Shown here: positions 1 to 64,000 of the stretch, in pieces
Position numbering within the stretch: the stretch's first letter is position 1
How the letters are laid out: each line of letters opens with the position of its first letter
NCBI GenBank assembly: GCA_019704295.1
Contig: AP024596.1
Coordinates: 1,952,001 to 2,016,000 of the forward strand
Direction: 5' to 3'
Source: Sulfolobales archaeon HS-7
Lineage (GTDB): Archaea; Thermoproteota; Thermoprotei_A; Sulfolobales; Sulfolobaceae
Length of the DNA: 64,000 bases
Translations under genes and position numbers: made by a program
Notes under the pieces: generated by a model
What the model saw: only the letters and a program-made list of their open reading frames with translations
What the model was told of the DNA's origin: nothing
Database searches by the model: none

Positions 1-889
1 GGGATATCTCCTTTAGTGAATAGATATCCAGGACTTTTATTAAAGTAGGATCAATCTCATTTGGTACAGGTTTCATTCGAAACGTTGATTTTGGTATTGA
101 AATATCTATATTAAAGAAAGGAGCAATAAATACTGTAGGAATTTCTATCATTTGTTTATATGTATAATTAAATTTTAGTGTACGGTCAGTATCAAGACTT
201 ATTATAAGAACGTCTTTATTTGATAAATTATTCAGCATAAAAGTATAATTTTTTCTAATTATTTTATTTTTGGAATCAAATTTATGGAACTTAAAAGCTA
301 GATTATATACTCCTTCGTCCAATAGTCTTGTGACAAACTCACTAAACCTATTGTCATCTAAATCAAGAACTGGAATAGCATTTAACCTTTCGTCTATGGC
401 CGAGATCTCTTTATATATTTTCAAATAATCATCTGGGTTTAACCTTAAATATGGAACAAAGATATCTGAAAAACCACAGTCTTTTAATACATTTACGCCT
501 TCTAACAAAAGATCTTTCTTATTTACCTCAGATAGATTATCTACATCTTTCTTTGGAACATATAAGTAAGCAGCGTTGACTTTAGTATTTTCTGTCTGAC
601 TATCTAGAAACTCTTGAGAAATACGCTGAAGTCCGCTAGCTGGCGCTCCTTTTCTAAGGATATCATGTATACGTATTAAATCAAGTAAAGGACTATTCAA
701 TACTCTAAATACGTCAGGAATATAGATTCTTGATGGTATATCGGCTTTCGCATTTAGATACGTACTAGTTATTGCTGCTTCTGGAGTAACGAAATTACCT
801 TTATCAGTATTTACTTCTAAAATTCTCACTTCTATGTTAGAATATTCAGATGAGTTCACAAAATCTCTTAATTTTATTGACTTAATCAT
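1..889 (-). CDS. Uncharacterised protein, possible degenerate TGT-like TIM barrel; C-terminus runs off the window (>=296 aa)
   Basis: Not in the ORF track. Hand translation from ATG 889: MIKSIKLRDFVNSSEYSNIEVRILEVNTDKGNFVTPEAAITS...DCGFSDIFVPY...LNAIPVLD. No stop seen before the window edge. Starts 14 nt after the stop of 904..1434. Fold assignment is weak. Confidence 0.75.
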   Translation of the reverse strand, partial: MIKSIKLRDFVNSSEYSNIEVRILEVNTDKGNFVTPEAAITSTYLNAKADIPSRIYIPDVFRVLNSPLLDLIRIHDILRKGAPASGLQRISQEFLDSQTENTKVNAAYLYVPKKDVDNLSEVNKKDLLLEGVNVLKDCGFSDIFVPYLRLNPDDYLKIYKEISAIDERLNAIPVLDLDDNRFSEFVTRLLDEGVYNLAFKFHKFDSKNKIIRKNYTFMLNNLSNKDVLIISLDTDRTLKFNYTYKQMIEIPTVFIAPFFNIDISIPKSTFRMKPVPNEIDPTLIKVLDIYSLKEIS

Positions 890-903
890 AGTAGTTTCAC
901 CAA

Positions 904-1434
904 CTAAAGCTCGTTAATTTTGTCCCATATAGTCTCTATTTTCGCTTCAGATTTGGTTGTGTAAGGCTTCCATTCTTCGTATGTATATTTAATATAACCA
1001 CGTTTAAGCCTAGATTGTTCTAGGCCCATCCTAATCTCCTTAAGTCTATTTACATCTTCCTTTTTCAATAACTTCAGTAACTCTTTTGCCTTCCTCTTCC
1101 CTTTTTCAGTCAATTTGTAAATTTGCCTTTCCCTTAATGTACCTTCAATATCAATTTTGTTTGCGTACCACAATAACTCCAAGTTATACAATACAAAATC
1201 ACTGTAAGGCCCATACTTATAGCCGTAAAATTCCGGGTCCTCTATCTGGTAACCTAACAACTTAAGCTCATTCCACATGTTAAAAACTAACTTAGTGAGG
1301 AAAGTCCTTCCCTTTATGGGTATATCTGGTTCTAGACCAAGGATTATTAGTAATAACTCGTCTAGAGTAAAATCGTCGAGATCATCCCTACACTCATGTT
1401 CGTCTTTTATGTATACGGTATCATCCCTAATCAA
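904..1434 (-). CDS. Panacea/SocA (DUF4065)/YwgA-like winged-helix protein, putative antitoxin
   Basis: Motifs GRTFLTKLVF (cf. GRTKLQKLxF), FYGYKYGPYS (cf. FxxYxYGPYS) and wing YKLTEKG. Confidence 0.7.
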   Translation of the reverse strand: MIRDDTVYIKDEHECRDDLDDFTLDELLLIILGLEPDIPIKGRTFLTKLVFNMWNELKLLGYQIEDPEFYGYKYGPYSDFVLYNLELLWYANKIDIEGTLRERQIYKLTEKGKRKAKELLKLLKKEDVNRLKEIRMGLEQSRLKRGYIKYTYEEWKPYTTKSEAKIETIWDKINEL

Positions 1435-1969
1435 TTAGTATTACCCCCTTAACTTCCTTTTCAAAAGTATTGTTATCTAAAATTGTATCAATTAGCACTC
1501 TGTGTTTTTGCCCTTGATTATCATGATAATCTAGGAATATGTGAATATGCGTTACTTTCCTACCAATATTTTTGAGCCAAGCTAACGGAGAAGCAACAGG
1601 TATAACCTCAGCTACTAGATGTTCAATATATGCATTTTGATCTAAATCTCTTCCACATAAACCATATTCTGTTAGCTTCCTTAAAATCTTTTTAGACTCT
1701 TTCGAACCTTTACTATATAACCTATTATATTGGATTCTCTTACCATCTTCCGCAACTTTCAAGAGTATGAATTTCTTGCCACATTTAAGACATTTGAAAA
1801 CGCTAGGCTTATTTCCTGTTTTTCTCTTTTCCTTAGTACTGTACTGTCCACCTACACTTCCAAGCTTCAGGATATTCAGATCCGCATGAAACTCTTTCTT
1901 TACTTCCTTAGATAACGTCTCATTAGCATCTATCTCGTTACCACAATATGGACATACTATCTTACTCAT
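1427..1969 (-). CDS. Zn-ribbon-containing hypothetical protein
   Basis: 180 aa, CPYC...CLKC; overlaps the downstream gene by 8 nt; GAGGT RBS-like sequence upstream. Confidence 0.7.
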   Translation of the reverse strand: MSKIVCPYCGNEIDANETLSKEVKKEFHADLNILKLGSVGGQYSTKEKRKTGNKPSVFKCLKCGKKFILLKVAEDGKRIQYNRLYSKGSKESKKILRKLTEYGLCGRDLDQNAYIEHLVAEVIPVASPLAWLKNIGRKVTHIHIFLDYHDNQGQKHRVLIDTILDNNTFEKEVKGVILID

Positions 1970-2090
1970 TGAAGGTACCTCTTTTCGCCATGGGAGCCAA
2001 AGCCCTAAAATACACGCCGGCTAAAATAATAATGTAAGTATGATGGAATTTTGGATATCCCTTCAATGGAGTGGGCATAACATATTCCAT
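1962..2090 (-). CDS. Putative 42-aa leader/small protein
   Basis: MEYVMPTPLKGYPKFHHTYIIILAGVYFRALAPMAKRGTFNE*; stop overlaps the start region of the next gene; TTTTAA box about 25 nt upstream. Confidence 0.3.
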   Translation of the reverse strand: MEYVMPTPLKGYPKFHHTYIIILAGVYFRALAPMAKRGTFNE

Positions 2091-2238
2091 AAACTGTTAT
2101 CGTTACTCCTTAAAACTTTTGTTTATTATTTTACAGATATATAGTAAAATTTTTACATTAAGTTTGATAAATATTTACCTGAAGTCTACCGGAGGCTTAG
2201 CTTTCACTCATTATTTTGCTTTCAAAACTCTTAGTAGT

Positions 2239-2399
2239 GGGCCGTTCCGCGTTCATTGTGAATTCAGTTTATTTAGAAAAAAAGAATGAATTTAATTGAA
2301 TGCTATCATATGGACTAGTGGAGATTGGCACTTAACAATTTCCTTTATTTAATCCCTATTTGCCATAATTACAATTCGCAATGGAAACCTGAATCACCC
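2239..2399 (+). mobile_element. MITE-like repeat family A (~163 bp), copy 1
   Basis: GGGCCGTTC...ATTGTGAATT / AATTCGCAAT...TGAATCACCC termini; colinear with copies at 62506 and 63777. Confidence 0.8.
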
Positions 2400-2433
2400 G
2401 CATATTATCTTAATCTATAGAATACTAATAAAA

Positions 2434-4254
2434 CTACATTTTTTCAACTTTATCAATACCTAACGCATTAAACGAGTTTCCTAGCACAGTCTTAACCCCC
2501 TTAACTAGGTAAAGTCTACTCGTCTTTTTCCTCTCATCCTCTTCTTGGAGAATCCTCTCCCTAGAGTACCAACTATTGAATAAATCTGCGAGGTTCTTTA
2601 TATAAATTGTTAAATTTTCTAATTGTAACGACTCATATGTAATTTTTAAAATATACGGAAACTTTGCAATAGAAATAAGTATGTCCCTCTTTGTATTAAC
2701 GATATCCTTAGTATCAGCTAGCTCTAAGTTTAACTCCCCGGTAAACTTCGACATTATACTATTAGCCCTTACGTAAGTATATTGTAAATACGGTCCGCTG
2801 TTCTCATTCAGATCCGTAACTCTGTTCACGCTGAAGCTTAACGGCTTAGTAGCTGAAGCGCTCAGTATAGCGTACCTTATTGCAGATCTGGCTAGACTTG
2901 CCGATGTGGAAATATCTCCGTTCTTCTCCAAAATTTTCTGTTTAACAACGCTCTCGACTGCGTTAAAGAGTTCGTCAATAGTGACGTATCTTCCCCTCCT
3001 TCCACTCATCTTAGTTCCCTCCAAATTAACCATAGCGTATGAGTAATGATATAGGTTTTCGGCAATTCTTGTAAATCCTAAAAGGTAAAGTGCAGCTCTT
3101 AACTGAATTTGAGGAATTGTCTGTTCTTCGGCGATGACATTTATAACTAAATCCGAATTTTTGAACTTCTCCAGCGTATAGGCGATATCCCTTATTGTAT
3201 ATAAAGAGGTTCCGTCTTTCCTCGTAACTACTAATGGCGGTATCTTTAAACCTCTGGGTATCTTTAAAATATCTTTCACGTCTTCGGGTAGCTTCTCGAA
3301 AGATATGGCCTTAGCATCCTTATGATAAATTACGTGAGGCGAGCTGAGTATTTCATCAATTATTTTCTTAACTTTTCCACTCCACAATAACTCGCTTTCG
3401 TAATCGTAAAAGTTAAACGACACCCCTAAATTGCTAAGAGTTTCGTTAAATCCGTTTAGTATTTCATTAACAAACTTCCTTATCCTCTCCTTATACTCGT
3501 TATTTCCCTCTTCATATTCTTTGAGGATTCTATTTATTTCTGCTTCTGGATCCGCGTCTTTTTCTATTTCCTCCTTAAGTTTCCAGAATTCGGGAAATCT
3601 TTCGGATAGCTCTTTTGCTATGGCTACTAACTCATCTATTTTTCCCTTATCATTTGGGGTTTTAGATAGCTTAACTATATCAACTATTGTACTGGTCGAG
3701 GCGTACACCAATCCGTAGAAATAGTCTGCTTTAATAGACGGTAGAGGAGATGGCCAATGGAGTTTTTCTAATCCATAAGCTAGTACTCCTACTTGCCTAC
3801 CAGAATCGTTAACGTAGAATCTAGTTGTGACTTCGTCACCCATATAACTGAGAAATCTAGCTAATGCGTCGCCTATTACCGCGTTCCTTAGCGCACCGAT
3901 ATGTAATGGATGTATAGGGTTTGCACTAGTATGTTCTACTACAGTCCTCCTTCCAGTTTTTTTCTCAGGGAATCCATACCTATCGTCTAATTGGGAAAAG
4001 AGAGAACTAAATAGATTATCTACGTTTATTACTGCGTTATAGTATATTCCTACTTTATTTATTTCTTTAATATATTTTTTCCCTATAATTTTGTCAGGTG
4101 CGTTAGCACCTTTTAGCGGAGTTGATAAATCGCCAAACTCCTTCCGAGGGGGTTCGGATATTTTCTTATAAATTATTTCCCGCGACAGACCTGTATATCC
4201 TTCTAGAATTTCCGACATCTCTAACATCGCTTCTTCAATTAAGTCCTGACTCAT
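2434..4254 (-). CDS. argS: Arginyl-tRNA synthetase
   Basis: VVEHTSANPIHPLHIG (HIGH), KMSGRRG (KMSKS-like), SGPYLQYTYVR; likely start ATG 4254. Confidence 0.96.
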   Translation of the reverse strand: MSQDLIEEAMLEMSEILEGYTGLSREIIYKKISEPPRKEFGDLSTPLKGANAPDKIIGKKYIKEINKVGIYYNAVINVDNLFSSLFSQLDDRYGFPEKKTGRRTVVEHTSANPIHPLHIGALRNAVIGDALARFLSYMGDEVTTRFYVNDSGRQVGVLAYGLEKLHWPSPLPSIKADYFYGLVYASTSTIVDIVKLSKTPNDKGKIDELVAIAKELSERFPEFWKLKEEIEKDADPEAEINRILKEYEEGNNEYKERIRKFVNEILNGFNETLSNLGVSFNFYDYESELLWSGKVKKIIDEILSSPHVIYHKDAKAISFEKLPEDVKDILKIPRGLKIPPLVVTRKDGTSLYTIRDIAYTLEKFKNSDLVINVIAEEQTIPQIQLRAALYLLGFTRIAENLYHYSYAMVNLEGTKMSGRRGRYVTIDELFNAVESVVKQKILEKNGDISTSASLARSAIRYAILSASATKPLSFSVNRVTDLNENSGPYLQYTYVRANSIMSKFTGELNLELADTKDIVNTKRDILISIAKFPYILKITYESLQLENLTIYIKNLADLFNSWYSRERILQEEDERKKTSRLYLVKGVKTVLGNSFNALGIDKVEKM

Positions 4255-4310
4255 AACCAACTCACAATCCTTAAAAGGAATAATAGGCGAATAGTATATA
4301 ATGATTTTCA

Positions 4311-4502
4311 ATGAAAAAGAAAATCGATATACTAATAATAGAGGACTTTACTGGAGAAAGGATTGATGTTCCAGACCATCAGCTTCTTGATACCGGAGAC
4401 TCGGAGATAATAATAACGAAAATCCATATCCCAGACTGGTTAGGGGAGTCGACAGAAACCGGTATTCACGTTAATATCGTGAAGGACGTTGTCGAAACGT
4501 AA
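4311..4502 (+). CDS. Small hypothetical protein
   Basis: 63-aa ORF divergent from argS, overlapping the next gene. Confidence 0.55.
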   Translation: MKKKIDILIIEDFTGERIDVPDHQLLDTGDSEIIITKIHIPDWLGESTETGIHVNIVKDVVET

Positions 4503-4863
4503 AACGTGTCCATATTATAATTCAGGGTTCTGTTTTTCACCCGCATTAGACAAACCGACACAGGATGTGACTTCACCTAGGACTTGTATGGGTGAATACA
4601 CCACATGTAATCTTTACCGACCGACTGATGAGAAGGAGGGAATTGAAAAATTTGAAGCGGACACAGTTGTCGGTTTTTATAAAGAGGTCAACAGTATTAC
4701 GGAAGATATATCAAGTGAGTGTCCCTTCTTTAAACTTATCGATATCGATAATGTAAAACTTGCAATATGCAAGGTTGAAAATAGAGTTTTAACTAAAAGT
4801 CAGGCGTCATTATGTAACAAAAATTGGAGAGATTGCCCTTTTTACAACAGGGAGGTTTTTTAG
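4489..4863 (+). CDS. Cys-rich hypothetical protein with an internal duplication
   Basis: Two CP(Y/F)(Y/F)...C...C...C modules. Confidence 0.75.
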   Translation: MSKRKTCPYYNSGFCFSPALDKPTQDVTSPRTCMGEYTTCNLYRPTDEKEGIEKFEADTVVGFYKEVNSITEDISSECPFFKLIDIDNVKLAICKVENRVLTKSQASLCNKNWRDCPFYNREVF

Positions 4864-5156
4864 GTACCTAATTTGGCGTATTTTCCGTCGGAAAGTATTG
4901 TCACCACACCGCTCTCGGAAAGGCTATTCAGTGCCCTCCTTATCTTATCCTCGCTTGCAATACCTGAGAGTTTACTATGAAGCTCTTTAAGATTCATTGG
5001 TTGTTCTGACAGTAAATCCAGTAAAATCTGTTTTAATTCATCCTCATTAGGGGCGGTCATCACGGTAACCTCTTTATCGACATACACGACTTTGAGTTTG
5101 TCCTCTACCTCATTTTTCTTGTCAGCGGTAATTTTCCTTTTTCGGGGCATAAACAT
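4860..5156 (-). CDS. Small winged-helix DNA-binding protein
   Basis: PMNLKELHSKLSGIASEDKIRRALNSLSESGVV...GKY wHTH pattern. Confidence 0.75.
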   Translation of the reverse strand: MFMPRKRKITADKKNEVEDKLKVVYVDKEVTVMTAPNEDELKQILLDLLSEQPMNLKELHSKLSGIASEDKIRRALNSLSESGVVTILSDGKYAKLGT

Positions 5157-5238
5157 CTACCTTATATTACATTCTACCTTCTACTTTATAAAATTTTTAA
5201 CAATTTCCATTTTAGTCTTTTACAAGCCTATTTATTAC

Positions 5239-5997
5239 TTAATAGTTTAAATATTTAATCATATCTCTCTCCGTAATTATACCGTCATCAATAATTATTG
5301 CTCCGACCTCTGGGCTTTCATATAATTCTTTTGCAGCCTCTCCTACGGATATGTTGGGGTATTGCTTTATTGGTACTGCGACCACCGATGCTGGCTCGAA
5401 GAGTGTAGTTGTATCGTAGCCTTCTTCAGCTAATTTTGAGAAGATCCACTTTATTACGTTAAAGAGAGTAACGACGCTAACTATACTAGAGTTGCTTCTT
5501 AGCGGAATTCTTCTTATGTTCTTCGCTATCATCATCTCTAAGATCTCCTCTATAATAGAGTTTTCCTCAAGGGAGATTATCGGTTTAGACACTTCTACAA
5601 CCTTGTCTCCTCTATTGAAGAGTGCTTGAAGAATAGATCTTTCCGAGACTACACTAATCCTATTATTGTGCTCCATGGGGACTACCCCGAATTTCCCCTC
5701 TCGTAATACCTTTACAGCTTCGTCTATAGAAGACGCCTTTACTATGTTTCGCGTCATAATCTCAGAACATTTCTTTTTAAGTAAATTCCTCAGGTTTCCT
5801 ATCTCTAAAAGTTCTATACCTTCCTCGGCTGGCAGAAACAGTCTGCTTGCCAGATCTTTAATGCTAAGGACCCCTACAGCTCTCCCGTTCTGAGATATTA
5901 TTGCATGTTCTGCCTTTTGTTTTACCATGAGACTTACTGCATACCCTATATCCATTTCAGGTGCTATTAACGGAATGAATTTATCTGTTAAATCCAT
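5239..5997 (-). CDS. CBS-domain protein
   Basis: Repeated CBS motifs (VGVLSIKDL, NIRRIPL, GIITERDMI). Confidence 0.85.
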   Translation of the reverse strand: MDLTDKFIPLIAPEMDIGYAVSLMVKQKAEHAIISQNGRAVGVLSIKDLASRLFLPAEEGIELLEIGNLRNLLKKKCSEIMTRNIVKASSIDEAVKVLREGKFGVVPMEHNNRISVVSERSILQALFNRGDKVVEVSKPIISLEENSIIEEILEMMIAKNIRRIPLRSNSSIVSVVTLFNVIKWIFSKLAEEGYDTTTLFEPASVVAVPIKQYPNISVGEAAKELYESPEVGAIIIDDGIITERDMIKYLNY

Positions 5998-6177
5998 AGG
6001 CTTATACTAAGTTTCATCTTCGAATAATAAAACATATCATTTCAAGAACATACGGAAATACAACCAATTGTATTTCTTAACGCTTAAAATGTCCTTGTAA
6101 GATCGAAAGATGGGCAAAGTTAATACTACTATGCCTTTGCGGCACTTCCTGAGTTTTGTGTAACTAGCTTTAACAGA

Positions 6178-6256
6178 TACTAGAGTTAACTTGCTAAGAT
6201 CTAAAGCCTTCAATTACTTTCTACCAAATTGTAGAATCTCCTGAAATTCAGGAAAA
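6178..6256 (+). repeat. Degenerate partial copy of repeat family D
   Basis: TAGAGTTAACT...AAAGCCTTCAATTACTTTCTAC resembles 44121-44214. Confidence 0.4.
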
Positions 6257-6515
6257 CGCTGTTTTTATTGTGCTAAGAATTTGCTCAAATCCAACGTTGG
6301 AATTATGAGTTGAATAATTTAAGGTAAAATCTCATTCTGTTTTCAGGAACTTAAAGTTCAGACAAAAGACATTCGCTTTCCTTATAACTCAATATTATTT
6401 CAAATTATTAGTCATACATAATTGATATATATTTATAATAATCTAAATCATAACTTCTAACCTATATGTATGGTAATTTTCTTCTTAATAACTAGCTCTT
6501 TTAGAGAGTCTATCA

Positions 6516-6536
6516 GGGGATAACTTAATTATCCCC
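6516..6536. promoter_or_regulatory. Perfect inverted repeat spanning a TATA-like box (candidate operator)
   Basis: GGGGATAA-CTTAA-TTATCCCC; CTTAATTA begins 30 nt before ATG 6554. Confidence 0.5.
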
Positions 6537-6553
6537 CGTGTCACACGTTGATA

Positions 6554-6961
6554 ATGGAGGCTATAGGTAAGGAAATGGCAGAGGAATCCCTCACCACAAA
6601 ACCCCGTGATAGAATCATTGGGAAGCACGTTTTTGGAAACTTATATAGTATCGACGAGAAGATATTAAGGGATAGGGAATACCTACATAGTGTCGTACTT
6701 GATGCAGTTAAGATCGCAAATATGAAACTGGTAGAGTCGAAAAGTTGGGAGTTTGGAGGTCAAAAAGGAGGAGTCTCGGTTATCTCGCTAGTAGAGGAAA
6801 GTCATATCGCTTTACATACATGGGTAGAGTATAGCTATGCGACTGTAGATGTATATACGTGTGGAGAGAATAGCAATCCTGAAGCTGCGTTCAATTACAT
6901 TGTTTCTAAATTAAAACCTAGAGATTACCAAGTGTTTTATGCCGATAGGAGTAGTCAATAA
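6554..6961 (+). CDS. Pyruvoyl-dependent SAM-decarboxylase-family proenzyme, probably the crenarchaeal arginine decarboxylase paralog
   Basis: [19 protein letters not shown] and DVYTCG (E|SH cleavage site); [12 protein letters not shown]-terminus and position next to HMG-CoA synthase fit the ArgDC paralog (recalled). Confidence 0.85.
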
Positions 6962-7068
6962 CCAGATCGCAGGGTAACAGTTTCTTAAAGATAGAATAGA
7001 CATTTGTCTATACTCCCCCTAGACGCTAGTCGAAAAATTTATAGAGGGCCTAATATGTATTAGGTAGC

Positions 7069-8115
7069 ATGAAAGCTGGTATAGTCGGATGGGGAGCTTA
7101 CGTCCCAAGATACAGAGTAAGAGTAGCAGACATAGCTAATTTGTGGGGCATAGAGAAAACCACTGTTAAATCTCTAGGTTTACAAGAGAAGTCAGTCCCC
7201 TCTCCAGATGAGGATTCATCAACGTTGGCATGGGAAGCATCGATAAATGCTATAAGAAGGGCAAAGGTTTCACCTAAACAGATAGAAGCAGTTTTCTTTG
7301 GTTCCGAATCAAAGGTATACGCTGTTAAACCCACTGCAACAATTCTAATAGACGCGTTGGGAATAACCAATAATTCTCTAGGTGTTGACATGGAATTTGC
7401 GTGTAGAGGCGCATCAATAGGGCTTAAAACAGCATTAGCGATGACTATTTCCTCACAAACAAAGTACAGTTTGGTTGTAGGGGCTGATATAGCGCAATCT
7501 AATCCCGGTGATGTGCTCGAATTAAGTAGCGCTGCAGCAGCTGTAAGCTTTGTAACAGGTCCTGAAGGTGAATCCGCTGCTGTACTCGAGGAATCCACGT
7601 CTTTTACGAGCGATACTCCAGATTTCTGGCGTAGGGATGGTATGCCATATCCTCATCACGGTGAGGGTTTTACTGGTGAACCAGCGTACTTTTACCACAT
7701 TGAAAACGCCGTCTTGAACCTTCTTGAGAAAACTGGATTAAGGCAGTCCGATTTCGATCACGTTATATTTCATCAACCAAATGGAAAGTTTCCTATTCAA
7801 GTAGCTAGGAAACTTGGCTTCCCTATAGAGAGAACTAAGGAGGGAATGGTTGCCCCGTATATAGGAAACCCCTATAACGCTTCAGCACTTTTAGGTTTCG
7901 CAAAAGTTCTTGATATAGCTAAACCTGGGCAGCGGGTACTAGTGGTTCCTTTTGGAAGTGGAGCAGGAAGCGATGCGTTTAGTTTCCTCATAACTGATAA
8001 GATAGAGGAGAAGAAGGCCTTAGCTCCCACAACGTCCTATTACATAGACAGGAAGAGCGTAGTCGATTACGCGTTTTACGCGAAGCATACTCATAAAATA
8101 AAGGTGATAGAATGA
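7069..8115 (+). CDS. mvaS: HMG-CoA synthase (archaeal type)
   Basis: [34 protein letters not shown]. Confidence 0.93.
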
Positions 8116-9212
8116 GTAAAGTTTACATAGCAGGAGCCTCAATGACGAAAGTTGATAGACATTATGATATGGGAATAAATGAGTTATATCTGGAGACATT
8201 CCAGGGCTTGAGAAATACAGTTAAAGAATGGATAAAACCAGATACGTTAATAGTGGCTAATACGTATGGAGAGGCCGTAGAGAACTCGTTAGCTCTTGGA
8301 GAAAAACTAGCGTCCACATCGTCACTACAGGGAATAAGAACTTTTCGCGTTGAGAATGGAGATGCGAGTGGAGGGGCAGCAATAGATTTAGCCTTCACGC
8401 TGGTGAAGTCTGGGGTTTCCAAAACAGTTTTGGTATCTGGGGTTGAAAAAACTTCAGACTACCCATCAAAATATATGACAGAATTTTATTCTAAAACTCT
8501 AAATAAATATGAGTTTTATAGTGGGATAAATCCCGCATCAATTGCGGCATTAATGATGAATATGTATATGAAAAAATACGGAAAAGACTCGTCCTATTTC
8601 GCAAAATGGCCAATAAGAATGCATTCAAACGCAGTAGAGAATCCATACGCTTATTTGAAATTTAAGATAGATGAAAACACTTATTACAACTCTCAAGTTA
8701 TATCGTCGCCGTTAAGGCTATTCGATTCTGGAGCTAGAGCAGACGGAGCAGCAAGTGTAATCGTAACTGACGAGGAAAATGCTAGGAAAATATCCGATTC
8801 ACCTATAGAGATATTAGGCGTATCAACATCATCCTATTGTTACCAACCTGAGTTAACACTTCCCGCTGTTAAGGACTCCTTTTCTAACGTTACCAATAAA
8901 CTGGGGGGAGTTCCTAAGATTATAGAGATTCACGATTCTTACTCCATTCTAGCAGCGCTGGTGCTAGAGTCATCCGGCTTATCAAAGTACGGTTCTTCGT
9001 TAGATGATATACCGGACGGAGTAAACTTAAGTGGTGGTCTGAAAGCAAGAGGATATCCTGGTGGCGCCACCGGAATATATCAGCTAGGTGAGATATATAT
9101 GCAGCTAGCTGGAACTTTTCCAGGAAAAAGAGAAACAGGTGAAAGCGGAGCTATAATTTCTACAGGCGAATTAGGAAGTTCCGCATATTCAGTTGTGCTG
9201 GTGAGAAAATGA
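8112..9212 (+). CDS. Thiolase-family protein (acetoacetyl-CoA thiolase-like, atypical active site)
   Basis: Thiolase fold motifs [19 protein letters not shown]; located between HMGCS and DUF35. Confidence 0.88.
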
Positions 9213-9604
9213 GGCTAACACCTCCAATCTTATGGAGAAGCAAGGGGTCATTTTACCAACTTGTTGCATCAAAATGTGAAGAATGCGGTAAATTCACTTT
9301 TCCCGTACAAAGCGTATGTATGCATTGTGGCAGTAGTAAGGTAATCCAAGAAAAGTTAAGTGGAAGAGGAAAAGTAGTCTCTTTTACTGTAAATTATCAA
9401 CATAGAACGGGGTTTGAAAAGGAGATGCCCCAGATCATAGGACTAATAGAGTTGGAGGAGGGGATCACTATAACGGCTCCCATAGTTGAAGTCTCTCCCG
9501 ATGAGTTAAAGGAAGGGACTGAAGTTACTGCATGTCTTAGAAGAGCTAGAGCGGATTCCACAAACGGTTTAATACAATATATTTTTAAATTTAGGCCGGT
9601 GTAG
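9209..9604 (+). CDS. DUF35 Zn-ribbon/OB-fold scaffold protein
   Basis: CEECG...FP...CMHCGS, GRGKVVSFTV; canonical thiolase-HMGCS partner. Confidence 0.9.
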   Translation: MRLTPPILWRSKGSFYQLVASKCEECGKFTFPVQSVCMHCGSSKVIQEKLSGRGKVVSFTVNYQHRTGFEKEMPQIIGLIELEEGITITAPIVEVSPDELKEGTEVTACLRRARADSTNGLIQYIFKFRPV

Positions 9605-10831
9605 ATGGAATTAGACGAACTGTTAAAAAAATTGGAAAAAAAAGAAATTGATTTCAATAAGCTGGAGAGTTACTTAAATCCAAATGAAGCTGCTCTTCTC
9701 CGTAGGCTATTCATAGAGAAGAACAGTGGTAAAAGCTTATCCTCTATCGGTTCTACTATAATAGATTTTAAAGACGTTTATGGGAAAAACATAGAGAATC
9801 CTATAGGTGCAACTCAGATTCCGTTAGGAGTAGCCGGTCCCATCAATATTAATGGGAACTATGCAAAGGGATCATTTTACGTACCTCTTGCAACAACTGA
9901 AGGAGCTCTAGTAGCGAGCGTTAATAGAGGGATAAAGGCAGTAAATGCATCAGGGGGCGTAAACGTAATTATCATTCATGATAGTATGACACGAGCTCCA
10001 GTTTTCTCGCTTCCCTCTATTAGCTATTGCAAATTATTCATTAATTGGATTAATGAGAATTTTAGTAAAATAAAGGAAGTTGCGGAAAGCACTACTAAAT
10101 ACGGAAAGCTTAAGAGCATTGATACGTTTGTTACTGGAAACAACGTGTGGCTTAGATTCTCATTTTCTACAGGTGACGCAATGGGAATGAATATGGTAAC
10201 GTTAGCAGTGGAGAAAGCTTGCGAATATATAGAAAAAGGTTTTCCTGAAGCTAAGTGCATCGCCGTTAGCGGAAACATGTGTTCAGATAAGAAATTATCA
10301 TATGTCAACACTCTTCTTGGGAGAGGAAAGACAGTAATTGCTGAAGCAATATTACCAGGTAAGATCGTAAAAGAGTTTCTAAAATCCAGAGCAGAAGAAA
10401 TAGTAGAAACTAATCTCAGGAAGAATTGGCTGGGGAGCGCTAGAGCTGGTAGTCCCCAGTTCAACGCACATTTTGCAAACATAATTACCGCTATTTTCAT
10501 AGCAACAGGACAGGATGTAGCACAAGTGATAGAAAGTAGTAGCGGATACACATGGGCGGAAGTAAGGGAGGATAACCTTTATTTTTCCGTAACTTTGCCT
10601 TCATTAGAAGTGGGTACTGTCGGAGGAGGAACACAATTGCCTACGCAGTCCGAAGCCCTTAATTTGCTTGAGGTTAAGGGTAGCGGAAATCCGCCTGGTT
10701 CCAACTCCTTAAAATTTGCGGAAATTATAGCAGCAACTGTTCTCGCAGGAGAGTTAAATTTACTTGCGGCAATTACGTCGAGAGAACTAGGTAAGGCGCA
10801 TATGAAATATGGAAGAAAAATGAATGTTTAA
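9605..10831 (+). CDS. hmgA: HMG-CoA reductase (class I)
   Basis: [33 protein letters not shown]. Confidence 0.96.
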
Positions 10832-10855
10832 AAGTAAAGAAAATAATGTTGATAT

Positions 10856-12151
10856 ATGAGCGAATCGCAAACGTTAGAGGAAATAATTAAAATTACATAC
10901 AGTCATAATAAGTGGAGGAGAACGGAAACTCTTAATCTGATTCCTTCCGAAAACGTAATGAGTCCATTAGCGGAGTCCCTTTACCTTACGGACATGATGT
11001 CTAGATATGCTGAGGGCAAACCTTATAAAAGGTACTATCAGGGGACTAAGTTCGTGGACGAGATCGAGGTTTTAGCAAATAAGTTAATTTCGCAGGTATC
11101 TAATGCTAAGTATTCAGATCTAAAGGCGACAAGCGGAACTATAGCTAATGCGGCGGTATTTAGAACACTAGCAAACTGCGGAGACAAGGCTGTCATAGCA
11201 CCAGTACAAGCGGGAGCCCATGTGAGCCACACCCGCTTCGGAACATTGGGAGCTTTAGGCATAAAGCAAATAGACATGTCTTATGATCAGGAGATATATA
11301 ATATTGATGTGGACAACGCAGTGAAGTTAATTGAAAAAGAGGCACCTAAGTTTGTAGTTTTAGGGGGAAGCCTTTACCTATTCCCTCACCCAGTGAAGGA
11401 AATTGCTGAGGCAGCGCATTCAGTAAACGCTCAGCTAGTGTATGACGCTGCACATGTTTACGGTCTTATAACAGGTGGAGTATGGGAAAATCCTTTAAGT
11501 CAAGGGGCTGACGTAATGACGGCATCTACACATAAGACTTTTCCCGGACCTCAGGGAGGCGTCATAGTTTCTAATGAGGAGGAAGTATTTAAGCCTATAT
11601 CAAAGAACGTATTTCCCTGGTTTGTAAGTAACCACCACTTACATAGACTGCCAGCAACCGCAGTAACTGCTCTTGAAATGATAAAATTCGGTCACGAATA
11701 CGCTTCACAAATTGTAAAAAATGCAAAATCGTTGGCGGAAAGTTTAGTTTCTAGGGGATTTAAGGTGATTGGCGAAGAGTTAGGATACACGTCAAGTCAT
11801 CAAGTGGCAATAAACGTTAAAGAACTTGGAGGTGGTGCATACGTAGCTAAGGAATTGGAGGAAGCTAACATTATTACAAATAAAAATCTGCTTCCACAAG
11901 ATACCCCAGACAAGGTTGAAAATCCTAGTGGTATAAGACTTGGGGTACAGGAAATGACACGTTATGGAATGAAGGAGGATGATATGGATAGGATTGCGTC
12001 GTTTATGGAGTCGTTATTAATAAGAAAAGAAAGTAAAGATAAAATTAAGCACGAAGTTATCGAATTCAGGTCTCAATTCCTCGAAGTCAAGTATACGTTT
12101 AATATAGACTTAGGTAAGTATTCTAGTTTTAAAATACCCATGCTTATCTAA
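10856..12151 (+). CDS. glyA: Serine hydroxymethyltransferase
   Basis: [31 protein letters not shown]. Confidence 0.96.
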
Positions 12152-12551
12152 CTAAAATCACGGTAGTTATTGCGTTAGCTCCTATTGATAATGCCACGGA
12201 ACCTATATTTATGTCATTGTTCACAGAAGAGCCTCTAGCCCCTAGGATCACTGCATCATAGGTATTTGCGTTCATTTCGTTCAAGATTTCATTCGCGATA
12301 CTGCTGGTAGTTAGATCGAGTTTAACTTTCTTATAGCTAAGTTTAACCTTATCGCTAACCCTTTCCTCTACTTTCTTTTCTACTTCCTCACATTCATTGC
12401 TACATACGTTTATTACCGTAATTTTTGAACCGTATCGCATCGCGAAATCGATAGCTAAATCTAAAGCTCTCATACTATTCGCTGAACCGTCAACTGGGAC
12501 TAATACATTCCGAAACCAGAAGCTGACCTCGTAAGTAGGGGGGAAACTCAT
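12144..12551 (-). CDS. Universal stress protein
   Basis: VLVPVDGS...A; ILGARG...GSVA. Confidence 0.9.
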
Positions 12552-13561
12552 AATAACTCTCCTCTCATAATCCCTAGATTTCTATCAGTTAGTTCTTTTG
12601 AATCTTTATATCCCATAGATGCCCTTATTGCATCTATGTTCTCCGGAACCACTATAGATTCTTGGTGAACTGCGTAAACTAAATTGATAAGGTTCTGTCT
12701 TACGTCTATCGAACCTTCAAATACGGCGACTTCGTACAGATCTCCTCTGATTCTACCGAGATCCCTAGTAACTTCTAGTATTTCTGCCGTGCCCTCTATT
12801 TCGGCTGTTAGTGGAATTACTACTATTCGACTAGTATTCCTAAGAGTGTCAAGTACTTCTTCTTTCGTAACATCTCTTTTTGTCCTTACTTCTAAAGAGT
12901 GCATATGCATTAGAGTGGTTGGTGCTATTATGGCAGTAGTATATATATCTAAGTCCTTAAGCACTGTTTTCACGTCTGCGGCGTGATGACTTGGCTGTGT
13001 AACGGGATCTAAATCCAGCGAGTTTATTGGGCCCTTTCCCGTTTCTTTAGGATCAGCCCCTCTTCTGACTATTGTCGCTCTAACTCTTTCCAACCCAGCT
13101 AAACCATTTATTGTACATAGAACTCTAAGGAGACCGGTTGTGTTACATGAGACTACTCTTATATACTTCTTATCAATTCCCTCGTCATAATTACATAATG
13201 CGGAGAAGGAGATGTCAGCGACATTGGCCTTCTCGCCGCCCTGAAATATAGCTTTTTTCCCAAGCTTACTATACTGTTCTTTATACTTTACTCCTATCCC
13301 CCCTGGAGTTGCATCCACTATGATATCAGCTTTCTCGAATAGAGCATTAATGTCGCCTGCAACCTTAATTCCCCTTTTTTCGAACTCATCTTCACTTTGA
13401 TGTGGAACGAATAAGGGATATCCTTTCCTTATAGCGATCATTGCCTCATATGACGGTCTAGTCTTGGAAACACCTACTAGTTCCATATCGTTCTGTTGCT
13501 TTATCGCGTCCGCGACTCTCTTGCCTATAGTTCCATAACCGTTAACTGCTACTTTTATCAT
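12548..13561 (-). CDS. gap: Glyceraldehyde-3-phosphate dehydrogenase (archaeal type II)
   Basis: [39 protein letters not shown]. Confidence 0.96.
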
Positions 13562-14777
13562 CCTGTACACCCCTACTTAGAGCTTCGATGGCAGGAAGCT
13601 TTTCGCCTGCAAGAAACAAAAGCAGCGCCCCGCCACCAGTAGATACGTGAGTTTTTGAAGGATCTATTGTCGTATAATCTAACATACTAATCATGTGGCC
13701 GCCACCAACTATTACAAACCCTTTGCTTTCCATTGCTGAAGTCATAATCCTAATCGTCCCTTCCCTAAACCTTTCGTCTTCAATAACACCCATAGGACCC
13801 CTCAATACTATCACGCTTGCTTCCTTCATAAGTGAGGAATAAACACTAACTGTAGTTTCCCCTACGTCCTTTATTAGATTTTCAACTTTTGACGCCGGTT
13901 CGTTACGGATCTCCCCTTTTTCATCAACAGTTTTGAAATCTAAAGGTATTTCTAAAGGAGCACCGCTTAGCAGGGTTTTTCTAGCCCTTGGAATAAGTGA
14001 CGTCGCTCCAGTCTTTTCTAAAACCTCTAAATTCGCTTTTCCCAGATTAAGTCCTTTTGCTGCAGCGAATAGGACTGATACGAGGCCTCCGAGAAGAATT
14101 CTATCCGCTACCCTATGTCTTGATAAATTTTCTATAATCCTTATACTATCGTGAATTTTCCCCCCGCCCATAACAAATACCTTAGGGCCGTCATTGGGGT
14201 TGAATATTTTAGAAAGGGCGCTAACTTCCTTTTCCATTACTCTTCCAGCCGCTGAGGGTAATAAATAAGGGAACCCAACTAAACTTGGTTGACTCCTATG
14301 GGATGCTGCAAAAGCATCATTTATAAAAAGGTTGAAAAGAGGGGCTAACTTCTTTACTAAAAAAGTTCTTGCCTGCCTCTCCATCTCCGTTTCCACGATT
14401 TCCTCGGAAATCATTCTAATATTCTCAAGAAGTAATACGTCTTTAGGACCAGCCTGCTTTATCTTTTGAATCGCATAAGGACCTATAATATCCTCTACAA
14501 ATTCCACAGTGTGTCCTAGATGCCTGGATAACAGTTCTGCATGCTGATTTAGTGAGATGAAATCATCGTCACCAGGTCTTCCCTGATGAGATAATATTGT
14601 AATAGAAGCGTTATTTTCCAGAAGTTCTTTGATAGTTTGTATGTGGGACTTTATTCTAGAATCATCAAGTACCTTACCTGTTTTCTTGTCGACAGGAGAA
14701 TTTATATCTACTCTTAACAAGACCTTTTTGTTTTTGATTTCCACATCATCCATTGTTGGTATAGTAAGCGAATTCAC
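13542..14777 (-). CDS. pgk: Phosphoglycerate kinase
   Basis: [29 protein letters not shown]; probable start GTG 14777. Confidence 0.95.
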
Positions 14778-15037
14778 TCTTATCAGATGTAAACCACCAC
14801 ATTCTATTTCGCTAATATCTTTAAATATATTATAGTACAAGGACACTATTAATTTCTTCTATAATTTATTCGAAATTAATAAAAATACTTATTAGAATGA
14901 TCTATTAATAATTATAAAGTCATTATTAATATAAATTACACTCTATTAAAAATTTAAGAACGTTAGATGTACAGTAAGTTTATGATGGTTACAAGTTGCA
15001 TTGATCTTATATGGGGGTTAAGCCAGGAGAAGATTCG

Positions 15038-15327
15038 TGATAGCGTCTAATGTGTAATAAATGTAATTTACTTTAAAAACTAAATTACCGACTTCTTAAG
15101 CTTAAAGTATTCAGCGGTACATTCTGCAAACTTTCAACTTATGGTACTCGAAACCCCTTTTTAGCCTTAACTCTTGAGAAATACGTAATTATTTGTGATT
15201 GTTCTTAATAAACTTATTTTATATTATCTATCTTCTAGTAATTAAACGGATTTAATTCGGAAGAGACGTATTTTATAACTTTTTAGTTTATCTAGTTATT
15301 CTGTTAATTACGCACTGGATACTGTCA
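15038..15327 (+). mobile_element. MITE-like repeat family B, copy 1
   Basis: Imperfect ~20-bp TIR GATAGCGTCTAATGTGTAAT / ATTACGCACTGGATACTGTC; colinear with 45781-46149. Confidence 0.7.
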
Positions 15328-15613
15328 CGTGATGATAGCCTTCCTCATTAAAAAAGACTTTGCAGAGAATGCGTAAACGATAATATTAATGGAGCAGGTT
15401 CCGTCGAGACGTCTATGCTCCACCAAGCAGTCTCGTGGGACACCATGAACATCAACCCTACTGGGAGTGGGAGCGACCCTCAGTGTTATAGAGTCCTCTA
15501 TTACTAGGAGAAGGCAGTGAGTCCCATTCATAGGGGCGCAGTACTTCCCAAATTCACGACTTATACTGATATTCTCATATACTATAAAGACAAGTAATTA
15601 GAATGAGATCATT

Positions 15614-15898
15614 ATGGACATAGAGATCGAACTGATAAGGAAATTAGAGACACTTGCCTTATTGAAGTTATCAGAGGAAGAAGAAAACAATATAATTAAT
15701 GATATAAAAAAAATACTAGACTTTTTCAATACCATACAAAAGGCGCAATTAAGTGATGTCGAGCCATTGTTCCATCCCATTAAAAGTACACATCTCCGTC
15801 CAGACGAAGTTAAGAACGGACTAACAAAAGAAGAAGCGTTAGCTAATGCGAGTAGTGTTGAAGGGGGATACATCAGAGGTCCACGCACTGGTGAGTAA
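15614..15898 (+). CDS. gatC: Asp/Glu-tRNA amidotransferase subunit C
   Basis: LETLALLKL...LRPDEV...ALANA...GYIRGPR; directly upstream of gatA. Confidence 0.92.
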   Translation: MDIEIELIRKLETLALLKLSEEEENNIINDIKKILDFFNTIQKAQLSDVEPLFHPIKSTHLRPDEVKNGLTKEEALANASSVEGGYIRGPRTGE

Positions 15899-15901
15899 AA
15901 G

Positions 15902-17302
15902 TTGATTTCTGAATACATAAAATGCGTCACTGATGAAGGTATAGAAGAATGCATATCAAGAGTTTATGACAGAGTAACCAAGCTAGAACCCAAACTGCAC
16001 GCATTCATAACATTAGTAGATAAGGATACTGTAATTAATAATGCAAAGCAAGTTAGGTCGAGGAAATTAATGGGGTTACCTGTCGCGGTTAAGGACAATA
16101 TATCCACTAAGGGGATAAGAACAACGTGTGGATCAAGAATGCTATCAGAATACGTTCCGGTTTATGATGCTACTGTGATTGAGAGATTAGCTTCCAAGGG
16201 AGCAACCATTCTCGGAAAAACAAATATGGATGAGTTCGCTATGGGTTCGACAACGGAAACGAGCTTTTTTGGTCCGTCTAGAAATCCATGGGATTTGACC
16301 AGAGTTCCAGGTGGCTCATCTGGGGGCAGTGGAGTGGCTATAGCGAGCAAGATGGTTGAGATTGCTTTAGGCAGCGACACCGGTGGTTCTATAAGAGCAC
16401 CCGCTTCGTTTAATGGTGTTTACGGATTAAAGCCGTCCTACGGAACGGTAAGTCGCTACGGACTTGTTGCTTACGCAAACAGTTTAGAACAAATTGGACC
16501 CATGGCTAGAAACGCATCTGATCTAAAAATTCTTTTCTCGATTATATCAGGGTTCGATATTAAGGACGCAACTACCGTAAGTTTTGACAAAAAGGACGAT
16601 GTTGACATTAAGTTAAATGGATTTCGTATAGGTATATTAAAAGACATTATGGATCGTTCTTCACCAGAAGTACAAAATGTGATGTCGAGTTTTATCGAGA
16701 AGCTATCTTCCGAAGGAGCTTTAATAGAAGAAGTGCAGTTAGGCTATATCGACTATATTTTACCTGCATATTACATAATAGCCATGTCAGAAGCCTCGTC
16801 AAACCTAGCGAGATTCGATGGCGTAAGATATGGCTACGGTAGATATAAAGAAGGCACTTGGATACAAACTTTTTCTGCAAATAGAGCAGAGGGATTCGGG
16901 AGCGAAGTGAAAAAGAGGATTCTGCTAGGTTCGTTTATTTTGAGCGCTGGATATTACGACGAGTATTATATTAAGGCACTCAAAATAAGGAAGTTGGTTA
17001 AGGAAAGTGTAGATAACATACTTAAGAGTCATGATGTAATCCTTTCACCAACAATGCCGATCCTTCCACCTAAACTAGGAGATGTGATTGACGATCCGTT
17101 AAAAATGTACGCAATGGATCTTAATACAGTCGTTGCAAACTTAACTGGAATACCTGCTGTTTCAGTTCCCGTGGGATTTTATCAAGGACTGCCTGTAGGG
17201 GCACAATTTATGGGCAAATACCTTAATGACTTTTTCCTATTAAATCTCGTATCAGAGGTCGAGAAGATAACTAAGATGGCAGAGTTAACGCCATCAATAT
17301 AA
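15902..17302 (+). CDS. gatA: Asp/Glu-tRNA amidotransferase subunit A
   Basis: [41 protein letters not shown]. Confidence 0.95.
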
Positions 17303-17340
17303 ATATTTTTATTTCGAGAATTCTCACTTTCTCATATAAG

Positions 17341-18417
17341 GTGATTTGTGCTCTGACGCAAGACGCTTATAGTTTTCTCTTTAGGGAATTGGAGAAGCAG
17401 CGGTATCACATAATTGGTTCCCATAGCGTATATAAGAAATGTCATTGGACTCATGAAGCCATTACTAAAAACAGATTTTGTTATAAAGGAAAGTTCTACG
17501 GAATAGAGAGTCATAGATGTGCGCAAATGAGTCCATCTGCTCTTTGGTGCTGGTTTAGATGTGAACATTGCTGGAGATTAGAACCAGAAGATGTGGGCCT
17601 TGATTGGGATGAAACGAAGATCCCAACAGAGGACGATCCAGAGTTAATAGCTGAAAAAAGCATAGAGGAACACATAAGATCGGTATCTGGCTACTATGGA
17701 ATGAAGGGTGTTAACAAAGAAAAAGTGAAAGAAGCTGAGGATGTCAAACATGTAGCCATAAGCCTAACGGGAGAACCCACGTTATACGAGAGAATAGGGG
17801 AGTTAATTAAGGAATATCACAAAAGGGGTATTACCACGTTTTTAGTAACTAGTGGAGTGAGACCTGACATACTAGCTAACTTGGAGGAGGAACCTACACA
17901 ACTGTTTGTTTCCTTACAGGCTCCTAATGAATATAAACACAAGATATTTAATAGACCAATTATCGCAAATTCCTGGAACTTAGTCATGAAGACCTTGAGG
18001 ATTTTACCTAGTTTCAGTTGTCCCACGGTTATACGATTGACTATGATAAACGGATTTAACATGTCAGATAAAGATGCCGAAGAGTTCGCCAAGCTTTTTG
18101 AGATAGCTAAGCCCACCTATATAGAAGTGAAGGCGTATATGCACGTCGGACCGTCAACGTTAAGACTATCAAAAGACGCCATGCCTAGACATAATGAAAT
18201 AAGATTATTCGCAGAAAAGTTGGCAGAATTAACAGGGTATAACATTTTATCAGAACATATACCTAGTAGAATAGTTCTCCTTTCTCAGTTGAATCGCCCA
18301 ATAAAAATAGGCAACGCATGGAGCGATTCGTGGAATTGGTCAACCAGAGATCTGGAGGACGATGTTTCTGGTGAATATAGAGAAGCAGAAACTAGCTGTA
18401 CGGAGGGTCAGATTTGA
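17341..18417 (+). CDS. taw1: Radical SAM 4-demethylwyosine synthase (TYW1/Taw1)
   Basis: [45 protein letters not shown]. Confidence 0.93.
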
Positions 18418-19074
18418 AAAGTTAGTGATACATGCTGTTTCGTAGCCCTTATTGTAGTATCATCTGCAAGTGGCGCAATATCACAAAACGAGCTAGCAAA
18501 AAAACTCCAGGTTTCACAACAGACCATTTCAAGGAAACTTGCTGAACTGGAAGCTGAGGGTCTTATTAAAAGAATAATAGGAAAAGATGGTGAAATAATA
18601 AAATTAACTGACAGTGGAGCTAATATACTTCAGGAATGTGGGAAATATGTCCTAGACGCTTTGAAGAATAAGTTTATCCTTGAGATATCAGGCAAAGTAG
18701 TAAGCGGTTTAGGTGAGGGAAAAATTTTCCTAATGCAATCTTATTATTTAAATGCCTTTAAGGAAAAACTTGGTTTTGGACCTTATCCAGGCACACTTAA
18801 TGTAGTAATTGATGATATTTTATCAATGCAAAATAGAGTAGAATTAGATATGCTCAGAGGTATTGAGATCCCTGAGTATAGAGAGAAAGAGAGAGTTCTT
18901 GGTTCTGTGAAAGCCTTTTTTGCCAAGATAAATGATGAAATTGATGGAGCAGTTGTTATACCTGCAAGGACTATACACCCTAAAAGTGTAATCGAAATTA
19001 TATCGCCTTACTATCTACGGGAAAAATTAAGTCTAAAAGATGGAGTTAGAGTTAAGATAACCGTATTCGCTTAA
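18418..19074 (+). CDS. ribK: CTP-dependent riboflavin kinase with N-terminal MarR-like HTH (RbkR type); start anomalous
   Basis: GKVVSGLGEG, PYPGTLN, EIISPYYLR; frame stays open upstream of 18661 to 18418 and encodes ISQNELAKKLQVSQQTISRKLAELE. Confidence 0.88.
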   Translation, partial: KVSDTCCFVALIVVSSASGAISQNELAKKLQVSQQTISRKLAELEAEGLIKRIIGKDGEIIKLTDSGANILQECGKYVLDALKNKFILEISGKVVSGLGEGKIFLMQSYYLNAFKEKLGFGPYPGTLNVVIDDILSMQNRVELDMLRGIEIPEYREKERVLGSVKAFFAKINDEIDGAVVIPARTIHPKSVIEIISPYYLREKLSLKDGVRVKITVFA

Positions 19075-19345
19075 TCTGAACTCTAACAGAGATTTAAACG
19101 TTACTTATCTTAACGGATAACATCGTATAAATATTTCGATTTAACTTCAAACATAGTGTTAGCTAGTATTGTTAAGTAGATGTCTCAATCTACAGTGAAA
19201 TAAGGGAGGATCACTCGGTTCGTAAGGTTATTATACCAGGCTCTAAACTCGGTAGCTCCCTGGTGAGTAGAGAGCTTCCAGAAAATTCTTACGTGTTTCA
19301 TAAAACTTGAGCGGTGTGAGTAATTCGTCTCGACAATGAGAAACC

Positions 19346-19509
19346 AGACCCTCACCGCGTATATTGTAAACTGTAATTTATGAGAAAGATAGATGAAATG
19401 CAGTAAATTGTTGAGCGTAAATTCCCATACCGTCAATGCGGCAGTATTGAATTAAATTTGTTATATTTATTGAAATAAACTGAATTTGCAAAGGAGGCGT
19501 GAATCACCC
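19346..19509 (-). mobile_element. MITE-like repeat family A, diverged inverted copy
   Basis: Reverse strand reads GGGTGATTCACGCCTCCTTTGCAAATTCAGTTTATTT...AATTTAATT...CTCAACAATTT. Confidence 0.65.
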
Positions 19510-19611
19510 GTTGTAGAACACCCTAGTTTTCTTTTACCTCTTCTTATACACTCACACGTAATTAACTTAGTTAACTAGCCTTAAGAGAATATGATTAAAA
19601 TCTCTTTAACT

Positions 19612-19977
19612 TCATAACGCTTCTATTAGCCAGCGGTTCATCTTGTTACAGGATTGCGGACTCACGTGACTTCCGTTTTGACATTTATTTATTAATTTGC
19701 ATGAAAAACAAGGTATATCTATTATGTTTCCTAAGTTTGCAATAATATCTATGTTATCGTTATTGGCAATATATAACATGACGACCTTTTTCCCATCAAC
19801 GATTGTCGCCTCTTTCCTTACCAATCCTTTTCGGATTAACCTGGTAACATTTCTCGCTGCTTCGGCGCTCGATATTCCCAATATTTTACTGACGTCTGCT
19901 TGTTTTATTCCCTTTTCCCCAGCTTGTCTTATTTTTGAATATATTATCTCTTCTATCTGTGAGGCAGTACTTTCCAT
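19612..19977 (-). CDS. TFE beta subunit (RPC34/39-like; wHTH plus Fe-S domain)
   Basis: N-terminal wHTH; C-terminal PCFSC...C...PQSC; next to tfb. Confidence 0.82.
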   Translation of the reverse strand: MESTASQIEEIIYSKIRQAGEKGIKQADVSKILGISSAEAARNVTRLIRKGLVRKEATIVDGKKVVMLYIANNDNIDIIANLGNIIDIPCFSCKLINKCQNGSHVSPQSCNKMNRWLIEAL

Positions 19978-20085
19978 TTAGAACCCCATTGCGACTATAT
20001 ATATTTCGCTACATTTGTTATTAACCTTTATCATAATGATCAATAGGAAAAAGATTTATAAGGAGAACAAGAAAAACTATTTTAA

Positions 20086-21000
20086 TTACATATAAACTTT
20101 TATATCTAAATTATCAACTATATCTCTATATCTATTCCTTACTGTGACCTCTGTAATACTTCCTGCTTTAGCTACTTCCTCCTGAGTTTTCTTGTGCCCA
20201 AGGAGAACCGCTATTAAATACACTGAAGCGGCTGCTATTGGCAAGGGACTTTTCCCGCTCGCTAAACCGCTTTTCTTAACTTCATTGATAAGCTCAGCAG
20301 CTTTAGTAACAATGTTTTCTTCAAGTTGAAGGTTGCTTACTATCTGAGGCACAAATCTAACTGGTTCGTAACCTTTTCTCTTCTTTGTCAGATCTGGGTT
20401 TGCTAAGGTTATCTTATCTTTAGCCCTCCACATTTCCTCCTTAGTTATTCCTACGATCCTCAGAATTTCGGGTTCCGATTTAGGTTCTCCCTTAATATTA
20501 CATGCCTCCTCAATAGCTGCGGCAACTACAGCCCTTACGTCGATGCGCTTCATTAGACCTTTATCTACTACCTTTCTTATTAGTTTCCCAGCTTCCTCTT
20601 TAACCGAAGGCGTTACTCCTAGCTTTCCGCTAATATCATGCAAAGTGCTTAAGGCCGTGATAAGTTTTTTATCTGCTTGCTTGATTCTCGATTTTTTATT
20701 TTCTCGATTATTATAGATTTTTTCACGTATTCCCCTAATCCTGTTTCTTCTACTCACTCCTATTCTAGTTCCTAACCCTTCATCGTGTACTAGAGGATTC
20801 ACCGGACTGTATGTGTTCCTTTGTTTCTTCTGTTCCTGATTATAGATTCCATAGCCAAGACCATCATCTATCATTTGTTCTTCAAGAACAATTCCACACT
20901 TACAACATTTTACCTCTCCATTTACTTTATCGGTTATTGGTTCATGTTTTCCTCCTAATGGACACTCCGAGTTAGACGTATTATCAGTTACTGTTGCCAT
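20086..21000 (-). CDS. tfb: Transcription initiation factor TFB (TFB2-type paralog)
   Basis: Zn ribbon, two cyclin folds, GKSP...AAAS, TEVTVRNRY; gar1 upstream. Confidence 0.93.
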   Translation of the reverse strand: MATVTDNTSNSECPLGGKHEPITDKVNGEVKCCKCGIVLEEQMIDDGLGYGIYNQEQKKQRNTYSPVNPLVHDEGLGTRIGVSRRNRIRGIREKIYNNRENKKSRIKQADKKLITALSTLHDISGKLGVTPSVKEEAGKLIRKVVDKGLMKRIDVRAVVAAAIEEACNIKGEPKSEPEILRIVGITKEEMWRAKDKITLANPDLTKKRKGYEPVRFVPQIVSNLQLEENIVTKAAELINEVKKSGLASGKSPLPIAAASVYLIAVLLGHKKTQEEVAKAGSITEVTVRNRYRDIVDNLDIKVYM

Positions 21001-21261
21001 TCATCTCCTCCTCTCCTCAAAGAAGACTTTCTCCCCTTTCTTTATCTCTTCTAGACTCTTAACTAAAATATAAGGCTCGTTTACATTTCCAACGACATCT
21101 AGGACTTGACCTACCTTTCGTTTTTTTTCATCAAAGATATACTTTCCAACAAGCTTATATTTAGTATAATCCATCTTGTTTATTCCCTTGACTAGCACCT
21201 TATACCTAGGTAAGCTATTATAAACGTAACCCAATTGAGTTAATCTGCTCTTTGCCATCAT
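21001..21261 (-). CDS. gar1: H/ACA RNP protein Gar1/Naf1
   Basis: KVGQVLDVVGNVNEPYILVK; conserved gar1-tfb pair. Confidence 0.85.
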   Translation of the reverse strand: MMAKSRLTQLGYVYNSLPRYKVLVKGINKMDYTKYKLVGKYIFDEKKRKVGQVLDVVGNVNEPYILVKSLEEIKKGEKVFFEERRR

Positions 21262-21478
21262 CTCTCTATATTATCAGTCATTTTATATATACGTTAGTAT
21301 TGTAATACTTCAATAGTTCTCTCGATAAGTAATATCATTATTAACACGGCGGATTACGTCAAACTTTATTTATAAACGTAGGCAAAATAATTAGTTTTAT
21401 TTACTATCGACATTAGGATAACCATATATAATAAGTTAAATCCAAAGATAAAAATATAAACATACTTATATCGAATAG

Positions 21479-22585
21479 TTATAGAGCCTTGAATTTTTCC
21501 TGCCACGCTTCATAGATTTTCGTAATTTCTGCACTGACGCTAGGCTTTCTTAATTTGAAAGCCTCTTCAAATTCCTTCATAGTAACAGGCCGTGGCTCTT
21601 TACTTCCCGTCTTGAACATCTCCTTAACAATTATCATATGGGCGGTCTGCACTAGATCCCTTATATCGCTAGCTGTGTAACCCTCAGCCTTTTCGGCTAA
21701 CGTCTGTATATCGAGCCCGGTAGTTTTTATTTTCGACGTATAGAATCTAAAGAGCTCTACCCTTTGCTCCCTGTCTGGAAGTCCTATGTAAATTCTTTTC
21801 TGGAAACGTCTTATAAAGGCCTCGTCTAATTTCCATGGTTTATTTGTAGCACCGATAACATAGACTTTAAAAGTCTCTGATTTGTCCTGTAATCCATCCA
21901 TTTCCTTCAAAAACTGATTTCTTACCCTAGCTTCTCCGCCAATTTCGTTGTTAAAAGAACCAAGCAGTGCGTCTAACTCATCTATGAAAACGACAACAGG
22001 TTTATTTTCCTGTTTTGATAATTCCCTTGCCTTTACGAAGACTTTTGACACGTTTTTCTCTGACTCACCGAGCCACTTTGACATAACTGAAGCGGCGTCA
22101 ATATGCATAAATTCTGAGTCGATTTCATTAGCCACCGCAGCGGCAATCATTGTCTTTCCGCATCCAGGGGGACCATAAAGCAAGATGCCCCTAGGCCAGC
22201 CGAGTGGAAAAAGATCGGGTCGCATTGATGGATATATTATCGATTCCCGTAACGCTTCTTTTACGTTATCTAGCCCCACTATATCATCAAACCTTACTTT
22301 AGGTTTTTCCGATAGTACAATGACTTCTGACGTTTTTTCTTGAGGGGAATCGCCTTCCGGCAGCATTTCCTTAAGGACTTGGATTCTCTTTTTATATTCA
22401 TTAATCATCTGTTCATACGCATGACGAGCTACGGAATCAGGATATAACGCTACCAACTGTGTTAGGACATCTATCGCACGTTGATAATTGGTTATAGCAT
22501 CATCCTTTCTCCCTTCCTTGTCTGCTCTAACAGCAGTTATAGCATATTTTCTCGCTAGATCTTCTAGCATTATTTGAGCGCTCAA
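21479..22585 (-). CDS. cdvC: Cell division AAA ATPase CdvC (Vps4)
   Basis: N-terminal MIT domain, [20 protein letters not shown]. Confidence 0.95.
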
Positions 22586-22591
22586 CTTCTA

Positions 22592-23362
22592 TCACGTAAA
22601 GACTATTTTCCCCTCTTTGCTCATTCTTTCTAACACTCTTATTACGGTTTCCCTATCCGCGTTGTACGTCTTGCAGAAGTCGTCTATATCGAATATGTTA
22701 CCGTGTGTTGTTATATAAAATAAAACGTCAGTTTCGCTTATTGGATTATAACTTTGAATATGTCCTTCTGTAGATGGGACGTGAGGGAATGTATTAGATA
22801 TTTCTTGTAACTTAGTCTTCATCTGATCTTCAGCTAACTTTGACGCTTCTTCGTATATTTGTCTCGCCTGCTGATCCATTATACTTAATGAAGAAGTATC
22901 AATAATTGGGATTTTAGAATTAGCAACTATCTCATTTAGATTACTATTTAGGTTCTCAAAACCTATTGCAAGCTCTGGTACTGCCTTCTTCACCTTATCG
23001 ACGATTAGAGATATAGCCTTTGATGTTGAATAGAGATTCATCCCTATTTCCTGCATAGTCTGAGCTTTCTCTAGTCTTAACCTTATTTTCTCTAACGTGA
23101 GGTAAGCCGTATAAACGATCTTAATCATATTCCTTAGCTCCGCTATCTCCTGAGCGTATATTGATGCTCTAAGCTTATCTTCATCTAAGTGGGCTACCTT
23201 TAACCTTCTGAATAGCTCCTTATCTCTCTCCTCTAATCTTCTCTTAACACCGTCAAGCTTGTCCATCTGTTCGCTGATAGCAGCTTGGACCCTTGTTATA
23301 ACCTCAGGTAGATTCCCTCTTCTCCCTCCGCCAGTCATCCTCTGGAAAAAATCCCTTATCAT
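22592..23362 (-). CDS. cdvB: Cell division ESCRT-III protein CdvB
   Basis: Snf7 coiled coil (RLEERDKELF...ASIYAQEIA), MIM2-like FPHVP, C-terminal wH. Confidence 0.92.
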   Translation of the reverse strand: MIRDFFQRMTGGGRRGNLPEVITRVQAAISEQMDKLDGVKRRLEERDKELFRRLKVAHLDEDKLRASIYAQEIAELRNMIKIVYTAYLTLEKIRLRLEKAQTMQEIGMNLYSTSKAISLIVDKVKKAVPELAIGFENLNSNLNEIVANSKIPIIDTSSLSIMDQQARQIYEEASKLAEDQMKTKLQEISNTFPHVPSTEGHIQSYNPISETDVLFYITTHGNIFDIDDFCKTYNADRETVIRVLERMSKEGKIVFT

Positions 23363-23380
23363 TTTCTCCTTTCCCCGCGA

Positions 23381-24073
23381 TTAACTCGGCGTTACTTTCA
23401 CAGGTATGGGCATCTGAAACTGCGCCTCCTCTTTCTTTTCCGAGGCCGACGCAATGGGCTTTACATCTAGACTATCCTTATCTATCGATTCCATCTTGTC
23501 TAATGTCTTTCTTATGTCGTCTTTCTCTAAGGAGTATGCATCTCTTGACTGTCTCAGAGCGTCGACAGATAGCTTATATGACGTTTCTGGAACTTCATTA
23601 GAAATATAATTCATCTTTAACATAGCAAGCGCTTTTTCTATATGTAGTAATTGATCGTCGATCTCATTAATTTTGCTCTTAAGCTTGTTTTTAAGCTTTA
23701 CGTAATCGTCTTTTAATTTTAACGCCTCTGTGTCTAGTTTCCTTTTCATCTCGTCGTACATTCCCTTCGAAATGTCTCCTTTACCATACAGTTCCTCCAA
23801 AGCTCTTTGCCTTCTTCTTGTCTTCTCCATTAATGTCATAATTCTTATCGCATCTGCCTTCCATTCAGGGAGGACATAAACTTTTTCATCCTCTGCTCTT
23901 AGCATAGAGGGTTCTAATGTTACCACGTCTTTACCTACTATAGCCTCAATACCAGTTACTGTTCCGTCAATCTCAGTGTAAACATTAACTATTAGTCCAA
24001 ACTCCCTCCCATAAATATCCTTAACCTTCTGACCTACATACTTTGATATTTCATCCGAGGATAATATTGGCAT
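23381..24073 (-). CDS. cdvA: Cell division protein CdvA
   Basis: PRC barrel YVGQKVKDIYGREFG, coiled coil, C-terminal PIPVKV; probable start ATG 24073. Confidence 0.93.
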   Translation of the reverse strand: MPILSSDEISKYVGQKVKDIYGREFGLIVNVYTEIDGTVTGIEAIVGKDVVTLEPSMLRAEDEKVYVLPEWKADAIRIMTLMEKTRRRQRALEELYGKGDISKGMYDEMKRKLDTEALKLKDDYVKLKNKLKSKINEIDDQLLHIEKALAMLKMNYISNEVPETSYKLSVDALRQSRDAYSLEKDDIRKTLDKMESIDKDSLDVKPIASASEKKEEAQFQMPIPVKVTPS

Positions 24074-24221
24074 ATGAACGATCCTCAATTTGTTCTTGCC
24101 TATAGGTTTGTTTTTAAGGATTATTCCTAGAAAAGCCTCAGCAGGTCCCAGAACATCACCGGTAAGTGCTTTTAACCTTCATCATAGGCTCATTATTCCT
24201 TACGAATTTCTAGCTTTTTAA

Positions 24222-24500
24222 ATGAAACTAGACAATATCATTTACAGTATGTCGCTTGAAACACTTCAAGGTTATCTCCATAATGTTACAGGGTTTGTGC
24301 ATAATATCAACTTAAGTGGTATCTCGAACATTCTGATTTTACTAGGTTTTTCATTACTGGTTCTGCTGTTTTTCGCTTTATTGATTTATGGTATGGTAAG
24401 GGCCTTTTCATCTGTGCCTAATATGACAACTAAACAGTTCATTGGACTCCTAGTTTTGATAGGTGCTACTCTATTACTAATCGGACTACTGCTTCCCTAA
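24222..24500 (+). CDS. Small membrane protein
   Basis: Two hydrophobic helices. Confidence 0.65.
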   Translation: MKLDNIIYSMSLETLQGYLHNVTGFVHNINLSGISNILILLGFSLLVLLFFALLIYGMVRAFSSVPNMTTKQFIGLLVLIGATLLLIGLLLP

Positions 24501-25756
24501 AGATAAAGTGCGTTCTTTCCTAAATATTTTAACTCGTATAACTTTTCTAACGTGAGAAGTCTGTTATATTTTGATATCCTCTCCCCTCGTGCCGGTGCTC
24601 CAGACTTTATAAAATCTGATGACAAACCCACAGCAAGATCTGCGACGTAGTTATCCTCTGTATCCCCGCTTCTATGGCTTACGATAGTTTTAATGTTATT
24701 TCTCTTTGCTAGTTCGACGAAGTCAAAAGTTCCCGACAGCGTACCTATCTGATTCGGCTTAACAATAACTCCCTTCGTGGCTTTCCCCTTTATTCCCTCA
24801 GTAAGATAAACACTATTCGTCGCATATAGATCATCTCCTACAATTATCGTCTTCTTTAAATTCTTCTGTAGTTCAGTAAAAGAGTCCATATCGTTCTCGT
24901 GAAATGGATCCTCTAAGTAGAGTAAAGGATATTCATCGACTAGTCCCCTGTAATAGTCTAGTAATTCGTCCTTTGAGAACTCCTTATCATCTAAAACGTA
25001 AGCTAATTTTTCTTTATAGTAAAATTCACTTGCAGCAGCATCCATTCCCATGGCTATTCTACCATCAAATCCTGCATCCTTAATAGACGAATATACTAGA
25101 TTTAAGGCTTCCTCTGTTCTACTGAGAGGTGGAGAGAAACCCCCTTCGTCTGCAACAGAGGTAAATATCGGTCCGAATTTTTCTTTAATTTTCCCCTTTA
25201 ACTTATGGTATACAAGCGATGATGCCTCTATTGCCTCCTTAAATGTCTCAAAGTTGAAGGGTATAATCAAGAACTCCTGAATCCTTAAGTTATTTCCTGC
25301 ATGAACTCCTCCATTGATAATGTTAAGAAGAGGAACTGGAATTGTTCGAGCGAATTTCCCACCAATATAAAAGAAATAGTCTACACCCAACTCTAAGGAT
25401 GCAGTACGAGACGCAGCTAATGAGGTAGCTATAGCTACGTTTCCTCCTATCTTGCTGAAATTATTCGTTCCGTCTATATCCTTTAGTATTTTGTCAATAT
25501 TCCTCTGGTCTGTAACATTAACGCCTTTCAGAGCAGGTTCAACATAATTTTCAATTACCCTTAATGCATTGTTAAGAGTGATACCATTAGAATCTCTTAA
25601 CTCAAAGGCCTCTTTAGAACTTTTAGATTTTCCTGCAGGAGCGTCCGCGTACGCCGCATAACCACTTTTCGTTTTAACGAAGACTCGTAAAGTTAGATTT
25701 GCTCTCGAATCTATTATTTCCACGCCGATTATCGAATCTATTTGATACTCGTTCAT
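24497..25756 (-). CDS. eno: Enolase
   Basis: IIDSR, DEGGF, VKPNQIGTL, SHRSGDTED, GAPARGERISKYN. Confidence 0.95.
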   Translation of the reverse strand: MNEYQIDSIIGVEIIDSRANLTLRVFVKTKSGYAAYADAPAGKSKSSKEAFELRDSNGITLNNALRVIENYVEPALKGVNVTDQRNIDKILKDIDGTNNFSKIGGNVAIATSLAASRTASLELGVDYFFYIGGKFARTIPVPLLNIINGGVHAGNNLRIQEFLIIPFNFETFKEAIEASSLVYHKLKGKIKEKFGPIFTSVADEGGFSPPLSRTEEALNLVYSSIKDAGFDGRIAMGMDAAASEFYYKEKLAYVLDDKEFSKDELLDYYRGLVDEYPLLYLEDPFHENDMDSFTELQKNLKKTIIVGDDLYATNSVYLTEGIKGKATKGVIVKPNQIGTLSGTFDFVELAKRNNIKTIVSHRSGDTEDNYVADLAVGLSSDFIKSGAPARGERISKYNRLLTLEKLYELKYLGKNALYL

Positions 25757-25811
25757 ATTTCTCCTTCCGATAGTTTATTATGTTATTTCGGGTATTATTT
25801 ATTGTCCTTAC

Positions 25812-26117
25812 ATGATAGAGGATTCGTTTATATTCATCGTCCTAATAACGTTTACACTGATCACCCCTTTATATTTTCGGTTACTTTACGGAAAACTAAG
25901 TAACGTAAAGGCGTTCGCGTTTGCATGGACTACGGCCTTTTACTACATTTCATATATTTTCAATTATGGCGTAATCCCAGCTTTCATCGCGTTAGTATTA
26001 CTAAACGTAAGTTCATACTTCCTTATCATAAAAGAGCACATTACCTTAATTTCTACCGGAATAATATTTTTATTAACTATATGTGTTTTGGTCATAATTT
26101 ATTATGTATTGCTGTGA
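25812..26117 (+). CDS. Small membrane protein
   Basis: 101 aa with about four hydrophobic segments. Confidence 0.65.
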   Translation: MIEDSFIFIVLITFTLITPLYFRLLYGKLSNVKAFAFAWTTAFYYISYIFNYGVIPAFIALVLLNVSSYFLIIKEHITLISTGIIFLLTICVLVIIYYVLL

Positions 26118-26129
26118 TCCATAACATAT

Positions 26130-26456
26130 ATGGCTAGAGGTAAAAAAACCCAAGATAAGGGAAAATGTCCGAGTTGCGGAAAGGAAGACGTTAAACCCAC
26201 TAAGACGTGGCAGTTAATATCTCCTCTTCCTGATGCTAAGGGGAGGATAACCATAACAGTAATGGGTTCTTATGTCTGCGAGCAATGTGGATATCATTGG
26301 AAAGGGGTAGTGTCTAAAATTAAGGCAGGGGGCAGTTCTGTGGAAATCGAGGGAAGGAAAGGTGTTAAACAGGTTGGAGAGGAGGATGAACAAGACAGGG
26401 GCTTTGTAATAGAAATAGACGCTGACAACTTGGGTGAAGATGACGAAGAAGAGTGA
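26130..26456 (+). CDS. Cren7-like Zn-ribbon protein with acidic tail
   Basis: CPSCG...PTKTWQLISP...MGSYVCEQCG; resembles the Cren7 P-K-W-L-P motif. Confidence 0.7.
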   Translation: MARGKKTQDKGKCPSCGKEDVKPTKTWQLISPLPDAKGRITITVMGSYVCEQCGYHWKGVVSKIKAGGSSVEIEGRKGVKQVGEEDEQDRGFVIEIDADNLGEDDEEE

Positions 26457-26871
26457 TGTAGCAGTAGTGGTATTGGTTTTGGTCATTTACCTAGCGATAC
26501 TGACAGGACTGGTAAACCCAGCTACTGTAGACGGGGTTTCAATGTATCCTATATTCCAGAATGGTTCATTAGTATTTTATGATCCGGGACACAGTAATAT
26601 ACAGTTATATTCGGTAATAATCTACAGGTCGCTTCAAAATACACCAATAATTCACAGGGTGATCGGGATTCGCAGAGTAGACAGCATTCCTTACTATATA
26701 ACGCAAGGTATAGATAAAATAACCAATCCGCTACCCGATAACGTAGTTGGCTTTGAAAGCAGAGAGGGTGCACCTGCTAATACCGTGATAGGAGTGGTTA
26801 TTAGCGTTGGAGGAATCCAAATTAGCATTCCCTACTTAGGATACATATCCATGCTGTTTTATGGAATTTAA
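26440..26871 (+). CDS. Signal peptidase I (Sec11 type)
   Basis: N-terminal TM, GVSMYP, IIHRV, IPYLGY. Confidence 0.88.
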   Translation: MTKKSDVAVVVLVLVIYLAILTGLVNPATVDGVSMYPIFQNGSLVFYDPGHSNIQLYSVIIYRSLQNTPIIHRVIGIRRVDSIPYYITQGIDKITNPLPDNVVGFESREGAPANTVIGVVISVGGIQISIPYLGYISMLFYGI

Positions 26872-26948
26872 TTTATAAGGGAAAATGAGCTTAATTGAAC
26901 TGAACAATATTTTAATTAATTAAGATACTCTAATAATTATAAGACAAT

Positions 26949-28454
26949 TTATAGTGTGACATTTTCCCCTCTTTCCCTTCTCTTTAGAACTCTATATGTG
27001 GGAGTTATAGTAGTGGGCTTGTTTGCATATACGTTATCAATTCTTCTCACTGACGTGTTATAAGGACTCATCCTAATTTTTTCAGGTTCTTTTCTAGCCG
27101 TTTCCATTATTTTTCTTAAGGCTTCCGCAAGTAGTTCTAATGCGTATAAAGGTTCGCCTTCTGTAGGTTCTATCATTATAGCCTCCTCTGCTAGTTGAGG
27201 AAAATATATGGTAGGGGCGTATATACCATAGTCCAATATTGATTTAGCTATATCCTCTGCACTTACACCATAGGAGTCCTTGGCGTTTTTCGCTGAAAAA
27301 ACCACCTCGTGCTTTCTTATTCTGGAATTGTTAGGAAAAAGGGTGAGGCCCTCTACTCCCTTTAATTTTGTAATTAAGTAATTTGTGGCAAGAGTACTCA
27401 TTATAGCCACGCTCCTAACCCCCTCGCCTCCAAGCCCTAATAAATAAACGTAAGCTCTAACTAGATTGCCCACGTTACCGAAGTATGAAGACATCTTTCC
27501 TATAGTTTTCTCTGGTTCTTTAATTAAAATGCGATTATCCTGTTTTATTAATACCGGGGAAGGTAAATAATCTGTTAATTCGTTCTTAGCGCAGACTGCT
27601 GCAGCTCCAGGTCCTCCCCCTCCATGTGGAACAGCAAAGGTCTTATGAAGATTAAGGTGAACTATGTCAAAGCCCATATCTCCCGGTCTTACAATGCCTA
27701 ATATTCCGTTTAGATTAGCGCCGTCATAGTATAGCTTTCCGCCTTTTTCGTGAACTACCTTTGATATTTCCAATATATTTTGCTCGAACAGTCCTAGCGT
27801 ATTTGGATTAGTAAGCATTAGTCCCGCTGTTTTATCACTTACTATATTTTTTAAAATATTTAAGTCCAATAAACCTTCCTCGTTCGATTTTACATATATT
27901 ACCTTAAATCCTGCCATTGATGCACTAGCAGGATTAGTGCCGTGTGCAGTGTCTGCAACTAAAATCTCGTCCTTATTAATACCATTATCGATGTTTAGCT
28001 TCTTGATCATCAGCACGCCAGCTAACTCACCAGAACTACCTGCAGGAACGGCAAGACTGCATCGATCCATTCCTGTAAGTTCTTCAAAAATAGTCTGAAG
28101 TTCATATAAGGTTTCAAGTATTCCCTGAACTGTACTAGGATCCTGTGAAGGGTGAAATGTCTCGACAAGTTCTTGTCCTATAACCTCTGCTTTAGGGTTA
28201 TACTTCATAGTACATGATCCCAAGGGCATGATTCCGTTATCAACTCCAAAATTCATTTGAGAAAGTCTAATGAAGTGTCTTACTACTTCGATCTCATGTA
28301 AACCAGGCATATTAACTACGGTCCTTTTAAAAGCTCTAGATTTTACATTTGAAGCAACGTCCGGTACATCCTCTTTGCTTATAAGAAATCCATTGGTTCT
28401 AGTATCCCCTATCTCATGAATTAAAGGTTCCTCCCATCTTGCTTGTTTCCACAT
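26949..28454 (-). CDS. gcvPB: Glycine dehydrogenase (P protein) subunit 2
   Basis: PLGSCTMKYNP, AHGTNPAS, HLNLHKTF, PHGGGGPG. Confidence 0.95.
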   Translation of the reverse strand: MWKQARWEEPLIHEIGDTRTNGFLISKEDVPDVASNVKSRAFKRTVVNMPGLHEIEVVRHFIRLSQMNFGVDNGIMPLGSCTMKYNPKAEVIGQELVETFHPSQDPSTVQGILETLYELQTIFEELTGMDRCSLAVPAGSSGELAGVLMIKKLNIDNGINKDEILVADTAHGTNPASASMAGFKVIYVKSNEEGLLDLNILKNIVSDKTAGLMLTNPNTLGLFEQNILEISKVVHEKGGKLYYDGANLNGILGIVRPGDMGFDIVHLNLHKTFAVPHGGGGPGAAAVCAKNELTDYLPSPVLIKQDNRILIKEPEKTIGKMSSYFGNVGNLVRAYVYLLGLGGEGVRSVAIMSTLATNYLITKLKGVEGLTLFPNNSRIRKHEVVFSAKNAKDSYGVSAEDIAKSILDYGIYAPTIYFPQLAEEAIMIEPTEGEPLYALELLAEALRKIMETARKEPEKIRMSPYNTSVRRIDNVYANKPTTITPTYRVLKRRERGENVTL

Positions 28455-28455
28455 C

Positions 28456-29796
28456 CTATTCCGCCACCTTCCGTATCATGTAGTCGATCATCGACTTTAG
28501 GTGAACTTCCGTAACACAGAATAATGCCACGTTGTCTTTTAATTGCAGACCTCCATGTATGCCGTTTTTAAGAAGTTTCTTATGTATCTCGTCATAATCT
28601 GTATTGAATAGTATAGTAAATTCTTCGAAGAAATCACTCTCAAGGTAAGGTTCTATTCCCCTTATCTCAGTAAGTCCTTTAAAAGCGTAATGGGCTCTAT
28701 TATATATTTCCCTAGCCAGTTCGCTGATTCCTTTTCCTCCAAGTAAGGAGAGATAAACTGCATTGGCTAATGCTATAAGAGCCTCGTTTGTGGTTATATT
28801 CGAAGTAGCTTTTTCTCTTCTTATGAATTGCTCCCTAGTTTGGAGTATTAAGGTAAATGCTCTATTATTCTCCACGTCTTTGGTAAGCCCAACTATTCTG
28901 CCCGGTAGCTGCTTAATTAATTTCTGTTCCCATCTCGTTGCAATAATTCCATTTAGAGGACCACCAAAATTCATCGGAATTCCTAGCTCCTGACCGTCTG
29001 ATACTGCAATATCCGCCCCATATTCGCCTGGCGACCGCAGTAATCCTAGACTTACTGGAGATACGCCTATTATTTTCAGAGCGTTATATTTCTCGGCTAA
29101 TTCGAAGACGTAATCTATATTTTCTTCTATAACTCCAAAGAAGTTTGGCTGTTGAATATATATTGCAGCTGTATCTTGCGACATTTTTTTCTCTATATCC
29201 TCTAGTATCAGTTGTCCACTACGATCGATATCTGCCTCAATAACTCTAATACCTTTACCGCTAATCCATGTTTTAACTACTTTAAGGTGACGTGGATTAA
29301 CAGATTTGGGAACAATGACAGTTTTTCTACCCGTTATCCTATATGCCATTAATAAAGCTTCAGCAAGAGCTGTACCCCATTCGTAATGTGACGACGTTAC
29401 TACATCCATTTCGAAGAGATCGGCAATAAGACTTTGATATTCAAATAAAGCTTGAAGGATGCCCTGTGACATCTCCGGCTGATAGGGCGTATATGAAGTA
29501 TAGAACTCTTGTCTGCCTAATATTTCCTTTATTACTTTTGGTGTATAATGAGGGTAAATTCCTCCTCCTAAGAAGGGGGGCATGATTAACTTAGCGTTTT
29601 TCTCCTTCCTATTATCTATTAAGTTTTGGATCTCATACTCCGATAATGGTTCCTGTGGTAATGAGGTGAAACTATTAACGAATTTGACGTAGGGAGGTAT
29701 GTCAGAGAATAGTTCCTCCGTATTAGCAAGACCTATTACTTTTAACATTTCGTTTATTTTAGATAAATTAGGCATCCACGGATGGAAGTCCAGCAT
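28456..29796 (-). CDS. gcvPA: Glycine dehydrogenase (P protein) subunit 1
   Basis: YTPYQPEMSQG, LQTREQFIRREKATSNI. Confidence 0.95.
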   Translation of the reverse strand: MLDFHPWMPNLSKINEMLKVIGLANTEELFSDIPPYVKFVNSFTSLPQEPLSEYEIQNLIDNRKEKNAKLIMPPFLGGGIYPHYTPKVIKEILGRQEFYTSYTPYQPEMSQGILQALFEYQSLIADLFEMDVVTSSHYEWGTALAEALLMAYRITGRKTVIVPKSVNPRHLKVVKTWISGKGIRVIEADIDRSGQLILEDIEKKMSQDTAAIYIQQPNFFGVIEENIDYVFELAEKYNALKIIGVSPVSLGLLRSPGEYGADIAVSDGQELGIPMNFGGPLNGIIATRWEQKLIKQLPGRIVGLTKDVENNRAFTLILQTREQFIRREKATSNITTNEALIALANAVYLSLLGGKGISELAREIYNRAHYAFKGLTEIRGIEPYLESDFFEEFTILFNTDYDEIHKKLLKNGIHGGLQLKDNVALFCVTEVHLKSMIDYMIRKVAE

Positions 29797-29838
29797 AATG
29801 TTATAACCTCACTTTACGCTATTTAACGTTGTATTTCT

Positions 29839-30879
29839 ATGAATACAACACCTCTCATTGAATTTGAGGAAAAGTTAGGGGCTAGTACTGGTGAATTTGC
29901 AGGTTGGACAATGCCTATGAGTTATAGAGGATATAAAGAGGAGCATATGGCAGTAAGGAACAATGTAGCACTTTTCGATATATCGCACATGGGAAGAATC
30001 ATTATTGAGGGAAAAGAGGAAGAACTTCAATACCTTTTAGCTGGGCTTGTAGGAGAGAGTTCGTTAAGAATGTACGGTCCGAACGCGTTTCTCAATGATA
30101 AGGCGACTTTCTTAGACGATGTCATGGTGTATAAATTAGCAGAAAATAGATGGTTGATAGTGACAAATGCTGTAAATAGAGAAAAGGTAATTGATTGGAT
30201 AAGAAGGAATTCCTCATTGAACGTGACAGATGCAACATTTGATTATTGCATGCTCGCCTTACAGGGTCCAAACAGTACGCGTCTAATTGGTAATGACGAA
30301 ATGTCTCGATTACAATTTAAGGTTAATGTGAAAGTTTTTGGAGAAAATGTCTTTATTTTAAGCCGATCCGGATGGACGGGAGAGGATGGGTTTGAATTAA
30401 TACTGAAACCCGATGCTGCCCATCAAGTAATGAGTAAAATGGTTCACGAGAAGGTGGAATTGGCAGGTTTAATAGCCAGAGACAGCTTAAGGCAAGAAAT
30501 GGGTTTTGTGCTATATGGCGAGGATATAGATGAGTCTACAAACCCTGTAGAAGCTAGATACTGGCTTTATTCATTAGAAAAGGAATTTATAGGAAGAGAA
30601 GCGATACTATCGATTTTAACTTCTGGAGTCAGTAGGATTAGAGTGGGGTTTAAATTTGAAAGAAATGAAAAAATTGTTCCTAAAAAGGACGGCAGTATAA
30701 CTGTAAGAGATAAGAAAATAGGTAAAATAACTAGCGCTACTTACTCTCCCTTTCTTAGCAGACCAATAGGAATGGGATATATCAACTCAACACATGCCTT
30801 GTTCGGACTTAAAGTTGAACATGAGCACAGGGGGAAGAAGTACGAAGTTAAAATCTCGGATTTCCCATTAATTAAGTGA
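29839..30879 (+). CDS. gcvT: Glycine cleavage aminomethyltransferase T
   Basis: FAGWTMP, FDISHMG, RSGWTGEDGFE, ARDSLRQEMG. Confidence 0.94.
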   Translation: MNTTPLIEFEEKLGASTGEFAGWTMPMSYRGYKEEHMAVRNNVALFDISHMGRIIIEGKEEELQYLLAGLVGESSLRMYGPNAFLNDKATFLDDVMVYKLAENRWLIVTNAVNREKVIDWIRRNSSLNVTDATFDYCMLALQGPNSTRLIGNDEMSRLQFKVNVKVFGENVFILSRSGWTGEDGFELILKPDAAHQVMSKMVHEKVELAGLIARDSLRQEMGFVLYGEDIDESTNPVEARYWLYSLEKEFIGREAILSILTSGVSRIRVGFKFERNEKIVPKKDGSITVRDKKIGKITSATYSPFLSRPIGMGYINSTHALFGLKVEHEHRGKKYEVKISDFPLIK

Positions 30880-30884
30880 TAGTA

Positions 30885-31295
30885 ATGAGTGACCAGGTTA
30901 AAGTCGGGAACTACGTTTTGCTTAAAGATCTATACTATACTGATTCTGACGAATATGTAAGAATTGAGGGGGATGTTGCAGTGGTAGGAATAACCGATTA
31001 TGCACAAAAGAAGTTAAGGGATATAGTGGGGGTGGATTTGCCAGAAACTAATAGGAAAGTATCAAAGGGGGATCCTGTGGCCACAATCGAGTCAGTAAAG
31101 GCAGCTGCTGATATTCTCTCACCATTAAGTGGTGAGATGATCGAGGTTAATGACGAACTAAGGGCTTCACCAGAGATCATAAATCAAGATCCGTATAATA
31201 AGGGATGGCTTTTCAAACTTAAGATACTTAATTCTAACGAGATCTCCGAATTGTGGAAATGGGAGAAATATGCGGAAAAAATAAAAGGTGACTAA
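30885..31295 (+). CDS. gcvH: Glycine cleavage H protein
   Basis: GITDYAQ, IESVKAA (lipoyl Lys), DPYNKGW. Confidence 0.95.
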   Translation: MSDQVKVGNYVLLKDLYYTDSDEYVRIEGDVAVVGITDYAQKKLRDIVGVDLPETNRKVSKGDPVATIESVKAAADILSPLSGEMIEVNDELRASPEIINQDPYNKGWLFKLKILNSNEISELWKWEKYAEKIKGD

Positions 31296-32037
31296 AACGG
31301 AAAACGTTCAATACATAGAATATGAAAGACCTGTTCTCCCTAAGATTTCCTTCATGATTATTGGAATTCCGGATGCGGGACTTGTAGGAGAAATAGCTAC
31401 CGAATATCTTATAAGAACTCTAAATATGAAAGAAATAGGGGAGATCGACGTAAAGTCGAATTCTCTACTTGTTGTGAATGTAAATAACGGAATTTCAAAA
31501 TCGCCTATTCGGGTATTTCATACCGGCAATATAGTTGCCGTCAACTCTTGGTCCCCAATTCCTCAAGAACTTATAATACCCATTACTGAAAAATTGTTGG
31601 AAACTTCGCAACTACTAGGTGTTACCGAAACTATTTCCATAACTGGATTACCAGTACAAAACAGGTTAGACATTCAGTCCCCCTCCCTCTACTGGATTGC
31701 TAGTAGTAAATTACTCGCTTCCTCCTTAGAGAAATTAGATAGTATAAAGAAATTCGATGAGGGATATATTGTAGGCCCATACGCAGGAATACTCCTTGAA
31801 TCTAGAAGGAGAAACATTTCAAACCTTGTCATAACGGCCGAATCCTTTCTCGATTTACCAGATCCTGAGGCAGCAGCCGCTTCACTCAATTTCCTATCCT
31901 ACTATACTGGCACGAAAATAGACGTAGAACAGCTATTAAAAGAAGCGGAGGACGTCAGGGCTAAAATAAAGGAATTAATGAGTCAAACTAGGAAGCAGAT
32001 CGTTAACTATCAGCAAAGGCCATTTACTTATGCGTGA
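31288..32037 (+). CDS. PAC2-family proteasome assembly chaperone
   Basis: GIPDAGLVGEIA, PDPEAAA. Confidence 0.88.
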   Translation: MTKTENVQYIEYERPVLPKISFMIIGIPDAGLVGEIATEYLIRTLNMKEIGEIDVKSNSLLVVNVNNGISKSPIRVFHTGNIVAVNSWSPIPQELIIPITEKLLETSQLLGVTETISITGLPVQNRLDIQSPSLYWIASSKLLASSLEKLDSIKKFDEGYIVGPYAGILLESRRRNISNLVITAESFLDLPDPEAAAASLNFLSYYTGTKIDVEQLLKEAEDVRAKIKELMSQTRKQIVNYQQRPFTYA

Positions 32038-32408
32038 TCGTTATGCCAGCTTATCGAGAGTTCTGGGATCCTGAAATTGAAATAAGATTGCTACTGCACA
32101 GAATGGAGGAAATGAGAAAATTAGCTGAGAGATTAAGGAATAACATGTTATATATCGAGGGAGAGGAACCACTCTACTCGTTTCATGAGACCGAAAAAGC
32201 CTACGTATTCATAGTGGATGCACCATATTCGAATACGTGTGATATTAGGGCTAAAATTGAGGATAGAAAACTTCTAATCAGTATAACCAAGGGAAATAAC
32301 GTTTTATATAGGTTGATCTTATCTTTATCCTCCGATGCCGACACCTCTAAAATTGAGATTGATCGCGTAAAGTGGCTCATACGAATTGTAATTCCCAAAA
32401 TTGAATAA
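32034..32408 (+). CDS. Hsp20/alpha-crystallin-like protein
   Basis: EPLYSFHETEKAYVFIVDAP...LIRIVIPK. Confidence 0.7.
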   Translation: MIVMPAYREFWDPEIEIRLLLHRMEEMRKLAERLRNNMLYIEGEEPLYSFHETEKAYVFIVDAPYSNTCDIRAKIEDRKLLISITKGNNVLYRLILSLSSDADTSKIEIDRVKWLIRIVIPKIE

Positions 32409-32502
32409 TCCTTATATATCGACTTTCAATAAGACTTCTTCAGAATATAAATACCTTTATAAACAGCGTTAAAGATAATATAAGCTAGATAAGGGAGCTA
32501 TT

Positions 32503-33489
32503 TTGAGGAGTTCAGAACAGACCAAGGAACAGAGGGATATTGAGGCTAGAAAGGTTCAAAAATTGGGTTCATCTTCACTATTTGTTACATTACCGAAGAA
32601 ATGGATTAACAAGTGGAATATTAAGCCTGGAGACAAAGTTATTGTTGAGGTCGATTCTAACGGGGTACTAAAACTTGTAGCGGAAAAAATAAAGACCGGC
32701 AGTGGCAAAAGAGCTGTTATTATAGACATTGACTCCTCAAAGCAAGACGTGGAAAATATTTTGTTATGCATGTATTCCTTAGGATATGATGAAATAATTC
32801 TAGAATCAAAAAAGCCACTATCGCAGGAAGAACTTGAAGAAATAATGGAGGCGATAAAACAGATTAGTGGATTAGAAATTACGGAAATGTTTGGAACCAA
32901 AATTAAAATCGAATGTTTACTTGACAGCGATAAAATCGGAGAAGATTCCCTCTTAAGGAGGATGTTAAATATTGTTGCTAAGCAAATAGAAGACGCGTTT
33001 AACTCTAAACAGGATGAAGTTTTATCTCTTGCAGAGGAAATGCATCGTATATACCTTATTTTTTCCCGAAGAATACTAGGGAAATCTAACTATACTGAGT
33101 CACAAAAAGTTAGAGATACGATACTCTACTCAACAGCCTCCTTACTATATCAGTTGTCTAACACTTCAATTCAAATAATTAATTATCTTGATGAACTAAA
33201 AGGACAAGACAAAGAGAGTATAAATCAACTAGTATCAAAGATTAATAATACATTAGATGAAATTGTAATGAGTCTAATATTTCCTAGCGTTAAGCGAATA
33301 AATAACGCAATAGAATTAGTTAGAGAAATCAAGGAAATAGCCAAAGAATATGTATCGAATAAACCATTCTATATTTTCCTCACAAATTTAACTTCTCTAT
33401 TCGAGTTTCACGTGAGAAACTCCTCATGCGTCATGTACTTGGAGGAGTTCCCATGGATGGAGAAACTCATAACCTCAAATAGCTCCTAA
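32503..33489 (+). CDS. AbrB/SpoVT-PhoU family regulator
   Basis: RKVQKLGSSSLFVTLPKKW N-terminus followed by helical PhoU-like domains. Confidence 0.85.
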   Translation: MRSSEQTKEQRDIEARKVQKLGSSSLFVTLPKKWINKWNIKPGDKVIVEVDSNGVLKLVAEKIKTGSGKRAVIIDIDSSKQDVENILLCMYSLGYDEIILESKKPLSQEELEEIMEAIKQISGLEITEMFGTKIKIECLLDSDKIGEDSLLRRMLNIVAKQIEDAFNSKQDEVLSLAEEMHRIYLIFSRRILGKSNYTESQKVRDTILYSTASLLYQLSNTSIQIINYLDELKGQDKESINQLVSKINNTLDEIVMSLIFPSVKRINNAIELVREIKEIAKEYVSNKPFYIFLTNLTSLFEFHVRNSSCVMYLEEFPWMEKLITSNSS

Positions 33490-33503
33490 GAGTGTGATAA
33501 GAA

Positions 33504-34244
33504 ATGTCCGAGTTAAAAATAGAAAATTTAACAGTTGAAGTTGAAGGAAAGGTAATTTTGCGTAATGTGAACCTATCTGTAAAGCAGGGTGAGATACACG
33601 CGCTTATGGGTCCTAACGGTTCTGGGAAAACCAGTCTCTCATTAGCCATAATGGGACATCAGAAGTACAAGATAAGAGAGGGCAGAATCCTACTAGACGG
33701 TGAGGATATAACAAACCTTGAGCCGAATGAAAAAGTGAAGAGGGGACTATTTTTGGCTTTTCAAAACCCCGTTGAGATTGATAGCATAAAGCTTTCTACC
33801 CTACTAGTAGCGGAGTACAATGCTTTTTATGGAGAACGAACGACACCACTAGAGGTTCTAAATTACGTGAAATCCTCGGTAAAAAACGTAGGATTAACCG
33901 AATCTATATTAAACCGAGGAGTATTCCAAGGATTTAGCGGCGGGGAAAAGAAGCGGATTGAAATGGCACAGATGCTTCTTCTTAAACCCAAGATATCCAT
34001 CCTTGATGAACCGGATTCTGGAGTAGATGTTGATGGCTTAAAAATTATAGCGGATGCGATAAACAAGCTAAAAGTTGAAAATAATACCGGATATATTATA
34101 ATTACCCACTATAGAAGAATTCTGGATTACGTTAATCCAGACTTAGTTCACGTTTTAAATAAAGGAACGGTTGTAGCGTCTGGAGGAAAAGAGCTTGCCA
34201 GACTAATAGATGAGAAAGGATACGAAGCAGTAATAAAGAACTAA
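33504..34244 (+). CDS. sufC: Fe-S assembly ATPase SufC
   Basis: MGPNGSGKT, FSGGEKKR, LDEPDSG. Confidence 0.95.
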   Translation: MSELKIENLTVEVEGKVILRNVNLSVKQGEIHALMGPNGSGKTSLSLAIMGHQKYKIREGRILLDGEDITNLEPNEKVKRGLFLAFQNPVEIDSIKLSTLLVAEYNAFYGERTTPLEVLNYVKSSVKNVGLTESILNRGVFQGFSGGEKKRIEMAQMLLLKPKISILDEPDSGVDVDGLKIIADAINKLKVENNTGYIIITHYRRILDYVNPDLVHVLNKGTVVASGGKELARLIDEKGYEAVIKN

Positions 34245-34311
34245 AGTATAATGTTTTTATAATCAACATGCTTAAAAGTTATCTTTAACATAGTTAAAGT
34301 AGTGATGCAGT

Positions 34312-35751
34312 GTGGAAGAGAAGCAGCTAGGCCTTGATCTCAAGGAAATAATTGAGGCGTCGTTAGACGCTAGAGATGAGAGAATTTCGTTACAGGAGTT
34401 CCATAGTAGAGTTGTTAATGCAGGTCTAAGAAGGGACGTAATAGAGGAGATATCGAGAACGAAAAGAGAACCTGAGTGGATGCTTAAGTTAAGGCTTAAA
34501 GGACTTGAACTTTTTGAAAAACTTCCTACCCCTAATTGGCTTCCTGACGTATTAGCCGGACTAGATATTTCATCGATGAACTTATACGTAAAGCCTAATA
34601 CGGGAACAGCCAGGAACTGGGATGAGGTTCCTAACGAAATAAGAAACTACTATGATGAGTTAGGGATAATAAAGTCTGAACAGGATTATCTAGCTGGATT
34701 AGTAGCTCAATTTGAATCAGAACCAATATATGAGAATGTCAAGAAGGAACTAGAGAAAAAGGGAGTAATAATGCTATCAATGGAAAGCGCAGTTCAAAAA
34801 TATCCAGATTTAGTTAAGGAGTATTACATGAGAATTTTCCCTCCATCGGATCATAAATTCGCCGCGTTGCACGCGGCTCTATCTAGTGGCGGAGTCTTTG
34901 TATATGTTCCTAAGAATGTGAGATTAGTAACGCCCATAGAGGGCTTCTTCGTAATAGGAACGCCTCAAGAAGCACAATTTGAACACACGTTAATAGTGGC
35001 AGATGAAAATTCTTCGATTCACTTTATAGAAGGTTGCAGTGCCCCTCGATTATCTAAGGATTCATTCCATGACGGGATGGTAGAGTTATATGCGAAAAGA
35101 AATGCTAGAATAAAGTTCACTACAATACAAAATTGGAGTAAAAACGTAATAAACTTTAATAACAAGAGGGCATGGGCTGACGAAAACGCGACAATTGAGT
35201 GGGTAGAAGGATCCTTAGGCGCGAAAGTAAGTTTAGTTTATCCATCTACAATTCTCAGAGGTGAAGGTGCAACCTCTACCAGTCTGGTTGTAACTATGGC
35301 AGGGAGTCCTGGAGATTGGAAAGATAGCGGTTCTAAGATGATCCATTCAGCGCCTAACACCAAATCTAAAGTAGTTAACAAGAATATAGGATTTAATGGA
35401 GGAGTTAACGTGTATAGAGGTCTAATAAGAGTGAATAAAGGGGCAACAGCAGCTAGGGCTTACGTTAAGTGTGACTCGTTAATGCTTGATGATATAACTA
35501 AGGCTTATACTTTTCCCCATAACGAGGTTATGGAGGAGGACGCAGACGTTGCGCACGAAGCACACACTTTAAGGATGAATGAAGAACAACTTTTCTATCT
35601 TAAGGTAAGAGGAATTGATGAAAAGGAAGCCACGTCTATGTTAGTACTAGGCTTTATTGATGATATCATGCGCGAGCTTCCGTTTGAGTACGCTACTATG
35701 TTAAATCAAGTGATAAAATTGGAACTAGAAAAATTAGGCGCTGTGGCTTAA
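34312..35751 (+). CDS. sufB: Fe-S assembly protein SufB
   Basis: QFEHTLI, EGCSAP, KCDSLML, VAHEA. Confidence 0.95.
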   Translation: MEEKQLGLDLKEIIEASLDARDERISLQEFHSRVVNAGLRRDVIEEISRTKREPEWMLKLRLKGLELFEKLPTPNWLPDVLAGLDISSMNLYVKPNTGTARNWDEVPNEIRNYYDELGIIKSEQDYLAGLVAQFESEPIYENVKKELEKKGVIMLSMESAVQKYPDLVKEYYMRIFPPSDHKFAALHAALSSGGVFVYVPKNVRLVTPIEGFFVIGTPQEAQFEHTLIVADENSSIHFIEGCSAPRLSKDSFHDGMVELYAKRNARIKFTTIQNWSKNVINFNNKRAWADENATIEWVEGSLGAKVSLVYPSTILRGEGATSTSLVVTMAGSPGDWKDSGSKMIHSAPNTKSKVVNKNIGFNGGVNVYRGLIRVNKGATAARAYVKCDSLMLDDITKAYTFPHNEVMEEDADVAHEAHTLRMNEEQLFYLKVRGIDEKEATSMLVLGFIDDIMRELPFEYATMLNQVIKLELEKLGAVA

Positions 35752-35762
35752 AGGGGTTTTTT

Positions 35763-36902
35763 TTGGGAGTAATAGGAAAGGATTACTTTCTAGAAGGGGT
35801 AAAGAGATTCAAAACTAAAGACCAGCGATTTAAGCTATATGAGCTCTTTGAAAGAGTTCCATACCAGCTAATAAACGATAGTCCGACGACTAAACATTAC
35901 ACCGACTGGACACTATATGATAAGGCAGATCTTCACTTATTACCTTCTAGTGCAGAGGAGGTTAAGATAGGATACGAGAACGCTTACAGCAATGTTATAC
36001 GTATAGTAAATGGCAGTGTAAGTGGGAATATACCTTATTTTGACGAACCTGATAATGCTTTTTTAAATGAACCATCTAAATTGGATTACTTAACACTGGC
36101 GTCGGCATATAAGATTAGAGTAACTAAACCAGGTATATACGCTATTTATAACATAAATAAAGAGAATAAGCTCTTATCCCCAATTAATGTAGAGCTTTCG
36201 CTGGAAAGTGGAAAAGCCGAAATAGTTTATATTAGTGATAGTGCTGGAGGCATGAATTCGGCTATAATAGGGGGAGAAGTAGGAAAAGGTGCAGAACTTG
36301 ATGTAAGGATAGTTATCTCGGGAAACAACGGATTAGACTATCTAAGAAATAACCTGTTAATATATGGAAAATCGAATTTCAATATTTTTTCTACTGGAAC
36401 AAGGATGTCACATGTAAAATGTTCGTTCTTTCTATACGATTGGGGAACTTCAAATTTTAGCGCTAGGGCTTTTAGTATAGAGGATAATAAGATTGACATA
36501 AGTATTGATACCACACATCTGGGGATCAACAGTCAAAGTAACGGCCTACTGAAGGGTGCGTCTGCGGAAAGAGGCTATACTTCAATAAGAGGAATTGCAT
36601 CAATAACAGAGAAGGCCTTTGACTCCTCGACTTCAATTATAGGTCGTTCACTAATTCTCCATAACTCGGCAAAAGCCGTGGTAACCCCTATGCTTGAGGT
36701 GAAAACAGGGCGAGTAAGAGAAGCTAGACACTCCGCCTCAATATCTAGAGTAAATGACGAATACATCTTTTATCTTCAGAATAGGGGCTTCGCAAAGCAT
36801 TATGCTGAAAGTCTTATAATTAGAGGATTCCTGATCGAGGATGCTGACATTGAAGAAGTGAAGCAGATAATTATGGAATCACTTACTAAAATAGGTTATT
36901 AA
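35763..36902 (+). CDS. sufD: Fe-S assembly protein SufD
   Basis: PMLEV...ARHSAS...FYLQNRG; follows sufB. Confidence 0.88.
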   Translation: MGVIGKDYFLEGVKRFKTKDQRFKLYELFERVPYQLINDSPTTKHYTDWTLYDKADLHLLPSSAEEVKIGYENAYSNVIRIVNGSVSGNIPYFDEPDNAFLNEPSKLDYLTLASAYKIRVTKPGIYAIYNINKENKLLSPINVELSLESGKAEIVYISDSAGGMNSAIIGGEVGKGAELDVRIVISGNNGLDYLRNNLLIYGKSNFNIFSTGTRMSHVKCSFFLYDWGTSNFSARAFSIEDNKIDISIDTTHLGINSQSNGLLKGASAERGYTSIRGIASITEKAFDSSTSIIGRSLILHNSAKAVVTPMLEVKTGRVREARHSASISRVNDEYIFYLQNRGFAKHYAESLIIRGFLIEDADIEEVKQIIMESLTKIGY

Positions 36903-36980
36903 TAATAAGTCCATTTATTTATACGTATATGTGAAAAATATTAGTAAAATCTTAAAAGGATGATCAACAAAATAATTCTC

Positions 36981-37054
36981 GCCGCTGTAGCTCAGCTCGG
37001 TAGAGCGCCGGCCTTGTAAGCCGGTGGTCGTGGGTTCAAACCCCACCGGCGGCT
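36981..37054 (+). tRNA. tRNA-Thr (TGT)
   Basis: Cloverleaf GCCGCTG...CCGGCGGC; anticodon arm CCGGC-CTTGTAA-GCCGG; GGTTCAAAC. Confidence 0.96.
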
Positions 37055-37105
37055 TATAATTATGTATGACAAAACATAATTATTACTCAAGCAACAACTT
37101 TAGCC

Positions 37106-37867
37106 ATGGAGTCCATAATACTCTTCTCATTAATAGTAGTTATATTACTTATATTGCCTGTTGCGATAATAGTGTTTTACGGGTTCGCCGTATATCATTC
37201 TGTGTCAGCCTTTAGTAAAATGGTATATCGTTCTATCTCGCTTACTCTGGCTAGTTCGTTTTTAACCGGCGTTATAACTGTGGTTTTATTCACGCCACTG
37301 GCCTATTTCCTCTCAAGAACAAAAAGCTTCGCGTTGGATACTTTAGTAGACTTACCAGTATCTGTTCCTCATCCGATAATAGGTATAGGACTCCTTTTAC
37401 TCGACAGTCCAGTGACGCCTATTGGTAGATTTTTGCTTTCAATAGGTATCAATTTCTTTGACACATTGACTGGTCTTATCGCTGCACTAATACTCGTCTC
37501 TGCTCCAATATACATAAGGAGTATCCAGACGTATTTTGAAGGCATTAACATAGATAGAGAAATATACGCGATGGGTTTAGGTCTTTCTAAATTTAAAATA
37601 CTTTGGAAAATTATAGTACCAACTTCAATTCGTCAAATAGTTAGTTCGTGCTTAATATCGGTTGGAAGGGCCATGAGCGAGTTTGGATCTATTGCTATTG
37701 TTGCGTTTTACATAATTTCACCACCATTTAAAGGTACCGAACCTGCTTCAATATTAATCTATGAAGATTACGGGTATTATGGTCCTGAAATAGCGGTAAC
37801 GATCTCCGCATTACTTATCATCGTAGCAATTCCGATAATGATTACAGCGAGAATAATAACCAGGTGA
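37106..37867 (+). CDS. ABC transporter permease (molybdate/tungstate/sulfate type)
   Basis: DLPVSVPH, RAMSEFG; multiple TM segments. Confidence 0.85.
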   Translation: MESIILFSLIVVILLILPVAIIVFYGFAVYHSVSAFSKMVYRSISLTLASSFLTGVITVVLFTPLAYFLSRTKSFALDTLVDLPVSVPHPIIGIGLLLLDSPVTPIGRFLLSIGINFFDTLTGLIAALILVSAPIYIRSIQTYFEGINIDREIYAMGLGLSKFKILWKIIVPTSIRQIVSSCLISVGRAMSEFGSIAIVAFYIISPPFKGTEPASILIYEDYGYYGPEIAVTISALLIIVAIPIMITARIITR

Positions 37868-38118
37868 CTTACTTCTTCATATCTAAGCAGATATTCAAGC
37901 TTAGAACCTTTATAATCATGTCTGTATTCTATAAGAGTCTTAAGTGTAGTGCAAGGATGGGAGATTTAGGCTAGCTAAGCGAAAAGGACTTCTATGTGAA
38001 AAGCGTTTCGTTAGGAATACCTTAAGCTTAAATCCGACTCTTCCTCTTCATACTTTGGTATCCCCCACGCAATTAGTGGGCTTAGTTTTTTTATATTTTT
38101 ACCCAACTAGTAATTAGG

Positions 38119-38212
<94 letters not shown>

Positions 38213-38319
38213 TTAAATATTAATTGATTCGAGGTTAGCTAATTATAAATCAGGGTATACTCTTCTCTAGCGTTTATTTACGATTTAATTTAAATATTTC
38301 CCTTGTCTCATTCTACATT

Positions 38320-39030
38320 ATGCGATTTACGGTCGTCATTTCAATAATTCTAGTAATAATTGCTACATTAGGTGGATTATTCTTAGCTGAAGATTTAAGT
38401 ATAAAAGTAACGATATCGCCGATAGGCTACTTATACTACTTTACTCAACCGCCATATCTTATTTTTAACGTTAGTATTGTAAACGGTTTATTACCTTTCG
38501 GTGGTACCATAAATATATGCTCCTTTCAGTTTTACAAGGTAGTAAATACTACTACGTTTCATATATCATCTTATTCAAAATATCATACCATAGTATGGAT
38601 AAAGTATCCTAAGTTTGTGTACTCATATATTACAACTCTTATAAAGGCGAGAGGTACAGGGATGTATAGTTGGTCTTATAATAGCGTTCCAATAACTGTA
38701 TCATACGGTCCTATACCTACGTTTTCAGTAATTTCCTCTCCGTCTAACCCTGCTGTTTCTCCAATCTTACAACAATTAGGAATAATGAATAAATCGTCTC
38801 TAATTACGTTAATAGTCTCACTTCAAATCAATAATTATACGTATTATGCAACTCATAATTATCGAATGGCGGTTTATGTAAAAACTCCTGAATTAACTCA
38901 AGTTTTCTCATCATCAGTCAGTAATATGAAAAGTAACAGCGTGTTATTTTTACCGAATAGTTCAGTAGTAATAGTATCTTTGATAGGAAGCAATACGTTT
39001 AATTCTACGTATTACATTTCTTTCGTTTAA
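38320..39030 (+). CDS. Putative exported/membrane-anchored protein
   Basis: N-terminal hydrophobic helix; S/T/Y/N-rich with several N-x-S/T sequons. Confidence 0.7.
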   Translation: MRFTVVISIILVIIATLGGLFLAEDLSIKVTISPIGYLYYFTQPPYLIFNVSIVNGLLPFGGTINICSFQFYKVVNTTTFHISSYSKYHTIVWIKYPKFVYSYITTLIKARGTGMYSWSYNSVPITVSYGPIPTFSVISSPSNPAVSPILQQLGIMNKSSLITLIVSLQINNYTYYATHNYRMAVYVKTPELTQVFSSSVSNMKSNSVLFLPNSSVVIVSLIGSNTFNSTYYISFV

Positions 39031-39092
39031 CTGTCTCTCTATGGATCAAAAGTATAGTTTCATATATATTTTTCAAATGGTAAGTCTTACTT

Positions 39093-39224
39093 ATGCGAAC
39101 ATTAAGCGTTAAGTTGTCAGAAGAATTAGCTGAAAAGCTAGACGTATACGTTATGAATAAAGGTATAAGTAGGAGTTCTGCAATAAGAGATGCTATACTT
39201 CAATATATTAAGGAGGGCAGTTAA
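39093..39224 (+). CDS. Ribbon-helix-helix (CopG-type) protein, 43 aa
   Basis: Not in the ORF track: MRTLSVKLSEELAEKLDVYVMNKGISRSSAIRDAILQYIKEGS*. Confidence 0.8.
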   Translation: MRTLSVKLSEELAEKLDVYVMNKGISRSSAIRDAILQYIKEGS

Positions 39225-39232
39225 GAGTTTCT

Positions 39233-39574
39233 ATGAGACTCTCCGATATCATAAAGGATCAAAAGTATAAGACTATACTATATTACGCGGAGACTGAGGC
39301 TGAACTTCTTGGGAGTAAATTTGTAATAATCGGTGCGTTAGATACTGAGTTTATCGTTAGGCTCAATCCGTACACCTCGGAAATAGAGAAAGTATACGAG
39401 AGGCGGCCTTTATCTGATAATCAAAAAGCTAGTAAGGGGAAGATAATAACTACAATAGTTAATGGAAACGAGATGTGGGCTATATATGAACTCGACACTT
39501 TGCCAGATATACCTGGAGAACTCATTAAGTACGTAATGGTGGATAAGGGTGAGCTTGAGGAAATTCTCGATTAA
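39233..39574 (+). CDS. Hypothetical protein
   Basis: 113 aa, tightly coupled between the RHH gene and the helicase. Confidence 0.7.
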   Translation: MRLSDIIKDQKYKTILYYAETEAELLGSKFVIIGALDTEFIVRLNPYTSEIEKVYERRPLSDNQKASKGKIITTIVNGNEMWAIYELDTLPDIPGELIKYVMVDKGELEEILD

Positions 39575-41162
39575 TGATCGAGTTTCTGACGCTCTTATTA
39601 GCGATATCATGAAATTTTCCAGGTATTTAGGGAGAGAACTGAGGAAGAAAATCTTCGTCATAGATACTGCGAAAGCAAAACAAAATCAAGTAAGCGCAGA
39701 ACATATCAAGGGTATACTAGCAAGGGTCGGCATTACAATACCAGAGAAAGTTTTTAATGAAATGAAAGATGAGATTGAGGGGAATTTTAATGCATTAGTA
39801 TGGAGCAAGGGAAATCACATTATCATAAAACCATATGCAGATCTATCTGCTGTCATATACACACTAAACGAATTATGTAAACATAACATGTTATTAGATA
39901 TATATATATGTGATAATTTCAGATATAGTGATTTAATCGAGTTATTTAAACAAAAAAATATACATATAAGTAACAAAATTCGATTACGTTTACATACGTT
40001 AGATGCTCATTTTTTAGGAAACTTAAGAGAATATCAAATTCAAGCCTTAGAACGCTGGAAGGCTAACGGTTCAAGGGGCGTAATATCTTTGCCAACGGGA
40101 ACGGGTAAAACCATAATAGGGGCTGCAGCTATTAGCGAACTGAATATACCTACTGTTATTATTGGTTATACTTTAGAGCAACTTAGACAATGGGAGAATT
40201 TGCTCAGGCAACATCTAGGAGGTCAGTATGTTTTCGGATATCTTTACGGGAGAAGCAAAACCTTAGGCGATATTGTTTTAGCGACATATCAAAGCGCATT
40301 TAGGAACTTTATGCTTCTAAAAGATTATCCCTTTCTTATCGTTGACGAAGTTCATCATTTGCCGGCGGAGAAGTTTCGATTCATAGCCACAAACGCCCTT
40401 GCTCCATTTAGATTAGGACTGTCTGCAACGCCCTTCAGAGATGATGGAATGCATACATTTCTTTTTGAGATAATGGGTGGTTTAGTATATTATAAAGATC
40501 CAGAAGAACTTAAGGATTATTTAGCTCATTACGAGAGTAAAACAATCAAGATTTCACTAACCGAAGAAGAACGTATTCGTTATCTAGCCCTTCTAAAGGA
40601 GATTAGAGAAGCAAGTAAGGGCAGGACTCTGGGAAAATTACTTCAAGATGCAAGGAAAAAAGACCCTTCTGCCATTTACGCTTTAAAAATTAGTACAGAA
40701 ATCAGGGAATTCGTAGGTTTGGTTAGAAAAAAACAGGACCTATGCAAGCTCATACTTCAGGAGGAATTGGAAAGAGGTAGTAAAGTAATCATATTTACTC
40801 AATACGTTGACCATGCAAGAAGATTATCCGAACTTTTAAACGTGGATTATATAACTGGCAAAACGTCACGAAAAGAAAGGGAAAAAAGGCTAGAGAAGTT
40901 CAGACAGGCTAAGAGCGCAGGAATTATACTTACAACTATTGGAGATGAAGGACTTGATATACCTGACGTAAATGTAGGAATAATTGTTTCAGGAACTAGT
41001 TCTAAGAGGCAGTATGTTCAGCGACTTGGACGAGTAATCAGGAAAAATGGAGATAAAAGAGCGATATTATACGAACTTATAGCTAAAGGGACGTTCGAAG
41101 AATATCAGGCTAAAAAAAGAAAAAGGGTCTCTCTAGACGAAATGTTTTACTTCGGAGATTAA
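39549..41162 (+). CDS. xpb: XPB/Rad25-family SF2 DNA helicase
   Basis: LREYQ, LPTGTGKT, DEVHH, GLSATP, EGLDIP, QRLGRVIR. Confidence 0.9.
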   Translation: MSLRKFSINDRVSDALISDIMKFSRYLGRELRKKIFVIDTAKAKQNQVSAEHIKGILARVGITIPEKVFNEMKDEIEGNFNALVWSKGNHIIIKPYADLSAVIYTLNELCKHNMLLDIYICDNFRYSDLIELFKQKNIHISNKIRLRLHTLDAHFLGNLREYQIQALERWKANGSRGVISLPTGTGKTIIGAAAISELNIPTVIIGYTLEQLRQWENLLRQHLGGQYVFGYLYGRSKTLGDIVLATYQSAFRNFMLLKDYPFLIVDEVHHLPAEKFRFIATNALAPFRLGLSATPFRDDGMHTFLFEIMGGLVYYKDPEELKDYLAHYESKTIKISLTEEERIRYLALLKEIREASKGRTLGKLLQDARKKDPSAIYALKISTEIREFVGLVRKKQDLCKLILQEELERGSKVIIFTQYVDHARRLSELLNVDYITGKTSRKEREKRLEKFRQAKSAGIILTTIGDEGLDIPDVNVGIIVSGTSSKRQYVQRLGRVIRKNGDKRAILYELIAKGTFEEYQAKKRKRVSLDEMFYFGD

Positions 41163-41254
41163 GTATGTATTAATATCATAACAGTATCCGTTAAATATCG
41201 ATTCGAAAGTTTTTTATAGAAGTGTTCCTAGATGTTTTTAGACGGTGATTTGGA

Positions 41255-42940
41255 ATGTCGGCTGGTGGAATACCTGTTCTCCTTCTTAAAGAGGGTACAT
41301 CAAGAAACACAGGAAGGGATGCAATAAAGAATAACATAGTAGCTGCATCTACATTAGCTGAAATGTTAAGAACAAGTCTAGGTCCAAAAGGATTAGACAA
41401 GATGTTAATTGATAGTTTTGGAGATGTAACAATTACTAATGACGGTGCAACAATAGTAAAAGAGATGGAAATCCAACATCCTGCAGCTAAGCTCCTGGTG
41501 GAAACAGCCAAGGCTACAGACGCAGAAGTTGGAGACGGTACTACAACTTCCGTAGTATTAGCGGGGTTACTTCTTCAGAAAGCAGAGTCTTTATTGGATC
41601 AGAATATACACCCAACAATAATTATAGAAGGCTACAAGAAAGCTCAAGCTAAATCCCTAGAGCTTTTAAGGCAAATAGCAACAAAAGTTGATATATCTGA
41701 TCTAAATTCGCCAACTACTAGGGTAGAGTTAAAGAAGGTACTTTACACTACAATGGCAAGTAAGTTTATGGCAGGGGAAGGAGTATCGTTTGATAAGTTA
41801 ATGGACATTATGGTTGATGCTGTAGTTACTGTCGCAGATCCTATGCCAACTGGAGGATTTAATGTAAGTCTGGATAATGTAAAGATTGACAAGAAAAAAG
41901 GCGGTACAATAGAAGATTCCATGCTAATTCATGGGTTGGTATTAGATAAGGAAGTAGTTCATCCTGGAATGCCGAGGAGAGTGGAAAAAGCTAAAATAGC
42001 GGTTTTGGACGCTGCTTTAGAGGTCGAAAAGCCCGAAATCAGTGCAAAAATCAGTATAACAAGTCCTGAGCAAATAAAGGCGTTCCTGGATGAGGAGGCT
42101 AACTACCTCAAGAAGATGGTAGATAAATTAGCCTCAATAGGGGCAAATGTTGTTGTTTGCCAGAAGGGAATCGACGATGTCGCGCAACACTTTCTCGCAA
42201 AGAAGGGGATTCTTGCCGTTAGAAGAGTTAAGAGAAGCGATATCGAGAAACTAGAAAGAGCATTAGGCGCTAAGATAATAAGCAGCATTGAAAACGCTAC
42301 TGCTGAGGATCTAGGTTATGCAGAATTGGTCGAGGAAAGAAAGGTGGGCAATGACAAGATGGTGTTTATCGAAGGAGCAAAGAATCCGAAGGCAGTTAAC
42401 ATTTTAATTAGGGGATCTAACGACATGGCACTTGATGAGGCTGAGAGGAGTATAAATGACGGACTCCACTCACTGAGAAACATATTAAGAGATCCATATA
42501 CATTGCCTGGAGGAGGTGCGACTGAGGTCGAACTTGCCACCAGATTAAGAGAGTACGCGAAATCCGTTGGCGGAAAGGAACAACTTGCTATAGAGGCCTA
42601 TGCAGACGCTCTGGAGGAGATAGCGAACGTTCTTATCGAAACTGCAGGTCTCGACTCTATCTCAACTTTGATGGAGCTTAGGAGCAAGCATGCTTCAGGT
42701 CACGTTAATGCAGGTGTAGATGTGATAAACGGGAAGATAATGGACGATATGTATAAGATAAATGTTGTCGATGCGATAAGGGTTAAGGAACAAGTAATAA
42801 AGGGTGCTACAGAAGCGGCTACTGCTATAATGAAAATTGACGATATAATTGCAGCGGCTCCTCCAAAAGCAGGCGAAAAGAAAGGAGGTAGCGAAGGTCC
42901 TGAAGGAATGCCCGGCGCAGGAATGGGAGGACTAGACTAA
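41255..42940 (+). CDS. thsA: Thermosome subunit (alpha type)
   Basis: [23 protein letters not shown]. Confidence 0.94.
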
Positions 42941-42959
42941 TAATATACTTTTTTACTTT

Positions 42960-43313
42960 TTATTGTATTAATATTCTACTATTTCCCATAGTTTCGTTAT
43001 ATTCGTCAAATCCTTTAAGTTCCTCTTTCAATTTCCTTGCAGTGGAAACTATTTCAGGATCGGAATAAGATTCTTCAATAGCGTCTAATAGTTTTGTAGC
43101 AGTGTCCGTACCTATTACTAATACTAATTCTATGAAGTCAGGACTATTCAGGTACTCTATTAAATTTTTTGGATTACCACCAAAAGAGGAAAATTTATAC
43201 TTACTTTCAGCTTTGCTTAATAGCTTCCTTGCCTCATCTATTTTCTTTTGATCAAGTGCACTAGGTTTGAGGACTCTAGTTACTATATGACGGAGGAAAT
43301 CCAGTTGTGACAA
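42960..43313 (-). CDS. Hypothetical protein
   Basis: 117-aa ORF with GGAG RBS upstream. Confidence 0.7.
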   Translation of the reverse strand: MSQLDFLRHIVTRVLKPSALDQKKIDEARKLLSKAESKYKFSSFGGNPKNLIEYLNSPDFIELVLVIGTDTATKLLDAIEESYSDPEIVSTARKLKEELKGFDEYNETMGNSRILIQ

Positions 43314-43507
43314 TTTTACTCCTAATTAAGGATAACAGGAACGGAGTTATTTAAGCAGATCGCTAAATTAGACATGTTATACTATTATGAGGAAAACGGC
43401 TCTTTCATAAACATACGCCCATTGCTTGGGGGGTTTTGAAATAGTCCTAATGAAAATGAAATTTTTCTAATTGTTTTACCGCGGTGAGGCTTCAGATAAT
43501 GAAGGGT

Positions 43508-43570
43508 GGTTGTTCACATGTCCATTGTGAATTCACTTTATTTTATTAGTTTGAAATCAACCAATTCATT
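43508..43570 (+). repeat. Truncated left end of repeat family A
   Basis: GGTTGTTCACATGTCCATTGTGAATTCACTTTATTT matches the family A left end. Confidence 0.5.
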
Positions 43571-43616
43571 ATGAACTCGATAATACTGAATTATGGACGA
43601 GTAGAGATATAATACT

Positions 43617-44100
43617 ATGGAACAAATTGAGGTAACAACCCTTACGGAATATGATATTACGTTCCAGCTTGCGCCACCTTCTAGAGGAGGCATTGTTAAA
43701 CAACTCATTCGAGGAGAGAGGAAAGCTCTTGAGGAGATGATTCAAAGGAGTGGGAAGAAGGTTAAGAGGAAAGGGTACTCCGGGTACCGCATTTCTTAAG
43801 GCCTTCATGATCTTGATGAAGGGTGGGAGAAAGGTCTATGGGCTCTTCTACGTCAACATGAAACTACTTGTCTTGTATAAGGAGGGTAAGAGGGTTAAAA
43901 TGCGTATAGAGTCGCTATATACTTCGCCTCTAATATAGCTATGGGAACAGTGGGTCCAGAAACACACATAAACGTAGCAATCCTTGACGTTCTTACCCTT
44001 GGACAACTTGGACCTCTTCACGACTAAACTCTGGTAGGGACTCACTATCCTCACCTCCTCTGCTTCATGTTTCCCCCGTCGAAGAAGTACCATCAAAGGA
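43617..44100. pseudogene. Degenerate transposase-like fragments
   Basis: Short frameshifted ORFs on both strands, codon usage like the IS at 51 kb, flanked by repeat remnants; family not identifiable. Confidence 0.35.
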
Positions 44101-44120
44101 AACTTTCCTTAATTTTACGC

Positions 44121-44294
44121 AATTAGCGTTAACTGGTGCAAAACGGTATAATTTGAATTGAAAGCTTCAATTGCTTGCTACTTAATATTCTAGAGCTCCC
44201 AGATTTCACGAAATTTATATCATAAGAAGTGAAGAAAGTATGTGAAAACTTTTTAGAACTAAATTAATTTCAAAATTCTAACTTAACTCTAATT
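44121..44294 (+). mobile_element. MITE-like repeat family D (~174 bp)
   Basis: TIR AATTAGCGTTAACT / ACTTAACTCTAATT (12/14); related segment at 6178-6256. Confidence 0.45.
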
Positions 44295-44301
44295 AGTAAC
44301 T

Positions 44302-44598
44302 CTAACTGTCATCTTTTAGGGAATCTATTTTTCTTGCGAGTTCTACATCGAGGTCTGAAAGAGCATTAATATCATGAGTAAAAAGTGAAATAACGACTTT
44401 ACTATAGTAAACGCATATGTCTGGATGATGATCCATTGCATTGGCTATAGGAACTATTTTACTCACAAATTGTATTGCCTGAGTAAAATCACTGAAGTTA
44501 TATTCCTTCGTTAATGTTCCACTTTTAAAACTCCATCCCTTTGATTGATTTACAAAAGCCTGAACTTCTCCCTCTGTTAACTTCTTCAAGAATATCAC
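44302..44598 (-). CDS. Pterin-4a-carbinolamine dehydratase
   Basis: FSDFTQAIQF, DHHPD, THDINALSDLDVELA. Confidence 0.92.
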   Translation of the reverse strand: MIFLKKLTEGEVQAFVNQSKGWSFKSGTLTKEYNFSDFTQAIQFVSKIVPIANAMDHHPDICVYYSKVVISLFTHDINALSDLDVELARKIDSLKDDS

Positions 44599-44647
44599 CA
44601 GTAATTTTTATCTTAAATTTCTTGATATTTATAACTGGTGTTTGTTT

Positions 44648-45424
44648 TCAGGAACGTGATTGCCATTTAGTTAACATATTATATGTATAACTAAGTGCGT
44701 TAAAATAGCTGTCTGGATCACCGACGTTAAGCCACTTTTCATCTTCAAGCAATAAACCTAGAATTTCGCCCCCGTTATCTATAATACCTTTTATACCGTA
44801 AGTTAACTCGAGTTCTCCAGAGTACTCTACATTCCTCAAGGCATTAAATATTTTACTTGAGAAAATATAAACTGCTGATATTGCGATATCGCTCTTTGGA
44901 TTCATCGGTTTTTCTTCTGCTTCTATTACTTGAACAAATCTATGATTCATGAATATCCCTCTATCTTTAACTGATACAATTCCGTATCTTTGCGGATTAT
45001 TCACTTTTCTTAACAGTAAGACGCCATCTGGAGAGTTCTGTTCAAACACTTCTTTTGCCTCATTATATCCTCCGGTTAGAATTCCATCATCCGCGTGAAC
45101 GAAAAAAGGCTCATTATTTGTAAAATCCTCGGCTCTCATTATTGCATCTCCAAAACCTCTAGGAACGCTTTGGACCACGAATTGGAAATTCCTCTCGAAA
45201 AGGTAGTCCATTAAAAGTCTGCCATGAGAACCCACTACCAGGCAAAACTTCTTTACGCCAATATCTATTAACGCGTTTGATATAAGATCTATTATTGGAC
45301 GCATTACTTTTTTGCCTTCCTCATTTCTAAATAACGGCAAAAGCGCTTTTGGCATAACGGAAGATATATACTTCATTCTACTACCCTTTCCAGCGGCTGT
45401 TATTACAGCCCTTTCTATCTTCAC
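44648..45424 (-). CDS. Sugar-phosphate nucleotidyltransferase
   Basis: TAAGKGSRM...PK, EEKP, WLNVG. Confidence 0.9.
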   Translation of the reverse strand: MKIERAVITAAGKGSRMKYISSVMPKALLPLFRNEEGKKVMRPIIDLISNALIDIGVKKFCLVVGSHGRLLMDYLFERNFQFVVQSVPRGFGDAIMRAEDFTNNEPFFVHADDGILTGGYNEAKEVFEQNSPDGVLLLRKVNNPQRYGIVSVKDRGIFMNHRFVQVIEAEEKPMNPKSDIAISAVYIFSSKIFNALRNVEYSGELELTYGIKGIIDNGGEILGLLLEDEKWLNVGDPDSYFNALSYTYNMLTKWQSRS

Positions 45425-45470
45425 GACATATCGAGAAGACTTTTAGTTTAATCCCTTTAAACATTATTAT

Positions 45471-45705
45471 CAATGATGCTACAGTAATTTTACTAATAAT
45501 GAGATAATCTCCAAAAGATGGTAAAATCTCGTTAGCGAGAGTAAAAATTAGCTAAGTTTCCAACTTAGTGGGAAGAGGATGAAACTATCCTCTTAAGAGA
45601 AAAGGACTAAACGAGTTTTCCATATGTCGTAATATCCTCCATGTTATCGAGTGAGAAGAAATGATGACATTAAAGTTTAACTGAGGGATTTTTAATTTGA
45701 TGTGA
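45471..45705 (+). mobile_element. Diverged left-end remnant of the ISH3-type IS
   Basis: AATTTTACTAATAATGAGA...AAAATCTCGTT...ATTAGCTAA...TTAAAGTTTAA matches 50849-51055. Confidence 0.65.
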
Positions 45706-45780
45706 CGCTTATAGTAAAGGCGGGTGAGTCCTCGCTAATAAACTAATACTGGAGGCGTTCAAGTTTACTCCTGATCCAAG

Positions 45781-46149
45781 GACGGTGTACAATGTAGAAT
45801 AAATGTTATTTACTTTATTAACTAAGCATTAGTATATAGGAATAATTCATTTTGCAACGCATAATTAGGACGATAGCACAGGGAAATTACGAGAACTAAA
45901 ATTCCACTATTAACTTCCTAAGCTTAAAAATATTCGGTTCTTCTCGTGCTAACTTTTGACTTATCACGCTTAAAACCTCTTTTTACCCTAGATTCTTGAG
46001 AAGTCTTTGATTACTTGTGAGCGGGCTCAATAAACTTACCTTACATCAACTCTCTACTCGTAATTAAGCGGATTTAATTCTAGGCACACGCGTTTTATAA
46101 CTTTTTTAGATTATTTAGTTATTCTATTAATTACGCATTGGATATTGTG
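45781..46149 (+). mobile_element. MITE-like repeat family B, copy 2 (longer)
   Basis: AATAAATGTTATTTACTTTA and TTTTATAACTTTTT...TTAATTACGCATTGGATA match 15039-15326; about 80 bp extra internally. Confidence 0.7.
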
Positions 46150-46214
46150 TCATGCTTGAAGCGTATGGAAACGCCGGATTGAATAACCTTTATACTCTTA
46201 ATACTGTAAAATAA

Positions 46215-47714
46215 ATGAGAAATATGGACCAAATTACAACTGAGGAAATGCGTATCTTAGAGATAAATTCTGAAGCACTTGGAATTTCTACCATTCAACT
46301 TATGGAAAATGCAGGTAAAGCTGTCGCTAATAAAATATTAGAAAAAGTACGCACTGGAAAGGCTTACATATTTGTGGGGCATGGCGGAAAAGGAGGGGAC
46401 GGTTTGGCAGCTGCGCGACACTTAGATTCTTATGGATTTGACGTTACTATTCTGCTTTTTGGGGAAATTAAACACCCCGCGGCTACTGTTAACCTGAATA
46501 TAATTAGGGAACTTGATACAGTAAGGCTGGTTGAAGTTAAGGACGTTTCGGAACTTTCTCCAGTTCATGGGGACGTAATAGTAGACGCTCTATTAGGTAC
46601 AGGATTTTCAGGAAAGCCTAGAGAGCCATTCAGAACTGGAATAGACATATTCAATAAATCGAAAGGATATAAAGTGTCAATAGATATTCCTTCAGGTGTT
46701 AATCCAGATACTGGGGAAAATTACGGCGATCACGTCATTCCAGACCTAGTAGTTACTTTTCATAAGATGAAAAGAGGGCTTATCGGAATTAGTAATGTTA
46801 TAGTTGAAAGTATCGGCATACCAAAAGAAGCAGAATTGTTCACAGGTCCTGGCGAGTTAATGGTTAGAATGAAACCACGACCTATGTTAACAAAAAAAGG
46901 CGATTGGGGAAGATTACTTATAATTGGAGGAAGTGAAACCTTCTCTGGAGCTCCAACCCTGGCAGCACTCGGTGCTCTAAGGACAGGAATCGATTTAGTT
47001 TACGTGGCAGCTCCCGAGGAAACAGCAAAGATAATTGCAGGCTATTCACCAGATCTTATTACGATAAAGTTAAGCGGATCCCATTTAAACGAAGACAATA
47101 TAGAACAATTATTAGATTTTATAAAAAAATCAAATGTAATAATATTGGGGCCAGGCCTAGGAACGCATGAGGAAACGGCTAAGGCAGTACACAACTTGAT
47201 CGAAATATTAAAGGATGAGAATAAAAGGGCAATTATTGATGCAGACGCTCTTAAGCTCTACGCCAGAAATAAGTTGTATTCTCAGGTCGTTATAACTCCT
47301 CATTCAAGGGAATTCGAAATCTTCTTCGGAACAGTCCTTCCTAGTGAGATAAAAGAGAGAGTAAATGCTGTAACTAACTGCGCTAAACAATGTGAATGCA
47401 CAGTTGTCGCCAAAGGGTATTATGATGTGATAAGCGACGGTAGCAGAGTAAAGCTTAACAAAACTGGACAACCAGGAATGGCAGTAGGCGGTACAGGTGA
47501 TATATTAACAGGTATAATTGGCGCGTTACTAACTAGGCATCTCCCATTTGAAGCTTCAACAATGGGGACATTCATTAACGGTTTAGCTGGAAGTCTAGCT
47601 TATGAAGAATTAAGGGAAAGAATATCAGCTACAGATGTAATTGCGAGGATCCCTAAAGTTTTAATCGATCCGCTTGATGCCTATAAGAAACGAGTATACA
47701 GAAGAGTGATATGA
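46215..47714 (+). CDS. nnr: Bifunctional NAD(P)HX epimerase/dehydratase
   Basis: LMENAG, GGDG, DALLGTG, SIDIPSG, ITPH, GGTGDIL. Confidence 0.93.
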   Translation: MRNMDQITTEEMRILEINSEALGISTIQLMENAGKAVANKILEKVRTGKAYIFVGHGGKGGDGLAAARHLDSYGFDVTILLFGEIKHPAATVNLNIIRELDTVRLVEVKDVSELSPVHGDVIVDALLGTGFSGKPREPFRTGIDIFNKSKGYKVSIDIPSGVNPDTGENYGDHVIPDLVVTFHKMKRGLIGISNVIVESIGIPKEAELFTGPGELMVRMKPRPMLTKKGDWGRLLIIGGSETFSGAPTLAALGALRTGIDLVYVAAPEETAKIIAGYSPDLITIKLSGSHLNEDNIEQLLDFIKKSNVIILGPGLGTHEETAKAVHNLIEILKDENKRAIIDADALKLYARNKLYSQVVITPHSREFEIFFGTVLPSEIKERVNAVTNCAKQCECTVVAKGYYDVISDGSRVKLNKTGQPGMAVGGTGDILTGIIGALLTRHLPFEASTMGTFINGLAGSLAYEELRERISATDVIARIPKVLIDPLDAYKKRVYRRVI

Positions 47715-47803
47715 AGTCTAGCCTATAGCATTAGGCTATCTTTAACCTGAAAACGTAACTTGTTGGTTAATCATTCTTAATCGTATTTATAGGGGATTCT
47801 ATA

Positions 47804-47907
47804 GGGATGACGGCTCAATCCCTGCTTCATGCAGATCTCTCACAGCGACACTTTATCTTGTTCGGTGATTCAAAGGGAGCGGAAGACCCGCAGGGATGGA
47901 CAGTCCT
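47804..47907 (+). ncRNA. Putative structured ncRNA (H/ACA-like hairpin)
   Basis: GC-rich; stem ATCCCTGC(47818-25)/GCAGGGAT(47890-97) followed by ACA(47900-02); T-rich tract downstream. Confidence 0.3.
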
Positions 47908-48293
47908 TTATAGAAACGTTTTTGTTTTTATATCAAAATTTTCTTACACCTGGGCCGCAAGAGCGGGGTCAGTACCATCGGGACTGGAGGATTTAAGCCT
48001 GTGGAGAGAAAACCCTCCGTAACCCCTCTTCCGGGCGGCATTACAGAACGGTTCCGCTCGGTGGAACCTTCGCTAACGATGAAGGGGTAACGAGGTCTCT
48101 CTGAGAGACGGACATCTCCATCGTAAGACAGAGAGGCTCCGATCGCAAGCGAGTAGTTGATTGCGTTCTTCACCGCTTTCAGCATTAGTTTTCGAGGAAC
48201 GATCCTTAAAGAAGAGAGAATTCAACCCTATTGTCTGAGGTAATTAGGAATTATAATAAGAGTAGAAAAACTTCTATATATTAACGCAGAACT

Positions 48294-48575
48294 CTATACG
48301 ATGTATGGAATAATATAAATGATAACGAGTATAATAGTAATAGCTAGTGCTATTGCTAACATAATTTTTGTAATATTCTTTGATGAACCGAATATTATTG
48401 GAATAGGGCCGATGAAGATTATTCCTCCCGCTTCAGTTTTTCTTTCAGTCTCTTCTTGTCTGTCCACACTTTTTTTCGAAGCATGAAAGAACTCGTAAAA
48501 TGTGCCCACTAGGATCACGAGAAAACCTACTATAAACAGGAGAATCCCTATTCCGATTAGTAAATCCCCTATCAT
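48294..48575 (-). CDS. DUF131 (TIGR00304) membrane protein
   Basis: GGIIFIGPIPIIFGS. Confidence 0.88.
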   Translation of the reverse strand: MIGDLLIGIGILLFIVGFLVILVGTFYEFFHASKKSVDRQEETERKTEAGGIIFIGPIPIIFGSSKNITKIMLAIALAITIILVIIYIIPYIV

Positions 48576-48608
48576 AAGTTAAGTTCTATCCTTAAACGAA
48601 ATAAATAC

Positions 48609-49688
48609 TTAAGTAAACCTTCTAGGATCACCTCCTATTAATTCCCTGAGCACTACTGTTGCATACATTCCTCTTTCCAACCAAAACGTCAGAACGTTAT
48701 TTGTGATGTTTATTTCATTAATTCTCATTAATAATTTTCTCTCAACTTTATTGACTCTAACCTTTATTTCAGATATATTAAAAGAATTTTTCTCTATTCC
48801 TTCGTCAATATAGATTTGTTTACATAAATCGTCACAGTCGTAAAAATTTGTAGGGAGTGTTAATACGGTATTCAGATCCTCTACTTTACGTTCTTGTAGA
48901 TGATAAGAAATAAGTCTGTTCATAAGGTAAGATTGATAGGCCTCAACGTAAAACTTAAGCGGAATTATACTACTCTTTATTGCACTATAGCAAGAATATG
49001 TATGAATGAAGTTTTTCAATATCACCCTTTCTTGATTTAAATATGCAGGACAGTTAATAAGTGCTTCCTCGTATTTCCCTCGATCTATTAAATTTCTGAA
49101 TCTTATTGACTCTTTACTCTCTCCTACAAAAGGTCTTCCTAATATAGCATACATCGCGTCGCACCAGTCTCTCTTTATTAAGAAATAACCTATTATATGG
49201 GTATTAGGTCTCCTTGAACCAAACCGCTGATATCCATAGAACGCAGGCAAATATGGATCTAGCCTAACCTCTTTTACTCTTAGGGCTATGTCCTCCCCAA
49301 CTAATGTTATTCTAAATAGGTTACCTGTATGATTAAGCCTAGCGTTAGTAAACCCCTTAAGCTCCAACTCAGTTTTTTCGTTACTCAAAATTATGGGTTT
49401 TTTAGTTTCAATTAAACTCGCATCAGTGTAAACCAGTTGATATGTTTCAGCATTAGCGTCCTTCATTCCTAAGTAATTTAACCTAATTTTCAGACTAGAC
49501 TGTATACTCCTTATCACTGAAAAGTGGTCTATTCCTCTTTTTTTAAGTAGAAAAACCGCATATTTTCCTTCACTCTCTCCTAACCATCTGGAAACAGGTA
49601 CATTGTCAACTATTTCCTCCACAATAAATCCTTCGGGCCTCGGTATTGATACATCAGCAGGCTTCCAGTCATATTTTTTATACTCCAT
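48609..49688 (-). CDS. truD: tRNA pseudouridine(13) synthase TruD/Pus7
   Basis: GMKDANAETYQ, GNLFRI, FYGYQRFG, AYQSYL, GMYATVVLRE. Confidence 0.93.
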   Translation of the reverse strand: MEYKKYDWKPADVSIPRPEGFIVEEIVDNVPVSRWLGESEGKYAVFLLKKRGIDHFSVIRSIQSSLKIRLNYLGMKDANAETYQLVYTDASLIETKKPIILSNEKTELELKGFTNARLNHTGNLFRITLVGEDIALRVKEVRLDPYLPAFYGYQRFGSRRPNTHIIGYFLIKRDWCDAMYAILGRPFVGESKESIRFRNLIDRGKYEEALINCPAYLNQERVILKNFIHTYSCYSAIKSSIIPLKFYVEAYQSYLMNRLISYHLQERKVEDLNTVLTLPTNFYDCDDLCKQIYIDEGIEKNSFNISEIKVRVNKVERKLLMRINEINITNNVLTFWLERGMYATVVLRELIGGDPRRFT

Positions 49689-49711
49689 ACCGACTACAAG
49701 GTCTACGGGGT

Positions 49712-50071
49712 CTATAGTAATTTCAAATCACCTGTTACCTTATCTATGAGGAAATCTGGAGAAGGACCGAATGATACGCAGGTTATTGTACCTGGAGTTA
49801 TCTGCGTTTTACCTGCGTCTTCCACAACCGAGTATGGTATTCTCTCATTTTTAGCGATATCTACCCTGGACAACAGTTCATTTAGATCTGGAACTTTTAC
49901 CACAATTTTTGGTTGTCCCTCATTTAACCATACATTGAGCCACTCCTTCCACTCCTTATTACTTGAATTTATTATTTTTAAAACATTCATAACTGCTCCA
50001 TGTGCAACTTGCGCTGCTATTTTACCCTTACCTATCTTTAGATCAGTCCTAACAGCAATAGCCATCTTCAT
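49712..50071 (-). CDS. pth2: Peptidyl-tRNA hydrolase Pth2
   Basis: KGKIAAQVAH, KIVVK, DAGKTQ, TGDLKLL. Confidence 0.95.
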   Translation of the reverse strand: MKMAIAVRTDLKIGKGKIAAQVAHGAVMNVLKIINSSNKEWKEWLNVWLNEGQPKIVVKVPDLNELLSRVDIAKNERIPYSVVEDAGKTQITPGTITCVSFGPSPDFLIDKVTGDLKLL

Positions 50072-50124
50072 TATTCTATGGTTAAGTTTTATATACCTAA
50101 AAATACATGGTTACGATGATTGTG

Positions 50125-50325
50125 ATGAGCTCAGTAAGACTGAGTATAAAAGAGGAAGCGGAGGTACCAATTTGCTCGAGCTGTAGTAAGCCAATACATC
50201 CCAAGGAAAAAGGGGTCTTATTCTACTGCCCTAACTGCGGAGAAGTACAGATATGGCGGTGTAACATGTGTAGGAAACAAGGAGTAGTGTATAAATGCCC
50301 TAACTGCGGTTTTGAAGGCGTATAA
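50125..50325 (+). CDS. DUF1610 Zn-finger protein
   Basis: [28 protein letters not shown]; conserved upstream of ef1b. Confidence 0.9.
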
Positions 50326-50327
50326 AA

Positions 50328-50603
50328 ATGGCAAATGTACTAGTAACGATAAGAATAGCACCCGAAAGCGATAAGGTCGATCTCGACGACGTGCTAAATG
50401 AAATAAGGGGGAAATTGCCAAAAGAGTACTCTATAGTAAGCTCGGAAAAACAACCAATAGCCTTCGGTATTGAGGCGTTAGTTGTAAATGTGGTCATGCC
50501 AGAGAATACGGAAGGAGGAACAGACGTTCTAGAGGAACTATTAATGGGAGTTCAGGGTGTAGGCGGCGTAGAGGTAGAGAATGTAAGCAGGCTCGGGTTC
50601 TAA
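50328..50603 (+). CDS. ef1b: Translation elongation factor 1-beta
   Basis: PIAFGI, EGGTD. Confidence 0.93.
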   Translation: MANVLVTIRIAPESDKVDLDDVLNEIRGKLPKEYSIVSSEKQPIAFGIEALVVNVVMPENTEGGTDVLEELLMGVQGVGGVEVENVSRLGF

Positions 50604-50672
50604 AAAGGTTAATAGAGAACAATTGAAAAGCAAACTTATTTATACTCGGAGCTATATCGGTTTTATTGATAT

Positions 50673-50761
50673 GCCGCGGTAGTATAGCCCGGTCAAGTAT
50701 GCGGGCCTTTCGAGCACTGCGGGGATAGCCCGTGACCCGGGTTCAAATCCCGGCCGCGGCA
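50673..50761 (+). tRNA. tRNA-Glu (TTC), 14-nt intron (about 50713-50726)
   Basis: CGGGC-CTTTCG[intron]A-GCCCG; GGTTCAAATC; acceptor GCCGCGG/CCGCGGC. Confidence 0.9.
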
Positions 50762-50833
50762 TTATACTTCCATGAGTAGTTTTTCAGAAGTGCAGTGCTG
50801 TTTCGCCAATTTTACTAAAAATGAGATATTTTC

Positions 50834-52236
50834 CAGTCTTGTTTCGCCAATTTTACTAAAAATGATACAATTTCTAAAACAAGGGAAAATCTCGTTCTGA
50901 AGAGTCGAAATTAGCTAAATTTCCGTAAAAGTTGAGAAAAGATCGACTTTTATCTCAGTAGAAGGTGTGTAACCTAGTTTTTACACGTATAGTAATACCT
51001 TGTGTATAGTATTATCAAGTGGGTAGAAATGAGGACGTTAAAGTTTAAGCGAGGGACTTCCCAGATTTTGATATGCGGAAACCAAAGCCAAGGTATAAGT
51101 CCCTCGCTAATGAATTAGTAGAGGAAGCGTTTAAGAAGATTTCCTCTAATCCCCGCGACGTTATCAAGAGGAGTAAATCTCTCCTCTTGGGGAATAGAGG
51201 AAAGGATTACATTTCCCTTGTAAGACAAGGGAAAAAGCTAGGGGAACTCTTGGGTAAAACCTTCGAGTTCTGGGAGCTGTGTACAATTTTCGCGAATGAG
51301 AACATCGTGCTGGGATTTGACGAGACCTTCCTGAGGGTGGGAGAGAAGGAAGCAGAGAGAGTGGGGGACAAACTCTTCTCGGGAAAGGCCAAGGTTAGAT
51401 CCGCAGATCTCTTGTCTCCCGTGAGATGTAACGTGGTTACCCAATTCGCGGTTAAAGGGGATCAAAAGCCCTCCGAGTTCCTTGAAGAGTTCGTCAACAA
51501 GGCTGTACAGCGCGACAGCTTGAGTTACGTTGTTGCCGACGCTGGATTCCTCAACCTCGAGATCCTCAAGGAGTTACCCGCAAAGGCCGTGATCAGAGGG
51601 AAAACTAACTTAAAGGGAGTCAAGGAACTCTTTGCTCAGTCCCTTACCGTGAAGTACTACACGGTTGAGGACAGAACTTACGTTGCCCACAGAAAGTTAG
51701 AGTACAAGGGACTCTACTATTACGACGTGATTTACGTGAAGCACAAGGGGAAACCAACGCACTTCGTTTTCGTCTCAAACGTTGAGGGAGATCCCTACGA
51801 GTTGGCCGAGACCTACAGGTTGAGGTATAGAGGAGGGGTTCAAGACGAGGAAAGCGAGGATAGAACTCATAAGGAGGTTGCGCAACAAGCTCTACCTCTA
51901 CCTGATCTACGCGCTCCTCGACACTTCCTGGAACTTGTACCTCTTCCTCTCGTTTAACTTCAAAGCACCGGGAGAGAAGCCCCTCGCGTTTGACCAGTTC
52001 GTCAATCTCCTCTAGGCGTTTTCAAGCTAGAGGGTGGACTATGTACCTCGTTTTGAACACGTAAAATAAATTCAGAACTTCTTGTGTTTGTTACTATTAA
52101 CTTGCAAAATATACCAGATTTTGACTAAACATATGATATTGTTACGCCTCTTGAGTTAACTTAATCCTATATTTTTATACACTAATTACTCTAATAATAT
52201 CTTACAATCATGAGATTTTTTGGCGAAACAAGACTG
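50834..52236 (+). mobile_element. IS element, ISH3 (IS4-like) family, 1403 bp
   Basis: Perfect 17-bp TIR CAGTCTTGTTTCGCCAA / TTGGCGAAACAAGACTG; 9-bp TSD GATATTTTC (50825-33, 52237-45). Confidence 0.92.
51073..52015 (+). pseudogene. DDE transposase, frameshifted near 51826
   Basis: LGFDET, VVADAGF, ETYRLR; then IEEGFKTRK...FVNLL* continues in another frame (51827-52015). Confidence 0.85.
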
Positions 52237-52362
52237 GATATTTTCTAAAATATGGGAAAATCTCGCTCAAGAGAGTAGAAGTTAGCAAAATTTCCGTTAA
52301 AGTGGAGAAAGGATCGACTTTTATCTCAGTAGAAGGTATGTAATCAAGTTTTTACACGTATA

Positions 52363-52469
52363 GGGGGCCGTTCATATATCCGTTACGAATTCAGTTTATT
52401 TAAGAAAATCAAATAAATTTAATTGAGTGTTATTGTTTAGACTAGGTAGGAATTCTCACTCAACAATTT
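52363..52469 (+). mobile_element. MITE-like family A, 3'-truncated copy
   Basis: GGGGCCGTTCA...GAATTCAGTTTATTT...GACTAGGTAG...CAACAATTT. Confidence 0.7.
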
Positions 52470-52756
52470 GGAAGTGTTCTCAATGCAGTCATCTTATTCG
52501 ATAAGTTGTATGAAATTATTACTTGATTAGGTATGCCATCTTTAAACGGTAATTAACCTCGTTAACCAATTTAGTGTGGAAGGTATAGGGTTATAGGGTG
52601 GTTAAGTAGTGGCTTACTGAACATTGCTTACAAGGTGATTTACTGGGTGCATAGCGGTGTTAAACGAGGCATATTTTAGGTAAGTACAGTATATCGCATT
52701 TATGATATAATTTTACATATACATATCGAATAAGACGACTGGATGAGAACACTCCC
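52470..52756. mobile_element. MITE-like element family C (287 bp)
   Basis: ~33-bp imperfect TIR GGAAGTGTTCTCAATGCAGTCATCTTATTCGATA / TATCGAATAAGACGACTGGATGAGAACACTCCC. Confidence 0.7.
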
Positions 52757-52924
52757 GATAAGATTAATGTGTCAGCGTAACTCTGATTCATCATTTATCA
52801 TTTCAGTTCAGATTCATCATCATTTGAATTTTTTCCATATAGTAGATATTAAATGGAATATTAGTTAACCTTAACATAATGTCTCTTGATCAAAGTATTA
52901 AGTTTAATCATCTAAAACTTAATT

Positions 52925-54073
52925 ATGGATAGCTATAACGCAGTTATTTTACCCACTGAAATAAAGAGAGGTGAAGGTCCTCTATCGCATCTTACCTTTG
53001 CAGTAAAGGACGTTATACATATTAAAGGACTTAAGACCACAGCATGTTCGAGGATTTTATCAAATTATATAGCAAATTCAGATTCATACATTGTAGATTT
53101 AATTTTAAATAAAGGAGGAGAAATAATAGGCAAAACTAATACCCATGAATTTGCCATCGGAGCCACTAATACCTCATCAACTTTTGGCCCAGTTAAGAAC
53201 CCTAATGATGTGGAGAGAATCTCCGGAGGTTCGAGTGGTGGATCTGCAGTAGCTGTCAAAGCGAAAATCGCTGATGTAGGAATAGGGACAGATACTGGGG
53301 GTTCAGTGAGAATACCTTCAGCATTATGCGGAACAATAGGATTTAAGCCAACAACCGGTATTATACCTATACACGATATAATACCATTCAGTAGAACTCT
53401 TGATACTATAGGTTTCATCTCACGAGTATCTAGTGATATAAAAGTTGTTATTAGTAATATCGTTAAAGAAAACGTAAATTTCAGGAAGAAAAAAAGCGAG
53501 ACATTAAGGAAGTTAACAGTACTTCCAATGATGTTTGATTCCTCGAAAACTTCAGAAATTGTTCTCAAAAGGGCAAGTGAAATATTTAACATTATTGAAG
53601 AAAAAGTTATTCAAGAGGATATTCTAGTCTCATTAAGGAGAATAAGAAGGATTATTGCGTCATACGAAGGGGCGAAATTTCATGAGAGATGGCTAAAGAC
53701 TATGAGCGACAAATATTTCCCCGATGTAAGAGATGCTCTCCTAGATGGCCTGAATATAACACAGGAAGAGTACAATGCGACTTTTAGAGAGCTAGTTTAC
53801 TACAAGAAGATATTCGAAGGCGTTATGTCCAGTGTTGACTATATAATAAGTCCTACAGTTCCTATAACTGCTCCTAAAATAAGTGATGTTATAGGCCATG
53901 AAAAAGAATATAGACGCATTTTAGTTTCTAACACAGAAATAGCTAATATACTAGGTCTCCCGTCTATTTCTGTCCCGGTAGGTATACTCGACGGTTTACC
54001 AGTAGGATTAATGATTACAGGAAAGCAATTCAGCGACTTGGAGATCTTAGATATTGCTGTATTCTTAGAATAG
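52925..54073 (+). CDS. Amidase signature family protein (GatA paralog)
   Basis: GKTNTHEFA, SGGSSGGSA, GTDTGGSVRIP. Confidence 0.9.
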   Translation: MDSYNAVILPTEIKRGEGPLSHLTFAVKDVIHIKGLKTTACSRILSNYIANSDSYIVDLILNKGGEIIGKTNTHEFAIGATNTSSTFGPVKNPNDVERISGGSSGGSAVAVKAKIADVGIGTDTGGSVRIPSALCGTIGFKPTTGIIPIHDIIPFSRTLDTIGFISRVSSDIKVVISNIVKENVNFRKKKSETLRKLTVLPMMFDSSKTSEIVLKRASEIFNIIEEKVIQEDILVSLRRIRRIIASYEGAKFHERWLKTMSDKYFPDVRDALLDGLNITQEEYNATFRELVYYKKIFEGVMSSVDYIISPTVPITAPKISDVIGHEKEYRRILVSNTEIANILGLPSISVPVGILDGLPVGLMITGKQFSDLEILDIAVFLE

Positions 54074-54109
54074 AATAGTTATTTTATCTTTGCACCAGTA
54101 TAACTACCC

Positions 54110-54721
54110 ATGGCAGAATCGAACAGGATAAAATATCTTAAAGGGACAACAACAGTAGGTTTAAAGGTTAAAAAGGCGGTAATATTAGCAGCTGATAGAA
54201 GGGCGAGTGCAGGGAATTACGTAGCACATAAGTACGTAAGAAAAGTAGTATATATTACGGACAAAATAGGTATGACGACAGCAGGAGGAGTTGCAGATAT
54301 ACAGTTTCTCTATGATTATATGAAAAACATCTATCATTTCAACCAGATCTCTGGCATGCCTATAACAGTACGATCAATAGCAACCTACTTGGCTAACGTT
54401 CTTTCATTTTCAAAATATTTTCCTTATCTAGTTCAATTACTTATTGGGGGCTATGACCAGGAGGGACCCCATCTTTTTAACTTAGACTATCTCGGCGATT
54501 TTACGGAAGAGAAGTACGTGGCCACCGGTTCTGGCTCGCCAGTAGCTATGGGCGTTCTTGAGGATAATTACTCAGAAGAGTTAGAACCTGAGCAAGCTAT
54601 ACATGTTGCAAGAAGGGCAATAACGTCAGCAATAAAACGTGATTCGTATACAGGTACATCGGTCATTGTTGCAAGATTTAATGAAAACGGACACGAAGAG
54701 TTCGAGTTCCCAGTTAAGTAA
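54110..54721 (+). CDS. psmB: Proteasome beta subunit
   Basis: Propeptide...KG|TTTVG, ADRRAS, ATGSGS. Confidence 0.95.
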
Positions 54722-54761
54722 GAGATAGCTATTTTTAACGTAATCAAACAAAGATATAAGC

Positions 54762-55211
54762 ATGAAAGTAGTACTGGACTCGTTTAAGGAAGGAGAGAGT
54801 ATACCTGTAAAATTTACTTGCGACGGTGAAAATCTATCTCCATCGATTAGATGGGAGACCATAAACGGAGCAAAAAGTTATGCTATTATAATGGAAGATC
54901 CTGATGCGCCAAGGAGGACGTTCGTACATTGGGTAATATATAATATAACTTCGAACAGTCTCCCAGAGGGAGTACCAAAAAGGGAAAAAACAGATTACGG
55001 ACTTCAGGGGGTTAACGACTTTAATGAGATAGGTTACGGTGGTCCATGTCCTCCTAGAACTCATCCTTATCATCGATATTACTTTAATGTATATGCGATC
55101 AATTCTATTTTCAATGAAAAAAGTGGTTTAACAGCGGAGGAGCTTAGGGAAATGATTATCAGTAAAATTATAGATTCTGGAAAATATATGGGAAAATATA
55201 AGAGGCTATAA
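54762..55211 (+). CDS. YbhB/YbcL (PEBP/RKIP-like) protein
   Basis: DPDAP, FVHW, YGGPCPP, HRY. Confidence 0.92.
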   Translation: MKVVLDSFKEGESIPVKFTCDGENLSPSIRWETINGAKSYAIIMEDPDAPRRTFVHWVIYNITSNSLPEGVPKREKTDYGLQGVNDFNEIGYGGPCPPRTHPYHRYYFNVYAINSIFNEKSGLTAEELREMIISKIIDSGKYMGKYKRL

Positions 55212-55213
55212 AA

Positions 55214-56188
55214 TTGGCCGAGGCACTCTGGGCCGAAAAGTACCGCCCTAGGACTCTTTCAGAAATAGTGAATCAGAAAGATATAGTAAATAGATTAATG
55301 AAATTCGTTGAAGAAAAAAACATGCCTCACCTGTTGTTCGCAGGTTCTCCCGGCACTGGCAAGACAACTGCTGCTCTAGCTTTAGTTAGAGATCTTTACG
55401 GTGATAATTACGAGCAGTTCTTTTTGGAATTAAACGCAAGTGATGAGAGAGGAATCGATGTAATTAGGAACAAGGTAAAGGAGTTCGCTAGAATCTCAGT
55501 ACAGGGTGACGTTAAGTTTAAGGTAATTTTACTTGATGAAGCAGATAATATGACTTCTGACGCACAACAGGCTTTAAGGCGAATTATGGAAGTATACACA
55601 TCTGCAACTAGATTTATATTAGCGTGTAATTATCTAAGTAAGATAATTGAGCCAATTCAGTCTAGGACAGCATTATTCAGATTTTATCCATTAAAAAAGG
55701 AGGACGTAATTACTAGACTTAAATATATTGCAGAGGAAGAAGGGGTTTCCTATGACGAGAAAGGTCTTGATACAATATATGAAGTGGTCTCGGGGGATAT
55801 GCGAAGGGCAATAAACCTTTTACAGGCTTCCTCCTCGTACGGAAAAGTTACCCAAGAATCCGTATTTAAAGTTCTTGGTATGACGAAACCAAAGGAAGTA
55901 CAAGATATGGTGAAATCGGCACTAAAAGGAGATTTCGCCAAGGCTAGGGAGTCGTTAAGAGTTTTATTAGTAAATGAAGGTCTTAGTGGCGAGGATATAA
56001 TAAAGCAGATGCACCGAATAATATTCTCAAATGATATGGATATGCCTGAAGAGCTAAGGGTTATAATTGCCGATTATCTCGGAGAGGCCGAGTTTAGACT
56101 AACTGAAGGCGCAGATGATGAGATTCAACTATCCGCGATCTTGGCACGAATTGTTCTTCTTGGGGAGAAATATATAGGGAATAAGTAA
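55214..56188 (+). CDS. rfcS: Replication factor C small subunit
   Basis: WAEKYRP, ELNASDERG, DEADNMT, QSR. Confidence 0.96.
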   Translation: MAEALWAEKYRPRTLSEIVNQKDIVNRLMKFVEEKNMPHLLFAGSPGTGKTTAALALVRDLYGDNYEQFFLELNASDERGIDVIRNKVKEFARISVQGDVKFKVILLDEADNMTSDAQQALRRIMEVYTSATRFILACNYLSKIIEPIQSRTALFRFYPLKKEDVITRLKYIAEEEGVSYDEKGLDTIYEVVSGDMRRAINLLQASSSYGKVTQESVFKVLGMTKPKEVQDMVKSALKGDFAKARESLRVLLVNEGLSGEDIIKQMHRIIFSNDMDMPEELRVIIADYLGEAEFRLTEGADDEIQLSAILARIVLLGEKYIGNK

Positions 56189-57348
56189 TGAGTTGGTTTA
56201 TAAAATACAGACCTAAGAGCTTAAGTGAAGTTGAAAATCAGGATCAAGTTAAGGAGGAACTTAAACGATGGATAGATTCATGGTTAAAAGGAAAACCGAC
56301 TAATAAGGCTGTTCTACTTTATGGGAGACCAGGAAGCGGAAAAACTACACTAGCCTATGCTATTGCAAGGGATAATAACTTCGAAATATTAGAAACTAAT
56401 GCGAGTGACACGAGGAATTTAGGTAATATAAGGAGAATAGTTGAGGTAGGAATGCAACAGAGCTCCCTCTTCGGAAAATCTAAACTGATTCTGCTTGATG
56501 AGGTTGATGGTATAAATAGAAAGAGTGACGAAGGGGCAATTCAAGGCATCTTAGATATTATTTCGGAAACGAAATACCCTATAATAATGACAGCTAACGA
56601 CCCATGGGATCCTAAGTTAAAAGAACTTAGAGAAAGCGCAAAATTAATTGAAGTTCCCAAGCTTGGAAAAATAGCAATGAGAAAAATATTGAAAAAAATC
56701 TGTGAGAAGGAAAAAATCAAATGTCATGACGACGCAATTAACATTATAGTAGATATAGCAGATGGAGATGCAAGATTTGCCATTAATTCTTTAGAATCTG
56801 TAGCGACGACCTATTCTGAAGTAGCTGTAAATCTAGTAGAAGGCATACTACGGCGAAAAGAGGCACAATACGATCCTTTTGAAACCCTTAGAAAAACTTT
56901 TTGGGCAAAGTACGGATGGCAGGCAAAAGACGCTGTAACAAATTCAGAAGTTGATTATGAACTTCTTATGCGTTGGTTTGATGAAAATATACCAATACAG
57001 TATGAGGATACTAAGAGTATGACACTTGCTTTTGAAAGCTTAAGTAGGGCGTCGATATTCTTAAGTAGGGCTAAAAAGGGTAATTGGGATCAATTATCTT
57101 ATCTGTTCGATATGATGGGTCCGGGAGTAAGTATGGCCGATAGAACTAAGGCATTACCTACATGGAAGGCAAAGTGGAAGACATTTAAGTTTCCATCTTA
57201 CATTCAGATGCTAGCCAGAAGTAAACAGATAAGAAGGGAAAAGCAGGAGTATGTGGAGGAAATCGCAAAAGCCTCTCATTGTTCTTATGATAAGGCGTTG
57301 TCTGAGATTTACCCTTTCATAGAAGTAATAGATAAAAAGAAGAAATAG
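56188..57348 (+). CDS. rfcL: Replication factor C large subunit
   Basis: WFIKYRP, GRPGSGKT, NASDTR, LDEVDG. Confidence 0.93.
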   Translation: MSWFIKYRPKSLSEVENQDQVKEELKRWIDSWLKGKPTNKAVLLYGRPGSGKTTLAYAIARDNNFEILETNASDTRNLGNIRRIVEVGMQQSSLFGKSKLILLDEVDGINRKSDEGAIQGILDIISETKYPIIMTANDPWDPKLKELRESAKLIEVPKLGKIAMRKILKKICEKEKIKCHDDAINIIVDIADGDARFAINSLESVATTYSEVAVNLVEGILRRKEAQYDPFETLRKTFWAKYGWQAKDAVTNSEVDYELLMRWFDENIPIQYEDTKSMTLAFESLSRASIFLSRAKKGNWDQLSYLFDMMGPGVSMADRTKALPTWKAKWKTFKFPSYIQMLARSKQIRREKQEYVEEIAKASHCSYDKALSEIYPFIEVIDKKKK

Positions 57349-57789
57349 CTAACCTTTTGTTTTACGTAAAACTTTAATCTCTTTAATACATGTGTTAGGA
57401 TATTGACCTTCTTCGTCCTTCTCATATTTTTTCACCATATCCCATATCGTAAGTAGCGCAGAGGCTGCTGCAACAAGGGCTTCCATTTCGACCCCAGTTT
57501 TATAGTTTGCCTTAACATGAGTTTTCACTACTATTTCATCACCATTGACTTCAATATCCACCTTAACGTTTTCCAATGGAATTTGATGACACATAGGAAT
57601 TATGTTGGCAGTCTGTTTTGCTGCAATTATTGCAGAGGTTTTAGCAACGGTTATAACATCACCCTTTTCTATTTGTCCCTTATTGATAAGATCTATTGTA
57701 GCTCGGTTAAGTTTGATTCTTCCCTCGGCTTCGGCTTCCCTAGTATTTACCTCTTTATTAGATATGTCTACCATGTTTACTTCGCTCAT
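57349..57789 (-). CDS. moaC: Cyclic pyranopterin monophosphate synthase MoaC
   Basis: MVDIS, IPMCH, TGVEMEAL, DMVK. Confidence 0.95.
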   Translation of the reverse strand: MSEVNMVDISNKEVNTREAEAEGRIKLNRATIDLINKGQIEKGDVITVAKTSAIIAAKQTANIIPMCHQIPLENVKVDIEVNGDEIVVKTHVKANYKTGVEMEALVAAASALLTIWDMVKKYEKDEEGQYPNTCIKEIKVLRKTKG

Positions 57790-58049
57790 ATCTCATCTAA
57801 TAAGTCGAGTAAGTTCTTAAGAATAATAATCTTTTCAGAAGTATAATTAACTCGTACTACTATAACTTTACCAAGGACGTCAATTTCTACATATCCCTTA
57901 TTGGAAAGCTCCTCAACTTCCTTTTTGACTATGCTATATCTTATTCCTGACAACTTGGCTAACTTGGTAATATTCATATCGCCATACTTAAACAAAATCG
58001 ATAATATTTGTATTTTACGTTGACTGTTAACAGTTTTTAGGATAATAAT
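57786..58049 (-). CDS. Small winged-helix regulator; start uncertain
   Basis: NSQRKIQILSILFKYGDMNITKLAKLSG; frame open upstream of the track start at 57995. Confidence 0.7.
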   Translation of the reverse strand: MIILKTVNSQRKIQILSILFKYGDMNITKLAKLSGIRYSIVKKEVEELSNKGYVEIDVLGKVIVVRVNYTSEKIIILKNLLDLLDEI

Positions 58050-59281
58050 CTCACCTTGATCTGATGATCTATCATTTCCTCGAACTCTACTGAGGAAGGT
58101 ACTTTGAGTGCTATAAGAGTAGTCCTTCCCCGCATACCCTTTCCGCTTTGAGATGTATCAATTACGCCCATAAGTTTAAGTCGTCGTATATTCTCATATA
58201 CCTGTGTATGCCTCCTGTTTTCTTCTCCTACTTCTTTGCATATCTCGGCATACTTATCCTCGACCGATCCCATAGTTAAGTAACCACTGCCACCCTCTTT
58301 ATAGAGGACAAGAATAGCTTTCAAGAGAAGTAGCTGATGAAGTTCGAGATTCTCCATATCTTCAAGAATATACGTCATATCTGGACTCACTCGCGCATTT
58401 GCTTCCTTAATATACTCTACCGTAACTACGTCACTTTGATTTTTATCCGCCATTTCACCAGCCGCCTCTAAAACCTCGATCGCTATTCTGGCGTTTCCAC
58501 TTCCACCCTTATCTATCCCATGATAGTCGCTCACAAATCTCACTCCCTCATCTAGTACAGTTCCAGGGTAGAAGGCATCCTTAATCCTCTCGCTAAGTAT
58601 GTCTAGTAACTGGTATGATGTGTACGGCTTAAATTCTATACTAGTTCTTACTATGTGGGAATATACGGATTTGTCAAGTAGGTTAAGACTATTTTTATCT
58701 CTAATAATGAAGATATAATTTATTCTCTTCTTGACTACGTTAAGTTCGTCATAGATTCTCGCGAGAAAGTATATTTCTTCCTGAGACGCCGTATTTATAA
58801 AGTAGTCAAATTCGTCAAGACCTATAACAGCATACACGTCTCTTTTATCAAAAAACGAATGAATAGAGTGAAGAAGTTCTTGCGATGAGAAACCCCTGCT
58901 TGGAAGTGGCAGATGTAATTGGTTCGCCATCTCATTAACTAAGAGATATAACGTTCTATATTTATGACAATTAAGGTGTAAATATTCAACTCTTATTCCC
59001 TTTTCTCTTGCTAACTCCTTAAAATCTTTTCCAAAGGCACGTGAGGTTGCAGTTTTACCAACGCCCCCAGGTCCAACTATAACTGTTCTTATTGACGCCT
59101 CTCCAGGAGAAGTTATTAAGGATCTGAAGGATACGCCAAGCTCTCTTATTTTTTCCTCTCTATGAGGAAGGGATTGCGGTATAAACTCTGGTGAAAGGAC
59201 GCCCCTATTTTTAAATACAGATTTTCCGCCTATCACAGAATTCAAAAGATCCCTTGAATTCACTTTCACTCTAAGTATCAT
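58037..59281 (-). CDS. cdc6: Orc1/Cdc6 replication initiator (Orc1-2-type by context)
   Basis: LPHREE, GPGGVGKT, LDEFD, GNARIA, C-terminal wH with GMRGRT. Confidence 0.94.
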   Translation of the reverse strand: MILRVKVNSRDLLNSVIGGKSVFKNRGVLSPEFIPQSLPHREEKIRELGVSFRSLITSPGEASIRTVIVGPGGVGKTATSRAFGKDFKELAREKGIRVEYLHLNCHKYRTLYLLVNEMANQLHLPLPSRGFSSQELLHSIHSFFDKRDVYAVIGLDEFDYFINTASQEEIYFLARIYDELNVVKKRINYIFIIRDKNSLNLLDKSVYSHIVRTSIEFKPYTSYQLLDILSERIKDAFYPGTVLDEGVRFVSDYHGIDKGGSGNARIAIEVLEAAGEMADKNQSDVVTVEYIKEANARVSPDMTYILEDMENLELHQLLLLKAILVLYKEGGSGYLTMGSVEDKYAEICKEVGEENRRHTQVYENIRRLKLMGVIDTSQSGKGMRGRTTLIALKVPSSVEFEEMIDHQIKVRLLS

Positions 59282-59293
59282 AGTGAATAAAAA

Positions 59294-59800
59294 CTATATA
59301 TGTGGTTTGGTAGGGTAGGCCGAAACTTTTTCTCTATCCCTAGGAAGAAGTGATAATACGGCGTAATTATTTACGAGATTAATATGAAGTATAGCATCTG
59401 GATCTTTAAACTCTACAGTAACTTTTCCCTGCATTCTAATTCCAATCGAAATCTCTATCTCTCTACAGTTATACGGCGAACCCCTATTTTGGCAGTTCAC
59501 AAAAAAAGATCTTATTCGTTTTGAAAGAATAATTGATTCCGCAATATCGACTATCTGTTCTTTGTTTAAGTCACATACCACGTGAGCAGGGAATACTTTT
59601 ATTATGTAAGTTGGAGGATATGTTAAGAGTAATGAGAAAACTGCGTTACTTTCTAACTTAGAGAATACTGCGACTACATTTTTTTTGATTTCGAATGCGG
59701 TTGCAGAAGGGTCCCTAATTTTCAGTAAATTCTCAACATCTTCTGCACATCTGCTTCCTCTATTATTTTTTGTAGTCAAAATGGCTCTAAGGGATTCCAC
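59294..59800 (-). CDS. THUMP-domain RNA-binding protein
   Basis: SFFVNCQNRG...EIEISIG...VEFKDPD. Confidence 0.78.
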   Translation of the reverse strand: MESLRAILTTKNNRGSRCAEDVENLLKIRDPSATAFEIKKNVVAVFSKLESNAVFSLLLTYPPTYIIKVFPAHVVCDLNKEQIVDIAESIILSKRIRSFFVNCQNRGSPYNCREIEISIGIRMQGKVTVEFKDPDAILHINLVNNYAVLSLLPRDREKVSAYPTKPHI

Positions 59801-59834
59801 GTTTTTAACTATTTACTTCTAAGATAATAATAAT

Positions 59835-60323
59835 GTGGTGCCAAGGAAGGTTTATGAATCAATTTCAAGGATAAAGAGAGTTAAAGTTAAGGCTATAGCT
59901 GAAGCAAGAATAGGTAATATTATAAAGTTTAACAAAGATGACGAAATAGAACTGCCTTTTTGGATGGCTGAGGAACTTGAGAGGAATGGACTTGTAAAAA
60001 TAAAGGATATAGATATAGATGAACTAGGAAAAATATTATTTCAGGAAAGACAATCAATGAATAGGCCAGCTGAACTTTACCCATTACCGAAAAATTTTTA
60101 CCTTGAGATACATAAAATGATTGATAATAGAGTAAATAGCGCAGATAAAGATAAAAAAAAGCTTGACATAATGAAACAAATAGTAGATATACGGAAACGA
60201 AAACTAACGCAACTCGCCTCACTAAACCCGCTAGATCAAAGGATAATTAACAATATAACAGAAGAAGAGTACTATGTAGTAACAAGATTGTCAGAAATTC
60301 TACAATTAATGTGGTTGCCATGA
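59835..60323 (+). CDS. gins23: GINS complex subunit Gins23
   Basis: ELPFWMAEEL, LPKNFY, IRKRKL; directly upstream of mcm. Confidence 0.9.
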   Translation: MVPRKVYESISRIKRVKVKAIAEARIGNIIKFNKDDEIELPFWMAEELERNGLVKIKDIDIDELGKILFQERQSMNRPAELYPLPKNFYLEIHKMIDNRVNSADKDKKKLDIMKQIVDIRKRKLTQLASLNPLDQRIINNITEEEYYVVTRLSEILQLMWLP

Positions 60324-62365
60324 TTTCGCTTGACATAGGGAGTTTATTCCTCTCGTTTATAAATGATTTCAACGATGAAAAGGGACGGAATAAGTACAAT
60401 GATTACGTTGAGGAAATGCTCATTCTTAGGAAGAAAAGTTTCTATTTAGATTTTAAGGATGTGATAACATTCAGTATAGATTTGGCTGATGAAATAATTA
60501 AGGAACCCTTAAAGGTATTACCAATAATGGAAAACTCGCTTTATAATCTGTTAAGAGAGAAAGATCCAGACTACGAGAAGGAAATCAAAAGAGTTCACAT
60601 AAGGGTCATAAACCTACCAAGGTCATACAGCTTAAGGGAAATAAGAAGTGAATTAGTCGGAAAATTAATCACCATTGAGGGAATACTCGTTAAATCTACG
60701 CCGTTAAAAGAGCGTGTAGTAAAGGCGTGGTTTAAACATGAAGAGTGCGGTGCTGAATTCTCGTATCCTGAATCAGAAGAAATGGGGGAAATAATAGAAA
60801 TACCGCAACAGTGTCCACGATGTAGAAAAGGGGGAAGAATGAAACTAATTGAGGAAAAGACTATATTGGTTGACTGGCAAAAGGCTATTTTGCAGGAAAG
60901 ACCTGAAGAGATTCCAGCAGGTCAATTGCCTAGACAACTTGAAATAATATTCGAAGATGATCTTATTGATACAACAAGGCCAGGAGATAGAGTGAAAATT
61001 GTAGGAGTATTACAGGTGAGATATGACAACCTTTTCAGAAGAGGTACACGAAGCGTTTTTGATCTATACCTTACGGTGAACTCGATTGAGGTCTCGCAGA
61101 AGGTTTTAGATGAGGTTACTCTTTCGGAGGAAGACGAAAGAGAAATCCTTAGAATAGGTAGAGATCCGTGGATTCACGAAAGAATAATTACTTCTATTGC
61201 GCCTTCAATTTTCGGTCATTATGAAATAAAAGAGGCAATAGCATTAGCCCTATTTGGTGGCGAACCTAAAAAGTTACCAGATGACACAAGAATTAGAGGA
61301 GATATTCATATACTAATTATTGGGGATCCTGGTACTGCTAAATCGCAAATGCTTCAATTCGCTTCACGAATAGCACCTAGATCTGTTTATACTACTGGTA
61401 AAGGCTCTACTGCAGCCGGTTTAACAGCAGCTGTAGTAAGGGAGAAAAATTCGGGAGATTTTTACCTAGAGGCGGGAGCTATGGTATTAGCAGACGGGGG
61501 GGTAGCAGTAATAGACGAAATAGATAAAATGAGGGAGGAGGATAGAGTTGCAATTCATGAAGCGATGGAACAACAGACTGTATCCATAGCTAAGGCAGGA
61601 ATAGTAGCTAAATTAAATGCAAGGGCTTCAGTTATAGCTGCAGGAAATCCAAAATTCGGGCGATATATAAAAGAAAGGGGAATTGCAGATAACATCAATT
61701 TACCAATAACTATTCTTTCGCGATTTGATCTAATATTTATTTTGAAAGATACACCAGGTCCAGAAGATGCGAGACTTGCATCACATATTTTAGACATACA
61801 CTCTGAAACGAAGGTTCCTGGAACTATACCTCCAGAATTTCTTAAGAAATATATAGCCTATGCAAAGAAGAATGTCCATCCAAAGCTTACCGCGGAATCT
61901 ATTAGGATCTTAAGGGATTTCTTCGTCGAAATGAGGGATAAAGGAGGAAAAAGTCAGGACTCTCCAATAGCAATAACTGCAAGACAACTTGAGGCACTGA
62001 TTAGAATATCTGAGGCTTATGCAAGAATGTCATTAAGAAATCAAATAACTGAGGATGACGTAGAAAGAGCTATAAATATCTTTAGGATATTTCTGGAAAA
62101 CGTTGGAGTGGACTTTGAATCGAGAAAAATAGATATAGATGTTATAATGACAGGAAGACCGAAATCTACCGTCGATAAAATGGTAAAAATCTTGGAAGTT
62201 ATCGAGGGGTTATCTGGACAAGAGGGATGCGCAAAGATTAAAGACATAGAGGAAGAGGCAAAAAATTTTGGGATAGACAAGAATTCGACGAATAGAGTTA
62301 TTTCAGAACTGAAAAAAAGTGGGGAAATATTCGAAAAAAGTAGCGACTGCTTTAGGAAAGCCTAA
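60311..62365 (+). CDS. mcm: Replicative helicase MCM
   Basis: GDPGTAKSQ, IDEIDKM, SRFD, ITARQLE; no intein. Confidence 0.97.
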   Translation: MVAMISLDIGSLFLSFINDFNDEKGRNKYNDYVEEMLILRKKSFYLDFKDVITFSIDLADEIIKEPLKVLPIMENSLYNLLREKDPDYEKEIKRVHIRVINLPRSYSLREIRSELVGKLITIEGILVKSTPLKERVVKAWFKHEECGAEFSYPESEEMGEIIEIPQQCPRCRKGGRMKLIEEKTILVDWQKAILQERPEEIPAGQLPRQLEIIFEDDLIDTTRPGDRVKIVGVLQVRYDNLFRRGTRSVFDLYLTVNSIEVSQKVLDEVTLSEEDEREILRIGRDPWIHERIITSIAPSIFGHYEIKEAIALALFGGEPKKLPDDTRIRGDIHILIIGDPGTAKSQMLQFASRIAPRSVYTTGKGSTAAGLTAAVVREKNSGDFYLEAGAMVLADGGVAVIDEIDKMREEDRVAIHEAMEQQTVSIAKAGIVAKLNARASVIAAGNPKFGRYIKERGIADNINLPITILSRFDLIFILKDTPGPEDARLASHILDIHSETKVPGTIPPEFLKKYIAYAKKNVHPKLTAESIRILRDFFVEMRDKGGKSQDSPIAITARQLEALIRISEAYARMSLRNQITEDDVERAINIFRIFLENVGVDFESRKIDIDVIMTGRPKSTVDKMVKILEVIEGLSGQEGCAKIKDIEEEAKNFGIDKNSTNRVISELKKSGEIFEKSSDCFRKA

Positions 62366-62505
62366 TCGAAATTTTATTCAATTTGCATTACACATAAGAG
62401 AGCAATGCTCACGGTTACTCACTACCACTGAGTTATTTATACTACTATGAGAGATTAATACTATATAGAAGATCATAGAGATTTATGAGATAATATGTAC
62501 CAAAT

Positions 62506-62668
62506 GGGCCGTTCATGCTTTTATTGCGAATTTAGTTTATTTAGCAAAATCAACTGAATTTAATTGAATACCATCGTATGGACTAGGTAGGGATTTATAC
62601 TTAGCAGTTTCCTGTATTTAATCTATCTTTGCTATAATTTCAATTCACAATGGAAACCTGAATCACCC
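62506..62668 (+). mobile_element. MITE-like family A copy
   Basis: GGGCCGTTCA...TGAATCACCC; degenerate 8-bp TSD TACCAAAT/CACCGAAT. Confidence 0.8.
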
Positions 62669-62778
62669 CACCGAATTTAGTTTAAATTCTATCATGATTA
62701 TAAGAATTTTATACAGTTAATAGACCAAATACACGACTAGCTTAATTATCCCAATATAGATGAAAACAAGGGCTAACC

Positions 62779-63315
62779 ATTAAATTATATTGTCTCTCAG
62801 GGATGCCTGGATCAGGAAAGACTCTAGTTGCTAAAACATTCAGAGCTGAAGGATTCTACGTAATATCTATGGGAGACATACTTAGACAAGATTTCGAAAA
62901 GAATAAAATGCCTAATGAATCACTGATGGAATATGCAATAAGGATACGGAAAGAAAAAGGCGACGAAATAATAGCTAAACTCACTTCTATCGAAATTGAA
63001 AAGGTAAATCAAATGAAGGTCCTTATTGACGGGGTGAGAAGTATGAAAGAAGTTAATGTATTTCAACAAGCCGGTTCGGTTGAAATTATCGCGGTGCATT
63101 CTCCTCCACGTTTAAGATACCAAAGAATTCTACAAAGAGCAAGAGAGGATGATACTCTTTCCGAAATATGGCTAAGAGAAAGGGATCTAGCTGAGCTTTC
63201 TCTAGGAATAGGGGAAGTTATTGCACTAGCGGACTACATGATACTAAATGATAGTGACATGGAAACTTTAAAACAAAATGTGCTTAGACTCGTTATGGCG
63301 TTAAAAAGTGACTAA
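62779..63315 (+). CDS. UPF0200 nucleotide-kinase-like (dephospho-CoA kinase-related) P-loop protein
   Basis: IKLYCLSGMPGSGKT, IDGVRS, RD..EL.LGIGEVIALAD; beta-1 strand lies upstream of ATG 62803. Confidence 0.85.
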   Translation: MKLYCLSGMPGSGKTLVAKTFRAEGFYVISMGDILRQDFEKNKMPNESLMEYAIRIRKEKGDEIIAKLTSIEIEKVNQMKVLIDGVRSMKEVNVFQQAGSVEIIAVHSPPRLRYQRILQRAREDDTLSEIWLRERDLAELSLGIGEVIALADYMILNDSDMETLKQNVLRLVMALKSD

Positions 63316-63742
63316 TGTTACAGCGAGAACTGAAATAAGGCCTTCCGAGATGGAAGAGAAGGTAATTTTAGCAATTAATAACGTATTTATTTATAAAAGT
63401 ATTAAGAAAACGAAAGATGAATTAGGATACATAATAGATGCGAAATCAGATAGTTTAGCTTCATTGACTAAAATACACAAAATGCTTAGAGAACAAAGAA
63501 TCCTCGATTCAGCCAGAAAGCATCTTTTTAGGGGAGTTGGTGAAGGAAAGCTAAAATTTATGATAAATAAACAAGCAGCATATAAGGGTATCTTAGTTTT
63601 CGCGGACGATCCAAATGAATCCCCTTTAGGTCCTATTACATTTATTGTTGAATACGTCGAACCTAAGAGTGTTATTGATTGGTTAGCACCGAAGACCTCG
63701 AACGGTAAACCGTTATGGGATAGACCTATTCCAGAATCTTGA
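63308..63742 (+). CDS. UPF0201 putative RNA-binding protein
   Basis: PSE..EKV, QRILDSAR, NKQAA, PLGPI, DWLAP. Confidence 0.88.
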   Translation: MTNVTARTEIRPSEMEEKVILAINNVFIYKSIKKTKDELGYIIDAKSDSLASLTKIHKMLREQRILDSARKHLFRGVGEGKLKFMINKQAAYKGILVFADDPNESPLGPITFIVEYVEPKSVIDWLAPKTSNGKPLWDRPIPES

Positions 63743-63776
63743 TAACAAGCTAAGGTTTTCTAATAGCCTATAATTT

Positions 63777-63940
63777 GGGGCAGTTCATGGGTTCTTTGCA
63801 AATTCAGTTTAGTTAGAAAAATAGAATGAATTTAATTGAACGAACCTAGTTGACTAGGTAGACACCCACGGTCTATAGCTTCCTTTATTTGACCTATCTT
63901 AGCCATAATTACAATTCGCAATTGACACACGAATCGTCCC
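63777..63940 (+). mobile_element. MITE-like family A copy (164 bp)
   Basis: Perfect 8-bp TSD TATAATTT (63769-76, 63941-48). Confidence 0.85.
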
Positions 63941-64000
63941 TATAATTTGACATTCTGTTCTTCAATACTATTTAATATATATCTTGATATATAGAAAATT

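What the first reader, a model, noticed from the sequence alone, without database searches (positions are those of the whole stretch)
1..2090. Candidate new defence/toxin-antitoxin operon: leader ORF + Zn-ribbon + Panacea/SocA-like wHTH + TGT-like protein
Seen: four co-oriented, tightly coupled ORFs (two overlaps and a 14-nt gap), AT-rich by eye, separated from core argS by a MITE. Known: Panacea/SocA (DUF4065) domains act as antitoxins/adaptors for very diverse toxins, and TGT-fold paralogs such as DpdA put 7-deazaguanines into DNA in defence islands. Inference: a Panacea-controlled effector module, or a nucleic-acid base-exchange system. I recognise no described system with this composition. 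The rest of the locus lies outside the window.
Basis: partly seen in the sequence, partly recalled or inferred. Interest (0 to 1): 0.8.

Follow-up and report, generated by a model that had tools for sequence, protein, structure and literature searches.

The report
Mobile archaeal zinc-ribbon/Panacea-like/TGT-fold gene triad
Three tightly packed genes beside argS form a rare, horizontally moving archaeal cassette that joins a zinc-ribbon protein and an antitoxin-like (Panacea-type) protein to a very diverged relative of the base-swapping enzyme tRNA-guanine transglycosylase; it is probably an undescribed toxin-antitoxin or antiviral module, but no activity has been tested.

Summary
The ORFs are real. 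The minus strand carries A (180 aa, window 1427-1969), B (176 aa, 904-1434) and C (410 aa, 889 to 343 bases left of the window), with 8-nt and 8-nt overlaps and a 14-nt gap. GC is 32.6% against a 39.6% genome. A roughly 40-copy MITE separates the genes from argS.

- A has four invariant Cys, so it is a zinc ribbon.
- B is a distant Panacea/SocA homologue (profile-profile probability 97.8%), but falls below the Pfam cut-off.
- C folds as a tRNA-guanine transglycosylase (Z 19 against 14 or less for other TIM barrels). It keeps an invariant Asp at the nucleophile position and lacks the DSG Asp and the zinc cysteines.

The 42-aa 'leader' ORF is not conserved.

The B-C pair, mostly preceded by a zinc-ribbon A gene, recurs in 18 of 401 genomes of another class of the same phylum and on three metagenome contigs. 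It was found in none of 36 same-family genomes. It sits next to transposases, restriction-modification genes and toxin-antitoxin genes.

No PADLOC, Pfam or NCBIfam model covers it, and none of the papers I could search describes it. Function (toxin-antitoxin or defence) is inferred only. This genome's C copy has lost several family-conserved residues.

Earlier AI follow-ups of this scan described Panacea-like plus TGT-fold cassettes in other genomes, one with a zinc-ribbon protein; whether they are the same family was not shown.

The parts
1..889 (-). Gene C, the 5' two thirds (residues 1-296 of 410). The gene ends 343 bases left of the window (L009:14657-15889). It is a TGT-fold TIM-barrel protein with an N-terminal beta-hairpin plus 'TP' motif, an invariant Asp262 and a C-terminal helical extension.
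   Evidence: ORF and translation. GGTGA Shine-Dalgarno motif. AF2 model pLDDT 79.4, pTM 0.82. VIA Z 19.1 to TGT 3unt. Foldseek top 50 all TGT. 24-member family alignment A6.
904..1434 (-). Gene B, 176 aa, a Panacea/SocA-like protein with motif EDPxFxxYxYGPYS followed by a PadR-like winged-helix stretch.
   Evidence: hhalign against 22 Pfam-validated archaeal Panacea proteins: probability 97.8%, E 9.4e-13. 15 of 18 family members hit PADLOC PDC-M19A and 7 of 18 hit DarG. Lies immediately upstream of C in 15 of 16 close loci.
1427..1969 (-). Gene A, 180 aa, basic (pI 9.3). It is a zinc ribbon whose two CxxC pairs (C6, C9 / C60, C63) are separated by about 50 residues, followed by a small C-terminal domain ('IHI' motif). 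No transmembrane segment.
   Evidence: Four invariant Cys in 16 homologues. Only generic zinc-finger hits. pI and hydropathy. GAGGT Shine-Dalgarno motif.
1962..2090 (-). 42-aa 'leader' ORF overlapping the start of A. Probably not a gene; more likely part of the 5' untranslated or promoter region.
   Evidence: No family hit. A comparable ORF of 40 aa or more overlaps the A start in only 2 of 16 related loci.
2091..2238 (-). AT-rich upstream region with TATA-like motifs (TTTTAA about 25 nt upstream of the ATG at 2090; TTTTACTATATAT further up). Putative promoter of the operon.
   Evidence: Sequence read directly. Inference only.
2239..2400 (.). MITE-like repeat of about 160 bp between the cassette and argS.
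   Evidence: About 40 copies at 82-89% identity in the genome. A diverged inverted copy lies on the other side of the cassette at L009:14231-14365 (69% identity) and abuts a second repeat family at L009:14382-14546.

Best explanation
This is one copy of a horizontally mobile, three-gene archaeal conflict module with the gene order regulator-antitoxin-toxin, of the toxin-antitoxin or abortive-defence type.

Shown:
- A is a zinc-ribbon protein.
- B is a distant homologue of the Panacea/SocA antitoxin domain.
- C has the fold of tRNA-guanine transglycosylases, including their N-terminal hairpin and C-terminal helix.
- C has an invariant Asp aligned with the TGT nucleophile Asp, and lacks the DSG general-acid Asp and the CxCxxC zinc site.
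- The genes travel together through unrelated archaeal lineages. They sit in low-GC, repeat-, transposase- and defence-rich spots.

Inferred:
- B binds and silences a partner, as Panacea antitoxins do.
- C is the effector. It would act on tRNA or DNA by excising or exchanging a base through Asp262.
- A, which is basic, is a nucleic-acid-binding regulator or sensor.
- Loss or titration of B, for example on virus infection, would free C and stop growth.

The copy in this genome has lost eight of the sixteen most conserved family residues, including both conserved His. It may therefore be attenuated or changed in function.
For: Conserved order A-B-C:
- Three metagenome contigs.
- G392, G372, G262, G325 and G213.
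- 18 of 401 genomes of another class carry C. B lies directly upstream in 15 of 16 close loci, and a CxxC...CxxC ORF lies upstream of B in most.

Patchy spread and foreign composition:
- C was not found in 60 relatives of G000, 36 of them in the same family.
- GC is in the lowest 1.4% of genome windows.
- MITEs lie on both sides.
- In 7 of 8 same-family genomes a tRNA-Arg abuts argS where G000 has the cassette.

Neighbours elsewhere: DDE transposases, a type IIG restriction-modification methylase, a Panacea-like plus HD-domain pair, HEPN/MNT and PIN/MazE genes.

B is Panacea-like:
- hhalign probability 97.8%, score 85 against 10 +/- 1.8 for shuffles.
- The B profile directly hits Pfam-validated Panacea proteins.
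- B members hit PADLOC PDC-M19A and DarG.
- Panacea proteins neutralise many unrelated toxins by binding them (PMC8832971).

C has the TGT fold:
- Structure searches.
- hhalign against ArcTGT: global P 1.3e-4, score 24.3 against 2.4 +/- 2.3 for shuffles.
- D262 is present in 24 of 24 members and aligns with the GVD nucleophile.

TGT-fold proteins already act in defence: DpdA (PMC10164549), Cap10 (10.1101/2025.04.06.647259) and TIM-B/P4 Beta (10.64898/2026.10.19.760177).

In G011 an A homologue precedes a B homologue fused to a P-loop NTPase instead of C, so the third module can be exchanged.
Against: - No experiment of any kind supports toxicity, neutralisation or defence.
- No component is an obvious toxin. 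In known systems both Panacea proteins and TGT-fold proteins (Cap10, P4 Beta) are usually the negative regulators, so C may regulate rather than kill, and A may be the effector.
- C lacks the TGT general-acid Asp and zinc site. The G000 copy also lacks the conserved S251, H254 and H368, so catalysis is uncertain.
- C has no hit in PADLOC, so there is no link to a validated system.
- B is below the Pfam Panacea cut-off.
- The defence-island context rests on a handful of loci.
Confidence: 0.5

Rival explanations
1. C is not the toxin. It is a TGT-fold negative regulator or sensor, as Cap10 is for CdnD and as P4 Beta (TIM-B) is for Gop. B and C together hold the small basic zinc-ribbon protein A, or a host target, in check. 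A is the exchangeable effector.
For: Cap10 is a TGT-family protein without the zinc site, remodelled to bind and inactivate a partner protein. TIM-B proteins are predicted constitutive negative regulators of diverse effectors. C matches Cap10 at Z 13.2 and non-catalytic QTRT2 at Z 18.2. The G000 copy has lost conserved polar residues. Unchecked earlier notes of this scan describe Panacea-like plus TGT-fold pairs with swappable PIN, nuclease or membrane third genes.
Against: A has no recognisable toxin domain and no transmembrane segment. D262 is invariant in 24 of 24 members, and a set of polar residues is conserved across the family, which suggests catalysis or ligand binding. C shows no sequence or profile similarity to TIM-B.
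Confidence: 0.22
2. The triad is a nucleic-acid modification system. C exchanges a base in DNA or tRNA, for example inserting the host's preQ0, as DpdA does. The zinc-ribbon protein A and the winged-helix protein B serve as targeting subunits, giving protection from restriction or marking self.
For: C has the TGT fold and an Asp at the nucleophile position. DpdA matches at Z 13.1. The host has QueC and ArcTGT, so preQ0 should be available. A and C are basic, pI 9.3 and 9.1. B has a PadR-like winged-helix segment.
Against: The cassette holds no DpdB, DpdC, QueC-like, nuclease or other restriction partner in any locus examined. The general-acid Asp and the zinc site used by TGT and ArcTGT are absent. 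B is homologous to an antitoxin domain rather than to known DNA-modification accessory proteins.
Confidence: 0.15
3. The G000 copy is a decaying remnant of a once-mobile cassette with no current function.
For: P0001 departs from the family consensus at 8 of the 16 best-conserved positions. Degraded repeats and a frameshifted HTH gene fragment lie beside it. The only close-ish relative, P0005, is 27% identical.
Against: All three frames are intact and full length, with Shine-Dalgarno motifs and overlapping stop and start codons. P0005 shares the same substitutions, so they mark a sub-branch rather than random decay.
Confidence: 0.08

Closest known systems
PanA-PanT (Panacea/DUF4065, SocA) type II toxin-antitoxin systems (Kurata et al. 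2022, PMC8832971)
   Same: B is a profile-level homologue of the Panacea domain, with the GP(V/Y) motif in the aligned position. The operon is compact and translationally coupled, two to three genes long, patchy and mobile. The antitoxin-like gene lies directly upstream of a larger enzyme-like gene.
   Different: B does not reach the Pfam cut-off. The partner has a TGT fold, and I found no mention of one in the paper's main text or in its held supplements, one of which is truncated. A constant zinc-ribbon gene accompanies the pair. No toxicity or neutralisation has been shown.
tRNA-guanine transglycosylases (bacterial TGT, archaeal ArcTGT, eukaryotic QTRT1/QTRT2; Pfam PF01702)
   Same: The whole-domain fold matches, including the N-terminal hairpin and the C-terminal helix (Z 18-19 over about 305 residues). 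Shared motifs are 'R..EI.T..G...TP', 'G.D' with the invariant Asp, and the 'VHE....EF' helix, which aligns with the TGT 'HNL...EI' helix.
   Different: The Pfam model does not detect C. C has no DSG Asp and no CxCxxC zinc site. It is about 10% identical. It is not a single-copy housekeeping gene: the host has its own ArcTGT elsewhere.
TGT-fold proteins of defence systems: DpdA (Dpd), Cap10 (type IV CBASS), TIM-B / phage P4 Beta (PF14350)
   Same: These are diverged members of the same fold, recruited into conflict systems. Cap10 also lacks the zinc site and binds a partner protein. TIM-B is predicted to restrain a linked toxin.
   Different: C matches them less well than it matches canonical TGT (Z 13.1-13.2 against 18-19). 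PF14350 finds nothing in 301 genomes of the phylum, and the profiles do not align. None of their partners (DpdB/DpdC, Cap9 and CD-NTase, Gop/cII) is present.
PADLOC candidate PDC-M19 (gene A) and the C-terminal region of DarG
   Same: 15 of 18 B-family members hit PDC-M19A (best E 2.4e-13) and 7 of 18 hit the DarG model. The B-type domain is therefore already seen in defence or candidate-defence proteins.
   Different: No C-family member hits any PADLOC model, so the triad as a system is not in PADLOC 2.0.

Membership tests
tRNA-guanine transglycosylase family (PF01702) | (beta/alpha)8 barrel with N-terminal beta-hairpin lid and C-terminal helical extension | tested here: met
   AF2 model pLDDT 79.4. 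VIA Z 19.1 (3unt, 307 residues), 18.7 (1iq8) and 18.2 (6fv5), against 13.8 or less for other barrels. Foldseek top 50 all TGT.
tRNA-guanine transglycosylase family (PF01702) | Detected by the Pfam model above its cut-off | tested here: not met
   No PF01702 hit for P0001 at E<=10 or for 8 members at E<=0.1. The whole-genome scan finds only the host's ArcTGT.
tRNA-guanine transglycosylase family (PF01702) | Catalytic nucleophile Asp (Z. mobilis D280 / ArcTGT D249, in the G-x-D motif) | tested here: met
   D262 is present in 24 of 24 members and aligns with GVD of ArcTGT in the global profile alignment. That alignment has low HH probability (27%), so the equivalence is provisional.
tRNA-guanine transglycosylase family (PF01702) | General acid/base Asp of the DSG(G/A) motif | tested here: not met
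   The aligned strand reads '(I/L)xxxQP' with no conserved Asp.
tRNA-guanine transglycosylase family (PF01702) | Zinc site CxCxxC...H | tested here: not met
   The family has no conserved Cys. The aligned region (270-295) is variable and of low confidence. Only the His is kept (20 of 24), and it is Val in P0001.
SocA/Panacea (PF13274, PanA antitoxins) | Pfam model above the gathering score (25.7 bits) | tested here: not met
   P0002 scores 14.4 bits, E 0.073. Only 1 of 9 members hits at all. There is no PF13274 match in G000.
SocA/Panacea (PF13274, PanA antitoxins) | Homology to bona fide Panacea domains, including the conserved GPV-type motif | tested here: met
   hhalign of A8 against 22 Pfam-validated archaeal Panacea proteins gives probability 97.8%, E 9.4e-13 over 123 columns. 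'kfGPYS' aligns with 'W.yGP'. The B HMM hits 16 of those proteins.
SocA/Panacea (PF13274, PanA antitoxins) | Neutralises an adjacent toxin by direct binding | not testable with these tools
   Needs toxicity and rescue assays and pull-downs.
Dpd DNA 7-deazaguanine modification system | DpdA together with DpdB (ParB-like ATPase), DpdC and restriction genes | tested here: not met
   Only A, B and C are conserved. No such neighbours occur in the loci examined. DpdA matches at Z 13.1, below canonical TGT.
TIM-B / P4 Beta_protein (PF14350) | Detected by PF14350 or alignable to P4 Beta homologues | tested here: not met
   0 of 301 genomes, G000 included. That scan had no positive control, because the model rang in none of the 14 control genomes. 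hhalign of A6 against P4 Beta and its plasmid homologues scores 16.7, P 0.3, which is background.
Type IV CBASS (Cap9/Cap10/CD-NTase) | A CD-NTase and a QueC-like Cap9 in the operon | tested here: not met
   Neither is in the cassette. The host's QueC lies elsewhere, at G000:30767-31390.

The most novel reading that the evidence does not exclude
C is the first TGT-fold toxin. It would be a base-excising or base-exchanging enzyme that uses the retained nucleophile Asp to damage or re-code tRNA or DNA. A Panacea-type antitoxin (B) holds it in check, and a zinc-ribbon protein (A) tunes it. Together they would be a new class of archaeal abortive-infection or toxin-antitoxin system.
Probability: 0.3. 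Interest if true: 0.8.

Novelty: new variant of a known kind. Interest (0 to 1): 0.62.

Why it matters
Archaeal virus defence and toxin-antitoxin biology is far less charted than bacterial. This is a compact three-gene cassette that no family library or searchable paper covers, and its parts are now assigned: a zinc ribbon, a Panacea-like protein and a TGT fold. It adds a fourth independent recruitment of the deazaguanine-transglycosylase fold into conflict systems, after DpdA, Cap10 and TIM-B. It also extends the reach of Panacea-type partners to a new fold. The cassette is small enough to test directly in Sulfolobales genetics. If C acts on nucleic acids, it would show a new way of using base exchange as a weapon or a switch.

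Tried and rejected
- Word-indexed homologue searches of A, B and C in 5.8 billion proteins returned only the query itself. Full phmmer of C was needed to find two relatives.
- The search for related loci with alignments in genome, metagenome and viral collections found nothing.
- Sequence profiles against the PDB found nothing for C and only generic zinc fingers or PadR for A and B.
- The first AF2 model of C (8 sequences, pLDDT 57) gave only generic TIM-barrel matches. It was superseded by the 24-sequence model.
- The BFVD viral fold search gave only weak hits.
- Complex prediction on A+C+B with B as partner gave 'no answer': score 0.75, but a control with C replaced scored 0.56. It is not used as evidence either way.
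- A search for a tRNA-Arg att duplicate or an integrase beside the cassette found none. There is only a frameshifted HTH fragment. An 'integrated element at tRNA-Arg' is therefore not shown.
- TIM-B (PF14350) membership was rejected.
- The 42-aa leader ORF was rejected as a conserved gene.
Full report
**Observation.** The minus strand of window 1-2090 holds four co-oriented ORFs: 1962-2090 (42 aa), 1427-1969 (A, 180 aa), 904-1434 (B, 176 aa, TTG start) and 2-889 (C, open at the window edge).
- The window is G000:C1:1952001-2016000 in a 2.15-Mb single-contig genome.
- Fetching the DNA to the left (L009) shows that C is complete at 410 aa (L009:14657-15889).
- Nothing else follows on that strand. 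Next come two MITE-type repeats, a frameshifted HTH fragment and tRNA-Arg(CCG) on the opposite strand.
- Junctions are an 8-nt overlap, an 8-nt overlap and a 14-nt gap.
- A, B and C are preceded by GAGGT, GGGGT and GGTGA at Shine-Dalgarno distance.
- GC of A-B-C is 32.6%. The genome mean is 39.6% +/- 3.0, and only 1.4% of same-size windows are as low.
- The element at 2239-2400 has about 40 copies. A 69%-identical inverted copy and a second repeat family lie on the other flank.

**Is it a conserved unit?** Family libraries gave nothing significant for any protein (Pfam, NCBIfam and PADLOC). Word-indexed searches of 5.8 billion proteins returned only the queries themselves.
- An exhaustive phmmer of C found two relatives, P0005 (E 4e-14) and P0006 (E 3.8e-4).
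- Their contigs carry the same three genes in the same order and with the same sizes. The A and B homologues align: B shares EDPxFxxYxYGPYS and A shares CPYCG...C..C.
- A profile of B found strong matches in other genomes of the phylum. Five of them (G392, G372, G262, G325, G213) have B-C or A-B-C.
- A profile of C then found the gene in 18 of 401 genomes of another class: 17 of 224 in one family and 1 of 78 in another.
- B lies directly upstream of C in 15 of 16 close loci. A CxxC...CxxC ORF lies upstream of B in most.
- C was not found in 60 relatives of G000, 36 of them in the same family.
- A more diverged C-like branch (G641, G092) has no B next to it.

**Genomic context.**
- DDE transposases flank the triad in G392, and one flanks the A plus B-NTPase variant in G011.
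- In G372 a Panacea-like plus HD-domain pair and a type IIG restriction-modification methylase sit next to it.
- The metagenome contig L011 carries HEPN/MNT and PIN/MazE pairs.
- In 7 of 8 same-family genomes a tRNA-Arg abuts the 3' end of argS on the same strand. G000 has a MITE, the triad and more MITEs there, and its nearest tRNA-Arg is inverted 3.6 kb away.

Taken together this is a rare, patchy, compositionally foreign and therefore horizontally moving cassette.

**Protein C.** A first model from 8 sequences was poor (pLDDT 57) and matched TIM barrels in general. With 24 family members (A6) the model reached pLDDT 79.4 and pTM 0.82.
- In Foldseek against the PDB, all 50 top matches are TGT or QTRT1 (E 7e-6 to 6e-5).
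- In the independent VIA search, TGT 3unt scores Z 19.1 (307 aligned residues, model 1-393), ArcTGT 1iq8 scores 18.7 and QTRT2 6fv5 scores 18.2. All other barrels score 13.8 or less. Cap10 scores 13.2 and DpdA 13.1.
- A profile-profile alignment with 12 crenarchaeal ArcTGTs gives global P 1.3e-4. The score is 24.3, against 2.4 +/- 2.3 (maximum 9.0) for 60 column shuffles and 3.7 for the reversed profile. The local score is 29.9 against 15.3 +/- 2.3.
- That alignment pairs 'R..EI.T..G...TP' with the TGT 'RIG.L.T..G..ETP'. It pairs 'PF.G.D' with 'ALGVD', the nucleophile Asp. It pairs 'RVHE...S..EF' with 'HNL...EI..AI.EGRL.EY', the helix carrying the fourth zinc ligand.
- The DSG Asp and the CxCxxC cysteines have no counterpart.
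- D262 is invariant (24 of 24). T35, P36, P146, R236, S251, H254, F258, H368 and E369 are present in 20-23 of 24 members.
- The G000 protein itself carries R38A, Q110Y, P111V, S251P, H254F, H368V, S373A and E376K relative to the consensus. Its nearest relative P0005 shares the loss of both His residues.
- PF01702 does not detect C. PF14350 (TIM-B/P4 Beta) finds nothing in 301 genomes of the phylum, although that scan had no positive control. A6 does not align with P4 Beta and its plasmid homologues.
- No PADLOC model hits any of the 24 members.

**Protein B.** Pfam gives only a sub-threshold Panacea hit (14.4 bits).
- The B profile weakly matched many proteins of about 150-250 aa in 67 of 401 genomes of the phylum. 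A dozen of those places are above-threshold PF13274 matches.
- The 18-member B HMM hits 16 Pfam-validated Panacea ORFs.
- hhalign of A8 against an alignment of 22 such proteins gives probability 97.8%, E 9.4e-13 and score 85, against 10.2 +/- 1.8 for shuffles. It covers B residues 21-154 and places GPYS on the Panacea GP(V) motif (the motif is described in PMC8832971).
- 15 of 18 B members hit PADLOC PDC-M19A and 7 of 18 hit DarG.
- B is therefore a diverged branch of the Panacea/SocA superfamily but not a member by Pfam's rule.
- G000 has two further paralogues of the broader family.

**Protein A.** Four Cys are invariant in 16 homologues: two CxxC pairs about 50 residues apart. Matches are to generic zinc fingers and ribbons only. 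A is basic (pI 9.3) and has no hydrophobic span.

In G011 an A homologue precedes a B homologue that is fused to a P-loop NTPase, with no C. The A-B pair can therefore take a different third module.

**Leader ORF.** A comparable ORF overlaps the A start in only 2 of 16 loci. I treat it as part of the 5' region, which has TATA-like motifs.

**Mechanism.** What is shown is the identity of the three folds or domains, their strict linkage and their mobility. The rest is inference.
- *Best reading (about 0.5).* This is a toxin-antitoxin or abortive-defence module with the classical order regulator-antitoxin-toxin. B is the neutraliser, as Panacea proteins are (PMC8832971). C is a base-excising or base-exchanging effector that uses Asp262. 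A is a nucleic-acid-binding regulator or sensor.
- *Rival 1 (about 0.22).* C is a regulator like Cap10 (10.1101/2025.04.06.647259) or TIM-B (10.64898/2026.10.19.760177), and A is the effector.
- *Rival 2 (about 0.15).* The triad is a Dpd-like modification system. The host does have QueC and ArcTGT, so preQ0 should be at hand. However, no DpdB, DpdC or restriction partner is ever linked.
- *Rival 3 (about 0.08).* The G000 copy is a decaying remnant.

The complex prediction gave no verdict and is not used.

**Comparison and novelty.** The Panacea survey does not mention a transglycosylase partner in its main text or in its held supplements, one of which is truncated. The TIM-B preprint lists many effectors but no Panacea or zinc-ribbon triad, and it concerns a different sequence family. 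A BREX-related system uses a canonical TGT homologue.

I therefore class the triad as a new variant of a known kind: a Panacea-type partnered module with a new, TGT-fold partner.

Earlier AI follow-ups of this scan reported Panacea-like plus TGT-fold cassettes in other genomes. One of them, e1-2992398, also included a zinc-ribbon protein. Sequence look-ups did not link them to the loci used here, so whether they are the same family is unverified.

Noticed in passing
window 2239-2400; L009:14231-14380 and L009:14382-14546: There are two MITE-like repeat families. The first is about 160 bp with about 40 genomic copies at 82-89% identity. The second is about 160 bp with 30 or more copies. Together they bracket the cassette. 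Further copies lie inside the window's range, for example near G000:2002828-2002992, 2004242-2004422, 1971374 and 1997486.
   Followed up: partly
L009:13900-14090 (just left of the window): A frameshifted helix-turn-helix gene fragment ('...LGLTQAIKQLGVGRTTLYRTCERLE') lies between tRNA-Arg(CCG) and the MITEs. It is 68% similar to G000:1487463-1487676. It is probably a relic of an insertion sequence or resolvase.
   Followed up: partly
window 2434-4311 (argS) and loci L068-L075: In 7 of 8 same-family genomes a tRNA-Arg (GCG, TCG or CCG) lies within about 10 nt of the argS stop codon on the same strand. In G000 this pairing is broken and tRNA-Arg(CCG) is inverted 3.6 kb away.
   Followed up: partly
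L028:9658-11472 and L028:11622-14675 (genome G372): Next to that genome's triad sits a second Panacea/YwgA-like gene coupled to an HD-domain (SAMHD1/dGTPase-like) protein, followed by a 1017-aa type IIG (Eco57I/MmeI-like) restriction-modification methylase. This is a defence-island setting.
   Followed up: partly
L027:7432-9568 (genome G011, same family as G000): An A-type zinc-ribbon gene is followed by a 503-aa protein whose N-terminal 160 residues are B-like. The rest carries a P-loop (GPPASGKS) NTPase. There is no C gene, and a DDE transposase lies beside it.
   Followed up: partly
G000:1253419-1253898 and G000:2056919-2057380 (outside the window): The same genome has two more small Panacea/YwgA-like paralogues (159 and 153 aa, motif F/FGPYS). 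Each has different neighbours, and Pfam recognises neither.
   Followed up: no
L055:304-2754 (genome G663) and L060/L061/L063 (G641, G092): In one high-GC genome the C homologue lies in an 816-aa open frame. This could be an N-terminal fusion or an ORF-calling artefact. A more diverged C-like branch in two other genomes has no B gene next to it.
   Followed up: no
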